Below, in pieces: positions 1-64,000 of a DNA stretch of 64,000 nucleotides. The notes beneath the pieces were generated by a model. It was not told where the DNA came from. It made no database searches and saw only the letters and a list, made by a program, of their open reading frames with translations. The stretch's first letter is position 1. Each line of letters opens with the position of its first letter. Made by a program: the position numbers and the translations under genes. This DNA is from Betaproteobacteria bacterium (GTDB lineage Bacteria; Pseudomonadota; Gammaproteobacteria; Burkholderiales; SG8-39), in NCBI GenBank assembly GCA_029883975.1, contig JAOUIL010000003.1:23164-87163 (forward strand), read 5' to 3'.

Positions 1-554
1 AGCGCGATGCCGAGCTCGACGACCATCGGCATGCCGTAGGTGGCCGCGGTCGCGGCGAAGAACAGGCCGTTCTCCAGCGCGAGGAAGCCGATCACCTGCG
101 GCACGGCCTTGGAGCGCGTGATCATCATCATCAGCGACAGCAGCACGCAGGCGAGCGCGATGCCCAGCGTGCCGCGCGCGACGGACGCCGACAGCTCGGA
201 GATCGGCTGCGCCAGGTTGAAGGCGAAGATGACCAGCACGATGCCGACGATCAGCGTGGTGGGAATGTTGATCAGCGTCTCGATGTCCCAGCGCACGTTC
301 AGGCGGTCGATCACGCGGTGCAGCAGCCACGGAATGAGGAACACCTTGAGCGCGAGCGTCAGGCCCGCCGAGACGTACAGGTGCGGCTGGTGCGAGACGT
401 AGCCCATCGCGGCCGTGGCGGCGACCAGCACCACGCCCTGCATCGTGTACAGGTGGATCAGCGACAGGATGCGCCGCTGCGCGAGCATGGCGAAGGCGAG
501 CAGCAACAGCAGCGCCGCGAGCAGGTTGATGAACTGCAGCGCGAGGCCGCTCAT
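1..554 (-). CDS. hyfE: Hydrogenase-4 / Ehr-type membrane subunit HyfE-like (3' end runs off the window)
   Basis: Read manually on the minus strand: MSGLALQFINLLAALLLLLAFAMLAQRRI...QVIGFLALENGLFFAA. ATG overlaps the hyfC stop (ATGA). Order hyfB-hyfC-hyfE. Confidence 0.8.
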   Translation of the reverse strand, partial: MSGLALQFINLLAALLLLLAFAMLAQRRILSLIHLYTMQGVVLVAATAAMGYVSHQPHLYVSAGLTLALKVFLIPWLLHRVIDRLNVRWDIETLINIPTTLIVGIVLVIFAFNLAQPISELSASVARGTLGIALACVLLSLMMMITRSKAVPQVIGFLALENGLFFAATAATYGMPMVVELGIA

Positions 555-1507
555 CGGCCGGGCGCGCCGAGCAGCAGGTTCACCAGCATGGCGATCACCG
601 CGAGCATGAAGGCCATGCCGAGGAACTCCGGCACGCGGAAGATGCGCATCTTGGCCGACAGCGTCTCCAGCAGCGCGAGCAGGAAGCCGCCCAGCGCCAG
701 CTTGGCGAGCAGCAGCGGCAGCGCGGCGAGCAGCGCGAGCGGCGCGTGCGCCCCGGCCACGCCCCAGGGCACGAACAGCGCGATGCCGATGCAGGCGTAG
801 GCGAACAGCTTCAGCGCGGCCGCCCATTCCATCAGCGCGAGGTGCCGCCCCGAGTACTCGAGCACCAGCGCCTCGTGGATCATGGTCAGCTCCAGGTGCG
901 TGGCCGGGTTGTCCACCGGCACGCGCGCGTTCTCGGCCAGCGCCACCATGACCAGCGCCACGGCCGCGAGCGCGAGGCTGGGCTGGATGCCGACCTCGCG
1001 CGCCGAGAGCGTGCGCACGATGGTGGTGAGCGAGGTCGAGTCCGAGATCAGCGCGGTGGTGAACAGCACCATCAGCAGCGCCGGCTCGGCGAGGAAGCCC
1101 ACCAGCATCTCGCGGCGCGCGCCGAGCGAGCCGAAGGCGGTGCCGATGTCCATCGCGGCGAGCGACACGAACACGCGCGCCAGCGCGAACAGGCCCACCA
1201 GCGCGATCGCGTCGGCCGCGGGCGAGAGCGGCAGCTCGGTGGACAGCGTCGGCACGATGCCGCAGGCGAGCGTCATGCAGCCGAACACGAGGTACGGTGC
1301 GGCGCGAAACAGCGGCGAGGCGCGCTCGGCGAGGACCGAATCCTTGTTGAACAGCTTGTGCAGCGTGCGGTAGGGCTGCAGCAGCCCGGGGCCGCGGCGA
1401 CTCTGCAGCCAGGCGCGGCACTGGTTGACCCAGCCCAGGAACAGCGGCGCGAGCGCGAGCGCCGCGAGGATCTCGAGCAGCTGCGCGGCGAAGCCGAGCG
1501 CGCTCAT
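551..1507 (-). CDS. hyfC: Hydrogenase-4 subunit C / NuoH-like membrane subunit
   Basis: C-terminal part of ORF 551..3337: LQSRRGPGLLQPYRTLHKL, GSLGARRE, ENARVPVDNPATHLELTMIHEALVLEYSG. ATG at 1507 overlaps the hyfB stop. Confidence 0.85.
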   Translation of the reverse strand: MSALGFAAQLLEILAALALAPLFLGWVNQCRAWLQSRRGPGLLQPYRTLHKLFNKDSVLAERASPLFRAAPYLVFGCMTLACGIVPTLSTELPLSPAADAIALVGLFALARVFVSLAAMDIGTAFGSLGARREMLVGFLAEPALLMVLFTTALISDSTSLTTIVRTLSAREVGIQPSLALAAVALVMVALAENARVPVDNPATHLELTMIHEALVLEYSGRHLALMEWAAALKLFAYACIGIALFVPWGVAGAHAPLALLAALPLLLAKLALGGFLLALLETLSAKMRIFRVPEFLGMAFMLAVIAMLVNLLLGAPGR

Positions 1508-3522
1508 CGCGTCACCCACACCAGCAACGCGATCACGGTGGCGAAGCTGTACAGCAGGTAGATGGCGATGCGCCCCTGCTGCAGCCGGCCGACGAAGCGC
1601 GCGGTCGCCTCCACCGCGCGCGCCGCCGGCAGGTAGAGCCAGTGCCAGAAATGGTCGCCCACCTCCACTGCGTAGCGCGGGCGCGCGTCGAAGGCGGTGG
1701 GCAGCTCGCGCTGCATGCGGAACAGCGGCTCGAAGATCTGCCGCACCGGCTGGCCGAAGCCCTCGGCGGTGTCCTGCATGCGCGCGTTCTGCCACGGGTG
1801 GCCGCAGTCCCAGGCCGGCGCGCGGCGCACGCGCCCGTGGTACAGCCGCCGCACGAGGAAGAACGCGAGCGCGAAGCTCGCCGCCACGCCCGCGAGGAAG
1901 AACAGCGGCGCGTAGCTGGCGCGCTCGATCGACACCGGCACGAGCAGCCAGTTGCCGCCGGCGAGCGTCGTCAGGCTCGCGTGCACGAGCATCGTGGTCA
2001 CCGGCGCGAGCACGTCCAGGCCCTGCGCGGGCAGCAGGCCGAGCGCGACGCAGCCCGCCATCAGCCACAGCATGCCGGTGCGCTCCCAGGGCCCGGCGTC
2101 GTGCGCGCCGGCGAGCTTTTCCTCGCGGTGCTGGCCGAGGAACACCACGCCGTAGAACTTGACCATCACGTAGCCGGCGAGCGCGGCCACCAGCGCGATC
2201 AGCGCCGCCACCGCGGGCACCAGCATGTTGAGGAACGAGTTGGGCAGGTGCGGGGTAAAGAGGAAGCTCTGCAGCAGCAGCCACTCCGAGACGAAGCCGC
2301 CGAGCGGCGGCAGCCCCGCGCTCGCCAGCACGCCGAGCAGCGTCGCCCAGCCGACCCAGGGCATGACGCGCATCAGCCCGCCCAGCCGCCCGAGGCTGCG
2401 CTCGCTGGTCGCGTGCAGCACCGCGCCGGTGGCGATGAACAGCAGGCTCTTGAAGAACGCGTGGCTCGCCACGTGGTAGAGCGCCGCGGTGAGCGCGAGC
2501 GCCGCCACCGCGTCCATGCCGTAGGCGGCGAACAGCAGCGCGAGCCCGATGCCGGCGAAGATCAGCCCGATATTCTCGACCGAGGACCAGGCGAGCAGGC
2601 GCTTCATGTCGGACTGCACCGCCGCGAACACCACGCCGAACAGCGCGGTGACCAGGCCGATGGCCAGCACCAGCACGCCCCACCACCAGATCTGCGCGGG
2701 CAGCAGGTCGTAGGCGACGCGCAGGAAGCCGTACACCGCGGTCTTCAGCATCACGCCGCTCATCAGCGCCGAGACGGGCGAGGGCGCCGCCGGGTGCGCT
2801 TCCGGCAGCCACACGTGCAGCGGCACGAGGCCCGCCTTGGCGCCGAAGCCGACGAGCGCGAGCACGAACGCGATCGAGGCCCAGAAGGGCGGGAGATTCT
2901 GCAGGCGCATGTTGGCGAAGCTGTAGTCGCCGGTGTTCGCCTGCAGCACGCCGAAGCAGAGCAGGATCGCGATGGCGCCCAGGTGCGCGATCAGCAGGTA
3001 CAGGTAGCCCGCGCGGCGGATCTCGGCGCTGCGGTGGTTCGCGGTGACGAGGAAGAACGAGGCGAGCGCCATCGTCTCCCACATCACCATGAAGGCGTAG
3101 GCGTCGTCGGCCAGCACCACCAGCGCCATCGCGGCGAGGAACACGTGGTACTGGAAGCACAGCAGCCCGGGAGGCGTTCCCTCCGCGCGGCGGAAATACC
3201 CGGCGGAGAACAGCGAAACGCCGGCGGCGGCGCCGCCGATCACCATCAGGAAGAGCGCGGAGAGCGCGTCCAGCCGGAAGTGGAAGGGCAGCCCGGGCAG
3301 GCCGATCGGCAGCACCGCGGTCTGCGGCGTGCCCCACACCGCGGGCAGCGCGACGACGACCAGCGCGATCGCCACTGCGGCGCCGGCGGGAAACAGCACG
3401 CGCGCCACGAGCACGAAGCGCTGCAGCGCGGCGAGCCCCGCCACGCCGAGCACGATCCAGGCCGCGGCGAGCGCGAGCGCCGCAGCGAGCTGCGGGGCGG
3501 CGCTTACTTGCCCTCCCGGCAC
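1504..3522 (-). CDS. hyfB: Hydrogenase-4 subunit B / NuoL-MrpA-like antiporter subunit
   Basis: KAGLVPLHVWLPEAHPAAPSPVSALMSGVMLK, DMKRLLAWSSVENIG, many TM helices. Exact start is uncertain. Confidence 0.85.
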   Translation of the reverse strand: MPGGQVSAAPQLAAALALAAAWIVLGVAGLAALQRFVLVARVLFPAGAAVAIALVVVALPAVWGTPQTAVLPIGLPGLPFHFRLDALSALFLMVIGGAAAGVSLFSAGYFRRAEGTPPGLLCFQYHVFLAAMALVVLADDAYAFMVMWETMALASFFLVTANHRSAEIRRAGYLYLLIAHLGAIAILLCFGVLQANTGDYSFANMRLQNLPPFWASIAFVLALVGFGAKAGLVPLHVWLPEAHPAAPSPVSALMSGVMLKTAVYGFLRVAYDLLPAQIWWWGVLVLAIGLVTALFGVVFAAVQSDMKRLLAWSSVENIGLIFAGIGLALLFAAYGMDAVAALALTAALYHVASHAFFKSLLFIATGAVLHATSERSLGRLGGLMRVMPWVGWATLLGVLASAGLPPLGGFVSEWLLLQSFLFTPHLPNSFLNMLVPAVAALIALVAALAGYVMVKFYGVVFLGQHREEKLAGAHDAGPWERTGMLWLMAGCVALGLLPAQGLDVLAPVTTMLVHASLTTLAGGNWLLVPVSIERASYAPLFFLAGVAASFALAFFLVRRLYHGRVRRAPAWDCGHPWQNARMQDTAEGFGQPVRQIFEPLFRMQRELPTAFDARPRYAVEVGDHFWHWLYLPAARAVEATARFVGRLQQGRIAIYLLYSFATVIALLVWVTR

Positions 3523-3908
3523 TCGTGCAGCTGGCGGTACACGTGCCCGTTCCTGCCGGAGACGAACGCGTACACGAAGTCGGCGCCGCCCGCGGCGCGG
3601 CCGCGCGCGCCGTAGCGCACGAACACGCAGTCGCTCATCATCTGCGCGTCGGCGCGGTAGTCGCCCGCGTCGCCCGAGCGCAGCAGCCGCAGCGCCACGC
3701 CGCGCTCGCCCACGCGCCGCAGCTCGAACTCCAGGTCGCGTCCCACCAGGTAGCGGCAGCCGAGGCTGCCGTCGGCCTCCAGGTCGCAGCGCGCGCCGCG
3801 CCGCGTCGCCTCGTAGGGCGGTTCGAGCGCGTCCGCGGGCGCGGCGGCGACGAGCGCCGCCGCAGCCAGCGCCCGCCTAAACGCGCCGCCCGGTGTAGTC
3901 CTCGGCAA
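3504..3908 (-). CDS. Hypothetical secreted protein with 4 Cys
   Basis: Signal-peptide-like RRALAAAALVAAAPADA; fills the gap between KTSC and hyfB and overlaps both. Confidence 0.6.
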   Translation of the reverse strand: MPRTTPGGAFRRALAAAALVAAAPADALEPPYEATRRGARCDLEADGSLGCRYLVGRDLEFELRRVGERGVALRLLRSGDAGDYRADAQMMSDCVFVRYGARGRAAGGADFVYAFVSGRNGHVYRQLHECREGK

Positions 3909-4086
3909 TCTTGTCGTCGTAGAAGGTGGTGGGGTTCGGCGCCGCCATGAAGCGCCGGTAGACCTCGGGATAGACCTTCGGGTACTGCCAGACCTGGCCG
4001 TTGGCGAGCTCCACTTCCAGCGTCTGGTTCTTCTCGTCGTAGCCGACCGCGCGGATCTTCGAGGAGTTGACGCGCTTGCGGTCCAT
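3877..4086 (-). CDS. KTSC domain protein
   Basis: 69 aa with VNSSKIRAVGYD..TLEVEL.NG..WQY..V..EVYRRFMAA, the typical KTSC pattern. Confidence 0.85.
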   Translation of the reverse strand: MDRKRVNSSKIRAVGYDEKNQTLEVELANGQVWQYPKVYPEVYRRFMAAPNPTTFYDDKIAEDYTGRRV

Positions 4087-4880
4087 CAGCGCACCCGCTT
4101 CGCGTTCCAGGCGCCGCCGCTGTCGACCGCGCCCTCGATCGCCGCACCCTGCACGCGGCCGCTGTAGGTCTTGCCGGCCAGCCTGAACGACAGGCGCTCG
4201 CCGCGCAGCGCCACGTTCTCGAGCGCCACGTCCCCGCCCTTGGCGCGCGCGGTGCCGCTGACGCGGGTGATCTGCTGCTTCAGGTCGAGCGTCACCGGGC
4301 CGCCGGGCAGGCTCGCCGTCCAGCGTCCCTCGACCTTCGCCGGCACCACGTACAGGTAGATCAGCGTCGTGGTCACGCCGCTGATCTGCACCTTCTCCTC
4401 GAGGTCCATCTGCACGTACTTTTCCGGGATCCAGCCGGACAGCGGATAGTCGTGCGACAGCACGCGCGTGCCGGGGCGCAGCTCGGCGAGCAGCTTGTCG
4501 CGCAGCAGGTTCACGGTCTCGGGCAGCAGGTACAGGGTGAGCACCGTGGCGCGCGAGATGTCGGTCTTGAACAGGTCGGCCTTGACGAACTTCACGCGAT
4601 CGGCGATGCCCTCGCGCTGCGCGTCGGCGTTCGCCTGGCGCACCAGCTCGTCCTTGATCTCGACGCCGAAGCCGCTCGCGCCGAACACCAGCGCCGCGGT
4701 GCGCACGATGCGCCCGTCTCCCGAGCCGAGGTCGACGAGGAAGTCCGTCGGGCCGACGTCGGCGTACTCCAGCATCTTCGACACCACGCTCTGCGGCGAG
4801 GGCACGTACGGCCCGGCGTCGACCGGCTTGTCGGCCAGCGCGGCGAGCGGCAGCAGCAGCGCGAGCGCCAGCAGCCTCAC
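4086..4880 (-). CDS. Class I SAM-dependent methyltransferase with N-terminal signal peptide
   Basis: PYVPSPQSVV, VDLGSGDGRIV, VLTLYLLP, RVLSHDY. GTG start overlaps the recJ stop. Confidence 0.8.
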   Translation of the reverse strand: MRLLALALLLPLAALADKPVDAGPYVPSPQSVVSKMLEYADVGPTDFLVDLGSGDGRIVRTAALVFGASGFGVEIKDELVRQANADAQREGIADRVKFVKADLFKTDISRATVLTLYLLPETVNLLRDKLLAELRPGTRVLSHDYPLSGWIPEKYVQMDLEEKVQISGVTTTLIYLYVVPAKVEGRWTASLPGGPVTLDLKQQITRVSGTARAKGGDVALENVALRGERLSFRLAGKTYSGRVQGAAIEGAVDSGGAWNAKRVR

Positions 4881-6565
4881 GGCGCTTCCACGTGCTCGAC
4901 GTTGACCTGCACCGACGGCACGCCCTGCCAGTCGTTCACGCTCAGCCGGTAGGCGGCGCGAAAGCGGGCGGGCAGAGGGTCGAGGGCGTTGAAGCGCATG
5001 GCGTCCAGTCGCCGGCCGTCCATCACGAGCTTGAGCTTGGAGTGCTTTTCGCCGACGACGCGCTGGCTTTCGAGCGCGAATGTATCGCAGAAGAGCGGCG
5101 CCGGAAAGCCCGGGCCCCAGACGCCCGCCTCCAGCAGCTGCGCGAGGCCGAGCGAGAGCTCGGATGCGCTCAGGTTGCCGTCGGTCTCGACGGTGCGCGT
5201 CAGCGCCTCGCGCGGCATGGTCTGCTCGGCGACCTGCGCCAGCACCTCGCGGAAGCGCTCGAAGTCGGCGGCGCGCAGCGTGAGGCCCGCGGCCTGGGCG
5301 TGCCCGCCGAAGCGCGCGACGAGGCCCGGCGCGCGCTTGGCGACCAGGTCGAGGCAGTCGCGCAGGTGAAACCCCGGGATCGAGCGTCCCGAGCCGCGAA
5401 TGTCGCCGCCCGCCGACGGGGCGAAGCAGAACACCGGGCGGTGCAGCCGCTCGCGCAGGCGCGCGGCGAGGATGCCCACCACGCCCTGGTGCCACGAGGG
5501 ATCGTAGAAGGCGGCCGCCGCGCCCGGCGCCTCGGCGATCGCTTCCGCCGCGGCCCTGGCCTGCTCGAGCATGCCGGCCTCGATCCTGCGGCGCTCGCGG
5601 TTGAGGCGGTCGAGCTCCAGCGCGCCGTTCGCCGCCGCGCCCGGGTCGTCGGTCACCAGGCAGGCGATGCCCAGGCTCATGTCCGCCAGGCGCCCCGCGG
5701 CATTCAGGCGCGGGCCGAGCACGAAGCCCAGGTCGAAGCCGCCGGCCTGCGCCGGCGCGCGTCCCGCGGCGCGCAGCAGCGCGTCGATCCCGGGCTGCGA
5801 TTTCCCTGCGCGGACGCGCTTCAGGCCTTGCGCGACGAGGATGCGGTTGTTGGCGTCGAGCGGCACCACGTCGGCGACCGTGCCGAGCGCCACCAGGTCG
5901 GTGAGCGCGGCGAGGTTGGGCTCGGGCTTGCCGTCGAAGGCGCCGCGCCGGCGCAGCTCGGCGCGCAGCGCGAGCATCACGTAGAACATGACGCCGACGC
6001 CGGCGAGCGCCTTGGAGGCGAAGCCGCAGCCCGGCTGGTTGGGATTGACGATGCACGCCGCGCGTGGCAACTCGGCGCCGGGCAGGTGATGGTCCGTGAT
6101 CAGCGTGTCGATGCCGAGCTGCCGCGCGCGCTCCACGCCCTCGACGCTCGCGATGCCGTTGTCCACCGTGATCAGCAGCTGCGGCCTGCGCCCGGCCGCG
6201 AGGTCGGCGAGCTCGGGCGTCAGGCCATAGCCCAACTCGAAGCGGTTGGGCACCAGGTAATCCACCTCGGCGCCCATCGCCGAGAGCGCGCGCATGCCGA
6301 CCGCGCAGGCGGTGGCGCCGTCGGCGTCATAGTCGGCGACGATCAGCAGGCGCCTTTTCGCCGCGATGGCGTCCGCGAGCAGCGCCGCGGCCTCCTCGCA
6401 GCGCGCGAGCGAAGCCGGCGGCAGCAGCCGCCGCACGTCGTCGTCGAGCTCGGCGGCCGAGCGCACGCGCCGCGCGGCGTACACGCGCGCCAGCACCGGG
6501 TGCACGCCGGCGTTCACCAGCGCCCGGCGGTCCGCCTCGCTGAAGGCGCGCTCAACGATGCGCAT
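4877..6565 (-). CDS. recJ: Single-stranded-DNA-specific exonuclease RecJ
   Basis: DYDADG, ITVDNGI, TDHH, GTVADVVPL, RGSGRS and FGGHAQAAG motifs. Confidence 0.97.
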   Translation of the reverse strand: MRIVERAFSEADRRALVNAGVHPVLARVYAARRVRSAAELDDDVRRLLPPASLARCEEAAALLADAIAAKRRLLIVADYDADGATACAVGMRALSAMGAEVDYLVPNRFELGYGLTPELADLAAGRRPQLLITVDNGIASVEGVERARQLGIDTLITDHHLPGAELPRAACIVNPNQPGCGFASKALAGVGVMFYVMLALRAELRRRGAFDGKPEPNLAALTDLVALGTVADVVPLDANNRILVAQGLKRVRAGKSQPGIDALLRAAGRAPAQAGGFDLGFVLGPRLNAAGRLADMSLGIACLVTDDPGAAANGALELDRLNRERRRIEAGMLEQARAAAEAIAEAPGAAAAFYDPSWHQGVVGILAARLRERLHRPVFCFAPSAGGDIRGSGRSIPGFHLRDCLDLVAKRAPGLVARFGGHAQAAGLTLRAADFERFREVLAQVAEQTMPREALTRTVETDGNLSASELSLGLAQLLEAGVWGPGFPAPLFCDTFALESQRVVGEKHSKLKLVMDGRRLDAMRFNALDPLPARFRAAYRLSVNDWQGVPSVQVNVEHVEAP

Positions 6566-7442
6566 GGCTCTCGAGCGGGCGCGCGCGCCGCCAGAAGCGC
6601 CGCAGATCGTGGCGCGCGGCTTCCACGGCGAGCCCCGCCCCGGGCGCGTGCAGGGTCAGCATGCCAAGGCGGCCCGCGCGCAGCGCTTCGAGCAGCGGCG
6701 CGAACCAGGCTTCGTCCATCGCGCCCTCGAGCGCGCCGAGCTGGACGAGGTGGCGTCCTGCGCCGGGCAGCGCCGCCAGCCACTCGGCGGCCGCGCGCGG
6801 GGCCGCGTGCGATTCGATGCCGGCGGCGCGCGCCAGGCCGCGCGCGAGCGGATCGTCCGAGGCGATCGAGCGCCACGGCGCGCGCAGCGCTGCAGGCAGC
6901 TCCCCCGCGCCCCACAGCCAGACGCCGTTCGCCGCGGCCTCGCGGCCTTCGTTCGCCGGGTGGTCGTGCAGCGCCATCTGGATCTCGTTCAAGAGCGCGG
7001 GCCACGGCGCGGCGGGCATGCACTCGGCGAAATCGCGCCCCCAGACTTCCGCGGCCGGCGGCGCGTCGATCGGCGCGGGCGCGCTCGACATCGTCCACGC
7101 GTCCGGGGTCGCGGCGCGGAACTCGTGGCGCCCGGCGAAGTGGCGGTTGAGCGTCCCGACGAGCGCGTCCGCGGCCCGCGCGTCGAGCGCCGTGGCGGGC
7201 ACGATCACCACCCGGTCGCGCAGCACGCGGTAGTGCACCGGATCGGCGCGCAGCCGGAATCCCGCCTCGCCCGCGGTGAGCGCGCCCGCGGGAACCGGGT
7301 CGAGCCCGCAGGCGCGGCCGAGCCATGCCGCGGCGCCTTGCGGGTCGGCGCGCGTCGCGCGCCCGCGCGCGAGCAGCAGCTCGAGCGCCGGCAGCCGCGC
7401 CTCGGCCGCCAGCGCGCCGGCGAGCATCAGCTCGCAGTGCAT
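6552..7442 (-). CDS. RpfE-like / phosphoglycerate-mutase-related protein commonly found upstream of recJ
   Basis: RADPVH, LLNEIQMALHDHPANEGR..NGVWLWGAG, C-terminal RRFWRR; overlaps the recJ start. Confidence 0.7.
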   Translation of the reverse strand: MHCELMLAGALAAEARLPALELLLARGRATRADPQGAAAWLGRACGLDPVPAGALTAGEAGFRLRADPVHYRVLRDRVVIVPATALDARAADALVGTLNRHFAGRHEFRAATPDAWTMSSAPAPIDAPPAAEVWGRDFAECMPAAPWPALLNEIQMALHDHPANEGREAAANGVWLWGAGELPAALRAPWRSIASDDPLARGLARAAGIESHAAPRAAAEWLAALPGAGRHLVQLGALEGAMDEAWFAPLLEALRAGRLGMLTLHAPGAGLAVEAARHDLRRFWRRARPLESHAHR

Positions 7443-8815
7443 GCCAGCTCGACGATGCGCGCGCGGCGCCCGAGCAGGTGCCGCACGAGGAGCTTGTACT
7501 GGTCGAGATCGAACCTGGGGCGGCGCGCTGCCTCCAGCAGCGCGGCCACCTCGTCTTCCGACCTCGCGGTGCCGAGGTAGCACCACTGGTGCACGACGTG
7601 CAATTCGCTCGCCTCGCGCTCGCGGTCCTCCTCCAGCACGCCGACCGGGCCGCGCCAGGGCCAGGCGGCGGTCTTCATGCCGGCGAGCGCCGCGGCGAGC
7701 CGCGCGTGGTGCGCGGCCGGTGATTCCTTCGCCGCGCACAGGCCCGCGCAGCGCCCGATCTGGTGGCGGAAGCACGCGCCCTTCCTCGCGCGCTCGAAGC
7801 CCAGGGACTGCAGGCACAGGCCGTGCGCGTCGGCCAGGCCGCGCAGCGCCTCGAGCGCCGCGCGCTTCGAGCGGAACAGGCCGTGCACGTGCTCGAGCCC
7901 TTCGGCGCCGAAATCCCGCGCGAGGCGCAGGCGCAGGCCGTCGAAGGCGAAGCCGCACAGTTCCGTGGCGCGGCGCAGCTGCCGGTTGAACACGGGCAGC
8001 AGCTCCTTGACCAGCGCCGCCTCGCGCAGCAGCGCGCCGAGCTCGCCCGCGGTGCGCTGCCACTCGATGCGGCGCACTTCGCGCGCGAGCTGCATCTCCC
8101 TGCCCGAGCGCAGGTCGCCGGCGAAGTGCGCGAGCACGCGCGAGCGCATGTGCTTCGACTTGCCGACGTAGAGCGGCGTGCCGCCCTCGCCGTAGAACAG
8201 GTATACGCCCGGCGCCTCGGGGATCTCGTCCACCATCGCCGGATCGAGGTGCGGCGGCAGCGACGGCTGCTTGGCCACCTGGCGCGCGGCCACCGCCATC
8301 ACCTCCGCGCCGCGCTCCTCGGCGGCGAGGCGCAGGAACTGCCAGACCGCGTCGGCGTCGCCGAGCGCGCGGTGGCGCGCGCGGCATTGCAGCCCGTGGC
8401 GCGCGATCAGGCTGTCGAGGTTGTGGCGCGCATGCTCCGGGTACAGGCGCCGCGACAGGCGCACCGTGCACAGCGTCTTCGCGCGGAAGTCGAGCCCGGC
8501 GCGCGCGAACTCTCGCTTCAGGAACCCGTAATCGAAGCGCGCGTTGTGCGCGACGAACACGCGGCCCTGCAGGCGCTCGTGCAGGTCCCCGGCGAGGCGC
8601 CCGAAGGTCGGTGCGCCCGCCACCATGTCGTTGGTGATGCCGGTGAGCGCCTGGATGGCCGCGGGGATCGGTGTTTCCGGGTTGACGAGCGTCGACCACT
8701 CGTCGCGCACCTCGCCGCCCTCGACCTCGATGACCGCGATCTCGGTGACGCGGTCGTGCGCCGGGTGCGCGCCGGTGGTTTCCAGGTCGACGATGGCGAG
8801 GGGCGCGTCCAGCAT
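7427..8815 (-). CDS. DEDDh 3'-5' exonuclease fused to a GIY-YIG (Cho/UvrC-like) endonuclease
   Basis: DLETTG, VAHNARFD, HRALGDA, followed by PGVYLFYG...LYVGKS..RSRV..HF and ELGALLREA.LVK...PVFN. Confidence 0.9.
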   Translation of the reverse strand: MLDAPLAIVDLETTGAHPAHDRVTEIAVIEVEGGEVRDEWSTLVNPETPIPAAIQALTGITNDMVAGAPTFGRLAGDLHERLQGRVFVAHNARFDYGFLKREFARAGLDFRAKTLCTVRLSRRLYPEHARHNLDSLIARHGLQCRARHRALGDADAVWQFLRLAAEERGAEVMAVAARQVAKQPSLPPHLDPAMVDEIPEAPGVYLFYGEGGTPLYVGKSKHMRSRVLAHFAGDLRSGREMQLAREVRRIEWQRTAGELGALLREAALVKELLPVFNRQLRRATELCGFAFDGLRLRLARDFGAEGLEHVHGLFRSKRAALEALRGLADAHGLCLQSLGFERARKGACFRHQIGRCAGLCAAKESPAAHHARLAAALAGMKTAAWPWRGPVGVLEEDREREASELHVVHQWCYLGTARSEDEVAALLEAARRPRFDLDQYKLLVRHLLGRRARIVELACTAS

Positions 8816-8831
8816 GGATATACGTCCAGTA
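8812..8831 (-). promoter_or_regulatory. Putative LexA (SOS) box overlapping the start codon of the exonuclease/GIY-YIG gene
   Basis: Minus strand TACTGGACGTATATCCATGC = CTG-N10-CAT, one mismatch to CTG-N10-CAG; -10-like TAGAGT just upstream (8837-8842). Confidence 0.5.
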
Positions 8832-8839
8832 CCGGGACT

Positions 8840-9451
8840 CTAGCGCAAAAGCTGCGCGATCTGCCACGCCGCGAAGCCGAGGATGGTCGCGCCCGAGACG
8901 AAGTTGATGCCGCGCAGCAGGCGCGCGTCGAGCCGCGCGCGCAGGCGGCCGGCGCCGAGCGCGAGGATCAGCCACCACGACGCCGAGCCGAGGAACACCG
9001 CGAGCGTGATCGCCGCGGCGGCCGCGTAGTCCGCGCTCGCCGCGAGCCCGAGCCCGGCGAAGATGGCGGCGAAGGCGAGGATGGTGGGCGGGTTGGCGAG
9101 CGTGAGCGCGAGCGTCGAGAGGAAGGCCTGCGCGAGGCTCGCCGGCTTCTCCGGCGCGCCGTCCGCGCTCGGCTTCGCCATGAGCGTCTGCACGCCGAGC
9201 CAGACGAGGAACGCCGCGCCGGCGAGCCCGATCCAGAACGCGTGCGCGAGCAGCACGCCCGAGATCGCGGTGAGGCCGAAGGCCGCCACCGCGCCGTAGA
9301 AGCCGTCCGCGAGCGCGATCCCCATGCCGGAGGCGAGGCCGGTCGCGGCGCCGAAGGCGAGCGTGCGGCGCAGGCACAGCACCCACATCGGGCCGACGGT
9401 CGCGGCGAGCAGGAAGCCGAAGGCGAGGCCCTTGAGAAAGAGGCCGCTCAT
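8840..9451 (-). CDS. LysE family amino-acid exporter
   Basis: GFLLAATVGPMWVLCLRRTLAFG...G.ALADGFYG, TLANPPTIL. Confidence 0.88.
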   Translation of the reverse strand: MSGLFLKGLAFGFLLAATVGPMWVLCLRRTLAFGAATGLASGMGIALADGFYGAVAAFGLTAISGVLLAHAFWIGLAGAAFLVWLGVQTLMAKPSADGAPEKPASLAQAFLSTLALTLANPPTILAFAAIFAGLGLAASADYAAAAAITLAVFLGSASWWLILALGAGRLRARLDARLLRGINFVSGATILGFAAWQIAQLLR

Positions 9452-10047
9452 CCGAGCGGCACGTGGCGCGGCTCGGCGCGCACGCGCGCCAGCCACGCGT
9501 TCACCGCCGGGAAGGCTCCCAGGTCGAAGCCGCCGTCGGCGGCGCAATGCGTGTAGGCGTACAGCGCGATGTCGGCGATGGTGTAGCGGCCGGCGGCGAA
9601 GAACGGCTCCTTGCCCAGGTGCTGCTCCATCACGGCGAGCGCCTTGCGCCCGCGCTCCTGCAGGCGCGGCAGCTCGGCGCGGCGCGGCGAGTCGGGCGGC
9701 TGGTACCGGAGGATGGCGCGCGCCACCGCGATGCACGGCTCGTGGCTGTACTGCTCGAAGAACATCCACTGCAGCACGCGCGCGCGCTCCAGGCGCCCGG
9801 CGGGCAGGAGCGGCGTGCCCTCGGCGAGGTAGTGCAGGATCGCGCCCGACTCGGGCAGGAAGCCGCCGTCCGCGAGCTCGAGCGTCGGCACCTGGCCGTT
9901 CGGGTTGCGCGCGAGGAATTCCGCCGTGCGCGTCTCGCCCTTCGTCGTGCTCACCTCGATCCAGCGGTAGGGCAGCCGCAGCTGCTCCAGCGCGAGCTTC
10001 ACCTTGTAGCAGTTGCCCGAATCCGCCATGCCGTACACCGTGACCAT
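9448..10047 (-). CDS. Glutathione S-transferase family protein
   Basis: SGNCYKV, NPNGQVPTL, ESGAILHYLA, TIADIALYAY. Confidence 0.93.
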   Translation of the reverse strand: MVTVYGMADSGNCYKVKLALEQLRLPYRWIEVSTTKGETRTAEFLARNPNGQVPTLELADGGFLPESGAILHYLAEGTPLLPAGRLERARVLQWMFFEQYSHEPCIAVARAILRYQPPDSPRRAELPRLQERGRKALAVMEQHLGKEPFFAAGRYTIADIALYAYTHCAADGGFDLGAFPAVNAWLARVRAEPRHVPLG

Positions 10048-10056
10048 TCCTGCCTC

Positions 10057-10986
10057 CTAGCGCCAGTGCCGGCGCAGCCATTGCGCCGTGGGCGCGATGT
10101 CCACCCGCTCGGCGAACGCCACCATCTCCGCAATGCGGTCCACGCAATCGAGCGGGAAGGCCTCCCCGGGCGCGAAGGCGGGCGCGAGGCGGCGGTAGCG
10201 GCCGCCGAGCAGCTGGCGGCACTGGTAGTCGGCGATGCCGACGGTGCCGTCGAACATCACGCCGAGCAGCGCCTGCGCCCATTGCGCGTAGCCCCAGTCG
10301 TGGCGCTTGCCCTTCACGTAGAGGAGCGAGCTGCCGGTGCCGAGCGAGAACAGCGCGACGTCCTTGAGCGCCACGGCGCGCCCGATGCGCGCGTCCTGGG
10401 TCTGCGCGAGCGCGCACATCGACGGGTTGTTGGCGAACACGCCGCCGTCCACGAAGCCGTCCACGGTGGGGAAGAAGGTCGGCGCGGCGCAGGTGTACAG
10501 GCCGACTTTCCAGGCGGGCATCGCGCCGTCGCTGTCGCGGCCCGGGAAGTTGTGGAACAGCTTGGGCTTCCAGCGCCGCTTCTCCGGCCGCGGATGCTCG
10601 TTGTCCAGGTCGAAAGCGGTGATCAGCACGCGCTTGCGCAGGTCGCGCAGGCGCGCCTCGCCCAGCATGCGCTGCAGGTGGCGCTTCAGGCCGTCGCTGT
10701 GGTATTGCGCGCCGATGAGCGTGCCCATGTCCTTGACGTTGTCGAGCCAGGAGTCGTCGAAGATGTCGCGCGAGGTGTCGTGATAGAGCGAGAGGATCTG
10801 CTCCAGGCCCACGCCCCGGGCGAGCAGCAGCGCGATCAGCGCGCCGGTCGAGGTGCCGGCGAGCAGGTCGGCGCGCTCCAGCCACCCTTCGAGCCCACGC
10901 TCGCGGCTCAGGCGGATGAGCAGCATCGCGCTGATCAGGCCGCGGATGCCGCCGCCGTCGAGCGAGAGGATGCGGAAGCGGGCCAT
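10057..10986 (-). CDS. Patatin-like phospholipase
   Basis: DGGGIRG oxyanion loop, GTSTG nucleophile motif, AAPTFF, DGGVFANNP. Confidence 0.92.
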   Translation of the reverse strand: MARFRILSLDGGGIRGLISAMLLIRLSRERGLEGWLERADLLAGTSTGALIALLLARGVGLEQILSLYHDTSRDIFDDSWLDNVKDMGTLIGAQYHSDGLKRHLQRMLGEARLRDLRKRVLITAFDLDNEHPRPEKRRWKPKLFHNFPGRDSDGAMPAWKVGLYTCAAPTFFPTVDGFVDGGVFANNPSMCALAQTQDARIGRAVALKDVALFSLGTGSSLLYVKGKRHDWGYAQWAQALLGVMFDGTVGIADYQCRQLLGGRYRRLAPAFAPGEAFPLDCVDRIAEMVAFAERVDIAPTAQWLRRHWR

Positions 10987-10987
10987 G

Positions 10988-11458
10988 CTAGCGCACGAGC
11001 GTCACGAGGAGCTCGGCATCATACGGCAGCGTGAACGCCGCCGGCAGCGGGTGTCCCTGCGGCAGATCCAGCTCGGCGGCCGGCTTCAAGCGCACGTCGC
11101 GCACGAGCAGGCTGGCGATGCGCCATTCGGGGTCGAACAGCGCGGTGAACTCCGGCATGCCGAGCAGCGCGCGCGTCACGTAGCCTTCCGGCGCGTCGCG
11201 CTCCTCGGGCCAGTGGCGCGACGCCGACGCCTGGCGCGCGAGCAGCGCGGAGAGCCACGGGTAGTGCGCCACGCGGCCGAAGCGCAGGCGCAAGTCGGCG
11301 CGCCGGCCGGCCTGGCGCTGCGCCGTGCGCACCGCGTCCTGCGTGGCGGCATGAGCGGGCGGGCAGGTCGCGACGAGCGCCGCGTCGCCGACGTTGCGCC
11401 ACTCGACGCCGAGCGCGCACGGCGCAGCGGCGAGCGCGAGCGCGGCGAGCGCGTTCAC
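10988..11458 (-). CDS. Hypothetical protein, possibly secreted
   Basis: GTG at 11458 overlaps the upstream stop (GTGA); hydrophobic N-terminus; fills the operon gap. Confidence 0.55.
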   Translation of the reverse strand: MNALAALALAAAPCALGVEWRNVGDAALVATCPPAHAATQDAVRTAQRQAGRRADLRLRFGRVAHYPWLSALLARQASASRHWPEERDAPEGYVTRALLGMPEFTALFDPEWRIASLLVRDVRLKPAAELDLPQGHPLPAAFTLPYDAELLVTLVR

Positions 11459-11916
11459 GCGCGCGACGCCGCGGCCAGCTCGGCCGCGGACAGGTTGTGG
11501 ATGCGCCCGTAGCCGGCGACGAAGCGCGCGTCGCGCGGCGCGATGCGCCAGAAGGCGAAGTCGGCGAGCTCGAAGTTGACCGCCTGCGCGGGAAAGCGCG
11601 CCAGCCACGCGCGCTTGAGCGCCGCATCCTCCCCCAGTTGCGCGGCTTCGCCGCGGATGCTGACGCGCGCGAGCGTGAACGGATCCTCGCGCCCGTCGTC
11701 GGTCTCGGCGATCGACAGCGCGACGCGCGGGTCGGCGGCCATGTCCTGCGTGTGCCAGGCGAGGCGGCTGACGTGCACGTGGAAGGCGTCGAAGCCGGGC
11801 GCGGCGAGCACGAGCGTCATCGACACGAGCGGCGCGCCCTGGCGCAGCGTGCCGAGGTGCGCGAGGCGCGCGCCGCGCAGCAGCCGCGCGAGCGCGGCCG
11901 TGTCCTCGGAGTTCAT
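11455..11916 (-). CDS. Pyridoxamine 5'-phosphate oxidase-like (HugZ/CREG-type) split-barrel protein
   Basis: AHLGTL...P.VS, VSRLAWHTQD...DPRVAL, RVSIRG, DFAFWRI....RFVAGYG. Confidence 0.85.
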   Translation of the reverse strand: MNSEDTAALARLLRGARLAHLGTLRQGAPLVSMTLVLAAPGFDAFHVHVSRLAWHTQDMAADPRVALSIAETDDGREDPFTLARVSIRGEAAQLGEDAALKRAWLARFPAQAVNFELADFAFWRIAPRDARFVAGYGRIHNLSAAELAAASRA

Positions 11917-11945
11917 CGCGGCGATTGTAGTATTCTCGGCGTCCC

Positions 11946-13179
11946 GTGCGCTACGAGTTGCTCGTCGGCCTGCGCTACACCCGCGCCAAGCGCCGCAACC
12001 ACTTCATCAGCTTCATCTCGCTCATCTCCATGGCGGGCATCGCGCTCGGCGTGGCGGCGCTGATCGTCGTGCTGTCGGTGATGAACGGCTTCCAGCACGA
12101 GCTGCGCACGCGCATCCTGTCGGTGGTCTCGCACGTGCAGCTCGGCGCGCCGAGCGGCCGGCTGGAGGACTGGAAGAGCCTGGCGGACGCGGCGCGCCAG
12201 CATCCGCGCGTGCGCGAGGCGGCGCCGTTCGTCAACGCGCAGGGCATGCTGACGCACGGCCAGGGCGTGCGCGGCGCGATCGTGCGCGGCGTGCTGCCGG
12301 AGCTGGAAGACCGCGTCGCCGACATCGGCCGGCACATGCGCTCGGGCAGGCTCGAGGCGCTCGTGGCCGGCGAGTTCCGCATCGTGCTCGGCGGCGAGCT
12401 GGCGCGCGCGCTCGGCGCGTATCCCGGCGACAAGGTGGCGCTGATCGCGCCGCAGGGCAGCGTCACCCCGGCGGGCGTGATCCCGCGCCTGAAGCAGTTC
12501 ACCGTGGCCGGCACCTTCGACATCGGCATGTACGAGTACGACTCGGGCCTCGCGCTCGTGCATCTCAAGGACGCGCAGAAGCTCTACCAGATGGGCAGCG
12601 GCGTCTCGGGCGTGCGCCTCAAGCTCGACGACCTGTTCGCGGCGCGCGCGGTGGCGCGCGACCTGTCCGCGGCGCTCGCTCCCGAGGTGTACGCCTCGGA
12701 CTGGACGCGCAGCCACGCGAACTTCTTCCGCGCGGTGGAGATCGAGAAGCGCGTCATGTTCATCATCCTGACGCTGATCGTCGCCGTCGCGGCGTTCAAC
12801 ATCGTCTCCACGCTGGTCATGCTGGTGACCGACAAGCAGGCCGACATCGCCATCCTCAGGACGCTGGGCGCGGCCCCGGCGAGCATCCTGCAGATCTTCG
12901 TCGTGCAGGGCGCGATGATCGGCGTGATCGGCACGCTGCTCGGCGTGGCGGGCGGCGTGCTGCTCGGCTGGAACGTGGACACCGTGGTGCCGGCGATCGA
13001 GAACACGCTCGGCTTCAAGTTCCTGTCCAAGGACGTGTACTACATCTCCGACCTGCCCTCGGACGTGCAGCTGCGCGATGTCGCCACCATCGGCCTGGTG
13101 TCGCTCGCCATGTCGTTTGTCGCCACGCTCTACCCGAGCTGGCGCGCCGCGCGCGTCAATCCGGCGGAGGCGCTGCGCT

Positions 13180-13187
<8 letters not shown>
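11946..13187 (+). CDS. lolC: Lipoprotein-releasing ABC transporter permease LolC/E
   Basis: [39 protein letters not shown]; C-terminal PAEALRYE. Confidence 0.93.
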
Positions 13188-13863
<676 letters not shown>

Positions 13864-13868
13864 TACTC

Positions 13869-13958
13869 AAATAGGGACAGACCCCATTTTTCTCATCTGC
13901 GAATGATTCGCAGATGAGAAAAATGGAAAAATGGGAAAAATGGGGACTGTCCCTATTT
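13869..13958. repeat. Nested inverted-repeat (REP-like) element between convergent genes
   Basis: Outer arms AAATAGGGACAGACCCCATTTTT (13869-13891) and AAAAATGGGGACTGTCCCTATTT (13936-13958) with 1 mismatch; inner perfect 21-bp palindrome centred on 13905. Confidence 0.85.
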
Positions 13959-14255
13959 AATGAGCCCGGCGGCCACGGCTTCGCCGTAGAAGCGCTCGTC
14001 GGCGAGCGCGCGCTGCAGCACGAAGCCGGGGGCCGAGCGGCGCACGGCGAAGCGCAGCGCCAGGCCGCCGAGGAAGACGAGGGCCCCGAACACCAGGGAG
14101 CCGACGAGCGCGAGCGCGACCGCCGCGCCTAACACGGGCAGCAGCACGAGCGGCAGCATGAGGCGCGCCGAGACGACCCGCGCGGCGGCGGCGCGATCCA
14201 CGTGCACGCGCAGGCGTCCCTCGCGATAGGCGGCGACGAACTCGTGGTGCGTCAC
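13953..14255 (-). CDS. Small hypothetical membrane protein
   Basis: 100 aa with two TM segments; GTG overlaps the DUF2062 stop. Confidence 0.65.
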   Translation of the reverse strand: MTHHEFVAAYREGRLRVHVDRAAAARVVSARLMLPLVLLPVLGAAVALALVGSLVFGALVFLGGLALRFAVRRSAPGFVLQRALADERFYGEAVAAGLIK

Positions 14256-14803
14256 CGGCGGCGCCGCTTCTTTGCGCGCGCGCGCCAGGCGAGCATGACG
14301 TAGGCGCGCCAGCCGAACTGCACGGCGAGGTAGCCGAGCGCGGCCAGGGTGAGCCCGAGCGCGACCAGGCCGACCGCCAGCGGCGCACCGAGCGCCACGG
14401 TCCAGTCGAACAGCCTGCCCATCGAGTCGAACAAGTTGCCCCAGTCCATCTCGAAAGGCACGATGTGCGCGCGGTCTTCTCCGCCGCCGAGCAGCAGGCT
14501 GCCGTAGCCGTAGGCGAGCAGGTAGAGCGGCACGATGGTGAAAGGATTCGTATAGAGCGTCATGAGCAGCGCCACGGGCAGGTTGCGGTGCAGCGGCACC
14601 GCTAGCACGAGCGCCGTCAGCATCTGCAGCGGCCCGGGCACCAGGCCCGAGAACAGGCCGATGGCCACCGCGCCGGCCACCGAGTCGCGGTTCAGGTGCC
14701 AGAGGTTCGGGTGATGCAGCAGCGTGCCGAACATCGCCACCAGGCGGTTCCTGCGCACCTCGGTGGCGCTCGGCACGTACTTGCGGATGAACTTGCGCGG
14801 CAT
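14252..14803 (-). CDS. DUF2062 domain membrane protein
   Basis: LWHLNRDSVAGAVAIGLF, NLPVAL...YTNPFTIVPLY; typical neighbour of lolD/comEC. Confidence 0.85.
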   Translation of the reverse strand: MPRKFIRKYVPSATEVRRNRLVAMFGTLLHHPNLWHLNRDSVAGAVAIGLFSGLVPGPLQMLTALVLAVPLHRNLPVALLMTLYTNPFTIVPLYLLAYGYGSLLLGGGEDRAHIVPFEMDWGNLFDSMGRLFDWTVALGAPLAVGLVALGLTLAALGYLAVQFGWRAYVMLAWRARAKKRRRR

Positions 14804-14840
14804 GTGGTCATCCGGCGGATCGCCGGCGCGTTGATTTTAG

Positions 14841-17120
14841 ATGACCGCAACCGCCCTCGCGTTCGCCACCGGCGTGCTGCTGCTGCAGCAACAGGCCGCG
14901 CTGCCCGCCGTGGGCTGGCTTACCCTGCTGCCGGCCTGCGCCGCGCTCGCCGCCTGGCGGCGCGCGCTCGCCATCCCGGCGGCGCTGGCCGTCGGCTTCC
15001 TGTGGGCGGCGGGCGCGGCGCACCTGCGGTTGGCGGACCGCATGTCCCCGGAGCTCGAAGGCGTCGATCTCGCAATCACGGGCGTCGTGTCCGGACTGCC
15101 GGCACCTCTGGAGCGCGGCGCGCGCTTCGCCTTCGACGTCGAGCACGCGCCGGCGCGGCTGCCGCGCAGGATCCTGCTCGCCTGGTACGGCGAGGCGCCG
15201 CCGCTGCGGCCCGGCGATCGCTGGCGCCTTTCGGTCCGGCTCAAGCGCCCCCACGGTCATGCCAACCCGCATGGCTTCGATTACGAGGTTTGGCTCATGG
15301 AGCGCGGCATCGGCGCCACGGGCTACGTGCGTGACGCCCAGGGCGCGCTGCGGCTGGGCGCGCGCGACTTCCCCGGCGACCGCATCGAGCAGGCGCGCGC
15401 GGCGGTGCACGAGCGCTTCGTGCGCACGCTCGGCGAAACGCCGGCGGCCGGCATCCTGACGGCGCTCGCGGTGGGTGAGCAGCGCGCGATCGCCAACGAG
15501 GAGTGGCGGCTGTTCGCGCGCACGGGCGTCACGCACCTGATGAGCATCTCCGGGCTGCACGTGACGCTGGTCTCGGGGCTCGTGGCCTGGCTCGCGGCGG
15601 CGCTGTGGCGCCGCGTGCCGCGCCTGGCGCTCGCCGTCCCGGCGCGCAAGGCCGGCGCGGCCGCAGCCATCGTGGCAGCGCTCGGCTACACGCTGCTCGC
15701 CGGCTTCGCGGTGCCGGCGCAGCGCACCTTCTACATGGTGAGCGTCGTGGCGCTCGCGCTGTGGTCGGGGCGCATGGCCTCACCGGCGCGCACGCTCGCC
15801 CTCGCACTCGCGGTGGTGACGGCGCTCGATCCGTGGGCGGTGCTGCAGCCGGGCTTCTGGCTGTCGTTCGGCGCGGTGGCGCTCATCTTCTACGTGTCCG
15901 CGGGCTGGAGCACCGGCGAGCCGCGCTTGTGGCAATGGGCGCGCGTGCAGTGGGCGATCACCGTGGGGCTCGCGCCCGCGGCGCTGTTTCTGTTCTCGCA
16001 GGTATCGGTGGCGGGGCCGCTGGCCAACGCGCTTGCCATTCCGCTCGTCTCGGCGGTCCTCACGCCGCTCGCGCTCGCCGCCGCGGCCATCCCCGCGGAC
16101 ACGCTGCTCTACGCGGGCGAGTGGCTCGTGCATGCGCTGCTCGCCTGGCTCGAATGGTGCGCGCGCCTTCCCGGCGCGCTCTGGCAGCAGCACGTGCCGC
16201 CGCTGTGGGCGACCCTGCTCGCGCTCGCCGGCGTGGCGTGGCTGCTGCTGCCGCGCGGCTTTCCATGGCGTGCGAGCGGGCTCGCGCTGATGGGGCCGGC
16301 GCTCGTGCTGCCCGCGCCCGTGCCGGCGCCGGGCGAGGCCGCGGTCACGGTGTTCGACGTCGGGCAGGGGCTCGCGGTGCTGGTGCGCACCTCGGGCCAC
16401 GCGCTGCTGTACGACGCGGGGCCGGCGTACGGGAGCGAGGCGGACAGCGGGGAGCGCGTCGTCGCGCCGGCACTGGTCGCGCTCGGCGTGCGCCGGCTCG
16501 ACACGCTCGTGCTCACGCACGACGATACCGACCACACCGGCGGCGCGCGCTCGATCCTCGAGCAGTTCGAGACCGGCGCGCTGCGCCACGCGCTGCCGGC
16601 GGAGCACGCGCTCCTCGGGCTCGCGCCCGCGGCCGCGCGCTGCGCGCGCGGCGAAGCCTGGGAGTGGGACGGCGTGCGCTTCGAGTTCCTGCACCCTGCG
16701 CCGGGGCTGAACGCGCGCCGGCGCAATGACGAGAGCTGCGTGCTGCGCATCGCGGCGGGCGGCACCGCGATGCTGCTGGCCGGCGATATCGAGCGCGGCA
16801 CGGAGCGCGCGCTCGCGCGCGCCGGGCTGCAGCCCGCGACCGCGCTGCTCGTGCCGCATCACGGCAGCCGCAGCTCCTCCAGCGCCGAGCTGCTCGCCGC
16901 CGTGCAGCCGCGCGTCGCCGTGGCCGCCGCCGGCTATCGCAACCGCTTCGGTCACCCCGCGGCGGATGTCGAGGCGCGCTACGCGCAGGCGGGAACGCGG
17001 CTGCTGCGCACCGATCGCGATGGTGCGGTGTACCTGCAGCTCGCGCCCGGCGCGCTGCAGGTGGAGTCCGAGCGCGCGCGCCGCCCGCGCTACTGGCACG
17101 CGTGCGCACCGCCGGCGTAA
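14841..17120 (+). CDS. comEC: DNA internalization competence protein ComEC/Rec2
   Basis: NPHGFDYE, TGVTHLMSISGLHV, DVGQGLA, THDDTDHTGG, PHHGS, GYRNRFGHP. Confidence 0.95.
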   Translation: MTATALAFATGVLLLQQQAALPAVGWLTLLPACAALAAWRRALAIPAALAVGFLWAAGAAHLRLADRMSPELEGVDLAITGVVSGLPAPLERGARFAFDVEHAPARLPRRILLAWYGEAPPLRPGDRWRLSVRLKRPHGHANPHGFDYEVWLMERGIGATGYVRDAQGALRLGARDFPGDRIEQARAAVHERFVRTLGETPAAGILTALAVGEQRAIANEEWRLFARTGVTHLMSISGLHVTLVSGLVAWLAAALWRRVPRLALAVPARKAGAAAAIVAALGYTLLAGFAVPAQRTFYMVSVVALALWSGRMASPARTLALALAVVTALDPWAVLQPGFWLSFGAVALIFYVSAGWSTGEPRLWQWARVQWAITVGLAPAALFLFSQVSVAGPLANALAIPLVSAVLTPLALAAAAIPADTLLYAGEWLVHALLAWLEWCARLPGALWQQHVPPLWATLLALAGVAWLLLPRGFPWRASGLALMGPALVLPAPVPAPGEAAVTVFDVGQGLAVLVRTSGHALLYDAGPAYGSEADSGERVVAPALVALGVRRLDTLVLTHDDTDHTGGARSILEQFETGALRHALPAEHALLGLAPAAARCARGEAWEWDGVRFEFLHPAPGLNARRRNDESCVLRIAAGGTAMLLAGDIERGTERALARAGLQPATALLVPHHGSRSSSSAELLAAVQPRVAVAAAGYRNRFGHPAADVEARYAQAGTRLLRTDRDGAVYLQLAPGALQVESERARRPRYWHACAPPA

Positions 17121-17165
17121 ACTGGCCGCGCGGGATCTCCCCGCACACTCTTGGAGGAGGCGCTC

Positions 17166-17384
17166 ATGGCGAAAGGCGACAACGCGGTCTACCGGGTCAC
17201 CGAGGTGATCGGCACCAGCACCAGCTCGTGGGAAGAGGCGGCCAAGAACGCGGTGAAGACCGCCGCGGGGTCGCTGCGCGACCTGCGCATCGCGGAAGTC
17301 ACCAAGCTCGACGTGAAGATCGAGGACGGCAAGGTGACCCAGTTCCGCACGCGCCTCGCGCTGTCCTTCAAGTACAGCGGCTGA
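17166..17384 (+). CDS. Dodecin (flavin-binding) family protein
   Basis: VYRVTEVIGTS..SWEEAAKNAV..A..SLRDLR.AEV...LSFK; strong GGAGG RBS. Confidence 0.88.
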   Translation: MAKGDNAVYRVTEVIGTSTSSWEEAAKNAVKTAAGSLRDLRIAEVTKLDVKIEDGKVTQFRTRLALSFKYSG

Positions 17385-17695
17385 TGGCGTTCACGGCGAT
17401 CGTGCGCGTCACCGGCGCGGCGGGGCGCTTCGAGGATTTCCGCGAGCGCGTGCGCTGGCTCATGGTGCGCGACATCGACGCCGAGCCCTACACCGAGCAC
17501 CACCGCCCCGGCGAGCTCGAGTACCGCTTCGAGCTCGCGCGGGGCATTCCGTTCCCCGCGTTCGTCGAGGCGACGCGCGACTTCGAGGAGCTGCGCGTCG
17601 AGGTCGAGTGGGAGCACGACGGCGCGCGCGGCGGCGCAGCCATCGAGGCTGGCCGCCTGGTGGACAAGTGGACCGGGGAACGGGAGCCGCGTTGA
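17384..17695 (+). CDS. Hypothetical protein
   Basis: ATG overlaps the dodecin stop; host-like codon usage; GIPFPAFVEAT..F.ELRVEVEW. Confidence 0.7.
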   Translation: MAFTAIVRVTGAAGRFEDFRERVRWLMVRDIDAEPYTEHHRPGELEYRFELARGIPFPAFVEATRDFEELRVEVEWEHDGARGGAAIEAGRLVDKWTGEREPR

Positions 17696-18549
17696 GCGCC
17701 GTCGCGCGACCGCGGCGCGTGCAGTGCGCCTCTCCGGCGGGGCTGCACCGCATGGCGTACCTGGAGTGGGGCGACCCGACCAATCCCGAGGTGCTCATCT
17801 GCGCGCACGGCCTGACGCGCTGCGCGCGCGACTTCGACAACCTCGCGCGCGCGCTTTGCACCCGTTACCGCGTCGTGTGCCCGGACATGGTGGGGCGCGG
17901 CGATTCGGGGTGGCTCGCCGATCCCGTGTTCTACGCCGTGCCGCAGTACGTGGCGGACATGGTGACGCTGATCGCGCGCCTGGACGTCGAGCGCGTGCAC
18001 TGGGTCGGCACATCGCTCGGCGGCCTGGTCGGCATGGCGCTCGCCGCGCAGAAGGACTCACCCGTGACGAAGCTGGCGCTGAACGAGGCGGGCGCGGTGG
18101 TGGCGCACGCCTCGCTCGAGCGCATCGGCCAGTACCTCGGCACCGACCCGAGATTTCCGAGCATCAAGGCGGCCGAGAAGGTGGTGCGCGCCGTGTCGGC
18201 GCCGTTCGGGCCACATACGGACGCCGAGTGGCGCTTCCTGACCGAAGTGGTGCTGAGGAAGAACCCGGACGGCACCTGGCGTTTCCACTACGACCCGCGC
18301 ATCGCCGTGGCCTATCGCGGGCAGATCCCCGAGGGCGACATCGTGCTGTGGGACACCTACGATGCCATTCGCTGCCCGACGCTGCTCATCCGCGGCGCGC
18401 AGTCGGACTTGCTGTCGCGGGAAACCGCCGAGGAGATGACGCGCCGCGGGCCGCAGGCGAAGCTCGTCGAGCTGCCCGGCATCGGGCACGCGCCGACCCT
18501 GTTGCACGACGACCAGATTGCGATCGTGCGGGAGTTTCTATTCTCGTAG
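17692..18549 (+). CDS. Alpha/beta fold hydrolase
   Basis: HGLTRCARDFD, GRGDS, GTSLGG nucleophile elbow, GHAP catalytic His. TTG start overlaps the upstream stop. Confidence 0.92.
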   Translation: MSAVARPRRVQCASPAGLHRMAYLEWGDPTNPEVLICAHGLTRCARDFDNLARALCTRYRVVCPDMVGRGDSGWLADPVFYAVPQYVADMVTLIARLDVERVHWVGTSLGGLVGMALAAQKDSPVTKLALNEAGAVVAHASLERIGQYLGTDPRFPSIKAAEKVVRAVSAPFGPHTDAEWRFLTEVVLRKNPDGTWRFHYDPRIAVAYRGQIPEGDIVLWDTYDAIRCPTLLIRGAQSDLLSRETAEEMTRRGPQAKLVELPGIGHAPTLLHDDQIAIVREFLFS

Positions 18550-18635
18550 GTATTTCAGCGGTGGTTGCCAGCGGCAACTTGCGGCTCGCGTCGAATTGAC
18601 CGCTATCGAACCTAACCGGGCATTCGCGGTGTAGA
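18478..18635 (+). repeat. Direct repeat copy 1 (hydrolase 3' end plus downstream promoter-like segment)
   Basis: 18478-18550 vs 19640-19712 match at 65/73 positions with a 29-bp identical core. Homology continues past the stop codon, including ATTGACCGCT at 18595-18604. Confidence 0.9.
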
Positions 18636-18824
18636 TTTGCGACCGATTTGGTGTGCGGATTGCCAAAGCTGCCAACTGCGGCTTTTCTCGGAGTTGTTGT
18701 TTGCACCCAAGGATCGAAAATGACCTTGGTTGAAATTGTCGGATAGGGCGCAACGGTCCAGTAGAGTCGCTCGAGAGGAGTTGCATTTCATAGCGCCAAG
18801 GTGGTCCAGGCGGGAGGTGATGCA

Positions 18825-19598
18825 ATGGCGGGGATCTTCATAAGCTACCGTCGCGACGACAGCGACGTTGCCGCCGGCCGGCTCGCTGATGACCTATCGG
18901 AAATCCTCGGACCTCACTCGATCTTCCGGGACGTCGACAAACTGGAGCCAGGTGAGGACTTCGAGATAGCGCTGGACCATGCCCTCAGTTCCTGTGTGGT
19001 CCTTATTGCTGTGATTGGCGCGCGCTGGTCGAGCATTACCGATGGTGGGGGGCGTCGACGCCTGGAGGATCCCAAGGATTGGGTGCGCGCAGAGATCAGC
19101 CGAGCCTTGGCGCGCGGCATTCGTGTGATACCCGTTCTGATTTCGGGAACAACTATGCCGCGCGAAGAGGAGGTTCCTGTTGATCTGAAAGCACTTCTCA
19201 AGCGTCAGGCGCTTGAGTTGGGTGATCGACACTGGAAACAGGACATTGAGCTTCTGACACAGGCCTTGGAGAAGATCCCAGGAATCACGAAGCGGGGTCC
19301 ACCACTGAGCGCAATGGCCACAGCAATGGGCAGAGTCACCCTGGTTGGGTCAAGGCAATGGTTCGCAATCAGTCCACAGATAATAGTCTCCATTGACAAT
19401 ATGGAAGTGGCTCGAATGAAGCTGAGCGATCAAGTGACCGTGGAAATCAAACCGGGCGCTCACACGATCTATGGAAAGATGCCCCTCAGCTCCTCAAAGA
19501 CCACCACTTTCGATTTGGAGCCGGGCCAAACCCAGACCTTCTCGGTGAGCATCAATCGCCTAACTGGAGGCCTGAGGATCGAACTTCTAGCGGAGTGA
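18825..19598 (+). CDS. TIR domain (TIR_2-type) protein with a C-terminal beta-rich domain
   Basis: IFISYRRDDS, IFRDVD.L.PGEDF, WVRAEI (catalytic Glu position), VIPVL. GGAGG RBS; visibly AT-richer codons than neighbouring genes. Confidence 0.9.
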   Translation: MAGIFISYRRDDSDVAAGRLADDLSEILGPHSIFRDVDKLEPGEDFEIALDHALSSCVVLIAVIGARWSSITDGGGRRRLEDPKDWVRAEISRALARGIRVIPVLISGTTMPREEEVPVDLKALLKRQALELGDRHWKQDIELLTQALEKIPGITKRGPPLSAMATAMGRVTLVGSRQWFAISPQIIVSIDNMEVARMKLSDQVTVEIKPGAHTIYGKMPLSSSKTTTFDLEPGQTQTFSVSINRLTGGLRIELLAE

Positions 19599-19639
19599 AT
19601 CCGCGACGCGAGGAATACACCAAGCAGGTGACACTGGCG

Positions 19640-19796
19640 GGCATCGGCCATGCGCCGACCCTGTTGCACGACGACCAGATCGCGATCGTGCGCGAGTTCC
19701 TGGTTTCGTAGGCATGCCGCGGTAGTTCCTGACATCCGCCTGTCGCTGGCATGGGATTGACCGCTTGCGACCTTAGGCGGACATTCATGCCGTGGA
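19640..19796 (+). repeat. Direct repeat copy 2 (orphan hydrolase C-terminus plus promoter-like segment)
   Basis: Encodes GIGHAPTLLHDDQIAIVREFLVS* without the rest of the gene; ATTGACCGCT at 19756-19765. Confidence 0.9.
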
Positions 19797-19806
19797 CAGG
19801 CGCCCA

Positions 19807-20613
19807 ATGCGAGGTGCGATTGTCTGGGCATGCGCAGCCGGCCTGCTGACGGTCGCCGGTTGCGCCTCTCGTCCAGCAGAGCCGCCAAAGCCGATCAATC
19901 TCTTGGCCGTGCTGCCTGCCTGGGCGCCCGTCACCGATTCCAACCTCGGCTTCGGTTCGTCGGGACCGTCGGTCGTGGTCGTGCCGATCGTCGTGCCGTC
20001 CGGGTCGCAAGGAAGCGGGATATCGACCGGCGGCGCCGTAGCGGCAGGCGTCATTACTTCCGCAGTCATCTATGGCATGCAGGAAAGCAAGCGCAAGGGG
20101 CGCGAAGCGCTCGCCGAGGCGCTGTCGCATATCCACTTCGATGCGGCCGCGGAAGTCGACTCCAGGCTCATACCCGCACTGGAGCAGCGCCAGGTTCGTC
20201 TGGTCCGCATCACCGATCCCAACATCATCTGGGGTGTGCGCAACGGGAGATTCGACGGCCTGCCCGAGGGCGTCGACGCCATCCTCGACGTGCGCATTAC
20301 CGAGTCCGGCTACTACTCTTCCACGCGGGCCGGCGGCTACTCGCCGATGCTCCTGATCACGGCGAACCTGCTTCCGCCGGTGGCCAAAGCCGAGAGCCTG
20401 GATGAATTCAGCTACTACGCGGACTTTCGGGACGGCGGCAAGGACAGGCGATGGATCACGACGCCCACGTCCATGACTTTCGCTACCGTCGAGCTGCTCA
20501 AGGCAGGTGCAGGCGACGCGCGCGCGGGCCTCTCCACGGTGGTGGACCAGATGGTGGCGCTGATGGTCGAGGACCTGCAGCGCCATGCGCGCGGAGAGCT
20601 TCGGGTCGACTGA
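19807..20613 (+). CDS. Hypothetical lipoprotein
   Basis: MRGAIVWACAAGLLTVAGC lipobox; Gly-rich hydrophobic patch GGAVAAGVITSAVIYG. Confidence 0.75.
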   Translation: MRGAIVWACAAGLLTVAGCASRPAEPPKPINLLAVLPAWAPVTDSNLGFGSSGPSVVVVPIVVPSGSQGSGISTGGAVAAGVITSAVIYGMQESKRKGREALAEALSHIHFDAAAEVDSRLIPALEQRQVRLVRITDPNIIWGVRNGRFDGLPEGVDAILDVRITESGYYSSTRAGGYSPMLLITANLLPPVAKAESLDEFSYYADFRDGGKDRRWITTPTSMTFATVELLKAGAGDARAGLSTVVDQMVALMVEDLQRHARGELRVD

Positions 20614-20629
20614 GCACGCTCGTTCATCG

Positions 20630-21769
20630 TCAGCCGCGGCGATTCGCCGCGTCCCAGTGCTTCTCGAGATTCGCGATCAGCGCAGGGCTGAAATGGCACA
20701 CGGCCTGCTCGCGCGCGTACACCGCCATGTAGCGCCGGAACTCGTCGAGCGGCTCCTCGCCCGAGCGCAGCGCGCGCCTGTTCCCGGCGGCGCTCACCAC
20801 GCCGGAGTCCGTGAGATTGGAGATGGTGCGCGCGATCGCCGCGTCCATCCCGCCCACTGGCACGATCTCGTCGCAGATCATGCGCCCTTCGGGCGAGTCG
20901 CAGTCCAGCCGGCGGCCGGCGAGGATCGCCTGGCGCGCGATGCGCGGGCCGACGAAGCGCGGCAGCCGCAGGTTCGCCGCGCCCGGGATGATGCCTTCCT
21001 TCCTCGCCGGCAACGTCATGTAGGCATCCTGCGCGGCGAGCACGTAGTCCATGGTCAGCAGGATCTGGCAGTGCCCGCCGATGGCGAAGCTCTCCACCGC
21101 CGCCACCCAGGGCTTCTCGATGCTGTCCTCCTCGGGATGCACGCCGGGCCGCGCGAGCCCGCGGTACAGCTTGTTGACCAGGCCGAGGTCGCGGATCAGG
21201 TACCAGAGGTAGCGGATCTTCCCCTGGTAAAGGTGCGTGAGATTGATGCCGGCGCCGAACACGCGCTTGCCCGCGTGCTTGGTGTGCGTGACCGTGTCGC
21301 CGCGCAGCAGGCAGAGCTCGCTTTGCCGATCGAGCAGCGCCACGTCGACCGCGATCTCCAGCCCGTCGAGGGTCGTCTCGTCCTCGGCATTGAGGAAGCG
21401 CGGGTTGCGCATGGTGACGACCACCGCCTTTCCCTCGCGGTGCACGCACGCCCCGGCGAGCTCGAGCGTGCCCTGCGCCTCGAATTCCTCCAGGTGCCGC
21501 GCCGAATCGGCTCGCGGCAGCAGCATGCAGTGCACGAGATGCGTGCCGCACCGAGGATCGGCGAGCACGGCGCCCAGGAAGCGCCCGTAGGCCTTCTCCA
21601 GGCCCTTCTTGTCGCGCTGCATCAACGGCGCCTCGGCCGCCAGCCCGGCGGCGCCGGGCAGCAGACCGGGCCAGCGCGCGCCGGCCCGCCGGCACAGCTC
21701 GTCCACGCGCACCGGCTGCGACAGCCCGCCGGTGAGCGCGTCGTAGGCGGCAAGCGCGTCGCGCGACAT
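20630..21769 (-). CDS. DpgC-like crotonase-family protein (similar to (3,5-dihydroxyphenyl)acetyl-CoA 1,2-dioxygenase)
   Basis: LNAED, E.AVD.ALLD, GKRVFGAGINL, IEKPWVAAV..FAIGG, LPARKEGIIPGAANLRL, matching DpgC blocks as I recall them. Confidence 0.8.
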   Translation of the reverse strand: MSRDALAAYDALTGGLSQPVRVDELCRRAGARWPGLLPGAAGLAAEAPLMQRDKKGLEKAYGRFLGAVLADPRCGTHLVHCMLLPRADSARHLEEFEAQGTLELAGACVHREGKAVVVTMRNPRFLNAEDETTLDGLEIAVDVALLDRQSELCLLRGDTVTHTKHAGKRVFGAGINLTHLYQGKIRYLWYLIRDLGLVNKLYRGLARPGVHPEEDSIEKPWVAAVESFAIGGHCQILLTMDYVLAAQDAYMTLPARKEGIIPGAANLRLPRFVGPRIARQAILAGRRLDCDSPEGRMICDEIVPVGGMDAAIARTISNLTDSGVVSAAGNRRALRSGEEPLDEFRRYMAVYAREQAVCHFSPALIANLEKHWDAANRRG

Positions 21770-21812
21770 GGGCCGCCAGTCTACCGCGAAGGCCGCGCCG
21801 TCTGGACATTCG

Positions 21813-21844
21813 CTGCCGAGGCAGGTAGTTTGCTGCCTGGGCAG
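21813..21844. promoter_or_regulatory. Tandem MarR-type operator palindromes CTGCC-N2-GGCAG
   Basis: CTGCCGAGGCAG (21813-21824) and CTGCCTGGGCAG (21833-21844) between the divergent dpgC-like gene and marR; resemble the E. coli marO core TTGCC-N2-GGCAA. Confidence 0.7.
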
Positions 21845-21860
21845 TCAACTGGGGGTGGGC

Positions 21861-22304
21861 GTGGGCCTGTACCGGGCCGAGACCTATCGCGTCGAGGACA
21901 GCGTCGGCTGGCTGGTGACGCGCCTGCGCTCGTCGATCTTCGCCGCGGTGGACCGCGAGCTCGCCGGCTCGGGTATCTCGGCGGCGCAGGCCGGCATCCT
22001 GCTCTACCTCGCCCATGGGCGCGGCGACCGCGTGGCCGACATCGCGCGCGACTACAGCTACGACACCGGCGCGGCCACGCGCATGGTCGCGCGCCTCGCC
22101 GCCAAGCGGCTGCTGCGCCGCGTGCCCGACGCCGAGGACGGCCGCGTCGTGCGCCTGGAGCTCACCGCGGGCGGCCGCAAGCTCGCCGCCGAGCTGCCGG
22201 CCGTGGCCGCCAAGGTGCTCAACCAGCACCTGCGCGGCTTCACGCACGCCGAGCTCGGCCAGTTGAAGGGGCTGCTGCAACGCATGCTCGACAACCATGG
22301 CTAG
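21861..22304 (+). CDS. MarR family transcriptional regulator
   Basis: D.GAATRMVARLAAKRLLRRVPD.EDGRVVRLELTAGG winged-HTH. Start GTG at 21861 or 21855. Confidence 0.9.
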   Translation: MGLYRAETYRVEDSVGWLVTRLRSSIFAAVDRELAGSGISAAQAGILLYLAHGRGDRVADIARDYSYDTGAATRMVARLAAKRLLRRVPDAEDGRVVRLELTAGGRKLAAELPAVAAKVLNQHLRGFTHAELGQLKGLLQRMLDNHG

Positions 22305-23418
22305 CCGGCGCCACGCGCTCACCGGCATGCTGCTCGTGGTGGCGGCCGCGGCCGGCGGCTGGGCCGCCTGGTGGCAGCTTTCGGGGCGCTATTACCAGAG
22401 CACCGAGAACGCCTACGCGGCGGGCAACCTCGTCGAGGTGACGCCGCAGGTGGCGGGCACCGTGATCGCCATCGGCGCCGACAACATGCAGCGCGTCGAG
22501 GTGGGGCAGATGCTGGTGCGGCTGGATCGCGCCGATGCCGAAGTGGCGCTCGCCCAGGCCGAGGCGACGCTGGCGCGCGCGGTGCGCGAGGCGCGCACGC
22601 TGTACGGCAACAACCTCGCGCTGGAGGCGAACGTGCGCGTGCGCGAGGCCGAGCTGCAGCGCGCCGAGGAGTTCCTCGCGCGCCGCGAGCCGCTCGCCCG
22701 CCAGGGGGTGGTGTCGCGCGAGGAGTGGGATACGGCGCTGACCGCGGCGGCCGCCGCGCGCGCCTCGCTCACCGCCGCGCGCGAGAACCTTGCCACCAAT
22801 CGCGTGTTCACCGACAAGGTCAAGCTCGAGGAGCAGCCCTCGGTGCTGCTCGCCGCGGCGCGCGTGCGCGAGGCCTGGCTCGCGCTGCAGCGCACCGAGA
22901 TCCCGGCGCCCGTGTCGGGCACCGTGGCGCGGCGCTCGGTGCAGGTCGGGCAGCGCGTCGCGCCGGGCGCGCGCCTGATGGCCGTGGTGCCGCTCGGCGA
23001 CGTCTGGGTGGACGCGAACTTCAAGGAGGCGCAGCTGCGCGACATGCGCGTCGGTCAGCCGGCGCGCGTTACCGCCGACCTGTACGGCGGCACGGTCGAG
23101 TATCGCGGGCGCGTGGCGGGGCTGGCCGCGGGCACGGGCGGCGCTTTCGCGCTGCTGCCGCCGCAGAACGCCACCGGCAACTGGATCAAGGTGGTGCAGC
23201 GCGTGCCGGTGAGGATCGAGCTGGACGCGGCGCAGCTGCTGGAGCACCCGCTGCGCGTCGGTCTGTCGATGACCGTCGAGGTCGAGACGCGCGACACGAG
23301 CGGCACGCAGCTCGCGGCGCTGGCGGGCAGCGCGCCGGCATTCGCCACCGAGGCGCTCACCGTGCCGGCGGCGGAGGCGGACGCGCGCGTGCGCGCCATC
23401 ATCGCTGCGCACCGGTGA
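22297..23418 (+). CDS. emrA: EmrA-type multidrug efflux membrane fusion protein
   Basis: STENAY, PQVAGTV, WVDANFKE.QL..MRVGQ, LLPPQNATGNWIKVVQRVPVRI. Confidence 0.88.
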   Translation: MASRRHALTGMLLVVAAAAGGWAAWWQLSGRYYQSTENAYAAGNLVEVTPQVAGTVIAIGADNMQRVEVGQMLVRLDRADAEVALAQAEATLARAVREARTLYGNNLALEANVRVREAELQRAEEFLARREPLARQGVVSREEWDTALTAAAAARASLTAARENLATNRVFTDKVKLEEQPSVLLAAARVREAWLALQRTEIPAPVSGTVARRSVQVGQRVAPGARLMAVVPLGDVWVDANFKEAQLRDMRVGQPARVTADLYGGTVEYRGRVAGLAAGTGGAFALLPPQNATGNWIKVVQRVPVRIELDAAQLLEHPLRVGLSMTVEVETRDTSGTQLAALAGSAPAFATEALTVPAAEADARVRAIIAAHR

Positions 23419-25001
23419 GCTCCACGGCGCGCGCCGTCGTACCGGGGTCGCCCGCCGCCGGGCCGGCGCCGCTCGCCGGCGCCGAGCGCCTGGTCGGCGC
23501 GTTCATGATCGCCGTGGCCACCTTCATGGTGGTGCTGGACATCACCATCGCCAACGTCTCGGTGGCCACCATCTCCGGCGACCTGGGCGTGAGCGCCACG
23601 CAGGGCACCTGGATCGTCACTTCCTATGCCGCGGCGCAGGCCATCGCCATGCCGCTCACCGGCTGGCTGACGCGGCGCTTCGGCCAGGTGCGCCTCATCG
23701 TCTGGTCGGTGCTGCTGTTCACCGCCACCTCGCTGCTTTGCGGGCTCGCCGAGAGCCTCGAGACGCTGGTCGTGTTCCGCGTGGCGCAGGGCCTGGTGGC
23801 CGGGCCGATGGTGCCCGTGTCGCAGTCGCTGCTGCTCGCCACCTTCGGCCCGGGGGGCGCGGGCCTGGCGCTGTCGGTCTGGTCGATGACGGCGACGCTC
23901 GCGCCGATCAGCGGGCCGATCATCGGCGGCTGGATCACCGAGGAGATCGCCTGGCCGTGGATCTTCTACATCAACGTGCCGGTGGGCGTGCTGTGCGCCA
24001 GCCTGATCTGGCTCATCTACCGCGAGCGCGAGACGCCGCGGCAGCGCGTGCCGGTGGACGTGGTGGGGCTCGCGCTGCTCGCCGTGTGGGTCGGCGCGCT
24101 GCAGATCCTGCTCGACAAGGGCAAGGAGCTCGACTGGTTCGCCTCGCCGGTGATCGTCGCGCTCGCCTGCGTCAGCGTCGCGGGCTTCGCCTTCTTCCTG
24201 GTGTGGGAGCTGCTCGACAACCCGCACCCGATCGTCGACCTGCAGCTGCTGCGCGACCGCGACTTCTGGACCGGCACCACGGCGCTCTCGGTCGGCTATG
24301 CGGTGTTCTTCGGCGCCATCGTCGTGCTGCCGCTGTGGCTGCAGCAGTACATGGGCTACCCGCAGATCTGGGCCGGGCTGATGATGATGCCCTTCGGCCT
24401 GCTCGCCCTGGTGCTCGCGCCGATCGTCGGGCGCACGCTGCACGTGATCGATCCGCGCCTGATGGCGAGCGCGGGCTTCCTCGTCTTCGCGCTGGTGTCC
24501 TTCATGCGCTCCGAGTTCAACCTCGAGGCCGACTGGATGACCATCGCGCTGCCGATGTTCATCCAGGGCGCGGCCAACGTGATGTTCTTCCTGCCGCTCA
24601 CCGGCCTCGCGCTGCGCGGCATGACGCCGGAGAAGATGCCGGGCGCCACCGGGCTGCAGAACTTCCTGCGCTACATGGGCGGCGCGGTCGGCGCCTCGCT
24701 CGCCATCACGCTGTGGGACGACCGCGCCAAGCTGCACCGCGCGCAGCTCGCCGAGCACCTGGTGGGCGGCGAGCCGCAGACCGAGGCCGCGCTCGAGGCG
24801 CTGCGCGCGCAGGGCCTGTCGCCGGTCCAGGCGCTGGCGCAGCTCGACCAGACGCTGGATGCGCAGGCGCGCATGCTTTCCACCGTCGATCTGTTCTGGC
24901 TGTCGGGCGTGCTGTTCGTCGCCCTCACGGTGCTGGTGTGGCTCGCGAACGCGCCAGGCCCGGCTGCTAGGATGCAGCCTCGAACCGGGAGCCACGAATG
25001 A
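23415..25001 (+). CDS. emrB: EmrB/QacA DHA2-family MFS efflux permease
   Basis: FMVVLDITIANVS..TISGDLG, QGTWIVTSY, WPWIFYINVP, LDKGKELDWF. Confidence 0.88.
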   Translation: MSSTARAVVPGSPAAGPAPLAGAERLVGAFMIAVATFMVVLDITIANVSVATISGDLGVSATQGTWIVTSYAAAQAIAMPLTGWLTRRFGQVRLIVWSVLLFTATSLLCGLAESLETLVVFRVAQGLVAGPMVPVSQSLLLATFGPGGAGLALSVWSMTATLAPISGPIIGGWITEEIAWPWIFYINVPVGVLCASLIWLIYRERETPRQRVPVDVVGLALLAVWVGALQILLDKGKELDWFASPVIVALACVSVAGFAFFLVWELLDNPHPIVDLQLLRDRDFWTGTTALSVGYAVFFGAIVVLPLWLQQYMGYPQIWAGLMMMPFGLLALVLAPIVGRTLHVIDPRLMASAGFLVFALVSFMRSEFNLEADWMTIALPMFIQGAANVMFFLPLTGLALRGMTPEKMPGATGLQNFLRYMGGAVGASLAITLWDDRAKLHRAQLAEHLVGGEPQTEAALEALRAQGLSPVQALAQLDQTLDAQARMLSTVDLFWLSGVLFVALTVLVWLANAPGPAARMQPRTGSHE

Positions 25002-25639
25002 AGGACTTCACCCCCACCCCCCGCACGAGGATCAAGCGCCTGCCCAAGCGCGCGCGCTACGACCGCGACACCGTGTATTCGATTCTGGATGCCGGCTTCG
25101 TCTGCCACCTCGGCTACGTGATCGACAAGCATCCCTTTGTGACGCCCACGGCCTACTGGCGCGAGGGGGATGCCGTGTACTGGCACGGTTCGTCGAAGAG
25201 CCGCATGCTGCTCGCGCTGGAGAAGAACCCGAACGTGTGCCTGACGGTGACGCACTTCGACGGCCTGGTGGTGGCGCGCTCGGGCTTCCACATGTCGGTC
25301 AACTACCGCTCGGCAATGATCTTCGGCAAGCCGTACAAGGTGAGCGATCCCGAAGAGAAGCTCGCGAAGATGGAGAAGTTCGTCGAGCGGCTCTATCCCG
25401 GGCACTGGAACAACCTGCGGCCCGTGCACAAGCAGGAGCTGAAGGCGATGAGCGTGTTCGGCCTGCACCTCGAGGAAGCGGTGGCCAAGGTGCGCACCGG
25501 CGGCCCGATCGACGAGCCGGAGGACTACCGGCTGCCCATCTGGGCGGGCGTGGTGCCGGTGCAGCAGGTGCTGGGCGCGCCACAGGATGACGGGCGGCTC
25601 GCGCCCGGCACTTCCGCCGCGCCGAAGGTGACGCTCTAG
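24998..25639 (+). CDS. Pyridoxamine 5'-phosphate oxidase-like FMN-binding (NimA-like) protein
   Basis: RARYDRD.VYSILD.GFVCHLG, HGSSKSRM, DGLVVARSGFHMSVNYRSA. Confidence 0.85.
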   Translation: MKDFTPTPRTRIKRLPKRARYDRDTVYSILDAGFVCHLGYVIDKHPFVTPTAYWREGDAVYWHGSSKSRMLLALEKNPNVCLTVTHFDGLVVARSGFHMSVNYRSAMIFGKPYKVSDPEEKLAKMEKFVERLYPGHWNNLRPVHKQELKAMSVFGLHLEEAVAKVRTGGPIDEPEDYRLPIWAGVVPVQQVLGAPQDDGRLAPGTSAAPKVTL

Positions 25640-26091
25640 AGGATTCCGGCGGCGAGGCCGGCGGCCATCGCCGCGCCGAGCTGTTCGCAGGCGGCGAGCT
25701 GCTCCGGCTTCAGGTCCTTCACGACGACGATCGGCTCGCGGATCTTCTTCAGGCGCAACCCGGTGACGATGCGCTCGACGGACGTCACGGCGCCGCTGCC
25801 GTCCTGGCCCGCGCCGACGAACAGCGCCCAGGGCCTGCCCTCGAGCTTGCCTTCGCAGGCGTAGAAGATGCGCTCGAGGAAGTCCTTCATCATCCCCGAC
25901 ATGTAGCCGAAGTTCTCCGGCGTGCCGAGGATCAATCCGTCGGCGGCGAGCACGTCCTGCGGACCGGCGTCCGCGCAGCGCTTCACGACGACGCGCACGC
26001 CCTCCTCGGCGCGCGCGCCGCGCTCCACGGCCTCGGACATCTGCGCGGTCTTCACGCCGCCGGTGTGGTAGACGATGAGGAGCGTCTTCAC
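25636..26091 (-). CDS. Flavodoxin/WrbA-like protein
   Basis: LLIVYHTGG.KT, LILGTPENFGYMSGMMKDFLER, GQDGSGA. Confidence 0.85.
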   Translation of the reverse strand: MKTLLIVYHTGGVKTAQMSEAVERGARAEEGVRVVVKRCADAGPQDVLAADGLILGTPENFGYMSGMMKDFLERIFYACEGKLEGRPWALFVGAGQDGSGAVTSVERIVTGLRLKKIREPIVVVKDLKPEQLAACEQLGAAMAAGLAAGIL

Positions 26092-26846
26092 GTCGAATTC
26101 CTGGTCGCCGGGTCCTGGCGGTAGTACCGCTTCAGCTGCTCGTAGACGTCGGGATAGCGCCGCCGGGTCTCCGCCCCGTCGGTGAAGAACTTCTCGCTGA
26201 GGACGGCGAAGAACTCGCTGGCGTGCTGCGCCGCGTACGGATCGAGCCAGGTGTCCCTGCCGCGATCGACGGCGTCGCAGAATCCCTCGTAGGCGATGCG
26301 AAACGCCGCCGTCCACGCGCGCCGGTCCATGCCCGAGTGCAGCGGCGGCAGGCCGTCGGCCGCGCCGTTCGCCATGTCGAGCTTGTGCGCGAACTCGTGG
26401 ATGACGACGTTCATGTCCGGCGCATGGGCCGCCGCGTCCCAGGACAGCACCACCGGGCCGCCCTGCCAGGACTCGCCGGCGCGCTCGTCGTCGAACTCGT
26501 GCACCACGCCGCCCTCGTCGGTTTCCTTCACGCGCACCCTGAACTCTCCGGGATACACCACGATCTCGCTCCATTCGTCGTAGCGATCGAGCCCCAGGTG
26601 CAGCACCGGCAGCGCCGCCTGCACGGCGATCGACAGCCGCATGGCGTCGTCGAGCTGCAGGCCGTGCGCGCCGGAGAACTCCTTCTCCACCAGCAGCAGC
26701 AGCGCGAGCGCGCGCAGCCGCTCGAGCTCGTCGCGTCGCAGGCCGCGCAGGAAGGGCAGCGGCTGCGTCACCGAGCGCCACAGTTCCTCGTCGATGCGGT
26801 GGTGCGCCAGCAGGCGCCGCCGCCGCCAGTTCTTCAGCCAACCCAT
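26088..26846 (-). CDS. MtfA-like zinc metallopeptidase (M90 family)
   Basis: GESWQGGPVVLSW, NVVIHEFAHKLD (HEXXH), DPYAA...EFFAV.SE.FF. Confidence 0.88.
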   Translation of the reverse strand: MGWLKNWRRRRLLAHHRIDEELWRSVTQPLPFLRGLRRDELERLRALALLLLVEKEFSGAHGLQLDDAMRLSIAVQAALPVLHLGLDRYDEWSEIVVYPGEFRVRVKETDEGGVVHEFDDERAGESWQGGPVVLSWDAAAHAPDMNVVIHEFAHKLDMANGAADGLPPLHSGMDRRAWTAAFRIAYEGFCDAVDRGRDTWLDPYAAQHASEFFAVLSEKFFTDGAETRRRYPDVYEQLKRYYRQDPATRNST

Positions 26847-26862
26847 CCGATTACAATACCGC

Positions 26863-28869
26863 ATGGTCTCGGTCGTGCAGTTGCATCCGCAGGGCGCCGC
26901 CGCCGCGCTCGAGGCCCTCGCGGAAGGCCTCGGCGGCGAGGAGCGCGCGCTCGTCGGCCGCGCTCTCGAGTTCGCCGAATCCCTGTACGCGGGCCACGAG
27001 CTGTCCACCGGCGAGCCGGTGTGGCCGCACGCGCTCGGCCTGGGCGCCAGCCTTGCCGGGATCGGCGTCGACCCGGCGGCGCGCGCGGCCGGCGTGCTGT
27101 TCGCGGCGCCCAAGTACCTCGCGCACGGCGACGCGCTCGCCGCGCGCTTGGGCGCCGAGGTCGCCGGCCTGGCTGCCGGCGTGGAGAAGCTCTACCAGCT
27201 GCGCGTGCTGACGCGCGCTACCGCCGCGCAGCAGACTGAAATCCTGCGCAAGATGGTGCTCGGCATGGTGGAGGACGTGCGCGTGGTGCTCATCCGCCTG
27301 GCGAGCCGCACGCAGACGCTGCGCTGGTTCGCCAAGCGCGCCTCGCCCGAGCGCGAGGCCTACGCGCGCGAGACGCTCGACATCTACGCGCCGCTCGCCA
27401 ACCGCCTGGGCGTCTGGCAGCTGAAGTGGGAGCTGGAGGACCTGTCATTCCGCTTCCTCGAGCCCGAGGTCTACAAGCGCATCGCCAGGATGCTCGACGA
27501 GCGCCGGCAGGAGCGCGAGCACTACATCGCCGAGGCGATCGCCGCGCTGCGGCGCGAGCTGGCCGCCGCGGGCGTGCCCGGCGAGGTGAGCGGCCGTCCC
27601 AAGCACATCTACTCCATCTGCAACAAGATGCGCCTGAAGGGCCTGGGCTTCGAGCAGCTGCACGACATCCGCGCGCTGCGCGTCATCGTGCCCGAGGTCA
27701 AGGACTGCTACGCCGCGCTCGGCGTGGCGCACAACCTCTGGCGCCCGATCGAGCGCGAGTTCGACGACTACATCTCGCGGCCGAAGGACAACCTGTACCA
27801 GTCGCTGCACACCGCGGTGCTCGGGCCGGGCGGCAAGACGCTGGAGGTGCAGATCCGCACCGAGGGGATGCACCGCCACGCGGAGCTCGGCGTCGCCGCG
27901 CACTGGCGCTACAAGGAAGCGGGGCGCGCGACGCGCGCCGACACCGCGTTCGACGACAAGGTAGCCTGGCTGCGGCAGCTGCTCGCCTGGCGCGACGAGG
28001 TGGCCGACCGCGGCACGCGCGCCGAGGCGGCGCGGCGCGCCTCCTTCGACGACACCATCTACGCAGTGACGCCGCAGGGCAAGGTCGTGGACCTGCCCGC
28101 GGGCGCCACGCCGGTCGATTTCGCCTATGCGCTGCACACCGATCTCGGCCACCGCTGCCGCGGCGCCAAGGTGGACGGGCGCATCGTGCCGCTCGACACG
28201 CCGTTGAAGAGCGGCCAGCGCGTCGAGATCACGGTGGCGAAGACGGGCGGGCCGTCGCGCGACTGGCTCAATCCCGAGCGCGGATTCCTCAAGTCGAGCC
28301 GCGCGCGCGCCAAGGTGCGGCACTGGTTCAACCTGCAGGAGGGCGGGCGCGAGCCGGCGCCGGCGCCGCGGCCCAGGCTCGTGCCGGCCCCGGCGCCCGC
28401 GGCGCCGAAGAAGCGCAAGACAGGCGCCGGCGGCCGCGGCGTGCTGGTGGTGGGCATGGACCGGCTGCTCACGCAGATGGCCAAGTGCTGCAAGCCGGTG
28501 CCGCCCGACCCGATCCGCGGCTTCGTCACGCGCGGGCGCGGCGTGTCCATCCACCGCGCCGACTGCCCGAGCCTGGCGCGCCTGGCGCAGGCCGATGCCG
28601 CGCGCGTGCTGGAGGCGCAATGGGGCGAGGGCGTGGGCGCCTACGGCGTGGACCTGGTGGTGACGGCGAGCGACCGGCCGGGGCTGCTGCGCGACGTGGG
28701 GGATGCGCTCGCGCGCGAGCACATCAACGTCACCGCGGTGCGCACGCAGAGCCGCGAGGACCTGGCCTTCATGCGCTTTGCCTTCGAGGTGACCGACCTC
28801 TCGCAACTGCGGCGCGCGATCGGCGCGGTGCGCGAGGTGCACGGCGTCATCCGCGTGGCGCGGGGCTGA
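26863..28869 (+). CDS. relA: (p)ppGpp synthetase RelA (HD domain degenerate)
   Basis: APLANRLGVWQLKWELED, GRPKHIYSI, EFDDYI..PK.N.YQSLHT, EVQIRT; TGS, CC zinc-finger and ACT regions; HD replaced by FA. Confidence 0.92.
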   Translation: MVSVVQLHPQGAAAALEALAEGLGGEERALVGRALEFAESLYAGHELSTGEPVWPHALGLGASLAGIGVDPAARAAGVLFAAPKYLAHGDALAARLGAEVAGLAAGVEKLYQLRVLTRATAAQQTEILRKMVLGMVEDVRVVLIRLASRTQTLRWFAKRASPEREAYARETLDIYAPLANRLGVWQLKWELEDLSFRFLEPEVYKRIARMLDERRQEREHYIAEAIAALRRELAAAGVPGEVSGRPKHIYSICNKMRLKGLGFEQLHDIRALRVIVPEVKDCYAALGVAHNLWRPIEREFDDYISRPKDNLYQSLHTAVLGPGGKTLEVQIRTEGMHRHAELGVAAHWRYKEAGRATRADTAFDDKVAWLRQLLAWRDEVADRGTRAEAARRASFDDTIYAVTPQGKVVDLPAGATPVDFAYALHTDLGHRCRGAKVDGRIVPLDTPLKSGQRVEITVAKTGGPSRDWLNPERGFLKSSRARAKVRHWFNLQEGGREPAPAPRPRLVPAPAPAAPKKRKTGAGGRGVLVVGMDRLLTQMAKCCKPVPPDPIRGFVTRGRGVSIHRADCPSLARLAQADAARVLEAQWGEGVGAYGVDLVVTASDRPGLLRDVGDALAREHINVTAVRTQSREDLAFMRFAFEVTDLSQLRRAIGAVREVHGVIRVARG

Positions 28870-28897
28870 CGCGGAAAGGTTGCTCGCCGCCTCGGGG

Positions 28898-29275
28898 CTA
28901 GAGTCGGGGCGCGAGCACGAGCAGCCACGCGGCGGTCGCAGCGGCCAGCGCGAGCATGACCGCCGCGCTGCCGTAATCCTTGGCGCGCATGGACAGCTCA
29001 TGGTGCTCGTGCGAGACGCGATCCACCACGGCTTCGACTGCCGAATTCAGCAGCTCGACGATCAGCACCATCACGATGCTGCCCGCGAGAAGCACCTGCT
29101 CGATGCTGTCCTCGCCGAGCCACAAACCGACGGGCACGAGGATGAACGCCGCCAATACTTCGAGCCTGAATGCTTCCTCGTGCCGGAAGGCGGCAGCCAA
29201 GCCTTGCGCAGAGTATCGGGTCGCGGCCATCAGGCGCCGCACCCCAGTGGCGCGTTTTGGCGGCGAAGCCGTCAA
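28898..29275 (-). CDS. dgkA: Diacylglycerol kinase
   Basis: YSAQGL.AAFRHEEAFRLE, VELLNSAVEAVVDR, AKDYGSAAV. TTG start overlaps the ppk1 stop. Confidence 0.92.
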   Translation of the reverse strand: MTASPPKRATGVRRLMAATRYSAQGLAAAFRHEEAFRLEVLAAFILVPVGLWLGEDSIEQVLLAGSIVMVLIVELLNSAVEAVVDRVSHEHHELSMRAKDYGSAAVMLALAAATAAWLLVLAPRL

Positions 29276-31353
29276 GAAGGCGTCCCCAGCGTGAACAACA
29301 GCTCCTCCTGCGCCGACCTCGGCCGCCCGCGCCGCGGCCGCAGGCGCGTGTAGACGCCGTCCGCGTCCATGGTCCAGGCCTGGCAGTTGTCGTCGAGATA
29401 GGCCTGCAGGCCCTCGCGGATCACGCGCCGCTTGAGCGCCGGGTCGAGCACCGGGAAGCACAGCTCGATGCGGCGGAAGAAGTTGCGGCCCATCCAGTCG
29501 GCGCTCGCCAGGTAGACGTCCTCGGCGCCGCCGGCGAGGAAGAAGAACACGCGCGTATGCTCGAGGAAGCGGCCGATGATCGAGCGCACGCGGATGTTCT
29601 CGGACAATCCGGCGATGCCCGGGCGCAGCGCGCAAACGCCGCGCACGATCAGGTCGACCTTCACGCCGGCCTGCGAGGCGAGGTACAGCTCGTCGATCAC
29701 CTGCGGGTCGAGCAGCGCGTTCATCTTGGCGATGATGCGCGCCGCCCGTCCCTCGCGCGCGTTGCGCGCCTCGGCGCGGATGGCCTCGACGATGCGCTTG
29801 TGCAGCGTGAACGGCGACTGCCAGACGTGCCGCAGCTTGCCCGCGCGCCCGAGGCCGGTGAGCTGCTTGAAGACCTCGGCGACGTCGGCGCACAGCTCCT
29901 CGTTGGCCGTCAGCAGGCCGAAGTCGGTGTAGAAGCGCGCGGTGCGCGGATGATAGTTGCCGGTCGCGACGTGCGCGTAGCGGCGCAGCACCTTGCCGCT
30001 TTCCGTGTCTTCGCGGCGCACGATCAGCGCCATCTTGGCGTGCGTCTTGTGCCCGACCACGCCGTAGACGACGTGCGCGCCCACTTCTTCCAGGCGCGCC
30101 GCCCAGTTGAGGTTGGCTTCCTCGTCGAAGCGCGCCATCAGCTCCACCACGACGGTCACCTCCTTGCCGCGGCGCGCGGCGTCGATCAGGATCTCCATCA
30201 GCTCCGAGTCGGTGCCGGTGCGGTAGACGGTCTGCTTGATGGCGATGACGTCCGCATCGAGCGCCGTGGTGCGGATGAAGTCGATGACCGGCGCGAAGGA
30301 CTGGAAGGGGTGGTGCAGCAGCACATCCTGCTTCTTCAGCACGTCGAACAGGTCGCTGCGCGCCTCGAGCGGCGCGGGCAGCCCGGGCTGGAACAGCGGG
30401 TACTTGAGGTCCGGGCGCTCGACCTGCTCGGGCACCTCGCGCAGGCGGTACAGGTTCACCGGGCCTTCGACGCGGTAGAGATCGGCCTCCGTGAGCCCGA
30501 ACTGCTGCAGCAGGAACTCGATCATCGCCGGCGAGCAGTTGTCGGCCACCTCCAGGCGCACCGCATTGCCGAAATGCCGGTGCAGCAGCTCGCCCTTGAG
30601 CGCGGTGTGCAGGTTCTTGATCTCCTCCTCGTCCACGAACAGGTCGGAGTTGCGCGTGACGCGGAACTGGTAGCAGCCGAGCACCTTCATGCCGGCGAAC
30701 AGCTCCTCGAGGTGCGCGTGCAGGATCGAGGACAGGAAGACGAAGGCGAACTGCGCGCCGGCGATCTCGCGCGGCAGGCGGATGACGCGCGGCAGCGCGC
30801 GCGGCGCCTGCACGATGGCGGCGCGCGAGCTGCGCCCGAACGCGTCGCGCCCGACCAGCTCGACGACGAGGTTCAGGCTCTTGTTGAGCACCTTGGGGAA
30901 CGGGTGCGCCGGGTCGAGGCCGATGGGCGTCAGCACCGGCAGCAGCTCGCGGAAGAAGTAGTCGCGGATCCACTGGCGCTGCGCCGGCGACCATTCCTCG
31001 CGCCGCGGGAAGACCACGCCGGCCTCGGCGAGCGCGGGCAGCAGCACCGTGTTCAGCAGCCGGTACTGGTCGGCGACCAGCGCGTGCGACTCGCGCCCGA
31101 CGGCGTCGAGCACCTCGACCGGGCCCTTGCCGTCCGGCCCGGGCTCGGGCAGGTTCAGCTCGATCTGCTCCTTCAGGCCGGCGACGCGGATCTCGAAGAA
31201 CTCGTCCAGGTTGGACGAGACGATGGTGAGGAAGCGCAGCCGCTCGAGCAGCGGCACCGATTCGTCGGCGGCCTGCGCCAGCACGCGCCGGTTGAACGCC
31301 AGGATGCCGAGCTCCCGGTTCAGGAAATGCGCGGTGGGCAGGTCTCTCTTCAT
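29272..31353 (-). CDS. ppk1: Polyphosphate kinase 1
   Basis: NREL..LAFNRRVL, SSNLDEFFEIRVAGL, LLHHPFQSF, ELMARFDEEAN, KTHAK, GRFLEH.R. Confidence 0.97.
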   Translation of the reverse strand: MKRDLPTAHFLNRELGILAFNRRVLAQAADESVPLLERLRFLTIVSSNLDEFFEIRVAGLKEQIELNLPEPGPDGKGPVEVLDAVGRESHALVADQYRLLNTVLLPALAEAGVVFPRREEWSPAQRQWIRDYFFRELLPVLTPIGLDPAHPFPKVLNKSLNLVVELVGRDAFGRSSRAAIVQAPRALPRVIRLPREIAGAQFAFVFLSSILHAHLEELFAGMKVLGCYQFRVTRNSDLFVDEEEIKNLHTALKGELLHRHFGNAVRLEVADNCSPAMIEFLLQQFGLTEADLYRVEGPVNLYRLREVPEQVERPDLKYPLFQPGLPAPLEARSDLFDVLKKQDVLLHHPFQSFAPVIDFIRTTALDADVIAIKQTVYRTGTDSELMEILIDAARRGKEVTVVVELMARFDEEANLNWAARLEEVGAHVVYGVVGHKTHAKMALIVRREDTESGKVLRRYAHVATGNYHPRTARFYTDFGLLTANEELCADVAEVFKQLTGLGRAGKLRHVWQSPFTLHKRIVEAIRAEARNAREGRAARIIAKMNALLDPQVIDELYLASQAGVKVDLIVRGVCALRPGIAGLSENIRVRSIIGRFLEHTRVFFFLAGGAEDVYLASADWMGRNFFRRIELCFPVLDPALKRRVIREGLQAYLDDNCQAWTMDADGVYTRLRPRRGRPRSAQEELLFTLGTPS

Positions 31354-31389
31354 GGCGGTCGGCCGCGGCGGCGCGGCCCGGGGCCACGA

Positions 31390-31423
31390 ATTCTACGCTT
31401 GCCCTGTGACGCCAGGATGACGG
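31390..31423 (-). promoter_or_regulatory. Putative PHO box and -10 element upstream of ppk1
   Basis: Minus strand CCGTCAT-CCTG-GCGTCAC (11-bp period), then 10 nt, then TAGAAT. Confidence 0.6.
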
Positions 31424-31475
31424 CGCGGTGGCGCCACGAGCAAGAAAGGCCCGGCCGGGCTATCCTGCGGCCCGC

Positions 31476-32993
31476 ATGGCGCGCCAGGAAACACTCGCGG
31501 CAGTAGACCTCGGCTCCAACAGCTTCCACCTGCAGATCGGCCGGGTGGTCGACGGCCAGATCTACCCGCTGGACAGCCTGCGCGAGGTGGTGCGCATCGG
31601 CGCCGGGCTGACGGCCGACAAGCGCATCGACCGCGCGACCCAGGCGGGTGCCCTGGAGGTGCTGCGCCGCTTCGGCGAGCGGCTACGCGGCTTCCCGCGG
31701 CAATCGGTGCGCGCGGTGGGCACCAATACGCTGCGCGTGGCGAAGAACGCGCCGCAGTTCCTGCGCGAGGCGCGCCAGGAGCTCGGCTTCCCCATCGAGG
31801 TGATCGCCGGTCGCGAGGAGGCGCGCCTCATCTACCTCGGCGTTGCCCATTCGATGCCCCCGGCGCAGCACAAGCGCCTGGTGATCGACGTCGGCGGCGG
31901 TTCTACCGAGTTCGTCATCGGCGCCGGCTTCGAGCCGCAGCTCACCGAGTCGCTGTACATGGGCTGCGTGAGCTACAGCCTGAAGTACTTCCCGGAGGGG
32001 CGCATCGACAAGTCGCGCTTCAAGGCCGCGGAGCTCGCCGCGCGCCAGGAGCTCGCCGGCATCGCGCTTGCCTATCGCGGGCTCGGCTGGCAGGAAGCGG
32101 TCGGCTCCTCGGGCACGGCGCGCTCGATCGAGACCATCCTGCGCGAGAACGGCTTCACGGCGCAGGGCATCACGCGCGAGGGCGTCGAGCGCCTGCGCGG
32201 CCTGCTGGTCAAGCACGAGCGCGCCGACCCCGATCGCATCGCCGGGCTGCGCGCCAATCGCGCCCCGGTGCTGCCCGGCGGGCTTGCCATCCTGAGTGCG
32301 GTGCTGGACGAGCTGGGCGTCGAGGAAATGGCGGTGTCCGACGGCGCCCTGCGCCACGGGGTGCTGTACGACCTGCTGGGCCGCGTGCAGCATCGCGACA
32401 TGCGCGCCGCGACCGTGGCGCAATTCGGCCGTCGCTACCACGTGGACGCCCCGCAGGCCGAACGCGTGCGGCGCCTCGCGCTCGCCATCTACGACGCGCT
32501 CTTTCCGGGCCGCGAGCGCGAGGACGATGCCGACCGGCAGCTGCTGGAATGGGCCGCGCAGCTGGCGGAGGTCGGGCTGTCGATCGAGCACGCGCAATAC
32601 CACAAGCATTCGGCGTACGTGCTGCAGAACGCCGACATGCCGGGCTTCTCGCGCATGGAGCAGCAGCGCCTCGCGCGCGTCGTGCTCGCGCACCGCGGAA
32701 AGCTGCGCAAGATGCAGGATGCCGGACTGGAAGGCGCCGACTGGCCGCTCGTGTTCGCGCTGCGGCTAGCGTCGCTCATCCTGCGCCGGCGCAGCGACGT
32801 CAAGCTGCCGCTGCTGCGCGTCGCAGGCGACCAGGGCGGCTTCGAGATCGAGCTGGCGCAGTCCTGGCTCGACGACAACCCGCTGTCCGCCGCGGCCCTG
32901 GAGGACGAGGCCGGCCACTGGAAGTCGGTGGGCATGAAACTCACCGTCAGCGGCCTTTCGGACAAGAAGGTGTCGGTGCTGGCGCGCGGCTAG
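31476..32993 (+). CDS. ppx: Exopolyphosphatase Ppx
   Basis: AAVDLGSNSFH, GREEARLIYLGV, DVGGGSTE, GCVS; C-terminal HD-like domain. Confidence 0.95.
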   Translation: MARQETLAAVDLGSNSFHLQIGRVVDGQIYPLDSLREVVRIGAGLTADKRIDRATQAGALEVLRRFGERLRGFPRQSVRAVGTNTLRVAKNAPQFLREARQELGFPIEVIAGREEARLIYLGVAHSMPPAQHKRLVIDVGGGSTEFVIGAGFEPQLTESLYMGCVSYSLKYFPEGRIDKSRFKAAELAARQELAGIALAYRGLGWQEAVGSSGTARSIETILRENGFTAQGITREGVERLRGLLVKHERADPDRIAGLRANRAPVLPGGLAILSAVLDELGVEEMAVSDGALRHGVLYDLLGRVQHRDMRAATVAQFGRRYHVDAPQAERVRRLALAIYDALFPGREREDDADRQLLEWAAQLAEVGLSIEHAQYHKHSAYVLQNADMPGFSRMEQQRLARVVLAHRGKLRKMQDAGLEGADWPLVFALRLASLILRRRSDVKLPLLRVAGDQGGFEIELAQSWLDDNPLSAAALEDEAGHWKSVGMKLTVSGLSDKKVSVLARG

Positions 32994-33442
32994 AGCAGGT
33001 CCGGCGCGGCGACGGCGCGCACCACCACCTGCGCCTCGTCGTCGCGCACGCGTTTGGTGACCCACCACAGCCCGCCCTTCTTCACGGTCCAGGGCGCCTC
33101 CGCGCCGGAGACCAGGAAGGCCGCGGCGCGCCCGAGGTCCGGCTGGTGGCCGACTACCACCACGGCGTTGCGCCGCTGCGGCCATTCGGCCGCCGTGAGA
33201 ATGTCGCGCACGCGCGCGCCGGGGGCGAGCTCGGGCAGCGTCCGGCACGGCACGCCCAGCGCCCGCGCGGTTTCCTGGGCGCGCCGCGCCGGGCTGGCCA
33301 GCACGAGGAACTTCGCCGGCAGGCGCTGCAGCAGCCAGGCGGCCATGCGCTCGGCATGCTTGCGGCCCTTGGGCGTGAGTCGCCGCTCGAGGTCGGGACC
33401 GCCGTCCTCGGCTTCGGCGTGTCGCCAGAGAATCAGGTCCAT
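32990..33442 (-). CDS. sixA: Phosphohistidine phosphatase SixA-like
   Basis: LWRHAEAE, R.LT.KG, SPARRAQET, VGHQPDLG. Confidence 0.85.
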   Translation of the reverse strand: MDLILWRHAEAEDGGPDLERRLTPKGRKHAERMAAWLLQRLPAKFLVLASPARRAQETARALGVPCRTLPELAPGARVRDILTAAEWPQRRNAVVVVGHQPDLGRAAAFLVSGAEAPWTVKKGGLWWVTKRVRDDEAQVVVRAVAAPDLL

Positions 33443-33521
33443 GACTGATGGTCGATGCTTTCCCGGGCGATATTGTTCCGCCCAGATGACGCTTCAGTTA
33501 AAATCCGCTCCTCGTTCCATC

Positions 33522-33598
33522 AGGCGCGTAGCTCAGCTGGTTAGAGCACTACCTTGACATGGTAGGGGTCGTTGGTTCGAGTCCAATCGCGCCTACCA
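33522..33598 (+). tRNA. tRNA-Val (GAC)
   Basis: Cloverleaf with anticodon arm CTACC-TTGACAT-GGTAG, TTCGAGT T-loop, CCA end. Confidence 0.97.
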
Positions 33599-33603
33599 TT
33601 ACT

Positions 33604-35505
33604 TTGCCGAACATCACGCTTCCCGACGGCTCGGTGAGATCCTACCCGGGCCCGGTTTCCGTCGCCGAGGTGGCGCAGTCCATCGGCGCCGGCCTCGCGC
33701 GCGCGGCCCTCGCGGGCAAGGTCGACGGCCGGCTGGTCGACACCGACCATCGCATCACGAGCGACGCGCGGCTCGCCATCGTCACCGACAAGGACCCGGA
33801 GGGTCTCGAGATCCTCCGCCATTCGACCGCGCACCTGCTGGCGCACGCCGTGAAGGAGCTTTTTCCCGAGGCGCAGGTCACCATCGGGCCGGTCATCGAG
33901 AACGGCTTCTATTACGACTTCTCCTACAAGCGCCCGTTCACGCCCGAGGACCTCGCGGGGATCGAGAAGCGCATGGCCGAGATCGCCAAGCGCGACCTGG
34001 CCGTGCACCGGCGCGAGTTGCCGCGCGACGAGGCGGTGAAGTTCTTCCGCGACCAGGGCGAGGTCTACAAGGCGGAGATCATCGCCTCGATCCCGGAGAA
34101 GGAGACCATCTCGCTCTATGGCCAGGGCGACTGGGTGGACTTGTGCCGCGGCCCGCACGTCCCCTCCACCGGCAAGCTCAAGGTGTTCAAGCTGATGCGC
34201 GTCGCCGGCGCCTACTGGCGCGGCGACTCGAAGAACGAGATGCTGCAGCGTATCTACGGCACGGCCTGGGCGAAGAAGGAGGATCAGGACGCCTACCTGA
34301 AGATGCTGGAGGAAGCCGAGAAGCGCGACCACCGGCGCCTGGGGACGCAGCTCGATCTCTACCACATGCAGGACGAGGCCCCCGGAATGGTGTTCTGGCA
34401 TGCCAAGGGCTGGACGCTGTGGCAGCAGGTGGAGCAGTACATGCGGCGCGTGTACCGAGACAACGGCTACCGGGAGGTGCGCGGGCCGCAGATCCTCGAC
34501 AAGAGCATCTGGGAAAAGACCGGCCACTGGGAGAACTACCGTGAGCACATGTTCACCACGGCCTCCGAGAACCGCGACTACGCGGTGAAACCGATGAACT
34601 GCCCGGGCCACATCCAGATCTACAACAAGGGCGTGCGCAGCTATCGCGACCTGCCGTACCGGCTGGGCGAGTTCGGCGCCTGCCACCGCAACGAGCCCTC
34701 GGGCGCGCTGCACGGCCTGATGCGCGTGCGCGGCTTCACGCAGGACGACGGCCACGTCTTCTGCACCGAGGACCAGGTGCTCGAGGAATGCGTCACGTAC
34801 ACCGCGCTGCTGCAGGAGGTCTATGCGCGATTCGGCTTCACCGACATCATCTACAAGGTGGCGACGCGGCCCGCGAAGCGCATCGGCGACGACGCGGCCT
34901 GGGACAGGGCCGAGCGCGCGCTGATCGAGTCGCTGCAGCGCTCGGACGTGAAGTTCGAGATCTCCCCGGGCGAGGGCGCCTTCTACGGGCCGAAGATCGA
35001 GTATTCCCTCAAGGACGCGATCGGCCGCGTCTGGCAGTGCGGCACGATGCAGGTGGATTTCTTCATGCCGGCGCGCCTGGGCGCGGAGTACGTGGGCGAG
35101 GACAACGCGCGCCACGTCCCGGTGATGCTCCACCGCGCCATCATCGGCTCGCTCGAGCGCTTCCTCGGCATCCTGATCGAGCATTTCGCGGGGGCCTTCC
35201 CGCCGTGGCTTGCGCCCGAGCAGGTGGTGGTCATGAACATCTCCGAGCACCAGGCGGATTACGCCAAAGCGGTGGCGCAGCGGCTGCGCGAAGCGGGTTT
35301 TCGCGCCGTCGAAGATTTGCGAAACGAGAAAATTTCTTATAAGATTCGCGAACATAGCTTGCAGAAGCTCCCCTACCAGCTGGTGGTGGGAGACAAGGAA
35401 AAGCAGGCTGGAACGGTGGCCGTGCGCACGCGCGGCGGTGAAGATCTCGGCGCCATGGCGCTGGATGCCTTCATCGCACGCCTCCGCAACGAGGCGAGCG
35501 CGTAA
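33604..35505 (+). CDS. thrS: Threonine--tRNA ligase
   Basis: [39 protein letters not shown] start 5 nt after the tRNA. Confidence 0.97.
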
Positions 35506-35548
35506 GCAGCACGGCCGGTTTTTTTGACGAGCAGAGGAGCTGTCACCC

Positions 35549-36142
35549 ATCGCACTCGAGAGATCGCAGCGCATCAACGGAGAGATCAACGCACCGCAGG
35601 TGCGGCTGGTCGGTGAGCAGGGGGAGCAGCTCGGCATCGTGGCTGTGGCCGAGGCCCTGCGCATGGCGGAAGAGAAGAACGTGGACCTGGTGGAGATCGC
35701 GCCCATGGCGCAGCCGCCGGTCTGCAAGCTGATGGACTACGGCAAGTTCCGCTACCGCGAGCAGAAGAAGGCGCACGAGGCGAAGCTCAAGCAGAAGCAG
35801 ATCCAGGTCAAGGAGATCAAGTTCCGCCCCGGAACCGACGAGGGCGACTACAAGATCAAGCTCAACAAGCTGATCCAGTTCCTGGAGGATGGCGACAAGG
35901 CGAAGGTGACGTTGCGGTTCCGCGGGCGGGAGATGGCGCATCAGGAATTCGGCGTGCGCCTGCTCGAGCGGGTGAAGGCCGATTTGGAGCCGGTCGGGAT
36001 CGTCGAGCAGTTTCCGAAGCTCGAAGGCCGGCAGATGGTGATGGTGCTGGCGCCCAAGAAGAAGGGCCTGCCGCCCAAGGCGAAGCCGAAGGAAGCGAAG
36101 CAGAAGAAGGAAGCGAGTCCGAAACCCGCCGCAGCGACCTAG
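35549..36142 (+). CDS. infC: Translation initiation factor IF-3, non-canonical ATC start
   Basis: RINGEI.A.QVRLV, DYGKFRY, KEIKFRP, FRGRE. GAGGAG SD 9 nt before an in-frame ATC. Confidence 0.95.
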
Positions 36143-36234
36143 CGGTCGTCGCGGCTACACAAGTGATGTCCGCGGCTTCAAGCGCCCGCCCGGCGGGCCG
36201 CCCGGCGTCAGGCTAAAAGAGAAGGAGCAGTACC

Positions 36235-36435
36235 GTGCCCAAGGTGAAGTCGAAGAAGTCCGCCGCCAAGCGCTTCAAGATCCGCTCGTCCGGCAGCATC
36301 AAGCGCTCGCAGGCCTACATGCGCCACATCCTCACCAAGAAGTCCACGAAGCGGAAGCGCCATCTGCGCGGCACCACCGAGGTGCACGCCAGCAACAAGC
36401 GGGCAGTGCGCGCCATGCTGCCCTACGCTTCGTAA
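36235..36435 (+). CDS. rpmI: 50S ribosomal protein L35
   Basis: [15 protein letters not shown]...[15 protein letters not shown]. Confidence 0.96.
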
Positions 36436-36445
36436 GGAGCGCGCC

Positions 36446-36805
36446 ATGCCAAGAGTCAAGCGTGGGGTGACGGCGCGCGCGCGCCACAAGAAGGTCCTGA
36501 AGCAGGCCAAGGGCTTCCGCGGCCGCCGCGGCAACGTCTACCGCGTCGCCAAGCAGGCGGTGATGAAAGCGGGGCAGTACGCCTACCGCGACCGGCGCAA
36601 CCGCAAGCGCACCTTCCGCGCGCTGTGGATCGCGCGCATCAACGCCGCCGTGCGCGAGCTCGGCATGAGCTACTCGGCGTTCATGGCCGGCCTGAAGCGC
36701 GCCAACATCGAGATCGACCGCAAGGTGCTCGCCGACCTGGCGGTGGCCGACAAGCCGGCCTTCGCCAAGATCGCCGGCCAGGTGAAGGCCAGCCTCGCTC
36801 ACTGA
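36446..36805 (+). CDS. rplT: 50S ribosomal protein L20
   Basis: [16 protein letters not shown]...[12 protein letters not shown]...DRKVLADLA. Confidence 0.97.
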
Positions 36806-36827
36806 CCCCGTCGCGGACGCCGCGGGG

Positions 36828-37844
36828 ATGGAACAGCTCGAGCGCATCGTCGAGCGCGCGCATGCCGCGTTCCAGGCGGCCGGCGATCCGGCCGCCCTGG
36901 AGAACGCCAAGGCGCGCTTCCTGGGCAAGTCCGGAGAGCTGACCGCACAGCTCAAGAGCCTGGGCGCGCTCGCGCCGGAGGAGCGGCGCAGTGCCGGCGC
37001 GCGCATCAACGCGGCCAAGGAGCAGATCGAGCGCGCCCTGGACGCGCGCCGCGCGCAGCTCGCGGACTCCCGGCTGCAGGCGCGCCTCGCCGAGGAGGCG
37101 ATCGACGTGACCCTGCCGGCGCGCGGCCGCGGGCGCGGCGGCGTGCATCCGATCACGCGCACCTGGCAGAGGGTCGAGGCGATCTTCGGCTCGATCGGCT
37201 TCGATATCGCCGACGGCCCGGAGATCGAGAGCGACTGGTACAACTTCACCGCGCTCAACAATCCGGAGAACCACCCGGCGCGCTCGATGCAGGATACGTT
37301 CTACGTGGACCTGAAGGACGCGCAGGGCCTGCCGGCGCTGCTGCGCACGCACACCAGCCCGATGCAGGTGCGCTACGCGCGCATGCACCGGCCGCCGATC
37401 AAGGTGATCGCGCCGGGGCGCACCTACCGCGTCGACTCGGACGCGACGCACTCGCCCATGTTCCACCAGGTCGAAGGCCTGTGGATCGACGAGGACGTGA
37501 GCTTCGCCGACCTGAAGGGCGTGTACACGGATTTCCTGCACCGCTTCTTCGAGACCGACGCGCTGCAGGTGCGCTTCCGGCCTTCGTACTTCCCGTTCAC
37601 CGAGCCTTCGGCCGAGATCGACATGCAGTTCGGCAGCGGGCCGCTGCGCGGGCGCTGGCTGGAGATTTCCGGGGCGGGCCAGGTGCACCCGAGCGTGGTG
37701 CGCAACTTCGGGCTCGATCCCGAGCGCTGCATCGGCTTCGCGTTCGGCTCGGGTCTGGAGCGGCTCACCATGCTGCGCTACGGCATCGACGACCTGCGCC
37801 TGTTCTTCGACGGCGACTTGCGCTTCCTGCGGCAGTTCGCATGA
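36828..37844 (+). CDS. pheS: Phenylalanine--tRNA ligase alpha subunit
   Basis: [39 protein letters not shown]. Confidence 0.97.
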
Positions 37845-40222
37845 TCGTCCCGGAACACTGGCTGCGCAGCTTCTGCGATCCGTCGCTGACGACGGAGAAG
37901 CTCGCGCACCTGCTTACCATGTCCGGTCTCGAGGTGGAATCGATCGCGGCGGCGGCGCCGGCGTTTCGTGGCGTGGTCGTGGGCGAGATCCTCGAGGTCG
38001 CGCGCCACCCGAACGCCGACAAGCTCACGCTATGCACGGTGCGCGCGGGCAGGGAGCGCCTGCGCGTGGTGTGCGGCGCGCCCAACGTGCGCAAGGGGAT
38101 GAAGGTACCCGTGGCGAGGGTGGGCGCTGAGTTGCCGGGCATGAGCGTGAGCGCGGCGAGCGTGCGCGGGGTGGAGAGCCTCGGCATGCTGTGCTCCGCG
38201 CGCGAGCTCGGTCTCTCGGAGGACCACACGGGACTGCTGGAGTTGCCCGCCTCGGCCAGGCCCGGGACGGACGTGCGCAAGCTGCTCGAGCTGGACGAGC
38301 GCATCCTCACGCTCAAGCTCACGCCCAATCGCGCCGACTGCCTGTCGATGCTCGGCGTGGCGCGCGAGGTTTCGGCGCTCACCGGCACGGCGCTCCGCCT
38401 GCCCGCGCTCAAGCCCGTGCGCGCGCAGAGCCACGCCCGGCATGCGGTGCGCATCACGCACCCGCAGGGCTGCGGACGCTTCGCTGGCCGCGTGCTCCGC
38501 AACGTGAATGCCGCTGCGCCGACGCCGGAATGGATGCGCCGGCGCCTGGAGCGCGCGGGCCAGCGCTCGATCTCGGCGCTGGTCGACGTCACCAACTACG
38601 TCATGCTCGAGCTCGGCCGCCCGCTGCACGTGTACGACCTGGACAAGCTCTCCGGGCCGATCGACGTGCGCTGGGGCCGCCCGGGCGAGAAGGTCCTGCT
38701 GCTGAACGGCCAGGAAGTCGCGCTCGACGACTCGGTGCTGTGCATCACCGATGACTCCGGCCCGATCGGCCTCGCGGGCATCATGGGCGGGGAATCGACC
38801 AAGGCGGAGCCAAGCTCGCGCCACATCTTCCTCGAGTCGGCCTTCTTCTTCCCCGAGGCGGTCGCCGGGCGCGCGCGGCGCTACAACTTCACCAGCGACG
38901 CCGCGCACCGCTTCGAGCGCGGCGTCGACTTCGGCAACAACGTCGAGGGCATCGAGCGCGCCACGCGGCTCATCCTCGACATCTGCGGCGGCGATCCGGG
39001 GCCGACGGTCGACCAGGTCAGGCGCCTGCCGCGACGCAAGCCGGTGCGCATGCGCGTGACGCGGGCGCAGAAGGTGATCGGCATGCCGGTCTCCGAGAAG
39101 GAGATGGCGCAGGCGTTCGCCCGCCTGCGGCTGCCCGCGCGCCGCGCGAAGGGCGCTTTCAGCGTCACGCCCCCCTCGTATCGCTTCGACCTGCAGATCG
39201 AGGAGGACCTGATCGAGGAGGTCGCGCGCCTGCACGGCTTCGATCGCATTCCCGCGCATCCGCCGCGCGCGCGCGCCGTCATGGCGGCCGTGCCCGAGGC
39301 ACGGCGCTCGCTGCATGCGCTGCGCGAGCGCCTCGCGGCCTGCGACTTCCAGGAGGTCGTGAACTTCAGCTTCGTCGAGCCGGCGTGGGAAAGCGACTTG
39401 TGCGGCGGGCCCGACCCCATCCGGCTGCTCAACCCGATCGCCAGCCAGCAGTCGGTGATGCGTACGTCGCTGCTCGGCGGGCTGATCGCCAACGTGCGCT
39501 ACAACCTGGCGCGCAAGCTCGAGCGCGTCCGCGTGTTCGAGGTCGGGCGCGTGTACCTGCGTGACAGCGGGCAGCCGGATGCCCCGCTCGAGGTCGGGGG
39601 TGTGCGCCAACCCGTGCGCATTGCGGCAGCCGCCTTCGGGCCGGCCTGGGAGGATCAGTGGGGCATGCCGGGCCGGCCGGTTGACCTGTTCGACCTCAAG
39701 GCGGACCTCGACGCGCTGGCCGCGCCGCTCAAGCTGCGCTACGAGGCGGCCGAGCATCCGGCCCTGCACCCCGGCAGGTCGGCTCGAGTGCACCTGGGGG
39801 ACCAGGCGATCGGCTGGATCGGCGAGCTGCACCCCCGATGGCAGCAAAAGTACGAGCTTCCCCAGAGCGTTGCGATGTTCGAGGCCGAAGCCGCTGCATT
39901 GCAGCAATGTCCACTGCCGGCCCCCAGGGTACCTTCCAAGTACCCGCCGGCGGCGCGCGACATCGCTTTGTTAGTGAATACTGACATCACGGCAGATGCG
40001 CTTCTGGCTGTGGCCATGGCGGAAATGCCGATCATCGTGCAGAGCATCCGACTATTTGATTTGTACCAGGGTTCGAACCTCCCCGCGGGGAAAAAAAGCC
40101 TTGCTTTCCGGGTAGTTATGCAAGATACTGAACGAACCCTCACGGATGCGGAGGCCGACTCGGCGCGAGATGCGCTGGTCGCGCTGTGGGGCCGTCGTTT
40201 CGGTGCGACACCCCGCGTATAA
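37841..40222 (+). CDS. pheT: Phenylalanine--tRNA ligase beta subunit
   Basis: [44 protein letters not shown]. Confidence 0.96.
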
Positions 40223-40244
40223 ATAAAGAAATCAGGGAGTTGTG

Positions 40245-40562
40245 ATGACTTTGACCAAGGCCGAACTGGCCGACCTTCTATTCGAGAAGGTCGGACTGAA
40301 CAAGCGCGAGGCCAAGGACATGGTCGAAGCCTTCTTCGAGGAGATTCGCGGCGCCTTGGAGCGGGGGGAGAGCGTCAAGCTTTCCGGGTTCGGCAACTTC
40401 CAGCTTCGCGACAAGCCGCAGCGTCCGGGCCGCAATCCCAAGACCGGCGAGGAGATCCCCATCAGCGCCCGCCGCGTGGTCACCTTTCACGCCAGCCAGA
40501 AGCTGAAGGCGATGGTGGAGAAGGCGCGCCATGGAAAGCCGCAGCCCCAGCAAGAAAGCTGA
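40245..40562 (+). CDS. ihfA: Integration host factor alpha
   Basis: [31 protein letters not shown]; follows pheT. Confidence 0.96.
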
Positions 40563-40914
40563 CCTTCCGCCGATACCGGCGAAGCGCTACTTCACCATCG
40601 GTGAGGTGAGCGAGCTGTGCGGCGTGAAGCCCCACGTGCTGCGCTACTGGGAACAGGAGTTCACGCAGCTCAAGCCGGTCAAGCGGCGCGGCAACCGGCG
40701 CTACTATCAGCACCACGAGGTGCTGCTCATCCGCCGCATCCGCGAGCTGCTGTACGAGGAAGGATTCACGATCAGCGGCGCGCGCAATCGCCTGGACAAT
40801 GCGGCCCTGGGCGGCGAGGAGCGCGCCGCGCCGGCGCCGCGGCCTCCGGGTGGGGCGGATCTCGGCGCGATCCGGCGCGAGCTGCGTGCGCTGCTCGACG
40901 CCCTGCGCCCCTGA
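40531..40914 (+). CDS. MerR family regulator conserved downstream of ihfA
   Basis: [40 protein letters not shown]. Confidence 0.92.
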
Positions 40915-40929
40915 TAGACTCTTGCACTT

Positions 40930-41006
40930 CGGGGCGTAGCGCAGCCTGGTAGCGTACCTGCATGGGGTGCAGGTGGTCGCGAGTTCGAATCTCGCCGCCC
41001 CGACCA
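40930..41006 (+). tRNA. tRNA-Pro (GGG)
   Basis: CGGGGCG acceptor stem, anticodon arm CCTGC-ATGGGGT-GCAGG, TTCGAAT, CCA. Confidence 0.96.
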
Positions 41007-41116
41007 ATCTCCTGGACAGATCACCGACCCTCGGGGAATTCCCCTAGGGACATCGCAGATTTACCGCGCCGCGGGCTCCCCCTAGGCTTCGGCCCGTCGT
41101 CCAAGCCCGAAGCCGC

Positions 41117-42286
41117 ATGAACCGCCTTTCCATACGCACCCAGCTGGTCGCGCTGTGGGCGATCTGCTTCGTGCCGATCGCAGCGCTGGGCATGCTGGTG
41201 GTGACCGGCACCGGCCGGGGCGCGGCTGCGTGGATCGTGTCCGCGTTCGCCGCACTGACGCTCTCCGGCGCTTTGTACTGGCTTTCGCGGCGATTGCGGG
41301 AGGACTTCGCGCGCATGGCCTGCGCCATGCACGGTCTGGCGCAGGGCAGCCTGACGGCACGCATGGAACCGCGGGCCTGCGCCGAAACGCTTGCCATCGG
41401 GCAGGAGTTCAACGGCGCGCTGCAGCGCGTCCATGCGCTTCTCGACCAGGTGCAGGCAGCCGCGCGTCAGTTGCTGTTGGCTTCCGGGGAGATCTCGCAG
41501 GGTCACGCGGACCTTTCCACGCGCACCGAGAAGCAGGCCTCGTCGCTCGAGGAGGCGGCCTCGGCGATGGAGCAGATGACGGCCACGGTGTCGCAGAACG
41601 CGGAGAACGCAAAGCGTGCGAACCAGCATGCCGCGGCAGCCGCGGAGGTGGCCAAGCGGGGCGGACAGGCGGTGGCGGGCGTCGTGGGCACCATGATGAG
41701 CATCTCCGAGTCTTCCGGCAGGATCTCCGACATCATCAGCGTGATCGACGCCCTCGCGTTCCAGACCAACATCCTCGCCCTGAACGCTGCGGTCGAGGCG
41801 GCGCGCGCCGGCGAACAGGGACGGGGGTTCGCGGTGGTGGCCGCCGAGGTCAGAAGCCTTGCCCAGCGCTCGGCAGCGGCCGCCAAGGAGATTCGCCAGC
41901 TGATTCTCGACTCGGTTGGGCGCGTCGATGCCGGCTCCCGGCAGGTGGAGGAAGCGGGCGAAACCATGGCCGAGATCGTGAGCGCGGTGCAGCGCGTACA
42001 CGATCTGATCGCGGAAATATCCTCTGCCTCGCAGGAGCAATCGCAGAGCCTGTCCCAGGTGAGCGAGATCGTGCAGGAGCTCGAAAAGGTGACGCAGCAG
42101 AACGCGGCTCTGGTCGAGCAGGCCTCGGGGTTGTCCGCATCCATGGATGAGCAGTCGTCGGCGCTGGCGATTGCCGTGGGCAAGTTCGGGCTGCTCGAGC
42201 GGCAGCCCGCGTCCGGACGGGCCGTGCGGCGGCCTGTGGCGGCGCTTTCCTGGGCCGAGCGCTCGGATACCGTGAAGGAGGTCTGA
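41117..42286 (+). CDS. Methyl-accepting chemotaxis protein without a periplasmic sensor domain
   Basis: [43 protein letters not shown] hairpin tip; two adjacent TM helices plus a HAMP-like segment. Confidence 0.93.
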
Positions 42287-42321
42287 TCCCGAGCCCGCGG
42301 CCGGGCCCCCGGGGGCTTGGC

Positions 42322-42516
42322 TCAGGGGCCGTTGCCGGCGCGCCCCAGCCAGGAAGTCACGAGCTCGATGAGGCCGACCAGGGGCGCATGTCGAGGCGGC
42401 TTCGCGCACGGGGCGCTCTCGACGTACCCGGGGCGGCTGATGGCATTGATTTCGCGGAGTCCTCCCGGCAGCGCCTCCGCACCGATGTCTTCGAGCGACT
42501 GGTCCGTCTTACGCAT
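42322..42516 (-). CDS. Possible small hypothetical protein
   Basis: ATG overlaps the end of the upstream ORF; no recognisable motif. Confidence 0.3.
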   Translation of the reverse strand: MRKTDQSLEDIGAEALPGGLREINAISRPGYVESAPCAKPPRHAPLVGLIELVTSWLGRAGNGP

Positions 42517-42913
42517 GGCGGGGCACTCCTGGGCCCGCCGACCGCGCCGGCGCCGGCTCGGGCGGGATGTCCTCGATCCTGCGGCAGGCGAGCGTGAGGC
42601 ACAGATCCAATTCGAGCAGGTCCGGCTCCACGGCCAGCCCGGCGCTGGTCAGCGCGGCGCACTGCCCGTGCACAGCCTCGCGCATCTTGCACAGGTCGGC
42701 GCTGCCGAGCGGCGGCGACGGATGCTGCTGCAAGTCGAACGGCGCCCAGCCTGCGTCGATGCGCTGGATGCGCGCGATGCGCTCCGCCGGCCACGAATCG
42801 AGATAGCGCCGCACTGCCTCGACGACGTCGGATCTCACGCTTGCCTGTGTGAGCAGGCCGGTGAAGCGCTGCAGTGCGACTTGCGAGTCGACCTCGGTGC
42901 GGGCGGCAGTCAT
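42509..42913 (-). CDS. Hypothetical protein
   Basis: AGGGGG RBS before ATG at 42913; MTAARTEVDSQ...VVEAVRRYLDSW... Confidence 0.6.
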   Translation of the reverse strand: MTAARTEVDSQVALQRFTGLLTQASVRSDVVEAVRRYLDSWPAERIARIQRIDAGWAPFDLQQHPSPPLGSADLCKMREAVHGQCAALTSAGLAVEPDLLELDLCLTLACRRIEDIPPEPAPARSAGPGVPRHA

Positions 42914-43084
42914 GGCGGTCCCCCTGTGAGCTGCACCTCGATTCAACTCCACATTCGTGGCCGACCGTTGTAAACGTATGCAAGGCATTTTCGTCTTCGC
43001 GGCGCGGCAGCTCGCGCCGCGAATTCTGATAAAGTCTCGCGCACCGCAAGCGGTATGGATGTACTGAGGGCGAGCGTCGACGAC

Positions 43085-43990
43085 ATGGTCAAAGACAAAG
43101 TGGTAGTGATCACCGGCGCCGGCGGCGGCATCGGCAGGGACTTCGCGCTCGCGTTCGCCGCCCATGGCGCGCGGGTCGTGGTCAATGACCTGGGGACTAC
43201 GGTCACGGGCGAAGGTGCAAGCGCGCATCCCGCGCAGAACGTCGTCGACGAGATCCGCGCCAAGGGCGGCGAGGCTGTTGCCAGTACCGAGAGCGTGGCG
43301 GACTGGGAGGCGGCGAACCGCATCGTGAAGACGGCGATCGACGCGTTCGGCCATCTCGACTGCGTGGTGAACAACGCCGGCATCCTGCGCGACCGGTTCT
43401 TCTTCAACATGTCGGTGGAGGAGTGGCGCGCGGTCATCGACGTGCACCTGAACGGCGCGTTCTACGTCTCGCGCGCCGCGGCGCCGTACTTCAAGAGCCA
43501 GAATTCCGGCAGCTACGTGCACATGACCTCGACCTCGGGTCTGATTGGCAACCTCGGGCAGGCGAACTACTCCGCAGCCAAGCTGGGCATCGTCGGGCTG
43601 TCCAAGTCGATCGCGCTGGACATGGCGCGCCACGGCGTGCGCTCGAACTGCATCGCGCCGTTCGCCTGGAGCCGCATGATCGGCTCGATTCCCACGGACA
43701 CTCCAGAGCAAAGGGCGCGCGTGGAACGCATGAAGGTCATGGAGACCGCCAAGATCGCGCCGCTGGCGGTGTACCTCGCGAGCCCGGCGGCGGAGGGTGT
43801 CAGCGGGCAGATCTTCGCCGTGCGCGCCAACGAGCTGTTCCTCATGTCGCAGAGCCGGCCGGTGCGCTCGGTGCACCGTGCGGGCGGCTGGACGCCGGAG
43901 GGCATCGCCGCGCACGGCATGCCGGCGCTGCGGCAGGGCTTCTTCCCCCTCGATCGCACGCAGGACGTCTTCACGTGGGACCCGCTGTAG
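43085..43990 (+). CDS. SDR family oxidoreductase (3-hydroxyacyl-CoA dehydrogenase-like)
   Basis: TGAGGGIG, VVVNDLG, NNAGILRDR, YSAAK. Confidence 0.92.
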   Translation: MVKDKVVVITGAGGGIGRDFALAFAAHGARVVVNDLGTTVTGEGASAHPAQNVVDEIRAKGGEAVASTESVADWEAANRIVKTAIDAFGHLDCVVNNAGILRDRFFFNMSVEEWRAVIDVHLNGAFYVSRAAAPYFKSQNSGSYVHMTSTSGLIGNLGQANYSAAKLGIVGLSKSIALDMARHGVRSNCIAPFAWSRMIGSIPTDTPEQRARVERMKVMETAKIAPLAVYLASPAAEGVSGQIFAVRANELFLMSQSRPVRSVHRAGGWTPEGIAAHGMPALRQGFFPLDRTQDVFTWDPL

Positions 43991-45141
43991 CCGGCGCGGG
44001 GCACGAGGAGCTGCGCGCGGGCGTGCGGGCCCTGTGCGCGCAGTTCGACTCCGCCTACTGGCAGAAGGTGGACGAGGCGCGCGCCTACCCGGAGGCCTTC
44101 GTCGACGCGCTGACCGGGGCCGGCTGGATGGCGGCCCTGATTCCCGAGCAGTACGGCGGCTCCGGACTGTCGCTGACCGAGGCGACGGTGATCATGGAGG
44201 AAATCTCGCGCTCGGGCGGCAACCCCGGCTGCTGCCACGGCCAGATGTACAACATGAACACGCTGCTGCGCAATGGCTCGGAAGCGCAGAAGAAGAAGTA
44301 CCTGCCGAAGATCGCCTCGGGCGAGCTGCGCATGCAGGCGATGGGCGTCACCGAGCCCACGGCGGGCACCGATACCACCAAGATCAAGACCGTGGCGGTG
44401 AGGAAGGGCGATCGCTACGTGGTGAACGGCCAGAAGGTGTGGACCTCGCGCCTGCAGCACTCGGACCTGATGATCCTGCTGGCGCGCACCACGCCGCTCG
44501 GCGAGGTGGCAAAGAAATCCGACGGCATGTCGGTGTTCCTCGTGGAGAAGAAGGAAGCGCTCGGCAAGGGCCTGACCATGCGGCCGATCCGCAACATGGT
44601 GAACCACGAAACGAACGAGGTGTTCTTCGACAATCTCGAGATCCCCGCGGAGAACCTGATCGGCGCGGAGGGCAAGGGTTTCCGCTACATCCTCGATGGC
44701 CTGAACGCCGAGCGCATCCTGATTGCCGCCGAGTGCATCGGCGACGGCTACTGGTTCGTCGAGCGCGCGACGAAGTACGCGAAGGAGCGCGTGGTGTTCG
44801 ACCGGCCGATCGGCCAGAACCAGGGCATCCAGTTCCCGATCGCCGAAGCGTACATGGAGGTGGAGGCCGCGAACCTGATGCGCTACAAGGCCGCCGCCTT
44901 GTACGACGCGAGGCAGCACTGCGGGGCGGAGGCCAACATGGCCAAGCACCTCGGCGCCAAGGCGTCCTGGGAGGCGGCCAACGTCTGCCTGCAGACGCAT
45001 GGCGGCTTCGGCTTTGCCGCCGAGTACGACGTGGAGCGCAAGTTCCGCGAGACGCGCCTGTACCTGGTGGCGCCGATCTCCACCAACCTGATCCTCTCCT
45101 ACGTCGCCGAGCACGTGCTGGGGCTGCCGCGCTCGTTCTAG
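43975..45141 (+). CDS. Acyl-CoA dehydrogenase
   Basis: IPEQYGGSG, VTEPTAGTD, VNGQKVWTS, R..FDRPIGQNQGIQF, QTHGGFGF. Start is approximate. Confidence 0.93.
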   Translation: MGPAVAGAGHEELRAGVRALCAQFDSAYWQKVDEARAYPEAFVDALTGAGWMAALIPEQYGGSGLSLTEATVIMEEISRSGGNPGCCHGQMYNMNTLLRNGSEAQKKKYLPKIASGELRMQAMGVTEPTAGTDTTKIKTVAVRKGDRYVVNGQKVWTSRLQHSDLMILLARTTPLGEVAKKSDGMSVFLVEKKEALGKGLTMRPIRNMVNHETNEVFFDNLEIPAENLIGAEGKGFRYILDGLNAERILIAAECIGDGYWFVERATKYAKERVVFDRPIGQNQGIQFPIAEAYMEVEAANLMRYKAAALYDARQHCGAEANMAKHLGAKASWEAANVCLQTHGGFGFAAEYDVERKFRETRLYLVAPISTNLILSYVAEHVLGLPRSF

Positions 45142-45177
45142 GGCGCGGACGCACCGTCGGCTAGAATCGCCCCGGCG

Positions 45178-45921
45178 ATGCGCATCCTGGTGTCCAACGA
45201 CGACGGCTACTTCTCACCCGGCATTGCGCTGCTGGCCGAGCGGCTCGCATCGCTCGGCGACGTCACGGTGGTCGCGCCCGAGCGCGACCGCTCCGGGGCG
45301 TCCAATTCGCTCACGCTCGATCGCCCGCTGTCGGTGCGCCGTGCGGCCAACGGCTTCTTCTTCGTCAACGGCACGCCGACCGACTGCGTGCACCTCGCCG
45401 TCACGGGCTTGCTCGATTTCCAGCCCGACGTCGTGGTTTCCGGCGTGAACCTGGGCGCCAACATGGGCGACGACACCATCTACTCGGGCACGGTGGCGGC
45501 CGCGACCGAGGGCTTCCTGCTGGGCATTCCTTCGCTCGCCGTTTCGCTCGCCAGCAAGGAAGGCCGTCATGTCGAGAGCGCGGTGGACGTGGCGCAGGCG
45601 CTGGTCGAGCGCTTGCGGCGCGCGCCGCTCGGCCAGCCCGTGCTGCTCAACGTCAACGTGCCGGACGTGCCCGCCGCCGAGCGCGGGCCGATGGAAATCA
45701 CGCGACTCGGCCGGCGCCACAAGGCCGAGCCGGTGGTGAAGATGCGCACGCCGCGCGGCGAGCAGGCGTTCTGGATCGGGCCCGCGGGCGGTGCCGCCGA
45801 CGCCGGCCCCGGGACCGACTTCCATGCCGTGGCGAGCGGCCGCGTGTCGGTCACGCCGCTGCAGATCGATCTCACGTTCCATGCGCAGTGCGCGCCGGTG
45901 CGCGAGTGGCTGGACCGCTGA
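45178..45921 (+). CDS. surE: 5'/3'-nucleotidase SurE
   Basis: [31 protein letters not shown]. Confidence 0.96.
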
Positions 45922-46613
45922 ACGCACGCGGCGCGCGCGCCGCACGCGATCTCGCCGGCATCGGCATGACGTCGCAGCGCACGCGCCTGCGCATGGTGGA
46001 GCGTCTGCGCCGCAAGGGAATCCGCGACGAGCGCGTGCTCGCCGCCATGGCCGCCGTGCCGCGGCACCTGTTCGTGGACGAGGCGCTCGCCAGCCGCGCG
46101 TACGAGGACACGGCCTTGCCCATCGGCTTCAGCCAGACGATTTCCCAGCCGTACGTGGTGGCGCGCATGCTCGAGTCGTTGCTCGGCGACACTTCGGTGC
46201 CGCGCAAGGTGCTGGAAGTGGGCACGGGCTGCGGCTATCAGGCGGCGGTGCTCGCGCAGCTGGGGGGCGAGGTGTACTCGATCGAGAGAATCCGCGCGCT
46301 GCTGGAGCGCGCGCGGGTGAATCTTCGCGCGCTGCGGCTGTCGAATTTGCGGTTGACGCACGCGGACGGCAGCGCCGGGCTGCAGGTGGCCGCGCCCTTC
46401 GATGCCATCGTCGTGGCGGCGGCAGCGTCGTGCGTGCCCGAGGCCCTCTTACGGCAGCTGGCGCCCGGTGGCAGAATGGTGCTGCCGCTGAAGACGGGAT
46501 CGGCGCCGCGCGCTGCGCAGCGTCTCGCGTTATACGAGCGCGGGGTCCGCGGCATCACCGAGTCTGTGCTCGACGAAGTGCTGTTTGTGCCCCTCGAGAC
46601 GGGAAAGCTATGA
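45918..46613 (+). CDS. pcm: Protein-L-isoaspartate O-methyltransferase
   Basis: [36 protein letters not shown]. Start is either CTG at 45918 or ATG at 45966. Confidence 0.92.
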
Positions 46614-47599
46614 TCAACCGACAGACGCAAGGCCGGGCGCTGATCTGCATCGCGGCGCTGCTCGTCCTGGCGGGGTGCGGGTCCGCGCCGGTGCAGGCGC
46701 CCGTCACCGACGGCCGCCCGCCGGTCGCGCCCAAGCCCGAGCCCGTGGCGCCCGCGGCGCCGGTCGCGGCGGCGCAGCCGGGCGTCCCGCCGGGCCATTA
46801 CCTGGTCAAGCGCGGCGACACGCTGTACAGCATCGCGCTGGAGAACGGCGCAGACTACCGCGACGTGGCGCGCTGGAACAACCTGGACGACCCGACCAAG
46901 ATCGCGGTCGGACAGGTACTGCGCGTGGCGGCGCCCGAGGGTGCGCCGGGCGTCCAGGTCGGCGCGGCGCCGGGAACCTCGCGGGTCCAGGCCCGGCCGC
47001 TGGAGGGCAGCGTGGCGGCGCGGCCGCTGCAGGCTGATGGCGCGACGAAGGTCTCTCCCAAGGCCCTGCGCCTGCCGTACAGCGAGGAAAATCTGGCGAT
47101 GCTTGCGCGTGGCGAGGCAGCTCCCGTACCTTCGGCCACGCCCGCAGCGGCTGCCGCCGCACCGGCTGCGGCAACAGTCAAGCCCGAGCCGCCGAAGACT
47201 GCCGCGGTGGCGCGTGACCCCACGGGCATCGATTTCATCTGGCCGGCCAAAGGCGGTCTGCTGGCGAGGTTCGCGGAGCCCAACAGCAAGGGCGTGGACA
47301 TCGCCGGCAAGGCGGGCGATCCGGTGGTGGCGGCAGCGTCGGGCCAGGTGCTGTACACGGGCACCGGCATCCGCGGCTTCGGCAAGCTGATCGTCATCCG
47401 CCACGAGAACGGCTTCAGCAGCGTCTATGCGCACAACCGCGAAATCCTCGTGAAGGAGGGCCAGTCGGTGACGCGCGGCCAGCGCATCGCCGAGCTGGGC
47501 GACACTGACGCCGACCGGCCGAAGCTGCATTTCGAGATCCGCAAGTCCGGCAAGCCGGTAGATCCGATGCAGTACCTGCCCGGGGAGCGCCCGACCTAA
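46610..47599 (+). CDS. nlpD: Lipoprotein NlpD (LysM plus degenerate M23 domain)
   Basis: LAGC lipobox, [11 protein letters not shown] LysM, KGVDIAG, YAHN, LHFEIR. Confidence 0.9.
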
Positions 47600-48609
47600 G
47601 GGCGCGGCTTGCGCCGCGCCGCGCGCAGCGCGTCGGCCAGCTCCGTGACCGACATCGCGTAGAATAGGCTGCGGTTATAGCGCGTCAGCACGTAGAAGTT
47701 CTGCAGACCCAGCCGGTAGTCGGCGGCCCGCTCCGGCGTCTGCAGGCGCAGCAGGACCGCGCGCGTGTCGGCAGGCAGCGCTCCGTTGTTCGCCTGCACG
47801 CCCGCCTCGCTCAGCTCGAGCAGCGTGTGTCGCGGCATGGGATCGAGCGAGACGAACTGCGCGTGGTCCTCGCCGTTCACGCGCACGCGCAACTGCACCG
47901 GCGCGCCGGGCTGCCAGCCATGGCGGCGCAGGAAGTTGGCCACGCTGCCGATCGCGTCTGCTGGGTTGGCGCGCAGGTCGGTGGCGCCGTCCCCGTCGAA
48001 GTCCACCGCGTAGCGCAGGTAGCTGCCCGGCATGAACTGCGGGATGCCGATCGCCCCGGCATACGAGCCGCGCACGTCGAAGACGTCGACATTCAGGTCG
48101 CGGGCGAACAGCAGGTAGTTCTCCAGCTCGCCGCGGAAGAAGGGCGCGCGCGGCGGGTAGTCGAAGGCAAGCGTGGCGAGCGCGTCGATCACGCGCCAGC
48201 GCCCGGTGTTGCGCCCGTAGAAGGTCTCGATGCCGATGATCGCGACGATGATCTCCTCGGGCACCCCGTACGTGGCCCGGGCACGCGCGAGCGTGGGCGC
48301 GTGCGCCTTCCAGAAATCGAGCCCGGCGCGCACGTGGCGCTCGTTGACGAACAGCGCGCGATAGGTCTCCCACGAGTCCGCTTGCCGCGGCTGCGCGCGC
48401 ATGGCCTCCAGCACGCCTTCCTCGCGCCGTGCCTGCGCGAAGACCCGCCGCAGCTCGTCCGCGTCGAACGCGTGGCGCTCGACCAGGTCCGCCATGAAGC
48501 GCTCCACCTCTGGCCGCACGGCAAAAGTCGGCGATGCCGGGTCGCTCGCCCGGGCCGGCGCGGCGAGCATCAGCAGCAGCAGGACGGCGACGCGGTGGAC
48601 GGGGCTCAT
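47596..48609 (-). CDS. mltB: Lytic murein transglycosylase B
   Basis: IIGIETFYG, GSYAGAIGIPQFMPGSY, AVDFDGDG, TRYNRS..YAM. Confidence 0.93.
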   Translation of the reverse strand: MSPVHRVAVLLLLMLAAPARASDPASPTFAVRPEVERFMADLVERHAFDADELRRVFAQARREEGVLEAMRAQPRQADSWETYRALFVNERHVRAGLDFWKAHAPTLARARATYGVPEEIIVAIIGIETFYGRNTGRWRVIDALATLAFDYPPRAPFFRGELENYLLFARDLNVDVFDVRGSYAGAIGIPQFMPGSYLRYAVDFDGDGATDLRANPADAIGSVANFLRRHGWQPGAPVQLRVRVNGEDHAQFVSLDPMPRHTLLELSEAGVQANNGALPADTRAVLLRLQTPERAADYRLGLQNFYVLTRYNRSLFYAMSVTELADALRAARRKPRP

Positions 48610-50570
48610 GCAATGCTCAGACTGCGCACGCGGCGCTCGAGTTCGAAGATGCGCTCGCCCGACGGCGCGCGCCCGTAGCGGGCGGCGAGATACAGCTCGG
48701 CGATCGCCTCGATGGCGGGACGGGCGGCGGGCAGGCGCTCGGCGGCGCGCCGCGCGAAGTCGCGCGGGCCTTCGTGCGGAGCGCGCACCAGGCCGCCGCG
48801 GGCGAGCTTGCGCGCAAACGCCTCCCAGGCCCGTTGCACGCGGTCCGGCCGCGCGAAGCGCCGCAGCGACCACGCCAGCAGCAGCAGCGTGAACGCGCCG
48901 AGAATCGTCGCCATGGCGGCCGTGAGCTTGCGCCAGTCGGCGTCGCGCATGCCGATGCGCAGCATCAGGTCGCGCTGGCGCTCGACGCCGTAGCCGAGCA
49001 CCCAGACGTTCCAGCGGTGCGCCAGCGCCTCCCAGTTGGCGCGCAGTCCACGCAGCCACTCGAGCTGCGGCCGCATGAGCAGCGGCAGGGAATCACCGGC
49101 GCGCACCGAGCGGGCGATTCCCGACTCGACGCGCCCGGGGACGGCGGCGGCGGTGGGGTCGACGCGCACCCAGCCGCGGCCCGCGAGGTAGACCTCCGCC
49201 CAGGCGTGCGCATCGGACTGGCGCACGGTGATGATGCGGTCGACGTAGTTCACCTCTCCGCCCTGGTATCCGGTCACGACGCGCGCCGGCACGCCGGCCG
49301 CGCGCATCAGGTAGACGAAGGCGGAGGAGAAATGCTCGCAGAAGCCCTCGCGCGTGTCGAACAGGAAATCGTCCACCGTATCCGGGCCGAGGAGCGGCGG
49401 CTCCAGCGTGTACCCGAGACCGCCGCTCACGAAGAATCCGAGGGCGCGCTGCAGGATGGTCTGCGCATCGGCGCCGCCCTCACGCCATCCGGCCGCCAGC
49501 GCGCGCGCGCGCGGGTTGCCCGCGTCCGGCAGCGCGAGGGCGCGGCGCAGGCTGCCCGGCCGCTCCGCGCGTCCCGGCTCGGGCAGGGCGAGCGACGATG
49601 CGTCGTAGCGCAGGCGCGCACGCAGCGGGGCGGGCGACACCACCATGCCGTCGTGCGTGATGCGCGCGCGCGCCGGCAGGCGCGCGACCTGCTCCAGGAC
49701 GAACATCCAGGACCGGTTGTGCGGCTCGAGCGTCACCACGTAGTCATAGGGGCCGGCGCCGCGCGGTGTGTCAAAGGAATCGATCCAGCTGGCGCCCATG
49801 CGCCAGGTGCGGCCGTCGAAGTCCCAGAGCACGGGGCCGCGCCAGTAGCGCTCGCGCGGGGAGGGCGGCTGGCCCTCGAATTCCGCGCGGAACGCGATGG
49901 CGTCGGATTGCGCCAGCTGCGAGACGGTGCCCGGGGACATGGAGTCGGACAGGCCCGTCATGGCGGCATAGGCGTCTTGCGGCAATCCCCACAGGGGGCC
50001 CTGCACCCGGGGAAAGAGCAGGAACAGGACCAGCGCGGCGGGCGCGGCGTGCACGAGCAGCATGCCCGCGGTGCGCAGGTTGGCCGCCGCCGGCCGCTGC
50101 GGCGCCGTCAAGCTGACGAGCGTCGCGGTGGTCGACAACAGCGCAACGGCCAGCAGGAGCGCGGTGGCGATGCTCTGCGTATAGAGCAGGTTGGTCATCG
50201 CCAGGAAATAGCACAGGAACGCCACCACGGCCGCGTCCCGATGCGTGCGCATCTCGATCAGCTTGAGCCCGGAAAACAGCACGAGCAGCACGATGCCGGT
50301 GGTGCGACCGTACAGTGTCCGGTACTCGACGTACACGGCGGCGATGGCGAGCACGGCGACCAGGAGCAGCATCCACCGGGGCGGCAACTTCGCGCCGGAC
50401 AGTCCCAGCTGCGCGCGCCAGGCATAAAGGCCGGCGACCGCCAGGGCCAGCCACCAGGGCATGCGCAGGGCATGCGGCGCCGCGACCAGAACGAGCGAGG
50501 CGATCAGGCCGAGCAATTCGCGCGGCGCGATCGCCCGCTGCTCCGGCAGAAGAGGATGGGCGGCGGTCAT
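48606..50570 (-). CDS. DUF3488 / transglutaminase (TgpA-like) membrane protein
   Basis: LFPRV.GPLWGLP, RYWRGPVL, GFCEHFSSAF, RVVTGYQGG, AHAWAEV, W.RVDPT. Confidence 0.9.
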   Translation of the reverse strand: MTAAHPLLPEQRAIAPRELLGLIASLVLVAAPHALRMPWWLALAVAGLYAWRAQLGLSGAKLPPRWMLLLVAVLAIAAVYVEYRTLYGRTTGIVLLVLFSGLKLIEMRTHRDAAVVAFLCYFLAMTNLLYTQSIATALLLAVALLSTTATLVSLTAPQRPAAANLRTAGMLLVHAAPAALVLFLLFPRVQGPLWGLPQDAYAAMTGLSDSMSPGTVSQLAQSDAIAFRAEFEGQPPSPRERYWRGPVLWDFDGRTWRMGASWIDSFDTPRGAGPYDYVVTLEPHNRSWMFVLEQVARLPARARITHDGMVVSPAPLRARLRYDASSLALPEPGRAERPGSLRRALALPDAGNPRARALAAGWREGGADAQTILQRALGFFVSGGLGYTLEPPLLGPDTVDDFLFDTREGFCEHFSSAFVYLMRAAGVPARVVTGYQGGEVNYVDRIITVRQSDAHAWAEVYLAGRGWVRVDPTAAAVPGRVESGIARSVRAGDSLPLLMRPQLEWLRGLRANWEALAHRWNVWVLGYGVERQRDLMLRIGMRDADWRKLTAAMATILGAFTLLLLAWSLRRFARPDRVQRAWEAFARKLARGGLVRAPHEGPRDFARRAAERLPAARPAIEAIAELYLAARYGRAPSGERIFELERRVRSLSIA

Positions 50571-51532
50571 TCGATGCCGTGCAGCGCAAGCGCCTGCAGG
50601 CAGGCGGCCTGGTGGGCCGCGCCGCGGTCCGGCCGCTTCTTCACGCCGGGCAGGCGCAGGCCGTAGCGCGCCCCCGATTGCTCGGCGGCGAGCGTCCAGC
50701 CGGCGAGCCGCGACAGCCGCGCTTCCGTGTCGAGCGCGGCGGGCAGGCGCGCTTCGTCGAGCCAGAGCTCTGCGCCCGATGCGCCCGAGAACTGCTTGGT
50801 GAGCATGTCCTCCGCGCGTGCCACCGCCTTCCAGGCAACGTGGCGGGGAGAATCCTGCAGCTGGTAGCCGCGCAGGCCGGCGAAGTCGTCGCTCCCCGTG
50901 GCATGTACGCGCTGCGCGCCCGCCTCGTCGGCAGCGGCGGGGGCGGGTAGCGGCACGCGCTCGGGGCGCGGATACACCAGGCAACGTACGTCGGGCTCGA
51001 CGTAGCTCCAGGCCCGAAACAGCCCGAGCGGGTAGCGTGTCTCCAGCACGACGCGCCCGAGCGGCAGCCAGCCCCGGCGTGGCGCCGGAACGGCCAGCAC
51101 GGCCTCGCGCACCGAGGCGGATGGCAGGTCGAGGACCCCTTGGGCGCCGCTCGCGGCGTGCCGCACGAGCACCGCGGGCCGGTCGTGGGGCGCGCGGTTG
51201 TCCAGGATCAGCCTGAACTGCGCCGCCTCGCCGGCAAAGACCGGCTCCGCGCGGCCGGCATCCACGGTGAGGCGGGCAAGGTTGCGCACCGTGTGCACCA
51301 TGCCGGCCAGTCCCATGCCGGCGAGCAGGAACGTCAGCGCGAACCCGAGCTGCAGCGCGTAGTTGATCGAGCCCACGAGCAGCAGGCCGAGCGTGGCGCC
51401 GAACATCCATCCCAGGCGCGTGGGCAGGATGTAGACGCGGCGATGCCCGAGCGTGATCGCGCCGCGCTCCGGCGCGGCATAGCCGTAGAACCAGTTGCGC
51501 AGATGCGTGCCGGCCGAAGGGGCGCGCAGCAT
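50567..51532 (-). CDS. DUF58 domain protein
   Basis: RVYILPTR.G, YPLGLFRAWS, VYPRPE, DFAGLRGYQ..DSPRHVAWKA.AR. Confidence 0.9.
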   Translation of the reverse strand: MLRAPSAGTHLRNWFYGYAAPERGAITLGHRRVYILPTRLGWMFGATLGLLLVGSINYALQLGFALTFLLAGMGLAGMVHTVRNLARLTVDAGRAEPVFAGEAAQFRLILDNRAPHDRPAVLVRHAASGAQGVLDLPSASVREAVLAVPAPRRGWLPLGRVVLETRYPLGLFRAWSYVEPDVRCLVYPRPERVPLPAPAAADEAGAQRVHATGSDDFAGLRGYQLQDSPRHVAWKAVARAEDMLTKQFSGASGAELWLDEARLPAALDTEARLSRLAGWTLAAEQSGARYGLRLPGVKKRPDRGAAHQAACLQALALHGIE

Positions 51533-51533
51533 G

Positions 51534-52142
51534 TCAGCTGGTCGCGCCCTGGTATCCCCAGCGCACTTTCCATGCGGCGAGCACCGCGCGCGGGTAGTCG
51601 GGTTTGCCGAGGCTGCCGTTGTAGCGCCCGAGGGCGCGGAAGTAGTCGCCGTTCTCCATGTCGAGATAGTGCCGCAGAATGACGCAGCCGTAGCGCAGGT
51701 TGGTGCGCAGGTGGAACAGGTTGTCGCCGCGCCGGCCGATCAGCTTCACCCAGAACGGCATGACCTGCATGTAGCCGCGCGCCCCGGCGCGCGACACCGC
51801 GTACTTGCGAAAGCGGCTCTCCACCTCGATGATGCCGAGCACCAGTTGCGGATCGAGGCCCGCGCGCAGCGCCTCGAAGTGCACCGTGCGCAGCAGCGCG
51901 ATGCGCTGCTTGCGGTCGGGAACGCGCTTCTCCAGCCTGCGCGACATCTCGAACAGCCACTTGTGGGCGTCCTCGCGGTCGCGGAACACGAGCTCGGCGA
52001 CCGCCTTGTCGGCGAGCGCCGCCGACATCCGGTGGCGCACGCTTTCCGCGAGTTCCTCGTAGACCTGCGCGCCGGCGTGCACGCCGCCCGGACAGAGCAG
52101 CACGGCGACCAGTATCGCGGCCCGCAGGTCGGCGCCCCTCAT
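51534..52142 (-). CDS. SLT-family lytic transglycosylase
   Basis: [36 protein letters not shown]; typical proS neighbour. Confidence 0.9.
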
Positions 52143-53845
52143 GGCGCGGCCAGGCGCTCCTTGAGCAGCGCGTCGAGCTCGGCCAGCGGCACGTGCGCCG
52201 GCTGTGCATCGCGGCGGAACTTGTATTCGGCCTCGCCCGCCGCCAGGCCGCGCTCCGACAGCACGATGCGGTGCGGCACCCCGATCAGGTCCATGTCCGC
52301 GAACAGCACGCCCGGGCGCTCCTCGCGGTCGTCGAGCAGGACGTCGGCGCCCTCCGCGCGCAGGCTCTCGTACAGCCGGTCGGCAGCCTCCCTGACCTTG
52401 CTGCTCTTGGCGTAGCCGATGGGCACGATGCACACGGAGAACGGCGCGAGCGCCGCCGGCAGCGCGATGCCCCGCTCATCATGATGCTGCTCGATCGCGG
52501 CCGCCACCACGCGCGTGACGCCGATGCCGTAGCAGCCCATCTCCAGCGTGCGCGGCGCGCCCTTGGCGTCCAGCACCGTGGCCTTGAGCGCCTCGGAGTA
52601 CTTGGTGCGCAGCTGGAAGATGTGCCCGACCTCGATGCCGCGCTGGATGCGCAGCGCGCCTTTGCCGTCGGGGCTGGGATCGCCGTCCACGACATTTCTG
52701 ATATCGGCGACCGCCGATGGTTCCGGCAGATCCCTCGACCAGTTCACGCCCGCCAGGTGAAATCCCTCCTCGTTGGCGCCGCAGACGAAGTCGCTCATGG
52801 CCGCCACGGTGCGGTCGGCGACAACGCGCAGGCCCTGCGCGCCCACCGGCCCGATGTACCCCGGGGGGCCGCCCAGCGTGCGCCGGATCTCGGCTTCGGA
52901 GGCGAAACGGAACTGGCCGATCGTCTTCTGTGCCTTGACCTCGTTCAGGTCGTGGTCGCCGCGCAGCAGCAGCAGCACGAATTCGTCGTCGTGCATCACG
53001 GCGATGGCTTTGACCATGCGCTCGAGCGGGAGCTTGAGCAGCGCGGCGACGTCCTCGCAGCGCGTCTTGCCGGGCGTCGGAACCTTGTGCAGCGCCTCGG
53101 CGCCGGGCCGGCGCGGCTCGCGCGGCGCGAGCGCCTCCGCGAGCTCGACGTTCGCCGCGTAGTCGGACGCCGGGCACCAGGCGATGGCGTCCTCGCCGGA
53201 GTCGGCGAGCACCTGGAATTCGTGCGAGCCGGTGCCGCCGATGGCGCCGGTGTCGGCCGCCACGGCGCGGAACTGCAGCCCGAGACGCGTGAAGATGCGC
53301 GTGTACGTGTCGTACATGTTGCGGTACTCGCGCTCGAGGTCGGCGTAGTCCACGTGAAAGGAGTAGCCGTCCTTCATGACGAACTCGCGCCCGCGCATCA
53401 CGCCGAAGCGCGGGCGGCGCTCGTCGCGGAACTTGGTCTGGATCTGGTAGAAGTGCAGCGGCAGCTGGCGATAGCTCTTCAGCTCGGCGCGTGCCAGGTC
53501 GGTGATCACTTCCTCGGAAGTGGGCTGGATGACGAAATCGCGCTCGTGCCGGTCCTTGAAGCGCAGCAGCTCGGGCCCGTAGGCCTGCCAGCGCCCGGAC
53601 TCCTGCCACAGCTCCGCCGGCTGCACCGCCGGCATGATGAGCTCGAGGGCGCCGGCGCGGTTCATCTCCTCGCGCACCACGCGCTCGACCTTGCGCAGCG
53701 CGCGCACCCCGAGCGGCAGCCAGGTGTAGATGCCCGCGGCCAGCCGCCGGATGTATCCGGCGCGGATCATCAGGCGGTGGCTCGCCAGCTCCGCGTCGGC
53801 GGGCGCTTCCTTGATCGTGCCGAGGTGGAATCGCGATGTGCGCAT
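52139..53845 (-). CDS. proS: Proline--tRNA ligase
   Basis: [46 protein letters not shown]. Confidence 0.97.
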
Positions 53846-53920
53846 GGGTGGGCGCCCGCGTTGTCTTTGCGGTGCGCCTGTGGAAAAATGCCGGAGGATT
53901 CTAACTTAGGTGGTGTCGCC

Positions 53921-54436
53921 ATGCTCGACCGGGACGGATACCGCCCGAACGTCGGCATCATCCTCGCCAACGACCGCGACGAGGTGTTCTGGGGCAAGCG
54001 CGTCAACCAGCACGCGTGGCAGTTTCCCCAGGGCGGCATCAAGCACGGCGAGACCCCGGAGCAGGCCATGTACCGCGAGCTCGAGGAAGAGGTCGGGCTC
54101 AAGGGCGATCACGTCCGCATCCTCGGGCGCACGCGCCACTGGCTGCGCTACGAGGTGCCGGACCGGTGGATGCGGCGCGACTGGCGGGGCGCGTATCGCG
54201 GCCAGAAGCAGATCTGGTACCTGCTGCGCCTGGTAGGCCGCGATTGCGACGTCAAGCTGCGCACCAGCGACAAGCCCGAGTTCGATGCCTGGCGCTGGCT
54301 CGACTACTGGGTGCCGCTGGACAGCGTGATCGAGTTCAAGCGCGAGGTGTACCGCAAGGCGCTCGCCGAGCTGCGCCGCTACCTCGGCGCCGACCGTCGC
54401 CGACGCGCGAACGGCGCGGCGTCCCGGCCGGGCTGA
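53921..54436 (+). CDS. rppH: RNA pyrophosphohydrolase
   Basis: [40 protein letters not shown] Nudix box, GQKQIW. Confidence 0.95.
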
Positions 54437-54442
54437 GAGGAA

Positions 54443-54508
54443 ATAGCCGGGCTCAATAGGTGGAATTGAAAAGATCGATTTGATTGATGGCGCGGCCCGG
54501 CGTAACTT
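54443..54508 (+). promoter_or_regulatory. Putative OxyR site abutting a sigma70 promoter for rubrerythrin
   Basis: ATAG-N7-CAAT-N7-ATTG-N7-CGAT (13/16 to ATAG-N7-CTAT-N7-ATAG-N7-CTAT), then TTGATT-N17-TAACTT. Confidence 0.7.
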
Positions 54509-54551
54509 GGCCGTGCCAAGTTCGGCGCATCACGCAAACGGAGACCTGAGC

Positions 54552-54974
54552 ATGAAACCACTGAAGGGCACGAAGACGCACCAGCACCTCAAGGATGCAT
54601 TCGCCGGCGAATCGCAGGCCAACCGCCGCTATCTGTACTTCGCCGCGAAAGCCGACGTCGAAGGCCAGAACGACGTCTCGGCGCTGTTCCGCTCGACCGC
54701 GGAAGGTGAGACCGGGCACGCGCACGGGCATCTCGAATACCTCGAGCAGGTGGGCGATCCCGCCACCAACCTGCCGATCGGACGTACGCGCGACAACCTC
54801 AAGTCGGCAGTCGCCGGTGAGACGCACGAGTACACCGACATGTATCCGGGGATGGCCAAGGACGCGCGCAGCGAGGGCTTCACGGAGATCGCGGACTGGT
54901 TCGAGACGCTGGCCAAAGCCGAGCGCAGCCACGCCAACCGCTTCCAGAAGGCCCTGGACGCGCTGGCCGACTGA
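54552..54974 (+). CDS. Rubrerythrin (short type, no rubredoxin domain)
   Basis: [43 protein letters not shown]. Confidence 0.93.
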
Positions 54975-55558
54975 TGATGGCGCGCATCGAGCGCGGCAGC
55001 CTGTTGTCGCTCGAGGCCTACGCGCGTGAACGCAATGCGTTCCGCGCGCGGGTCATCGAGCACAAGAAGCGCCGCACGGTCCACGTCGGGGACCACGTCA
55101 CGCTGATCTTCGAGGACGAGCTGACCATCCGCTACCAGATCCAGGAGATGCTGCGCATCGAGCGCATCTTCGAGGACGACGGCATTCAGGGCGAGCTGGA
55201 CGCCTACAACCCGCTGGTGCCCGATGGCAGCAACCTGAAGGCCACGATGATGATCGAGTACCCCGACGTCGCGGAGCGCCAGCGCCAGCTCGCGCTGCTC
55301 AAGGGAATTGAGGACCGCGCCTGGGTGCAGGTGCAGGGATGCGCTCGCGTGCATGCGATCGCCGACGAGGACCTGGAGCGCGAGAACGACGAGAAGACCT
55401 CGGCGGTGCATTTCCTGCGCTTCGAGCTCGCGCCGGACATGGTCGGCGCCCTGCGCGGGGGCGCCGCCCTGGCGATCGGCGTCGATCACCCCGGTTACCG
55501 GGCAAGCGTCGAGACGGCGCCGGAGGTTCGCGCCGCCCTCGCCGCGGATCTTTCCTGA
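54974..55558 (+). CDS. DUF3501 family protein
   Basis: [46 protein letters not shown]. Confidence 0.88.
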
Positions 55559-56085
55559 GCCTGCGGGCCCTGCTGCTGGCCGTCGCGGCGCTGCTTGCCG
55601 CGGCGCGCTTTGCGCTGGTGCAGGCGCAGTCGGACTGGGAGCGCGAGCAGCAAAGGCGCAACTGGCGCGAGCGCCCGGTCGCGCTTCCCGAGTACCCGCG
55701 TGAAGAGCGGCTGGTGCCGTTCTTCGTCAGCTCGGCGAGCAACTTCAGGTTCTTCATCGACGCCCCTTCGGTGTCGACGGGTACCGACGGCGTGGTGCGC
55801 TATGCGCTGGTGGTGCGCAGCGCGACCGGCGCCGAGAGCATCACCTACGAGGGCATTCGCTGCGAGACCGGCGCGTACCGCATCTACGCCACCGGAATCG
55901 ATGGCGGCTGGAAGCCTGCGACCGGGGGCTGGCGCCGGATCGAGCCGCGCAGCGTGCAGCGCTGGCATAACGCGCTTTATCTCGAGTACTTCTGCCCGCT
56001 CGGCGAGCCGATCCGCAGCGCGCGCGAGGGCGTGAACGCGCTGCGCGCCGGCGATCACCCCAGCCGCAGCCTGACGGGTCCCTAG
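55555..56085 (+). CDS. CNP1-like family secreted protein
   Basis: Signal peptide, W.E..V.LP.YP, DGVVRY.LVV.S..GA....YEGIRC.TG..RIYA. Apparent CTG start. Confidence 0.72.
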
Positions 56086-57209
56086 CCGGCCTGCAGCAGA
56101 ACCAGGTTGTCGCGGTGGATGAGCTCGGGCTCGTCCACGTAGCCGAGCGTCGCCTCGATCTCGCTGGACGGCTTGCGCATGATGAGGCGTGCCTCCGCCG
56201 CCGAGTAGTTCACCAGTCCGCGGGCGATCTCCTGCCCGCCGGGCGCCACGCAGGCCACCACGGCGCCGCGCTCGAACTCGCCGCTCACCGCGGTGACGCC
56301 GACCGGCAGCAGGCTCTTGCCGTCGCGTTGCAGCGCCCGCGCCGCGCCCGCGTCGAGCGTCACGCGGCCGGCGACTGTCACGTGGTCCGCGAGCCACTGC
56401 TTGCGCGCCGCGAGTGGCGTCGTTTGCGCGCGCAGCAGCGTGCCGATGCGCTCGCCGCGCGCCAAGCGCACGAGCACGTCGGGCTCGCGCCCGGCGGCGA
56501 TCACGGTATGCGCGCCGCTGCGCGCGGCGCGCCTGGCGGCAAGCACCTTGGTGATCATGCCGCCACGCGCCAGGCTCGAGCCGACGCCCCCCGCCATCGC
56601 CTCGAGACGCTCTTCTCCCGCCGCTGCCTCCTCGATCAGGCGCGCGCCGGGGACGCGGCGCGGATCGGCGTTGTAAAGGCCCGGCTGGTCGGTGAGGATC
56701 ACCAGCGCGTCCGCCTCGACCAGGTTGGTCACCAGCGCGGCGAGCGTGTCGTTGTCGCCGACCTTGATCTCGTCGGTGACCACGGTATCGTTCTCGTTGA
56801 TCACCGGGATGACGCCGAGCGCGAGCAGCGTGAGCAGCGTCGAGCGGGCATTGAGGTAGCGCTGGCGGTCGGCCATGTCGGCGTGCGTCAGCAGCACCTG
56901 CGCGGTGGCGATGCCGTGCTCGCGGAAGCAGCTCTCGTAGCATTGGACCAGCCCCATCTGGCCTACCGCCGCAGCGGCCTGCAGCTCGTGCAAGGCGCTC
57001 GGGCGCTTGCGCCAGCCCAGGCGCTGCAGGCCCTCGGCGATGGCGCCCGAGGACACCAGCACGCAGCGCCTGCCGAGCGCACGCAACTGCACGATCTGCG
57101 CCGCCCAGCGCGCGATGGCCGCGGCGTCCAGCCCGCGGCCCTCGTTGGTGACCAGCGAGCTGCCGACCTTGACGACCAGCGTCTGCGCGTGGGCGACCGG
57201 ACTGTCCAC
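56082..57209 (-). CDS. proB: Glutamate 5-kinase
   Basis: [39 protein letters not shown]; PUA domain. Confidence 0.96.
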
Positions 57210-57213
57210 GGCC

Positions 57214-58317
<1,104 letters not shown>

Positions 58318-58575
58318 TCAGGCCGGAATCACGCGTACGACCTTCTTGCTGGCCGCGCCCTGCACCGCGTACTGCACCGTGCCCGCGATGCGCGCATACA
58401 ACGTGTGGTCCCGGCCCATGCCGACGTTCGGCCCGGGTCGCACCACCGTGCCGCGCTGACGCACGAGGATCTGCCCCGCGTTGACCTGCTCGCCGCCGTA
58501 CACCTTGACGCCGAGCCGCTTGGACTGCGAATCGCGGCCGTTGCGCGAGCTGCCGCCTGCCTTCTTGTGTGCCAT
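58318..58575 (-). CDS. rpmA: 50S ribosomal protein L27
   Basis: [23 protein letters not shown]. Confidence 0.97.
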
Positions 58576-58591
58576 GGTCCGTGTGCTCCGC

Positions 58592-58909
58592 TCAGTTCCC
58601 GGCGACGATGTCGTCGATGCGCACCTCGGTGTAGCCCTGCCGGTGGCCCTGGGTCTTCTGGTAGTGCTTGCGCCGGCGCAGCTTGAAGATCCTGACCTTG
58701 TCGCCGCGGCCGTGACCGAGCACCGTCGCCTTCACCTGTGCACCCGCCACCAGGGGCGCGCCCACGCGCACGGCCTCGCCGGCGCCCACCATCAGCACCT
58801 GGTCGAAGGACACCGCCGCGCCGACCTCCGCGGCAAGGGACTCGACCCGCACCTGCTCGCCGGAGCTGACGCGGTACTGCTTGCCGCCCGTCTTGATGAT
58901 CGCGTACAT
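58592..58909 (-). CDS. rplU: 50S ribosomal protein L21
   Basis: [14 protein letters not shown]...[14 protein letters not shown]. Confidence 0.97.
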
Positions 58910-58945
58910 GGAATTTTCGTCGCTGGTTCGCTGCAAAGACTTGGA

Positions 58946-58975
58946 ATTATAGGAGATTCCGGCCGTCGGCGTCAA
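58946..58975 (-). promoter_or_regulatory. Sigma70 promoter for rplU-rpmA
   Basis: Minus strand TTGACG-N18-TATAAT. Confidence 0.75.
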
Positions 58976-59014
58976 AGCCCTGTATGCTACGCTTCGCGCC
59001 CCGCCGCGTTTCCC

Positions 59015-59992
59015 ATGCCGTCTCCGACCGCCGCTGCCGTTCTCTCCGTCGTCGCCGACGACATGCAGCGCGTGGACGCCGTCATCCGCGCGCGCCTGGG
59101 CTCGGACGTCGCCCTGGTGCGCCAGGTGGCCGAGCATATCGTCACCGGGGGCGGCAAGCGCCTGCGGCCCGCCCTGCTGCTGCTCGCCGCCGGCGCCACC
59201 GGGTTCCGCGGCGACGCCCGCCTGGAGCTGGCCGCAGTGGTCGAGTTCATCCATACGGCCACGCTGCTGCACGACGACGTCGTCGACGAGTCGCAGTTGC
59301 GGCGCGGGCAGCGGACCGCGAACGCGGCGTTCGGCAACTCCGCCGCGGTCCTGGTGGGGGATTTCCTGTATTCGCGCGCCTTCCAGATGATGGTCGGCCT
59401 CGACAACCCGCGCGTCATGCGCGTGCTGGCGGACGCCACCAACACGATCGCCGAAGGCGAGGTGCTGCAGCTGATGAACTGCCACGACCCCGACGTCGAC
59501 GAGGCGCGCTACCTGGACGTCGTCCGGCGCAAGACGGCGAAGCTGTTCGAGGCCGCGGCGCGCCTGGGCGCGGTGCTCGGCGGCGCCGGGCCGGCCCTGG
59601 AGCAGGGCATGGCCGACTACGGCATGCACCTCGGGACCGCGTTCCAGGTCATCGACGACGTGCTCGACTACTCCGGCGCGGCGCAGGATACCGGCAAGAG
59701 CCTGGGCGACGACCTGGCGGAAGGCAAGCCGACCTTGCCGCTGATCCGCGCCATGCAGGCCGGCAGCGCGCAGCAGCGCGCCGTGGTGCGGCGCGCGATC
59801 CTCGAGGGCGGGCGCGAGGACTTCGCGCAGGTGCTCGCGGTCATCGAGGCGAGCGATGCGCTCGCCTACGCGCGCGCCGCCGCCACGCGCGAATCGCAGG
59901 CGGCGGTGCGGGCGATCGCCGCGCTGCCGGCGTCGACGTATCGGGATTCTTTGCTAGAATTGGCGGCCTTTTCCGTGAGCCGCCGCGGCTAG
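59015..59992 (+). CDS. ispB: Octaprenyl diphosphate synthase
   Basis: [40 protein letters not shown]; divergent from rplU. Confidence 0.93.
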
Positions 59993-60004
59993 TCCCCGGC
60001 GAAT

Positions 60005-60081
60005 CGGGGTGTAGCTCAGCCTGGTAGAGTACTGCGTTCGGGACGCAGGTGTCGCTGGTTCGAATCCAGTCACCCCGACCA
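60005..60081 (+). tRNA. tRNA-Pro (CGG)
   Basis: Anticodon arm CTGCG-TTCGGGA-CGCAG, TTCGAAT, CCA. Confidence 0.96.
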
Positions 60082-60105
60082 TCCCCACTTTCCTAGAATA
60101 GGGCC

Positions 60106-60333
60106 ATGGGACGCCTGCTCCTGCTCGCCCTCGCCGTGCTGGTCCTCGTGTGGCTGGTGCGCCGCGCCCTGCGCGGCCGGCAGGCCGGCGCCCCGCCTGC
60201 CGCCGGCTCGGCGGCCGAGCTGGTCGCTTGCGCGCACTGCGGGCTGCTCGTGCCGCGCGGCGAGGCGCGCGTCGCCGACGGCGGCCTGTACTGCAGCGAC
60301 GCGCACGCGCGGCTCGGGCCGCGCCGGCCCTGA
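60106..60333 (+). CDS. PP0621 family small membrane protein
   Basis: N-terminal TM, C..CG..VP..EA......YCS..H; directly upstream of pilS. Confidence 0.85.
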   Translation: MGRLLLLALAVLVLVWLVRRALRGRQAGAPPAAGSAAELVACAHCGLLVPRGEARVADGGLYCSDAHARLGPRRP

Positions 60334-61924
60334 TGGCCACGCTCGCCTACTCGCCGCTGTTCGCGGCCGAGCAGCGGGTGCCGGAGTCTTTCTGGATCTC
60401 GCTGCAGTACTTCAACCTGTACCGCATCTTCATCGCGGTGCTGTTCCTCGGCGCCACCTATTTCGCCTACGAGCCGATCAATTTCGGCGCGCACGACATG
60501 CGCCTGTTCCGTGCGGTGTGCGTGGTCTACCTGATCCTCGGCATCGCGGCGCAGCTCGCGCTGCGCGCAGTGCGCGAGCGCTTCAACCTGCAGCTCTCGG
60601 CCCACGCGCTGCTCGACGTGATCACCATCCCGCTGCTCATGTACGCGAGCGGCGGGATGCGCAGCGGCCTGGGCGTCATGCTGCTGATCTCGCTGACGGG
60701 CGCCGGGCTGGTGGCGCCGCTGCGGCTGAACTTCCTGTATGCCGCGCTGGCGGCGATCGCCGTGCTGCTGGAGGAAGGCTACTGGGTCCTGGCGCTCGAC
60801 CTGCCGTCGGCCAGCGTGGTGCCCGCAGCGCTGCTCGCCATGGGCTATTTCGCCACCGCAGGCGCCACCGGCTGGCTGGCGCAGCGCCTGGCCGCCAACG
60901 AGCGCCTGGCGCGCGAGCGCGGCCGCGCGCTTGCCAACCAGACGCGCGTCAACCAGCTGGTGATCGCCGACATGCAGGACGGCGTGCTGCTGGTCGACCG
61001 GCTGGGGCAGGTCTTCGAGCACAATCCGCAGGCCATGCGCCTGCTGGGGAACGATTCCCTGCGCGGCCAGCCGCTCGCCGCCGTGCTGCCCGGCGTCGAG
61101 GCGCGCTGGCGCGCCTGGCGCGACTCCGGAGCGCGCGCCGCCGTGTCGATCGACGTGCAGGCGCGCGGCCGCGAGGTGCGCGCGCGGCTGCTCGATACCG
61201 GCACGGAGGACCAGACGACCGTGGTGTTCGTCGAGGACATGACGCGCTCGCGCGAGCAGGCCCAGCAGCTCAAGCTCGCCGCACTTGGCCGCCTGACCGC
61301 GAATATCGCACACGAGATCCGCAACCCCCTGTCGGCGATCAGCCACGCCTCGGAACTGCTGGCCGAGGAGCGCCGTGATCCCGATCGGCGCCGGCTGACG
61401 CGCATCATCCTCGACAACACGGTGCGCCTGGAGCAGCTGGTGGCCGACGTGATGCAGCTCAACCGCCGCGACCGCGTGGCCGCGGAGCGCGTCGCGCTGA
61501 GCGCCTGGCTGGGCCTGTTCCTCGGCGAGTTCGTCGCCAACGAGGGCGTGCCGCAGGAGCGCATCCTCATCCAGCCGGGACGCGACGTCTGGGTCGAGTT
61601 CGATCGCGAGCACCTGCGGCAGGTCGTGTGGAATCTCCTGCGCAACGCGGTGCGGCACGCGCGCGCCGAGCCGGGTGCGGTGCGGCTTTCCGCGCGCGCG
61701 CTCGGCGAGCACGTAGAATTGAGCATCGTCGACAACGGGCCGGGCGTGCCGGCTGCCATCCAGGGACAATTGTTCGAGCCGTTCTTCACCACCGACAGCA
61801 AGGGAACCGGGCTCGGACTGTACCTGGCGCGCGAGCTGTGCGCGGCCAACGATGCGCGGCTGGAGTACGTGGATGATGGACCGGGAGCGCATTTCCGCAT
61901 CGTGTGCCACGGGGGCGCGGTGGC

Positions 61925-61928
<4 letters not shown>
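60333..61928 (+). CDS. pilS: Sensor histidine kinase PilS
   Basis: FNLYR, SGG..SGLG, KLAALGRLTANIAHEIRNPL, NLLRNA, DNGPG, FEPFFTT..KGTGLGL. Confidence 0.88.
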
Positions 61929-63282
<1,354 letters not shown>

Positions 63283-63286
<4 letters not shown>

Positions 63287-63831
63287 GGCTCGGCCCGGAC
63301 GGGCGCGTGCGCGGCGCGCGATACCTGGCGTCGCCCAACTGCGATGCGCGCCCGCCGGGGGCGCAGGTGACCCTGCTGCTGCTGCATTCGATCAGCCTTC
63401 CGCCGGGCAAGTTCGGCGGCGACGCGGTCGAGCGGCTGTTCACCAACCGCCTCGATCCGCGTGCGCACCCGTACTTCCGTGACATTTCGCATCTGCGCGT
63501 GTCCGCGCATTTCTACGTGCGTCGCGACGGTGCACTGCAGCAGTTCGTGCCGGTGCACCGGCGCGCCTGGCACGCGGGTGCGTCGCGCTGGCGCGCACGC
63601 GAGCGGTGCAACGACTTCTCGGTCGGCGTGGAGCTCGAAGGCCTCGAGGGCGGCGGCTTCAGCGCGGCGCAGTACGACTGTCTGGCGCGCCTTGCGCGCG
63701 CGCTGGCCGTGGCGCTGCCGCTGCGCGCCTGTGCCGCGCACAGCGACGTGGCCCCTGGCCGCAAGCGCGATCCGGGCGCGCGCTTCCACTGGCCGCGCCT
63801 GCTGCGCGCGCTGGCCGAGCGCAATATCTAG
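63283..63831 (+). CDS. ampD: 1,6-anhydro-N-acetylmuramyl-L-alanine amidase AmpD
   Basis: SPNCDARP, HSISLPPG.FGG, VSAHF, RAWHAG, CNDFSVGVELEG, HSDVAPGRK.DPG. Confidence 0.94.
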
Positions 63832-63917
63832 TAGCGTCAGCGTCTCCGAATACCAGCGTTAGTCGTCGCGTTGCAGCGCGCAAAAGCGCGCGCGCCGGCG
63901 CGCGCGCTTCGCGGCGC

Positions 63918-63996
63918 TTGCAAAATAAAATCCGCGTGGTACATTGCGGCCACTAGAAGTAGTTAGCAATCAGGTATTCAGCACCATATATTGTGG
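63918..63996 (+). promoter_or_regulatory. Sigma70 promoter plus tandem NrdR boxes (probable nrdA promoter; gene lies outside the window)
   Basis: TTGCAA-N16-TACATT; boxes CCACTAGAAGTAGTTA (63950) and GCACCATATATTGTGG (63981), 31 bp apart. Confidence 0.72.
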
Positions 63997-64000
63997 TTTT

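Follow-up and report, generated by a model that had tools for sequence, protein, structure and literature searches.

The origin of the locus

How does a gene of foreign composition come to lie behind an intact, conserved hydrolase gene, with a second copy of that gene's 3' end standing beyond it? The question is raised by a locus in the 64,000-nt stretch of DNA analyzed here (the window). The reading favored in this analysis, to which we assign a probability of about 60%, is that the locus is the scar of a 3'-end displacement in a variable intergenic slot, produced with neither a dedicated recombinase nor a dedicated recombination site. On present evidence it looks like a single event and not like a dedicated gene-capture device or a new kind of system.

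Organization of the locus

The locus lies at the end of a conserved run of forward-strand genes that begins with comEC, encoding the competence channel (14841–17120; Pfam Competence, 6.4e-62, with DUF4131 and Lactamase_B). The run continues with a dodecin gene (17151–17384; Pfam Dodecin, 1.5e-23), a 100-aa ORF without a Pfam family (17393–17695; 74–90% identity in same-genus loci), and an intact alpha/beta-hydrolase gene (17695–18549; Pfam Abhydrolase_6, 7.3e-20, and Abhydrolase_1, 1.9e-19), for which a TTG start at 17695 is predicted and which ends with the stop codon TAG at 18547–18549. Orthologues of the hydrolase share 73–80% identity in 17 full-length same-genus loci and 71–76% in four partial or frameshifted loci. 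On the right, the slot is bounded by a convergent crotonase-family (DpgC-like) gene on the reverse strand (20630–21769; Pfam ECH_1, 9.3e-15), a flank that is conserved in the genus and that scores 376.8 bits against the NCBIfam DpgC model, under its cut-off of 530. Upstream synteny is kept in both the genus and the family, with comEC in 22 of 26 family loci and at least one gene of the upstream cluster in all 26, such that the adjacency to comEC, initially linked, as a speculation, to cargo exchange, is a family-wide arrangement and not special to the event.

Behind the hydrolase is a direct repeat of ~200 nt, present in two forward-strand copies spaced 1162 nt apart. The first copy (A1, 18460–18662) takes in the final 90 nt of the intact gene, ~95 nt referred to here as the leader, and ~16 nt that resemble the start of a lipoprotein ORF. 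The second (A2, 19622–19822) is made up of an orphan hydrolase 3' end (19622–19711, with its stop codon TAG at 19709–19711) and the leader, and runs 16 nt into the lipoprotein ORF itself. A repeat search of the region aligned 18440–18553 with 19602–19715 (114 nt, 77% identity, spacing 1162), and a search of the entire genome (3.44 Mb) gave one significant match to the repeat, the second copy (E = 2.8e-24), besides three others with E values of at least 0.0027. A recount reproduced the figures of the initial annotation, with 65 of 73 positions identical between 18478–18550 and 19640–19712 and a shared 29-nt block, identical at 18490–18518 and 19652–19680. On the forward strand this block codes for APTLLHDDQI, adjoining the GIGH (catalytic-His) motif. 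The homology reported past the stop codon is present and slightly longer than claimed (18558–18662 against 19719–19822, with one 1-nt indel), with a local alignment score of 27 compared to 9.0 ± 1.3 (maximum 14) for 500 shuffles. The protein-level similarity described further upstream stands from ~19622 (codon AAG), where the hydrolase homology of copy 2 starts, but not before it, and positions 19599–19621 align at least equally well to the flank of a TIR homologue in another locus (L041).

The homology is graded, with 82% identity over the 90 coding nt and ~63% (~37% difference) in the leader, and has its boundaries at 18662/18663 and 19621/19622. It ends after 16 nt of the lipoprotein ORF, the stretch by which copy 2 overlaps that gene, and this reach into the ORF indicates that A1, too, once preceded a lipoprotein gene. 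Each copy had been described as a hydrolase tail joined to a promoter, but no sigma-70 consensus promoter sites occur in 18300–20800, and a common TTGACC within an 11-nt identical block is the sole promoter-like element of both copies.

Foreign character of the TIR fragment

The copies are separated by 959 nt of low-GC DNA (18663–19621, forward strand), a fragment whose edges are defined by the ends of the A1/A2 homology and by the homology to L041. The fragment is taken up by the gene for a 257-aa TIR-domain protein (18825–19598, forward strand; Pfam TIR_2, 2.9e-12) and its own upstream region, in agreement with the TIR assignment made from the sequence at the outset. The TIR domain occupies the N-terminal part of the protein, the last ~100 aa have no assignment, and PADLOC and NCBIfam returned only generic TIR matches, all sub-threshold; the protein is possibly defence-related. 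Copy 2 is followed by a putative lipoprotein gene of 268 aa (19807–20613, forward strand; GC3 0.80), likewise as first described; it has no Pfam family, and its product is predicted to be a lipoprotein from a signal peptide and a VAGC lipobox.

The fragment is compositionally foreign and unameliorated. GC content is 0.52–0.60 in the TIR fragment compared to 0.70–0.78 in its flanks, and GC3 is 0.63 in the TIR gene compared to 0.92–0.93 in the hydrolase, the crotonase-family gene, and comEC. The sole full-length homologue, that of L041 (74% amino acid identity), has a GC3 of 0.60 and sits in a contig of 53–55% GC. None of 79 TIR homologues adjoins a hydrolase tail and the leader was not found in any of their loci.

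Variation of the slot among relatives

The gap between the hydrolase and the crotonase-family gene measures 2077 nt in the present genome. The two genes directly abut, 0–70 nt apart, in 15 of the 20 same-genus genomes that could be assessed, and the slots of the other five are each filled with unrelated cargo: PhoX, a MazEF-like pair, a cyclase plus Crp, a methyltransferase, and a MASE3 sensor. The slot is variable between species, the comparison being of one genome per species, and the proposal that cargo differs between genomes is borne out at that level. A second hydrolase tail is absent from all five of the other filled slots, and the leader, which has no further copy in the present genome, was not found in the same-genus loci or in 26 family loci. 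The layout of hydrolase, leader, and lipoprotein gene was seen in no other genome searched (same genus, 400 genomes of the order, and metagenome contigs), and the signature core pattern had no matches in the metagenome contigs.

These distributions bear on the initial annotation's reading of the locus as an active, integrase-free cassette slot, where circles of ~1.16 kb carrying the hydrolase tail, the leader, and one gene would come and go repeatedly through single crossovers in the tail, with transformation as a possible source. The repeat geometry agrees with this: a single gene is enclosed by the direct repeats, and if the two copies underwent a crossover the TIR unit would be lost and an intact hydrolase restored. 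The 29-nt identical block within a repeat of otherwise 63–82% identity and the differing slot contents between species also favor it, and circular intermediates have been proposed for rhs tips (PMC2935791). However, a reusable unit of tail and leader is not supported, given its occurrence in only two copies in everything searched, including the other filled slots and the loci of the TIR homologues, and the lack of a third tail behind the lipoprotein gene, where the next gene is 16 nt away. The lack of a consensus promoter also speaks against it, and identical runs of at least 29 nt are ordinary for this motif, being found in 28 of 171 pairs of relatives; compared in this way, the identical block appears to be simply the most conserved part of the hydrolase gene. 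An active cassette slot is, on balance, unlikely. We hold it to be distinctly less likely again that the tail plus leader acts as a portable homology anchor, by which attached genes are stacked or lost behind a housekeeping gene through RecA-type recombination after DNA uptake. If this were true, 3'-end displacement would be a widely applicable means of gathering accessory and defence genes beside conserved ones with no need of an integrase.

Search for recombinases and element boundaries

Elements that integrate into the 3' ends of genes make good the interrupted end with one of their own and come to be flanked by direct repeats. The layout of the locus fits this habit and could represent the remnant of a larger site-specific integrative element at the hydrolase 3' end, with the copies as attL and attR and with the integrase and most of the cargo later deleted. 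The slot of one relative (G001) contains a tRNA-3'-half-like stretch and an integrase-like C-terminal motif, both identified by eye and neither confirmed by Pfam, ARAGORN, or Rfam. Against such a remnant, the 959 nt between the copies contain no integrase or integrase fragment, the two tyrosine recombinase (PF00589) matches in the genome are on other contigs than that of the window (C87 and C153), and the genome has no serine recombinase (PF00239) match. Of 36 inverted-repeat pairs, the 25 longest include none that bounds either unit, and the initial claim that the insert is accompanied by no integrase or terminal inverted repeats is upheld.

The repeat itself is also unlike an attachment site. 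An att core would be short, identical, and sharply bounded, whereas the homology here extends for ~200 nt, with the 29-nt block inside it, and reaches into the next gene. No attC-type structure was seen and there were no Rfam matches. The 29-nt core has no dyad symmetry, with 8 of its 29 positions agreeing with the reverse complement, and judged on symmetry alone it does not resemble a dif-like 28-nt site with two inverted arms. Descent from an integrative element is thus improbable.

Divergence of the two tails

The two hydrolase tails are as different from one another as tails from separate species. Their identity of 82% over 90 coding nt compares to an average of 84% (range 71–97%) for pairs of relatives, and both are equally genus-like, with identities of 81.5% and 80.9% to 19 relatives, across which the tail is conserved. 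The 16 differences between them fall at the first, second, and third codon positions as 3:2:11 (chi-square p = 0.010), and the split in functional orthologues is 0.26:0.14:0.60. The third-position bias and the orthologue-level divergence suggest that the orphan tail acquired its differences when it still belonged to a functional gene. As the TIR gene between the copies is unameliorated, the copies were evidently already diverged when they were joined.

This evidence makes it very improbable that ~200 nt were duplicated in situ when the TIR fragment was inserted, for example by template switching, with the copies diverging afterwards. Such a duplication would account for a target region doubled in direct orientation around the insert, but the coding and leader differences of 18% and ~37% would have accumulated beside a TIR gene with GC3 still at 0.63 compared to 0.92, and an excess of third-position changes would not be expected in a non-functional orphan. 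An orphan that has decayed in place since the arrival of the TIR gene is disfavored by the third-position bias and the unameliorated state of that gene.

Against the displacement reading, the divergence is uneven, with 10, 1, and 5 differences in successive 30-nt thirds, and the codons ACC and TTG are common to both copies and occur in none of the 19 relatives. Together these observations require that the copies derive from sister alleles or that gene conversion occurred between them. Sliding-window and tree comparisons of the hydrolase with 17 relatives gave no clear donor tract, the only tree signal being a longer terminal branch, 0.15–0.18 compared to 0.09 upstream.

A chimeric contig joining two strain variants of the locus is just as hard to credit as in-situ duplication, for although the genome is assembled in 175 contigs, the repeat is in this assembly only among those searched, and contigs of two other assemblies break within the 3' part of the hydrolase, the junctions at 18662/18663 and 19621/19622 fall outside the sequence common to the copies and would not be expected from a k-mer graph mis-join, the region has no N runs, and 0.92 of the 31-mers sampled from 17700–21000 are present in a sequencing run from a second sample code, a region-wide figure that is not specific to the junctions.

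Comparison with known systems

The closest likeness to the proposed displacement is found in rhs, CDI, and T6SS loci, where C-terminal displacement likewise involves an intact gene, a lower-GC import, an orphan fragment in direct repeat, a retained older downstream gene, and no integrase (PMC2935791, PMC5361080). Two routes have been proposed, namely homologous recombination by way of circular intermediates (Jackson et al. 2009, PMC2935791) and homology-facilitated illegitimate recombination (Kirchberger et al. 2017, PMC5361080). The present locus shares the orphan 3' fragment in direct orientation and DNA of deviating composition between the gene end and the orphan. It differs in that the gene is a conserved, housekeeping-type alpha/beta hydrolase, matching only alpha/beta-hydrolase families in Pfam, and not a polymorphic toxin. 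In those systems a variable toxic tip is displaced and the cargo is an immunity gene, whereas here a conserved tail is displaced and the cargo comprises TIR and lipoprotein genes; nor does the displacement recur, with one orphan and no array. The repeated rhs cores are reported to be almost identical (91.6% amino acid identity in a Serratia marcescens example and identical within each E. coli locus; PMC2935791), unlike the 82% of the hydrolase tails. 3'-end displacement has so far been described for polymorphic toxin loci and, by analogy, the scar may be a further case of the process proposed at loci of the rhs and T6SS type; if so, gene-end displacement extends beyond toxin loci.

The slot itself resembles the Minimal Mobile Elements of Neisseria, in which one syntenic position between conserved flanks is filled, from case to case, by different small gene sets that are unrelated to each other and have no mobility genes (PMC1797815). 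The 15 empty and five differently filled slots among 20 same-genus genomes, together with the present genome, correspond to this pattern, but here the variation is between species-level genomes only and not strains, and exchange through flanking homology is a candidate mechanism. Minimal Mobile Elements are not known to leave a duplicated gene tail. Integron gene cassettes are similar in that single-gene units accumulate behind a fixed point, with earlier arrivals moved farther from it, but the present locus has no intI, no attI or attC structure, and no array, and its units have long homology to the host gene.

Homology-facilitated illegitimate recombination in transformable bacteria joins one end of an insert through homology and the other without it, adding ~1 kb of foreign DNA (PMC3240628, PMC5361080). 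The difference here is that the illegitimate joint would lie upstream of the anchor end, such that recipient sequence was duplicated and not deleted.

Proposed history of the locus

The displacement can be reconstructed as follows. The resident layout would have been hydrolase, leader, lipoprotein gene, and convergent crotonase-family gene, and the donor DNA would have come from another species-level lineage with the same layout, in which the low-GC TIR fragment had either taken the place of the lipoprotein gene or split it, 16 nt from the start of the ORF. The hydrolase sequence may have served as the homologous anchor for recombination between the incoming DNA and the resident locus, and the far end of that DNA would have formed an illegitimate joint at hydrolase codon ~254; a circularized fragment entering by a single crossover would be a nearly equivalent route. 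The hydrolase would have been kept intact as the incoming piece supplied its own hydrolase 3' end, and the resident 3' end, leader, and lipoprotein gene would have been displaced 1162 nt downstream as the orphan. We take the anatomy of the locus, the foreign origin of the TIR fragment, the earlier divergence of the copies, and the variability of the slot between species as shown, and infer the order of these events, which copy is the resident, and the pathway of recombination.

Points against this history are that the searches recovered no parental alleles, so that the two-lineage scheme is drawn from one genome, and that homology-facilitated illegitimate recombination has proved rare where its frequency was determined (PMC5361080). 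The genome encodes dprA alongside comEC, which is compatible with DNA uptake but does not show competence. Both genes are also common in bacteria with no known competence. Should the displacement reading be right, the locus would offer a clean, small example of foreign gene entry without mobile-element machinery and without damage to the landing gene. The surviving old 3' end would be a datable scar, usable to recognize recombination-driven gene gain in metagenome-assembled genomes.

The lipoprotein gene is itself a rare accessory gene. A homologue occurs in one of 24 same-genus genomes, at a different site, the 400 genomes of the order yielded one weak match, and one metagenome contig carries a homologue that adjoins a tRNA gene.

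Structure of the locus and extent of the repeat

On the forward strand, comEC (14841-17120, +) is followed by a dodecin gene (17151-17384, +), a conserved 100-aa ORF (orf100; 17393-17695, +), an alpha/beta-hydrolase gene (17695-18549, +), a TIR_2-domain gene (18825-19598, +), an orphan hydrolase 3' end (19622-19711, +) and a putative lipoprotein gene (19807-20613, +), which faces a convergent crotonase-family, DpgC-like gene (20630-21769, -). GC content is 0.70-0.78 in the flanks, 0.52-0.60 across 18500-19600 and 0.64-0.68 in the lipoprotein gene, while GC3 is 0.63 for the TIR gene, 0.80 for the lipoprotein gene and 0.92-0.93 for the hydrolase, crotonase-family and comEC genes. The NCBIfam DpgC model ((3,5-dihydroxyphenyl)acetyl-CoA 1,2-dioxygenase) gives the crotonase-family protein 376.8 bits, under the 530-bit cut-off, and an adjacent MarR gene (21768-22304, +) is an arrangement kept across the genus.

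The repeat search aligned 18440-18553 with 19602-19715 (114 nt, 77% identity, spacing 1162). The 65 identities in 73 nt and the identical 29-nt core reported in the initial annotation are exact, the core lying at 18490-18518 and 19652-19680, and the homology described there past the stop codon is present over ~105 nt (18558-18662 versus 19719-19822, one 1-nt indel; local alignment score 27, against 9.0 +/- 1.3 and a maximum of 14 in 500 shuffles). Within the whole source genome (G000; 3.44 Mb, 175 contigs), copy 2 was the sole significant second match to 18440-18700 (E = 2.8e-24), the three other matches having E-values of at least 0.0027. Homology of copy 2 to 19 same-genus hydrolase tails begins at ~19622, gene-level homology to a lipoprotein homologue on a metagenome contig (L121) begins at ~19808, and homology to the TIR gene of locus L041 is limited to the coding sequence and perhaps ~20 nt past its stop. 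Based on where these three homologies start or end, the repeat comprises A1 (18460-18662) and A2 (19622-19822), each made of the final 90 nt of the hydrolase gene, an intergenic leader of ~95 nt and 16 nt of the lipoprotein ORF, and together enclosing a 959-nt foreign fragment (18663-19621). Among the 25 longest of 36 inverted-repeat pairs from the repeat search, none lies at the unit boundaries, Rfam returned no matches, and neither a consensus promoter scan of 18300-20800 nor a terminator scan gave a hit.

Divergence of the two copies

Over the 90 coding nucleotides the copies are 82% identical, compared to a mean of 84% (range 71-97%) for pairs of relatives, and they are about equally distant from 19 relatives (81.5% identity for copy 1 and 80.9% for copy 2). 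The 16 differences between the tails fall 3:2:11 on the three codon positions (chi-square p = 0.010), much like the proportions of 0.26:0.14:0.60 among functional orthologues, and the codon usage of both tails is of the high-GC type seen in the genus. Both the codon-position pattern and the codon usage indicate that the orphan accrued most of its divergence while it belonged to a functional hydrolase gene in a high-GC lineage. As the TIR gene is unameliorated, the copies were diverged alleles already when they were joined and cannot have been identical duplicates made at the arrival of the TIR gene.

The identical 29-nt block needs no explanation as an att site because it encodes the conserved APTLLHDDQI stretch beside the GIGH motif, 28 of 171 pairs of relatives share identical runs of at least 29 nt, and the block has no dyad symmetry (8/29). 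A reciprocal chimera pattern of the attL/attR kind looked promising when the tails were cut into segments of 48, 30 and 30 nt, and weakened once the homology boundary was set at ~19622, where copy 1 departs from the genus consensus at 3/30 and 7/60 positions and copy 2 at 6/30 and 4/60, counts that are not significant. The codons ACC and TTG are common to both copies and occur in none of the 19 relatives, and the differences are spread unevenly, with 10, 1 and 5 in successive 30-nt stretches of the tail. Both features would be accounted for if the copies were sister alleles or had undergone gene conversion with each other.

Occupancy of the slot in relatives

Among the 24 other species-level genomes of the genus (one genome per species), the orthologous locus was obtained in 21, of which 20 were assessable; the contig of G003 stops within the hydrolase, and no intact orthologue was recovered from G007, G010 and G013. 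The slot between the hydrolase and the crotonase-family gene is empty in 15 of the 20, one of them an unpublished genome (G022), with 0-70 nt between the two genes. Different genes occupy the other five: PhoX (G005, 2.3 kb); a complete pair of MazE/PrlF-type antitoxin and PemK/MazF-type toxin (G012, 0.66 kb; L038:2720-3257); a cyclase-FHA protein, a 76-aa ORF and a Crp-type regulator (G018, 1.9 kb); and, reaching the contig end in both cases, a 90-aa ORF with a methyltransferase (G017) and a low-GC MASE3 sensor (G001). The initial annotation had proposed an integrase-free cassette slot built of repeated units of hydrolase tail and promoter. The relatives bear this out in that cargo varies, with 5/20 slots occupied, but not in the repeated unit, as a second hydrolase tail was found in none of the five occupied slots (tblastn, E <= 1e-3; blastn). 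Neither leader was found in the same-genus loci covered by the blastn search.

At the family level, all 26 fetched loci retain at least one of comEC, dodecin and orf100 upstream, and the crotonase-family gene lies within 1.5 kb downstream in just three; the unpublished genome G463 was used in the family tally only. With the upstream genes so kept and the downstream gene so rarely near, the hydrolase end is a synteny boundary. The hydrolase does end the comEC gene run, as originally described, but this adjacency is general in the family and not particular to the event in the window.

A search of G000 gave two tyrosine-recombinase matches, on contigs C87 and C153 and not on that of the window, and none to a serine recombinase. 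The reported lack of an integrase and of terminal inverted repeats at the locus holds. The assembly is 98.5% complete, though such assemblies often miss mobile elements, and the few recombinases reflect either very few integrated elements or loss in binning. Both comEC and dprA are encoded in G000.

In the G001 slot, ~70 nt past the hydrolase stop, a stretch resembling a tRNA 3' half (GGTTCGAATCC ... CCA; L017:1100-1170) was noted by eye, and beside it on the opposite strand a 102-aa frame whose motifs TKNG..R.VPL and GGWKS..MV.R resemble those of integrases (L017:795-1103). ARAGORN, Rfam and Pfam gave no confirmation of these features; if real, they would mean that the G001 cargo arrived with a tRNA-targeting element.

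Affinities of the cargo genes

The sole full-length homologue of the TIR protein is encoded at L041 (74% amino acid identity), on a contig of 53-55% GC. Searches against PADLOC and NCBIfam returned only generic TIR matches below threshold. The TIR part contains a DWVRAE motif at the putative position of the catalytic glutamate. The C-terminal ~100 aa matched no Pfam family, the best Atlas look-alike (score 0.77) was uninformative, and among 79 loci this region is common only to L041. The 79 TIR-homologue loci, drawn from genome contigs with flanks of up to 5 kb, contain neither a hydrolase tail nor a leader, and no lipoprotein gene or crotonase-family gene either. No TIR relatives were found on viral contigs, and five plasmid records matched at <37% identity each, none a close relative.

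The lipoprotein gene is rare, and its context is mobile. One of the 24 same-genus genomes (G023) carries a homologue, on a 1.4-kb contig apart from its empty hydrolase locus, and 400 genomes sampled from the order gave a single weak match. Atlas look-alikes were unnamed clusters and weak leads to LpoB/GNA1162-like folds (TM <0.5). On L121, the homologue (79% identical) lies ~0.8 kb from a tRNA-Val (128-202), soon after which comes a second GGTTCGAATCC-containing stretch (L121:128-245), a context suggestive of an island edge. A neighbouring gene matches Pfam PagP below threshold, and the region upstream of this homologue shows no homology to leader 2 (score 10; shuffles 9.5).

A proposed two-step history

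The simplest history has two steps. A layout of hydrolase, leader and lipoprotein gene would have been common to two species-level lineages, in one of which a low-GC fragment bearing the TIR gene took the place of the lipoprotein gene, or disrupted it, 16 nt into the ORF. DNA of the TIR lineage would then have recombined with the other lineage, through a homologous crossover in or upstream of the hydrolase and a second, illegitimate joint at hydrolase codon ~254. The outcome would be an intact hydrolase with an incoming tail, and a resident tail, leader and lipoprotein gene shifted downstream.

The same picture would result from the mirror version, in which A1 is resident and A2 incoming with the lipoprotein gene, or from a circularised fragment that integrated by one crossover. 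These two versions are inseparable from the main history because neither sliding windows nor three block trees, with the hydrolase set against 17 relatives, reveal a clear donor tract. An assembly artefact seems unlikely, since the two junctions lie outside the sequence shared by the copies. In addition, 24 sequencing runs were matched, two of which contain at least half of the sampled words. Were A1 and A2 to recombine by crossover, the TIR unit would be lost and the hydrolase would remain, hybrid but intact, and thus the unit should in principle be excisable.

Comparable layouts have been described elsewhere. In their account of rhs C-terminal displacement, Jackson et al. 2009 (PMC2935791) describe intact genes trailed by DNA of low GC and by orphan fragments repeating core sequence, for which homologous recombination with circular intermediates was proposed. 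Vibrio T6SS clusters show this layout too, for which Kirchberger et al. 2017 (PMC5361080) proposed homology-facilitated illegitimate recombination and pointed out the parallel to integrons without an integrase. The minimal mobile elements of Neisseria (PMC1797815) consist of small, alternative sets of genes found at syntenic positions. The locus in the window would resemble these systems in how it works, but it is not a polymorphic-toxin locus and has one orphan and no array.

Other hydrolase tails and contig breaks

The signature core pattern had no matches in metagenome contigs. Hydrolase-tail matches in two genomes (G473:C49 and G450:C15) sit at contig ends. The G003 contig (C189) ends at hydrolase residue 234, and G473:C88 and G473:C49 break at residues 224-240; these breaks of two other assemblies in the hydrolase 3' part may fit strain-level differences starting there, or may be coincidence. 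On the minus strand of G016:C12, a 378-aa frame ends in a tail-like stretch of 34 aa (L149:3276-3377) that is 65% identical to hydrolase residues 251-284. The locus has no relation to the comEC-hydrolase cluster, and the assembly shows frameshifts; the stretch may represent a fused paralogue or a further orphan tail.
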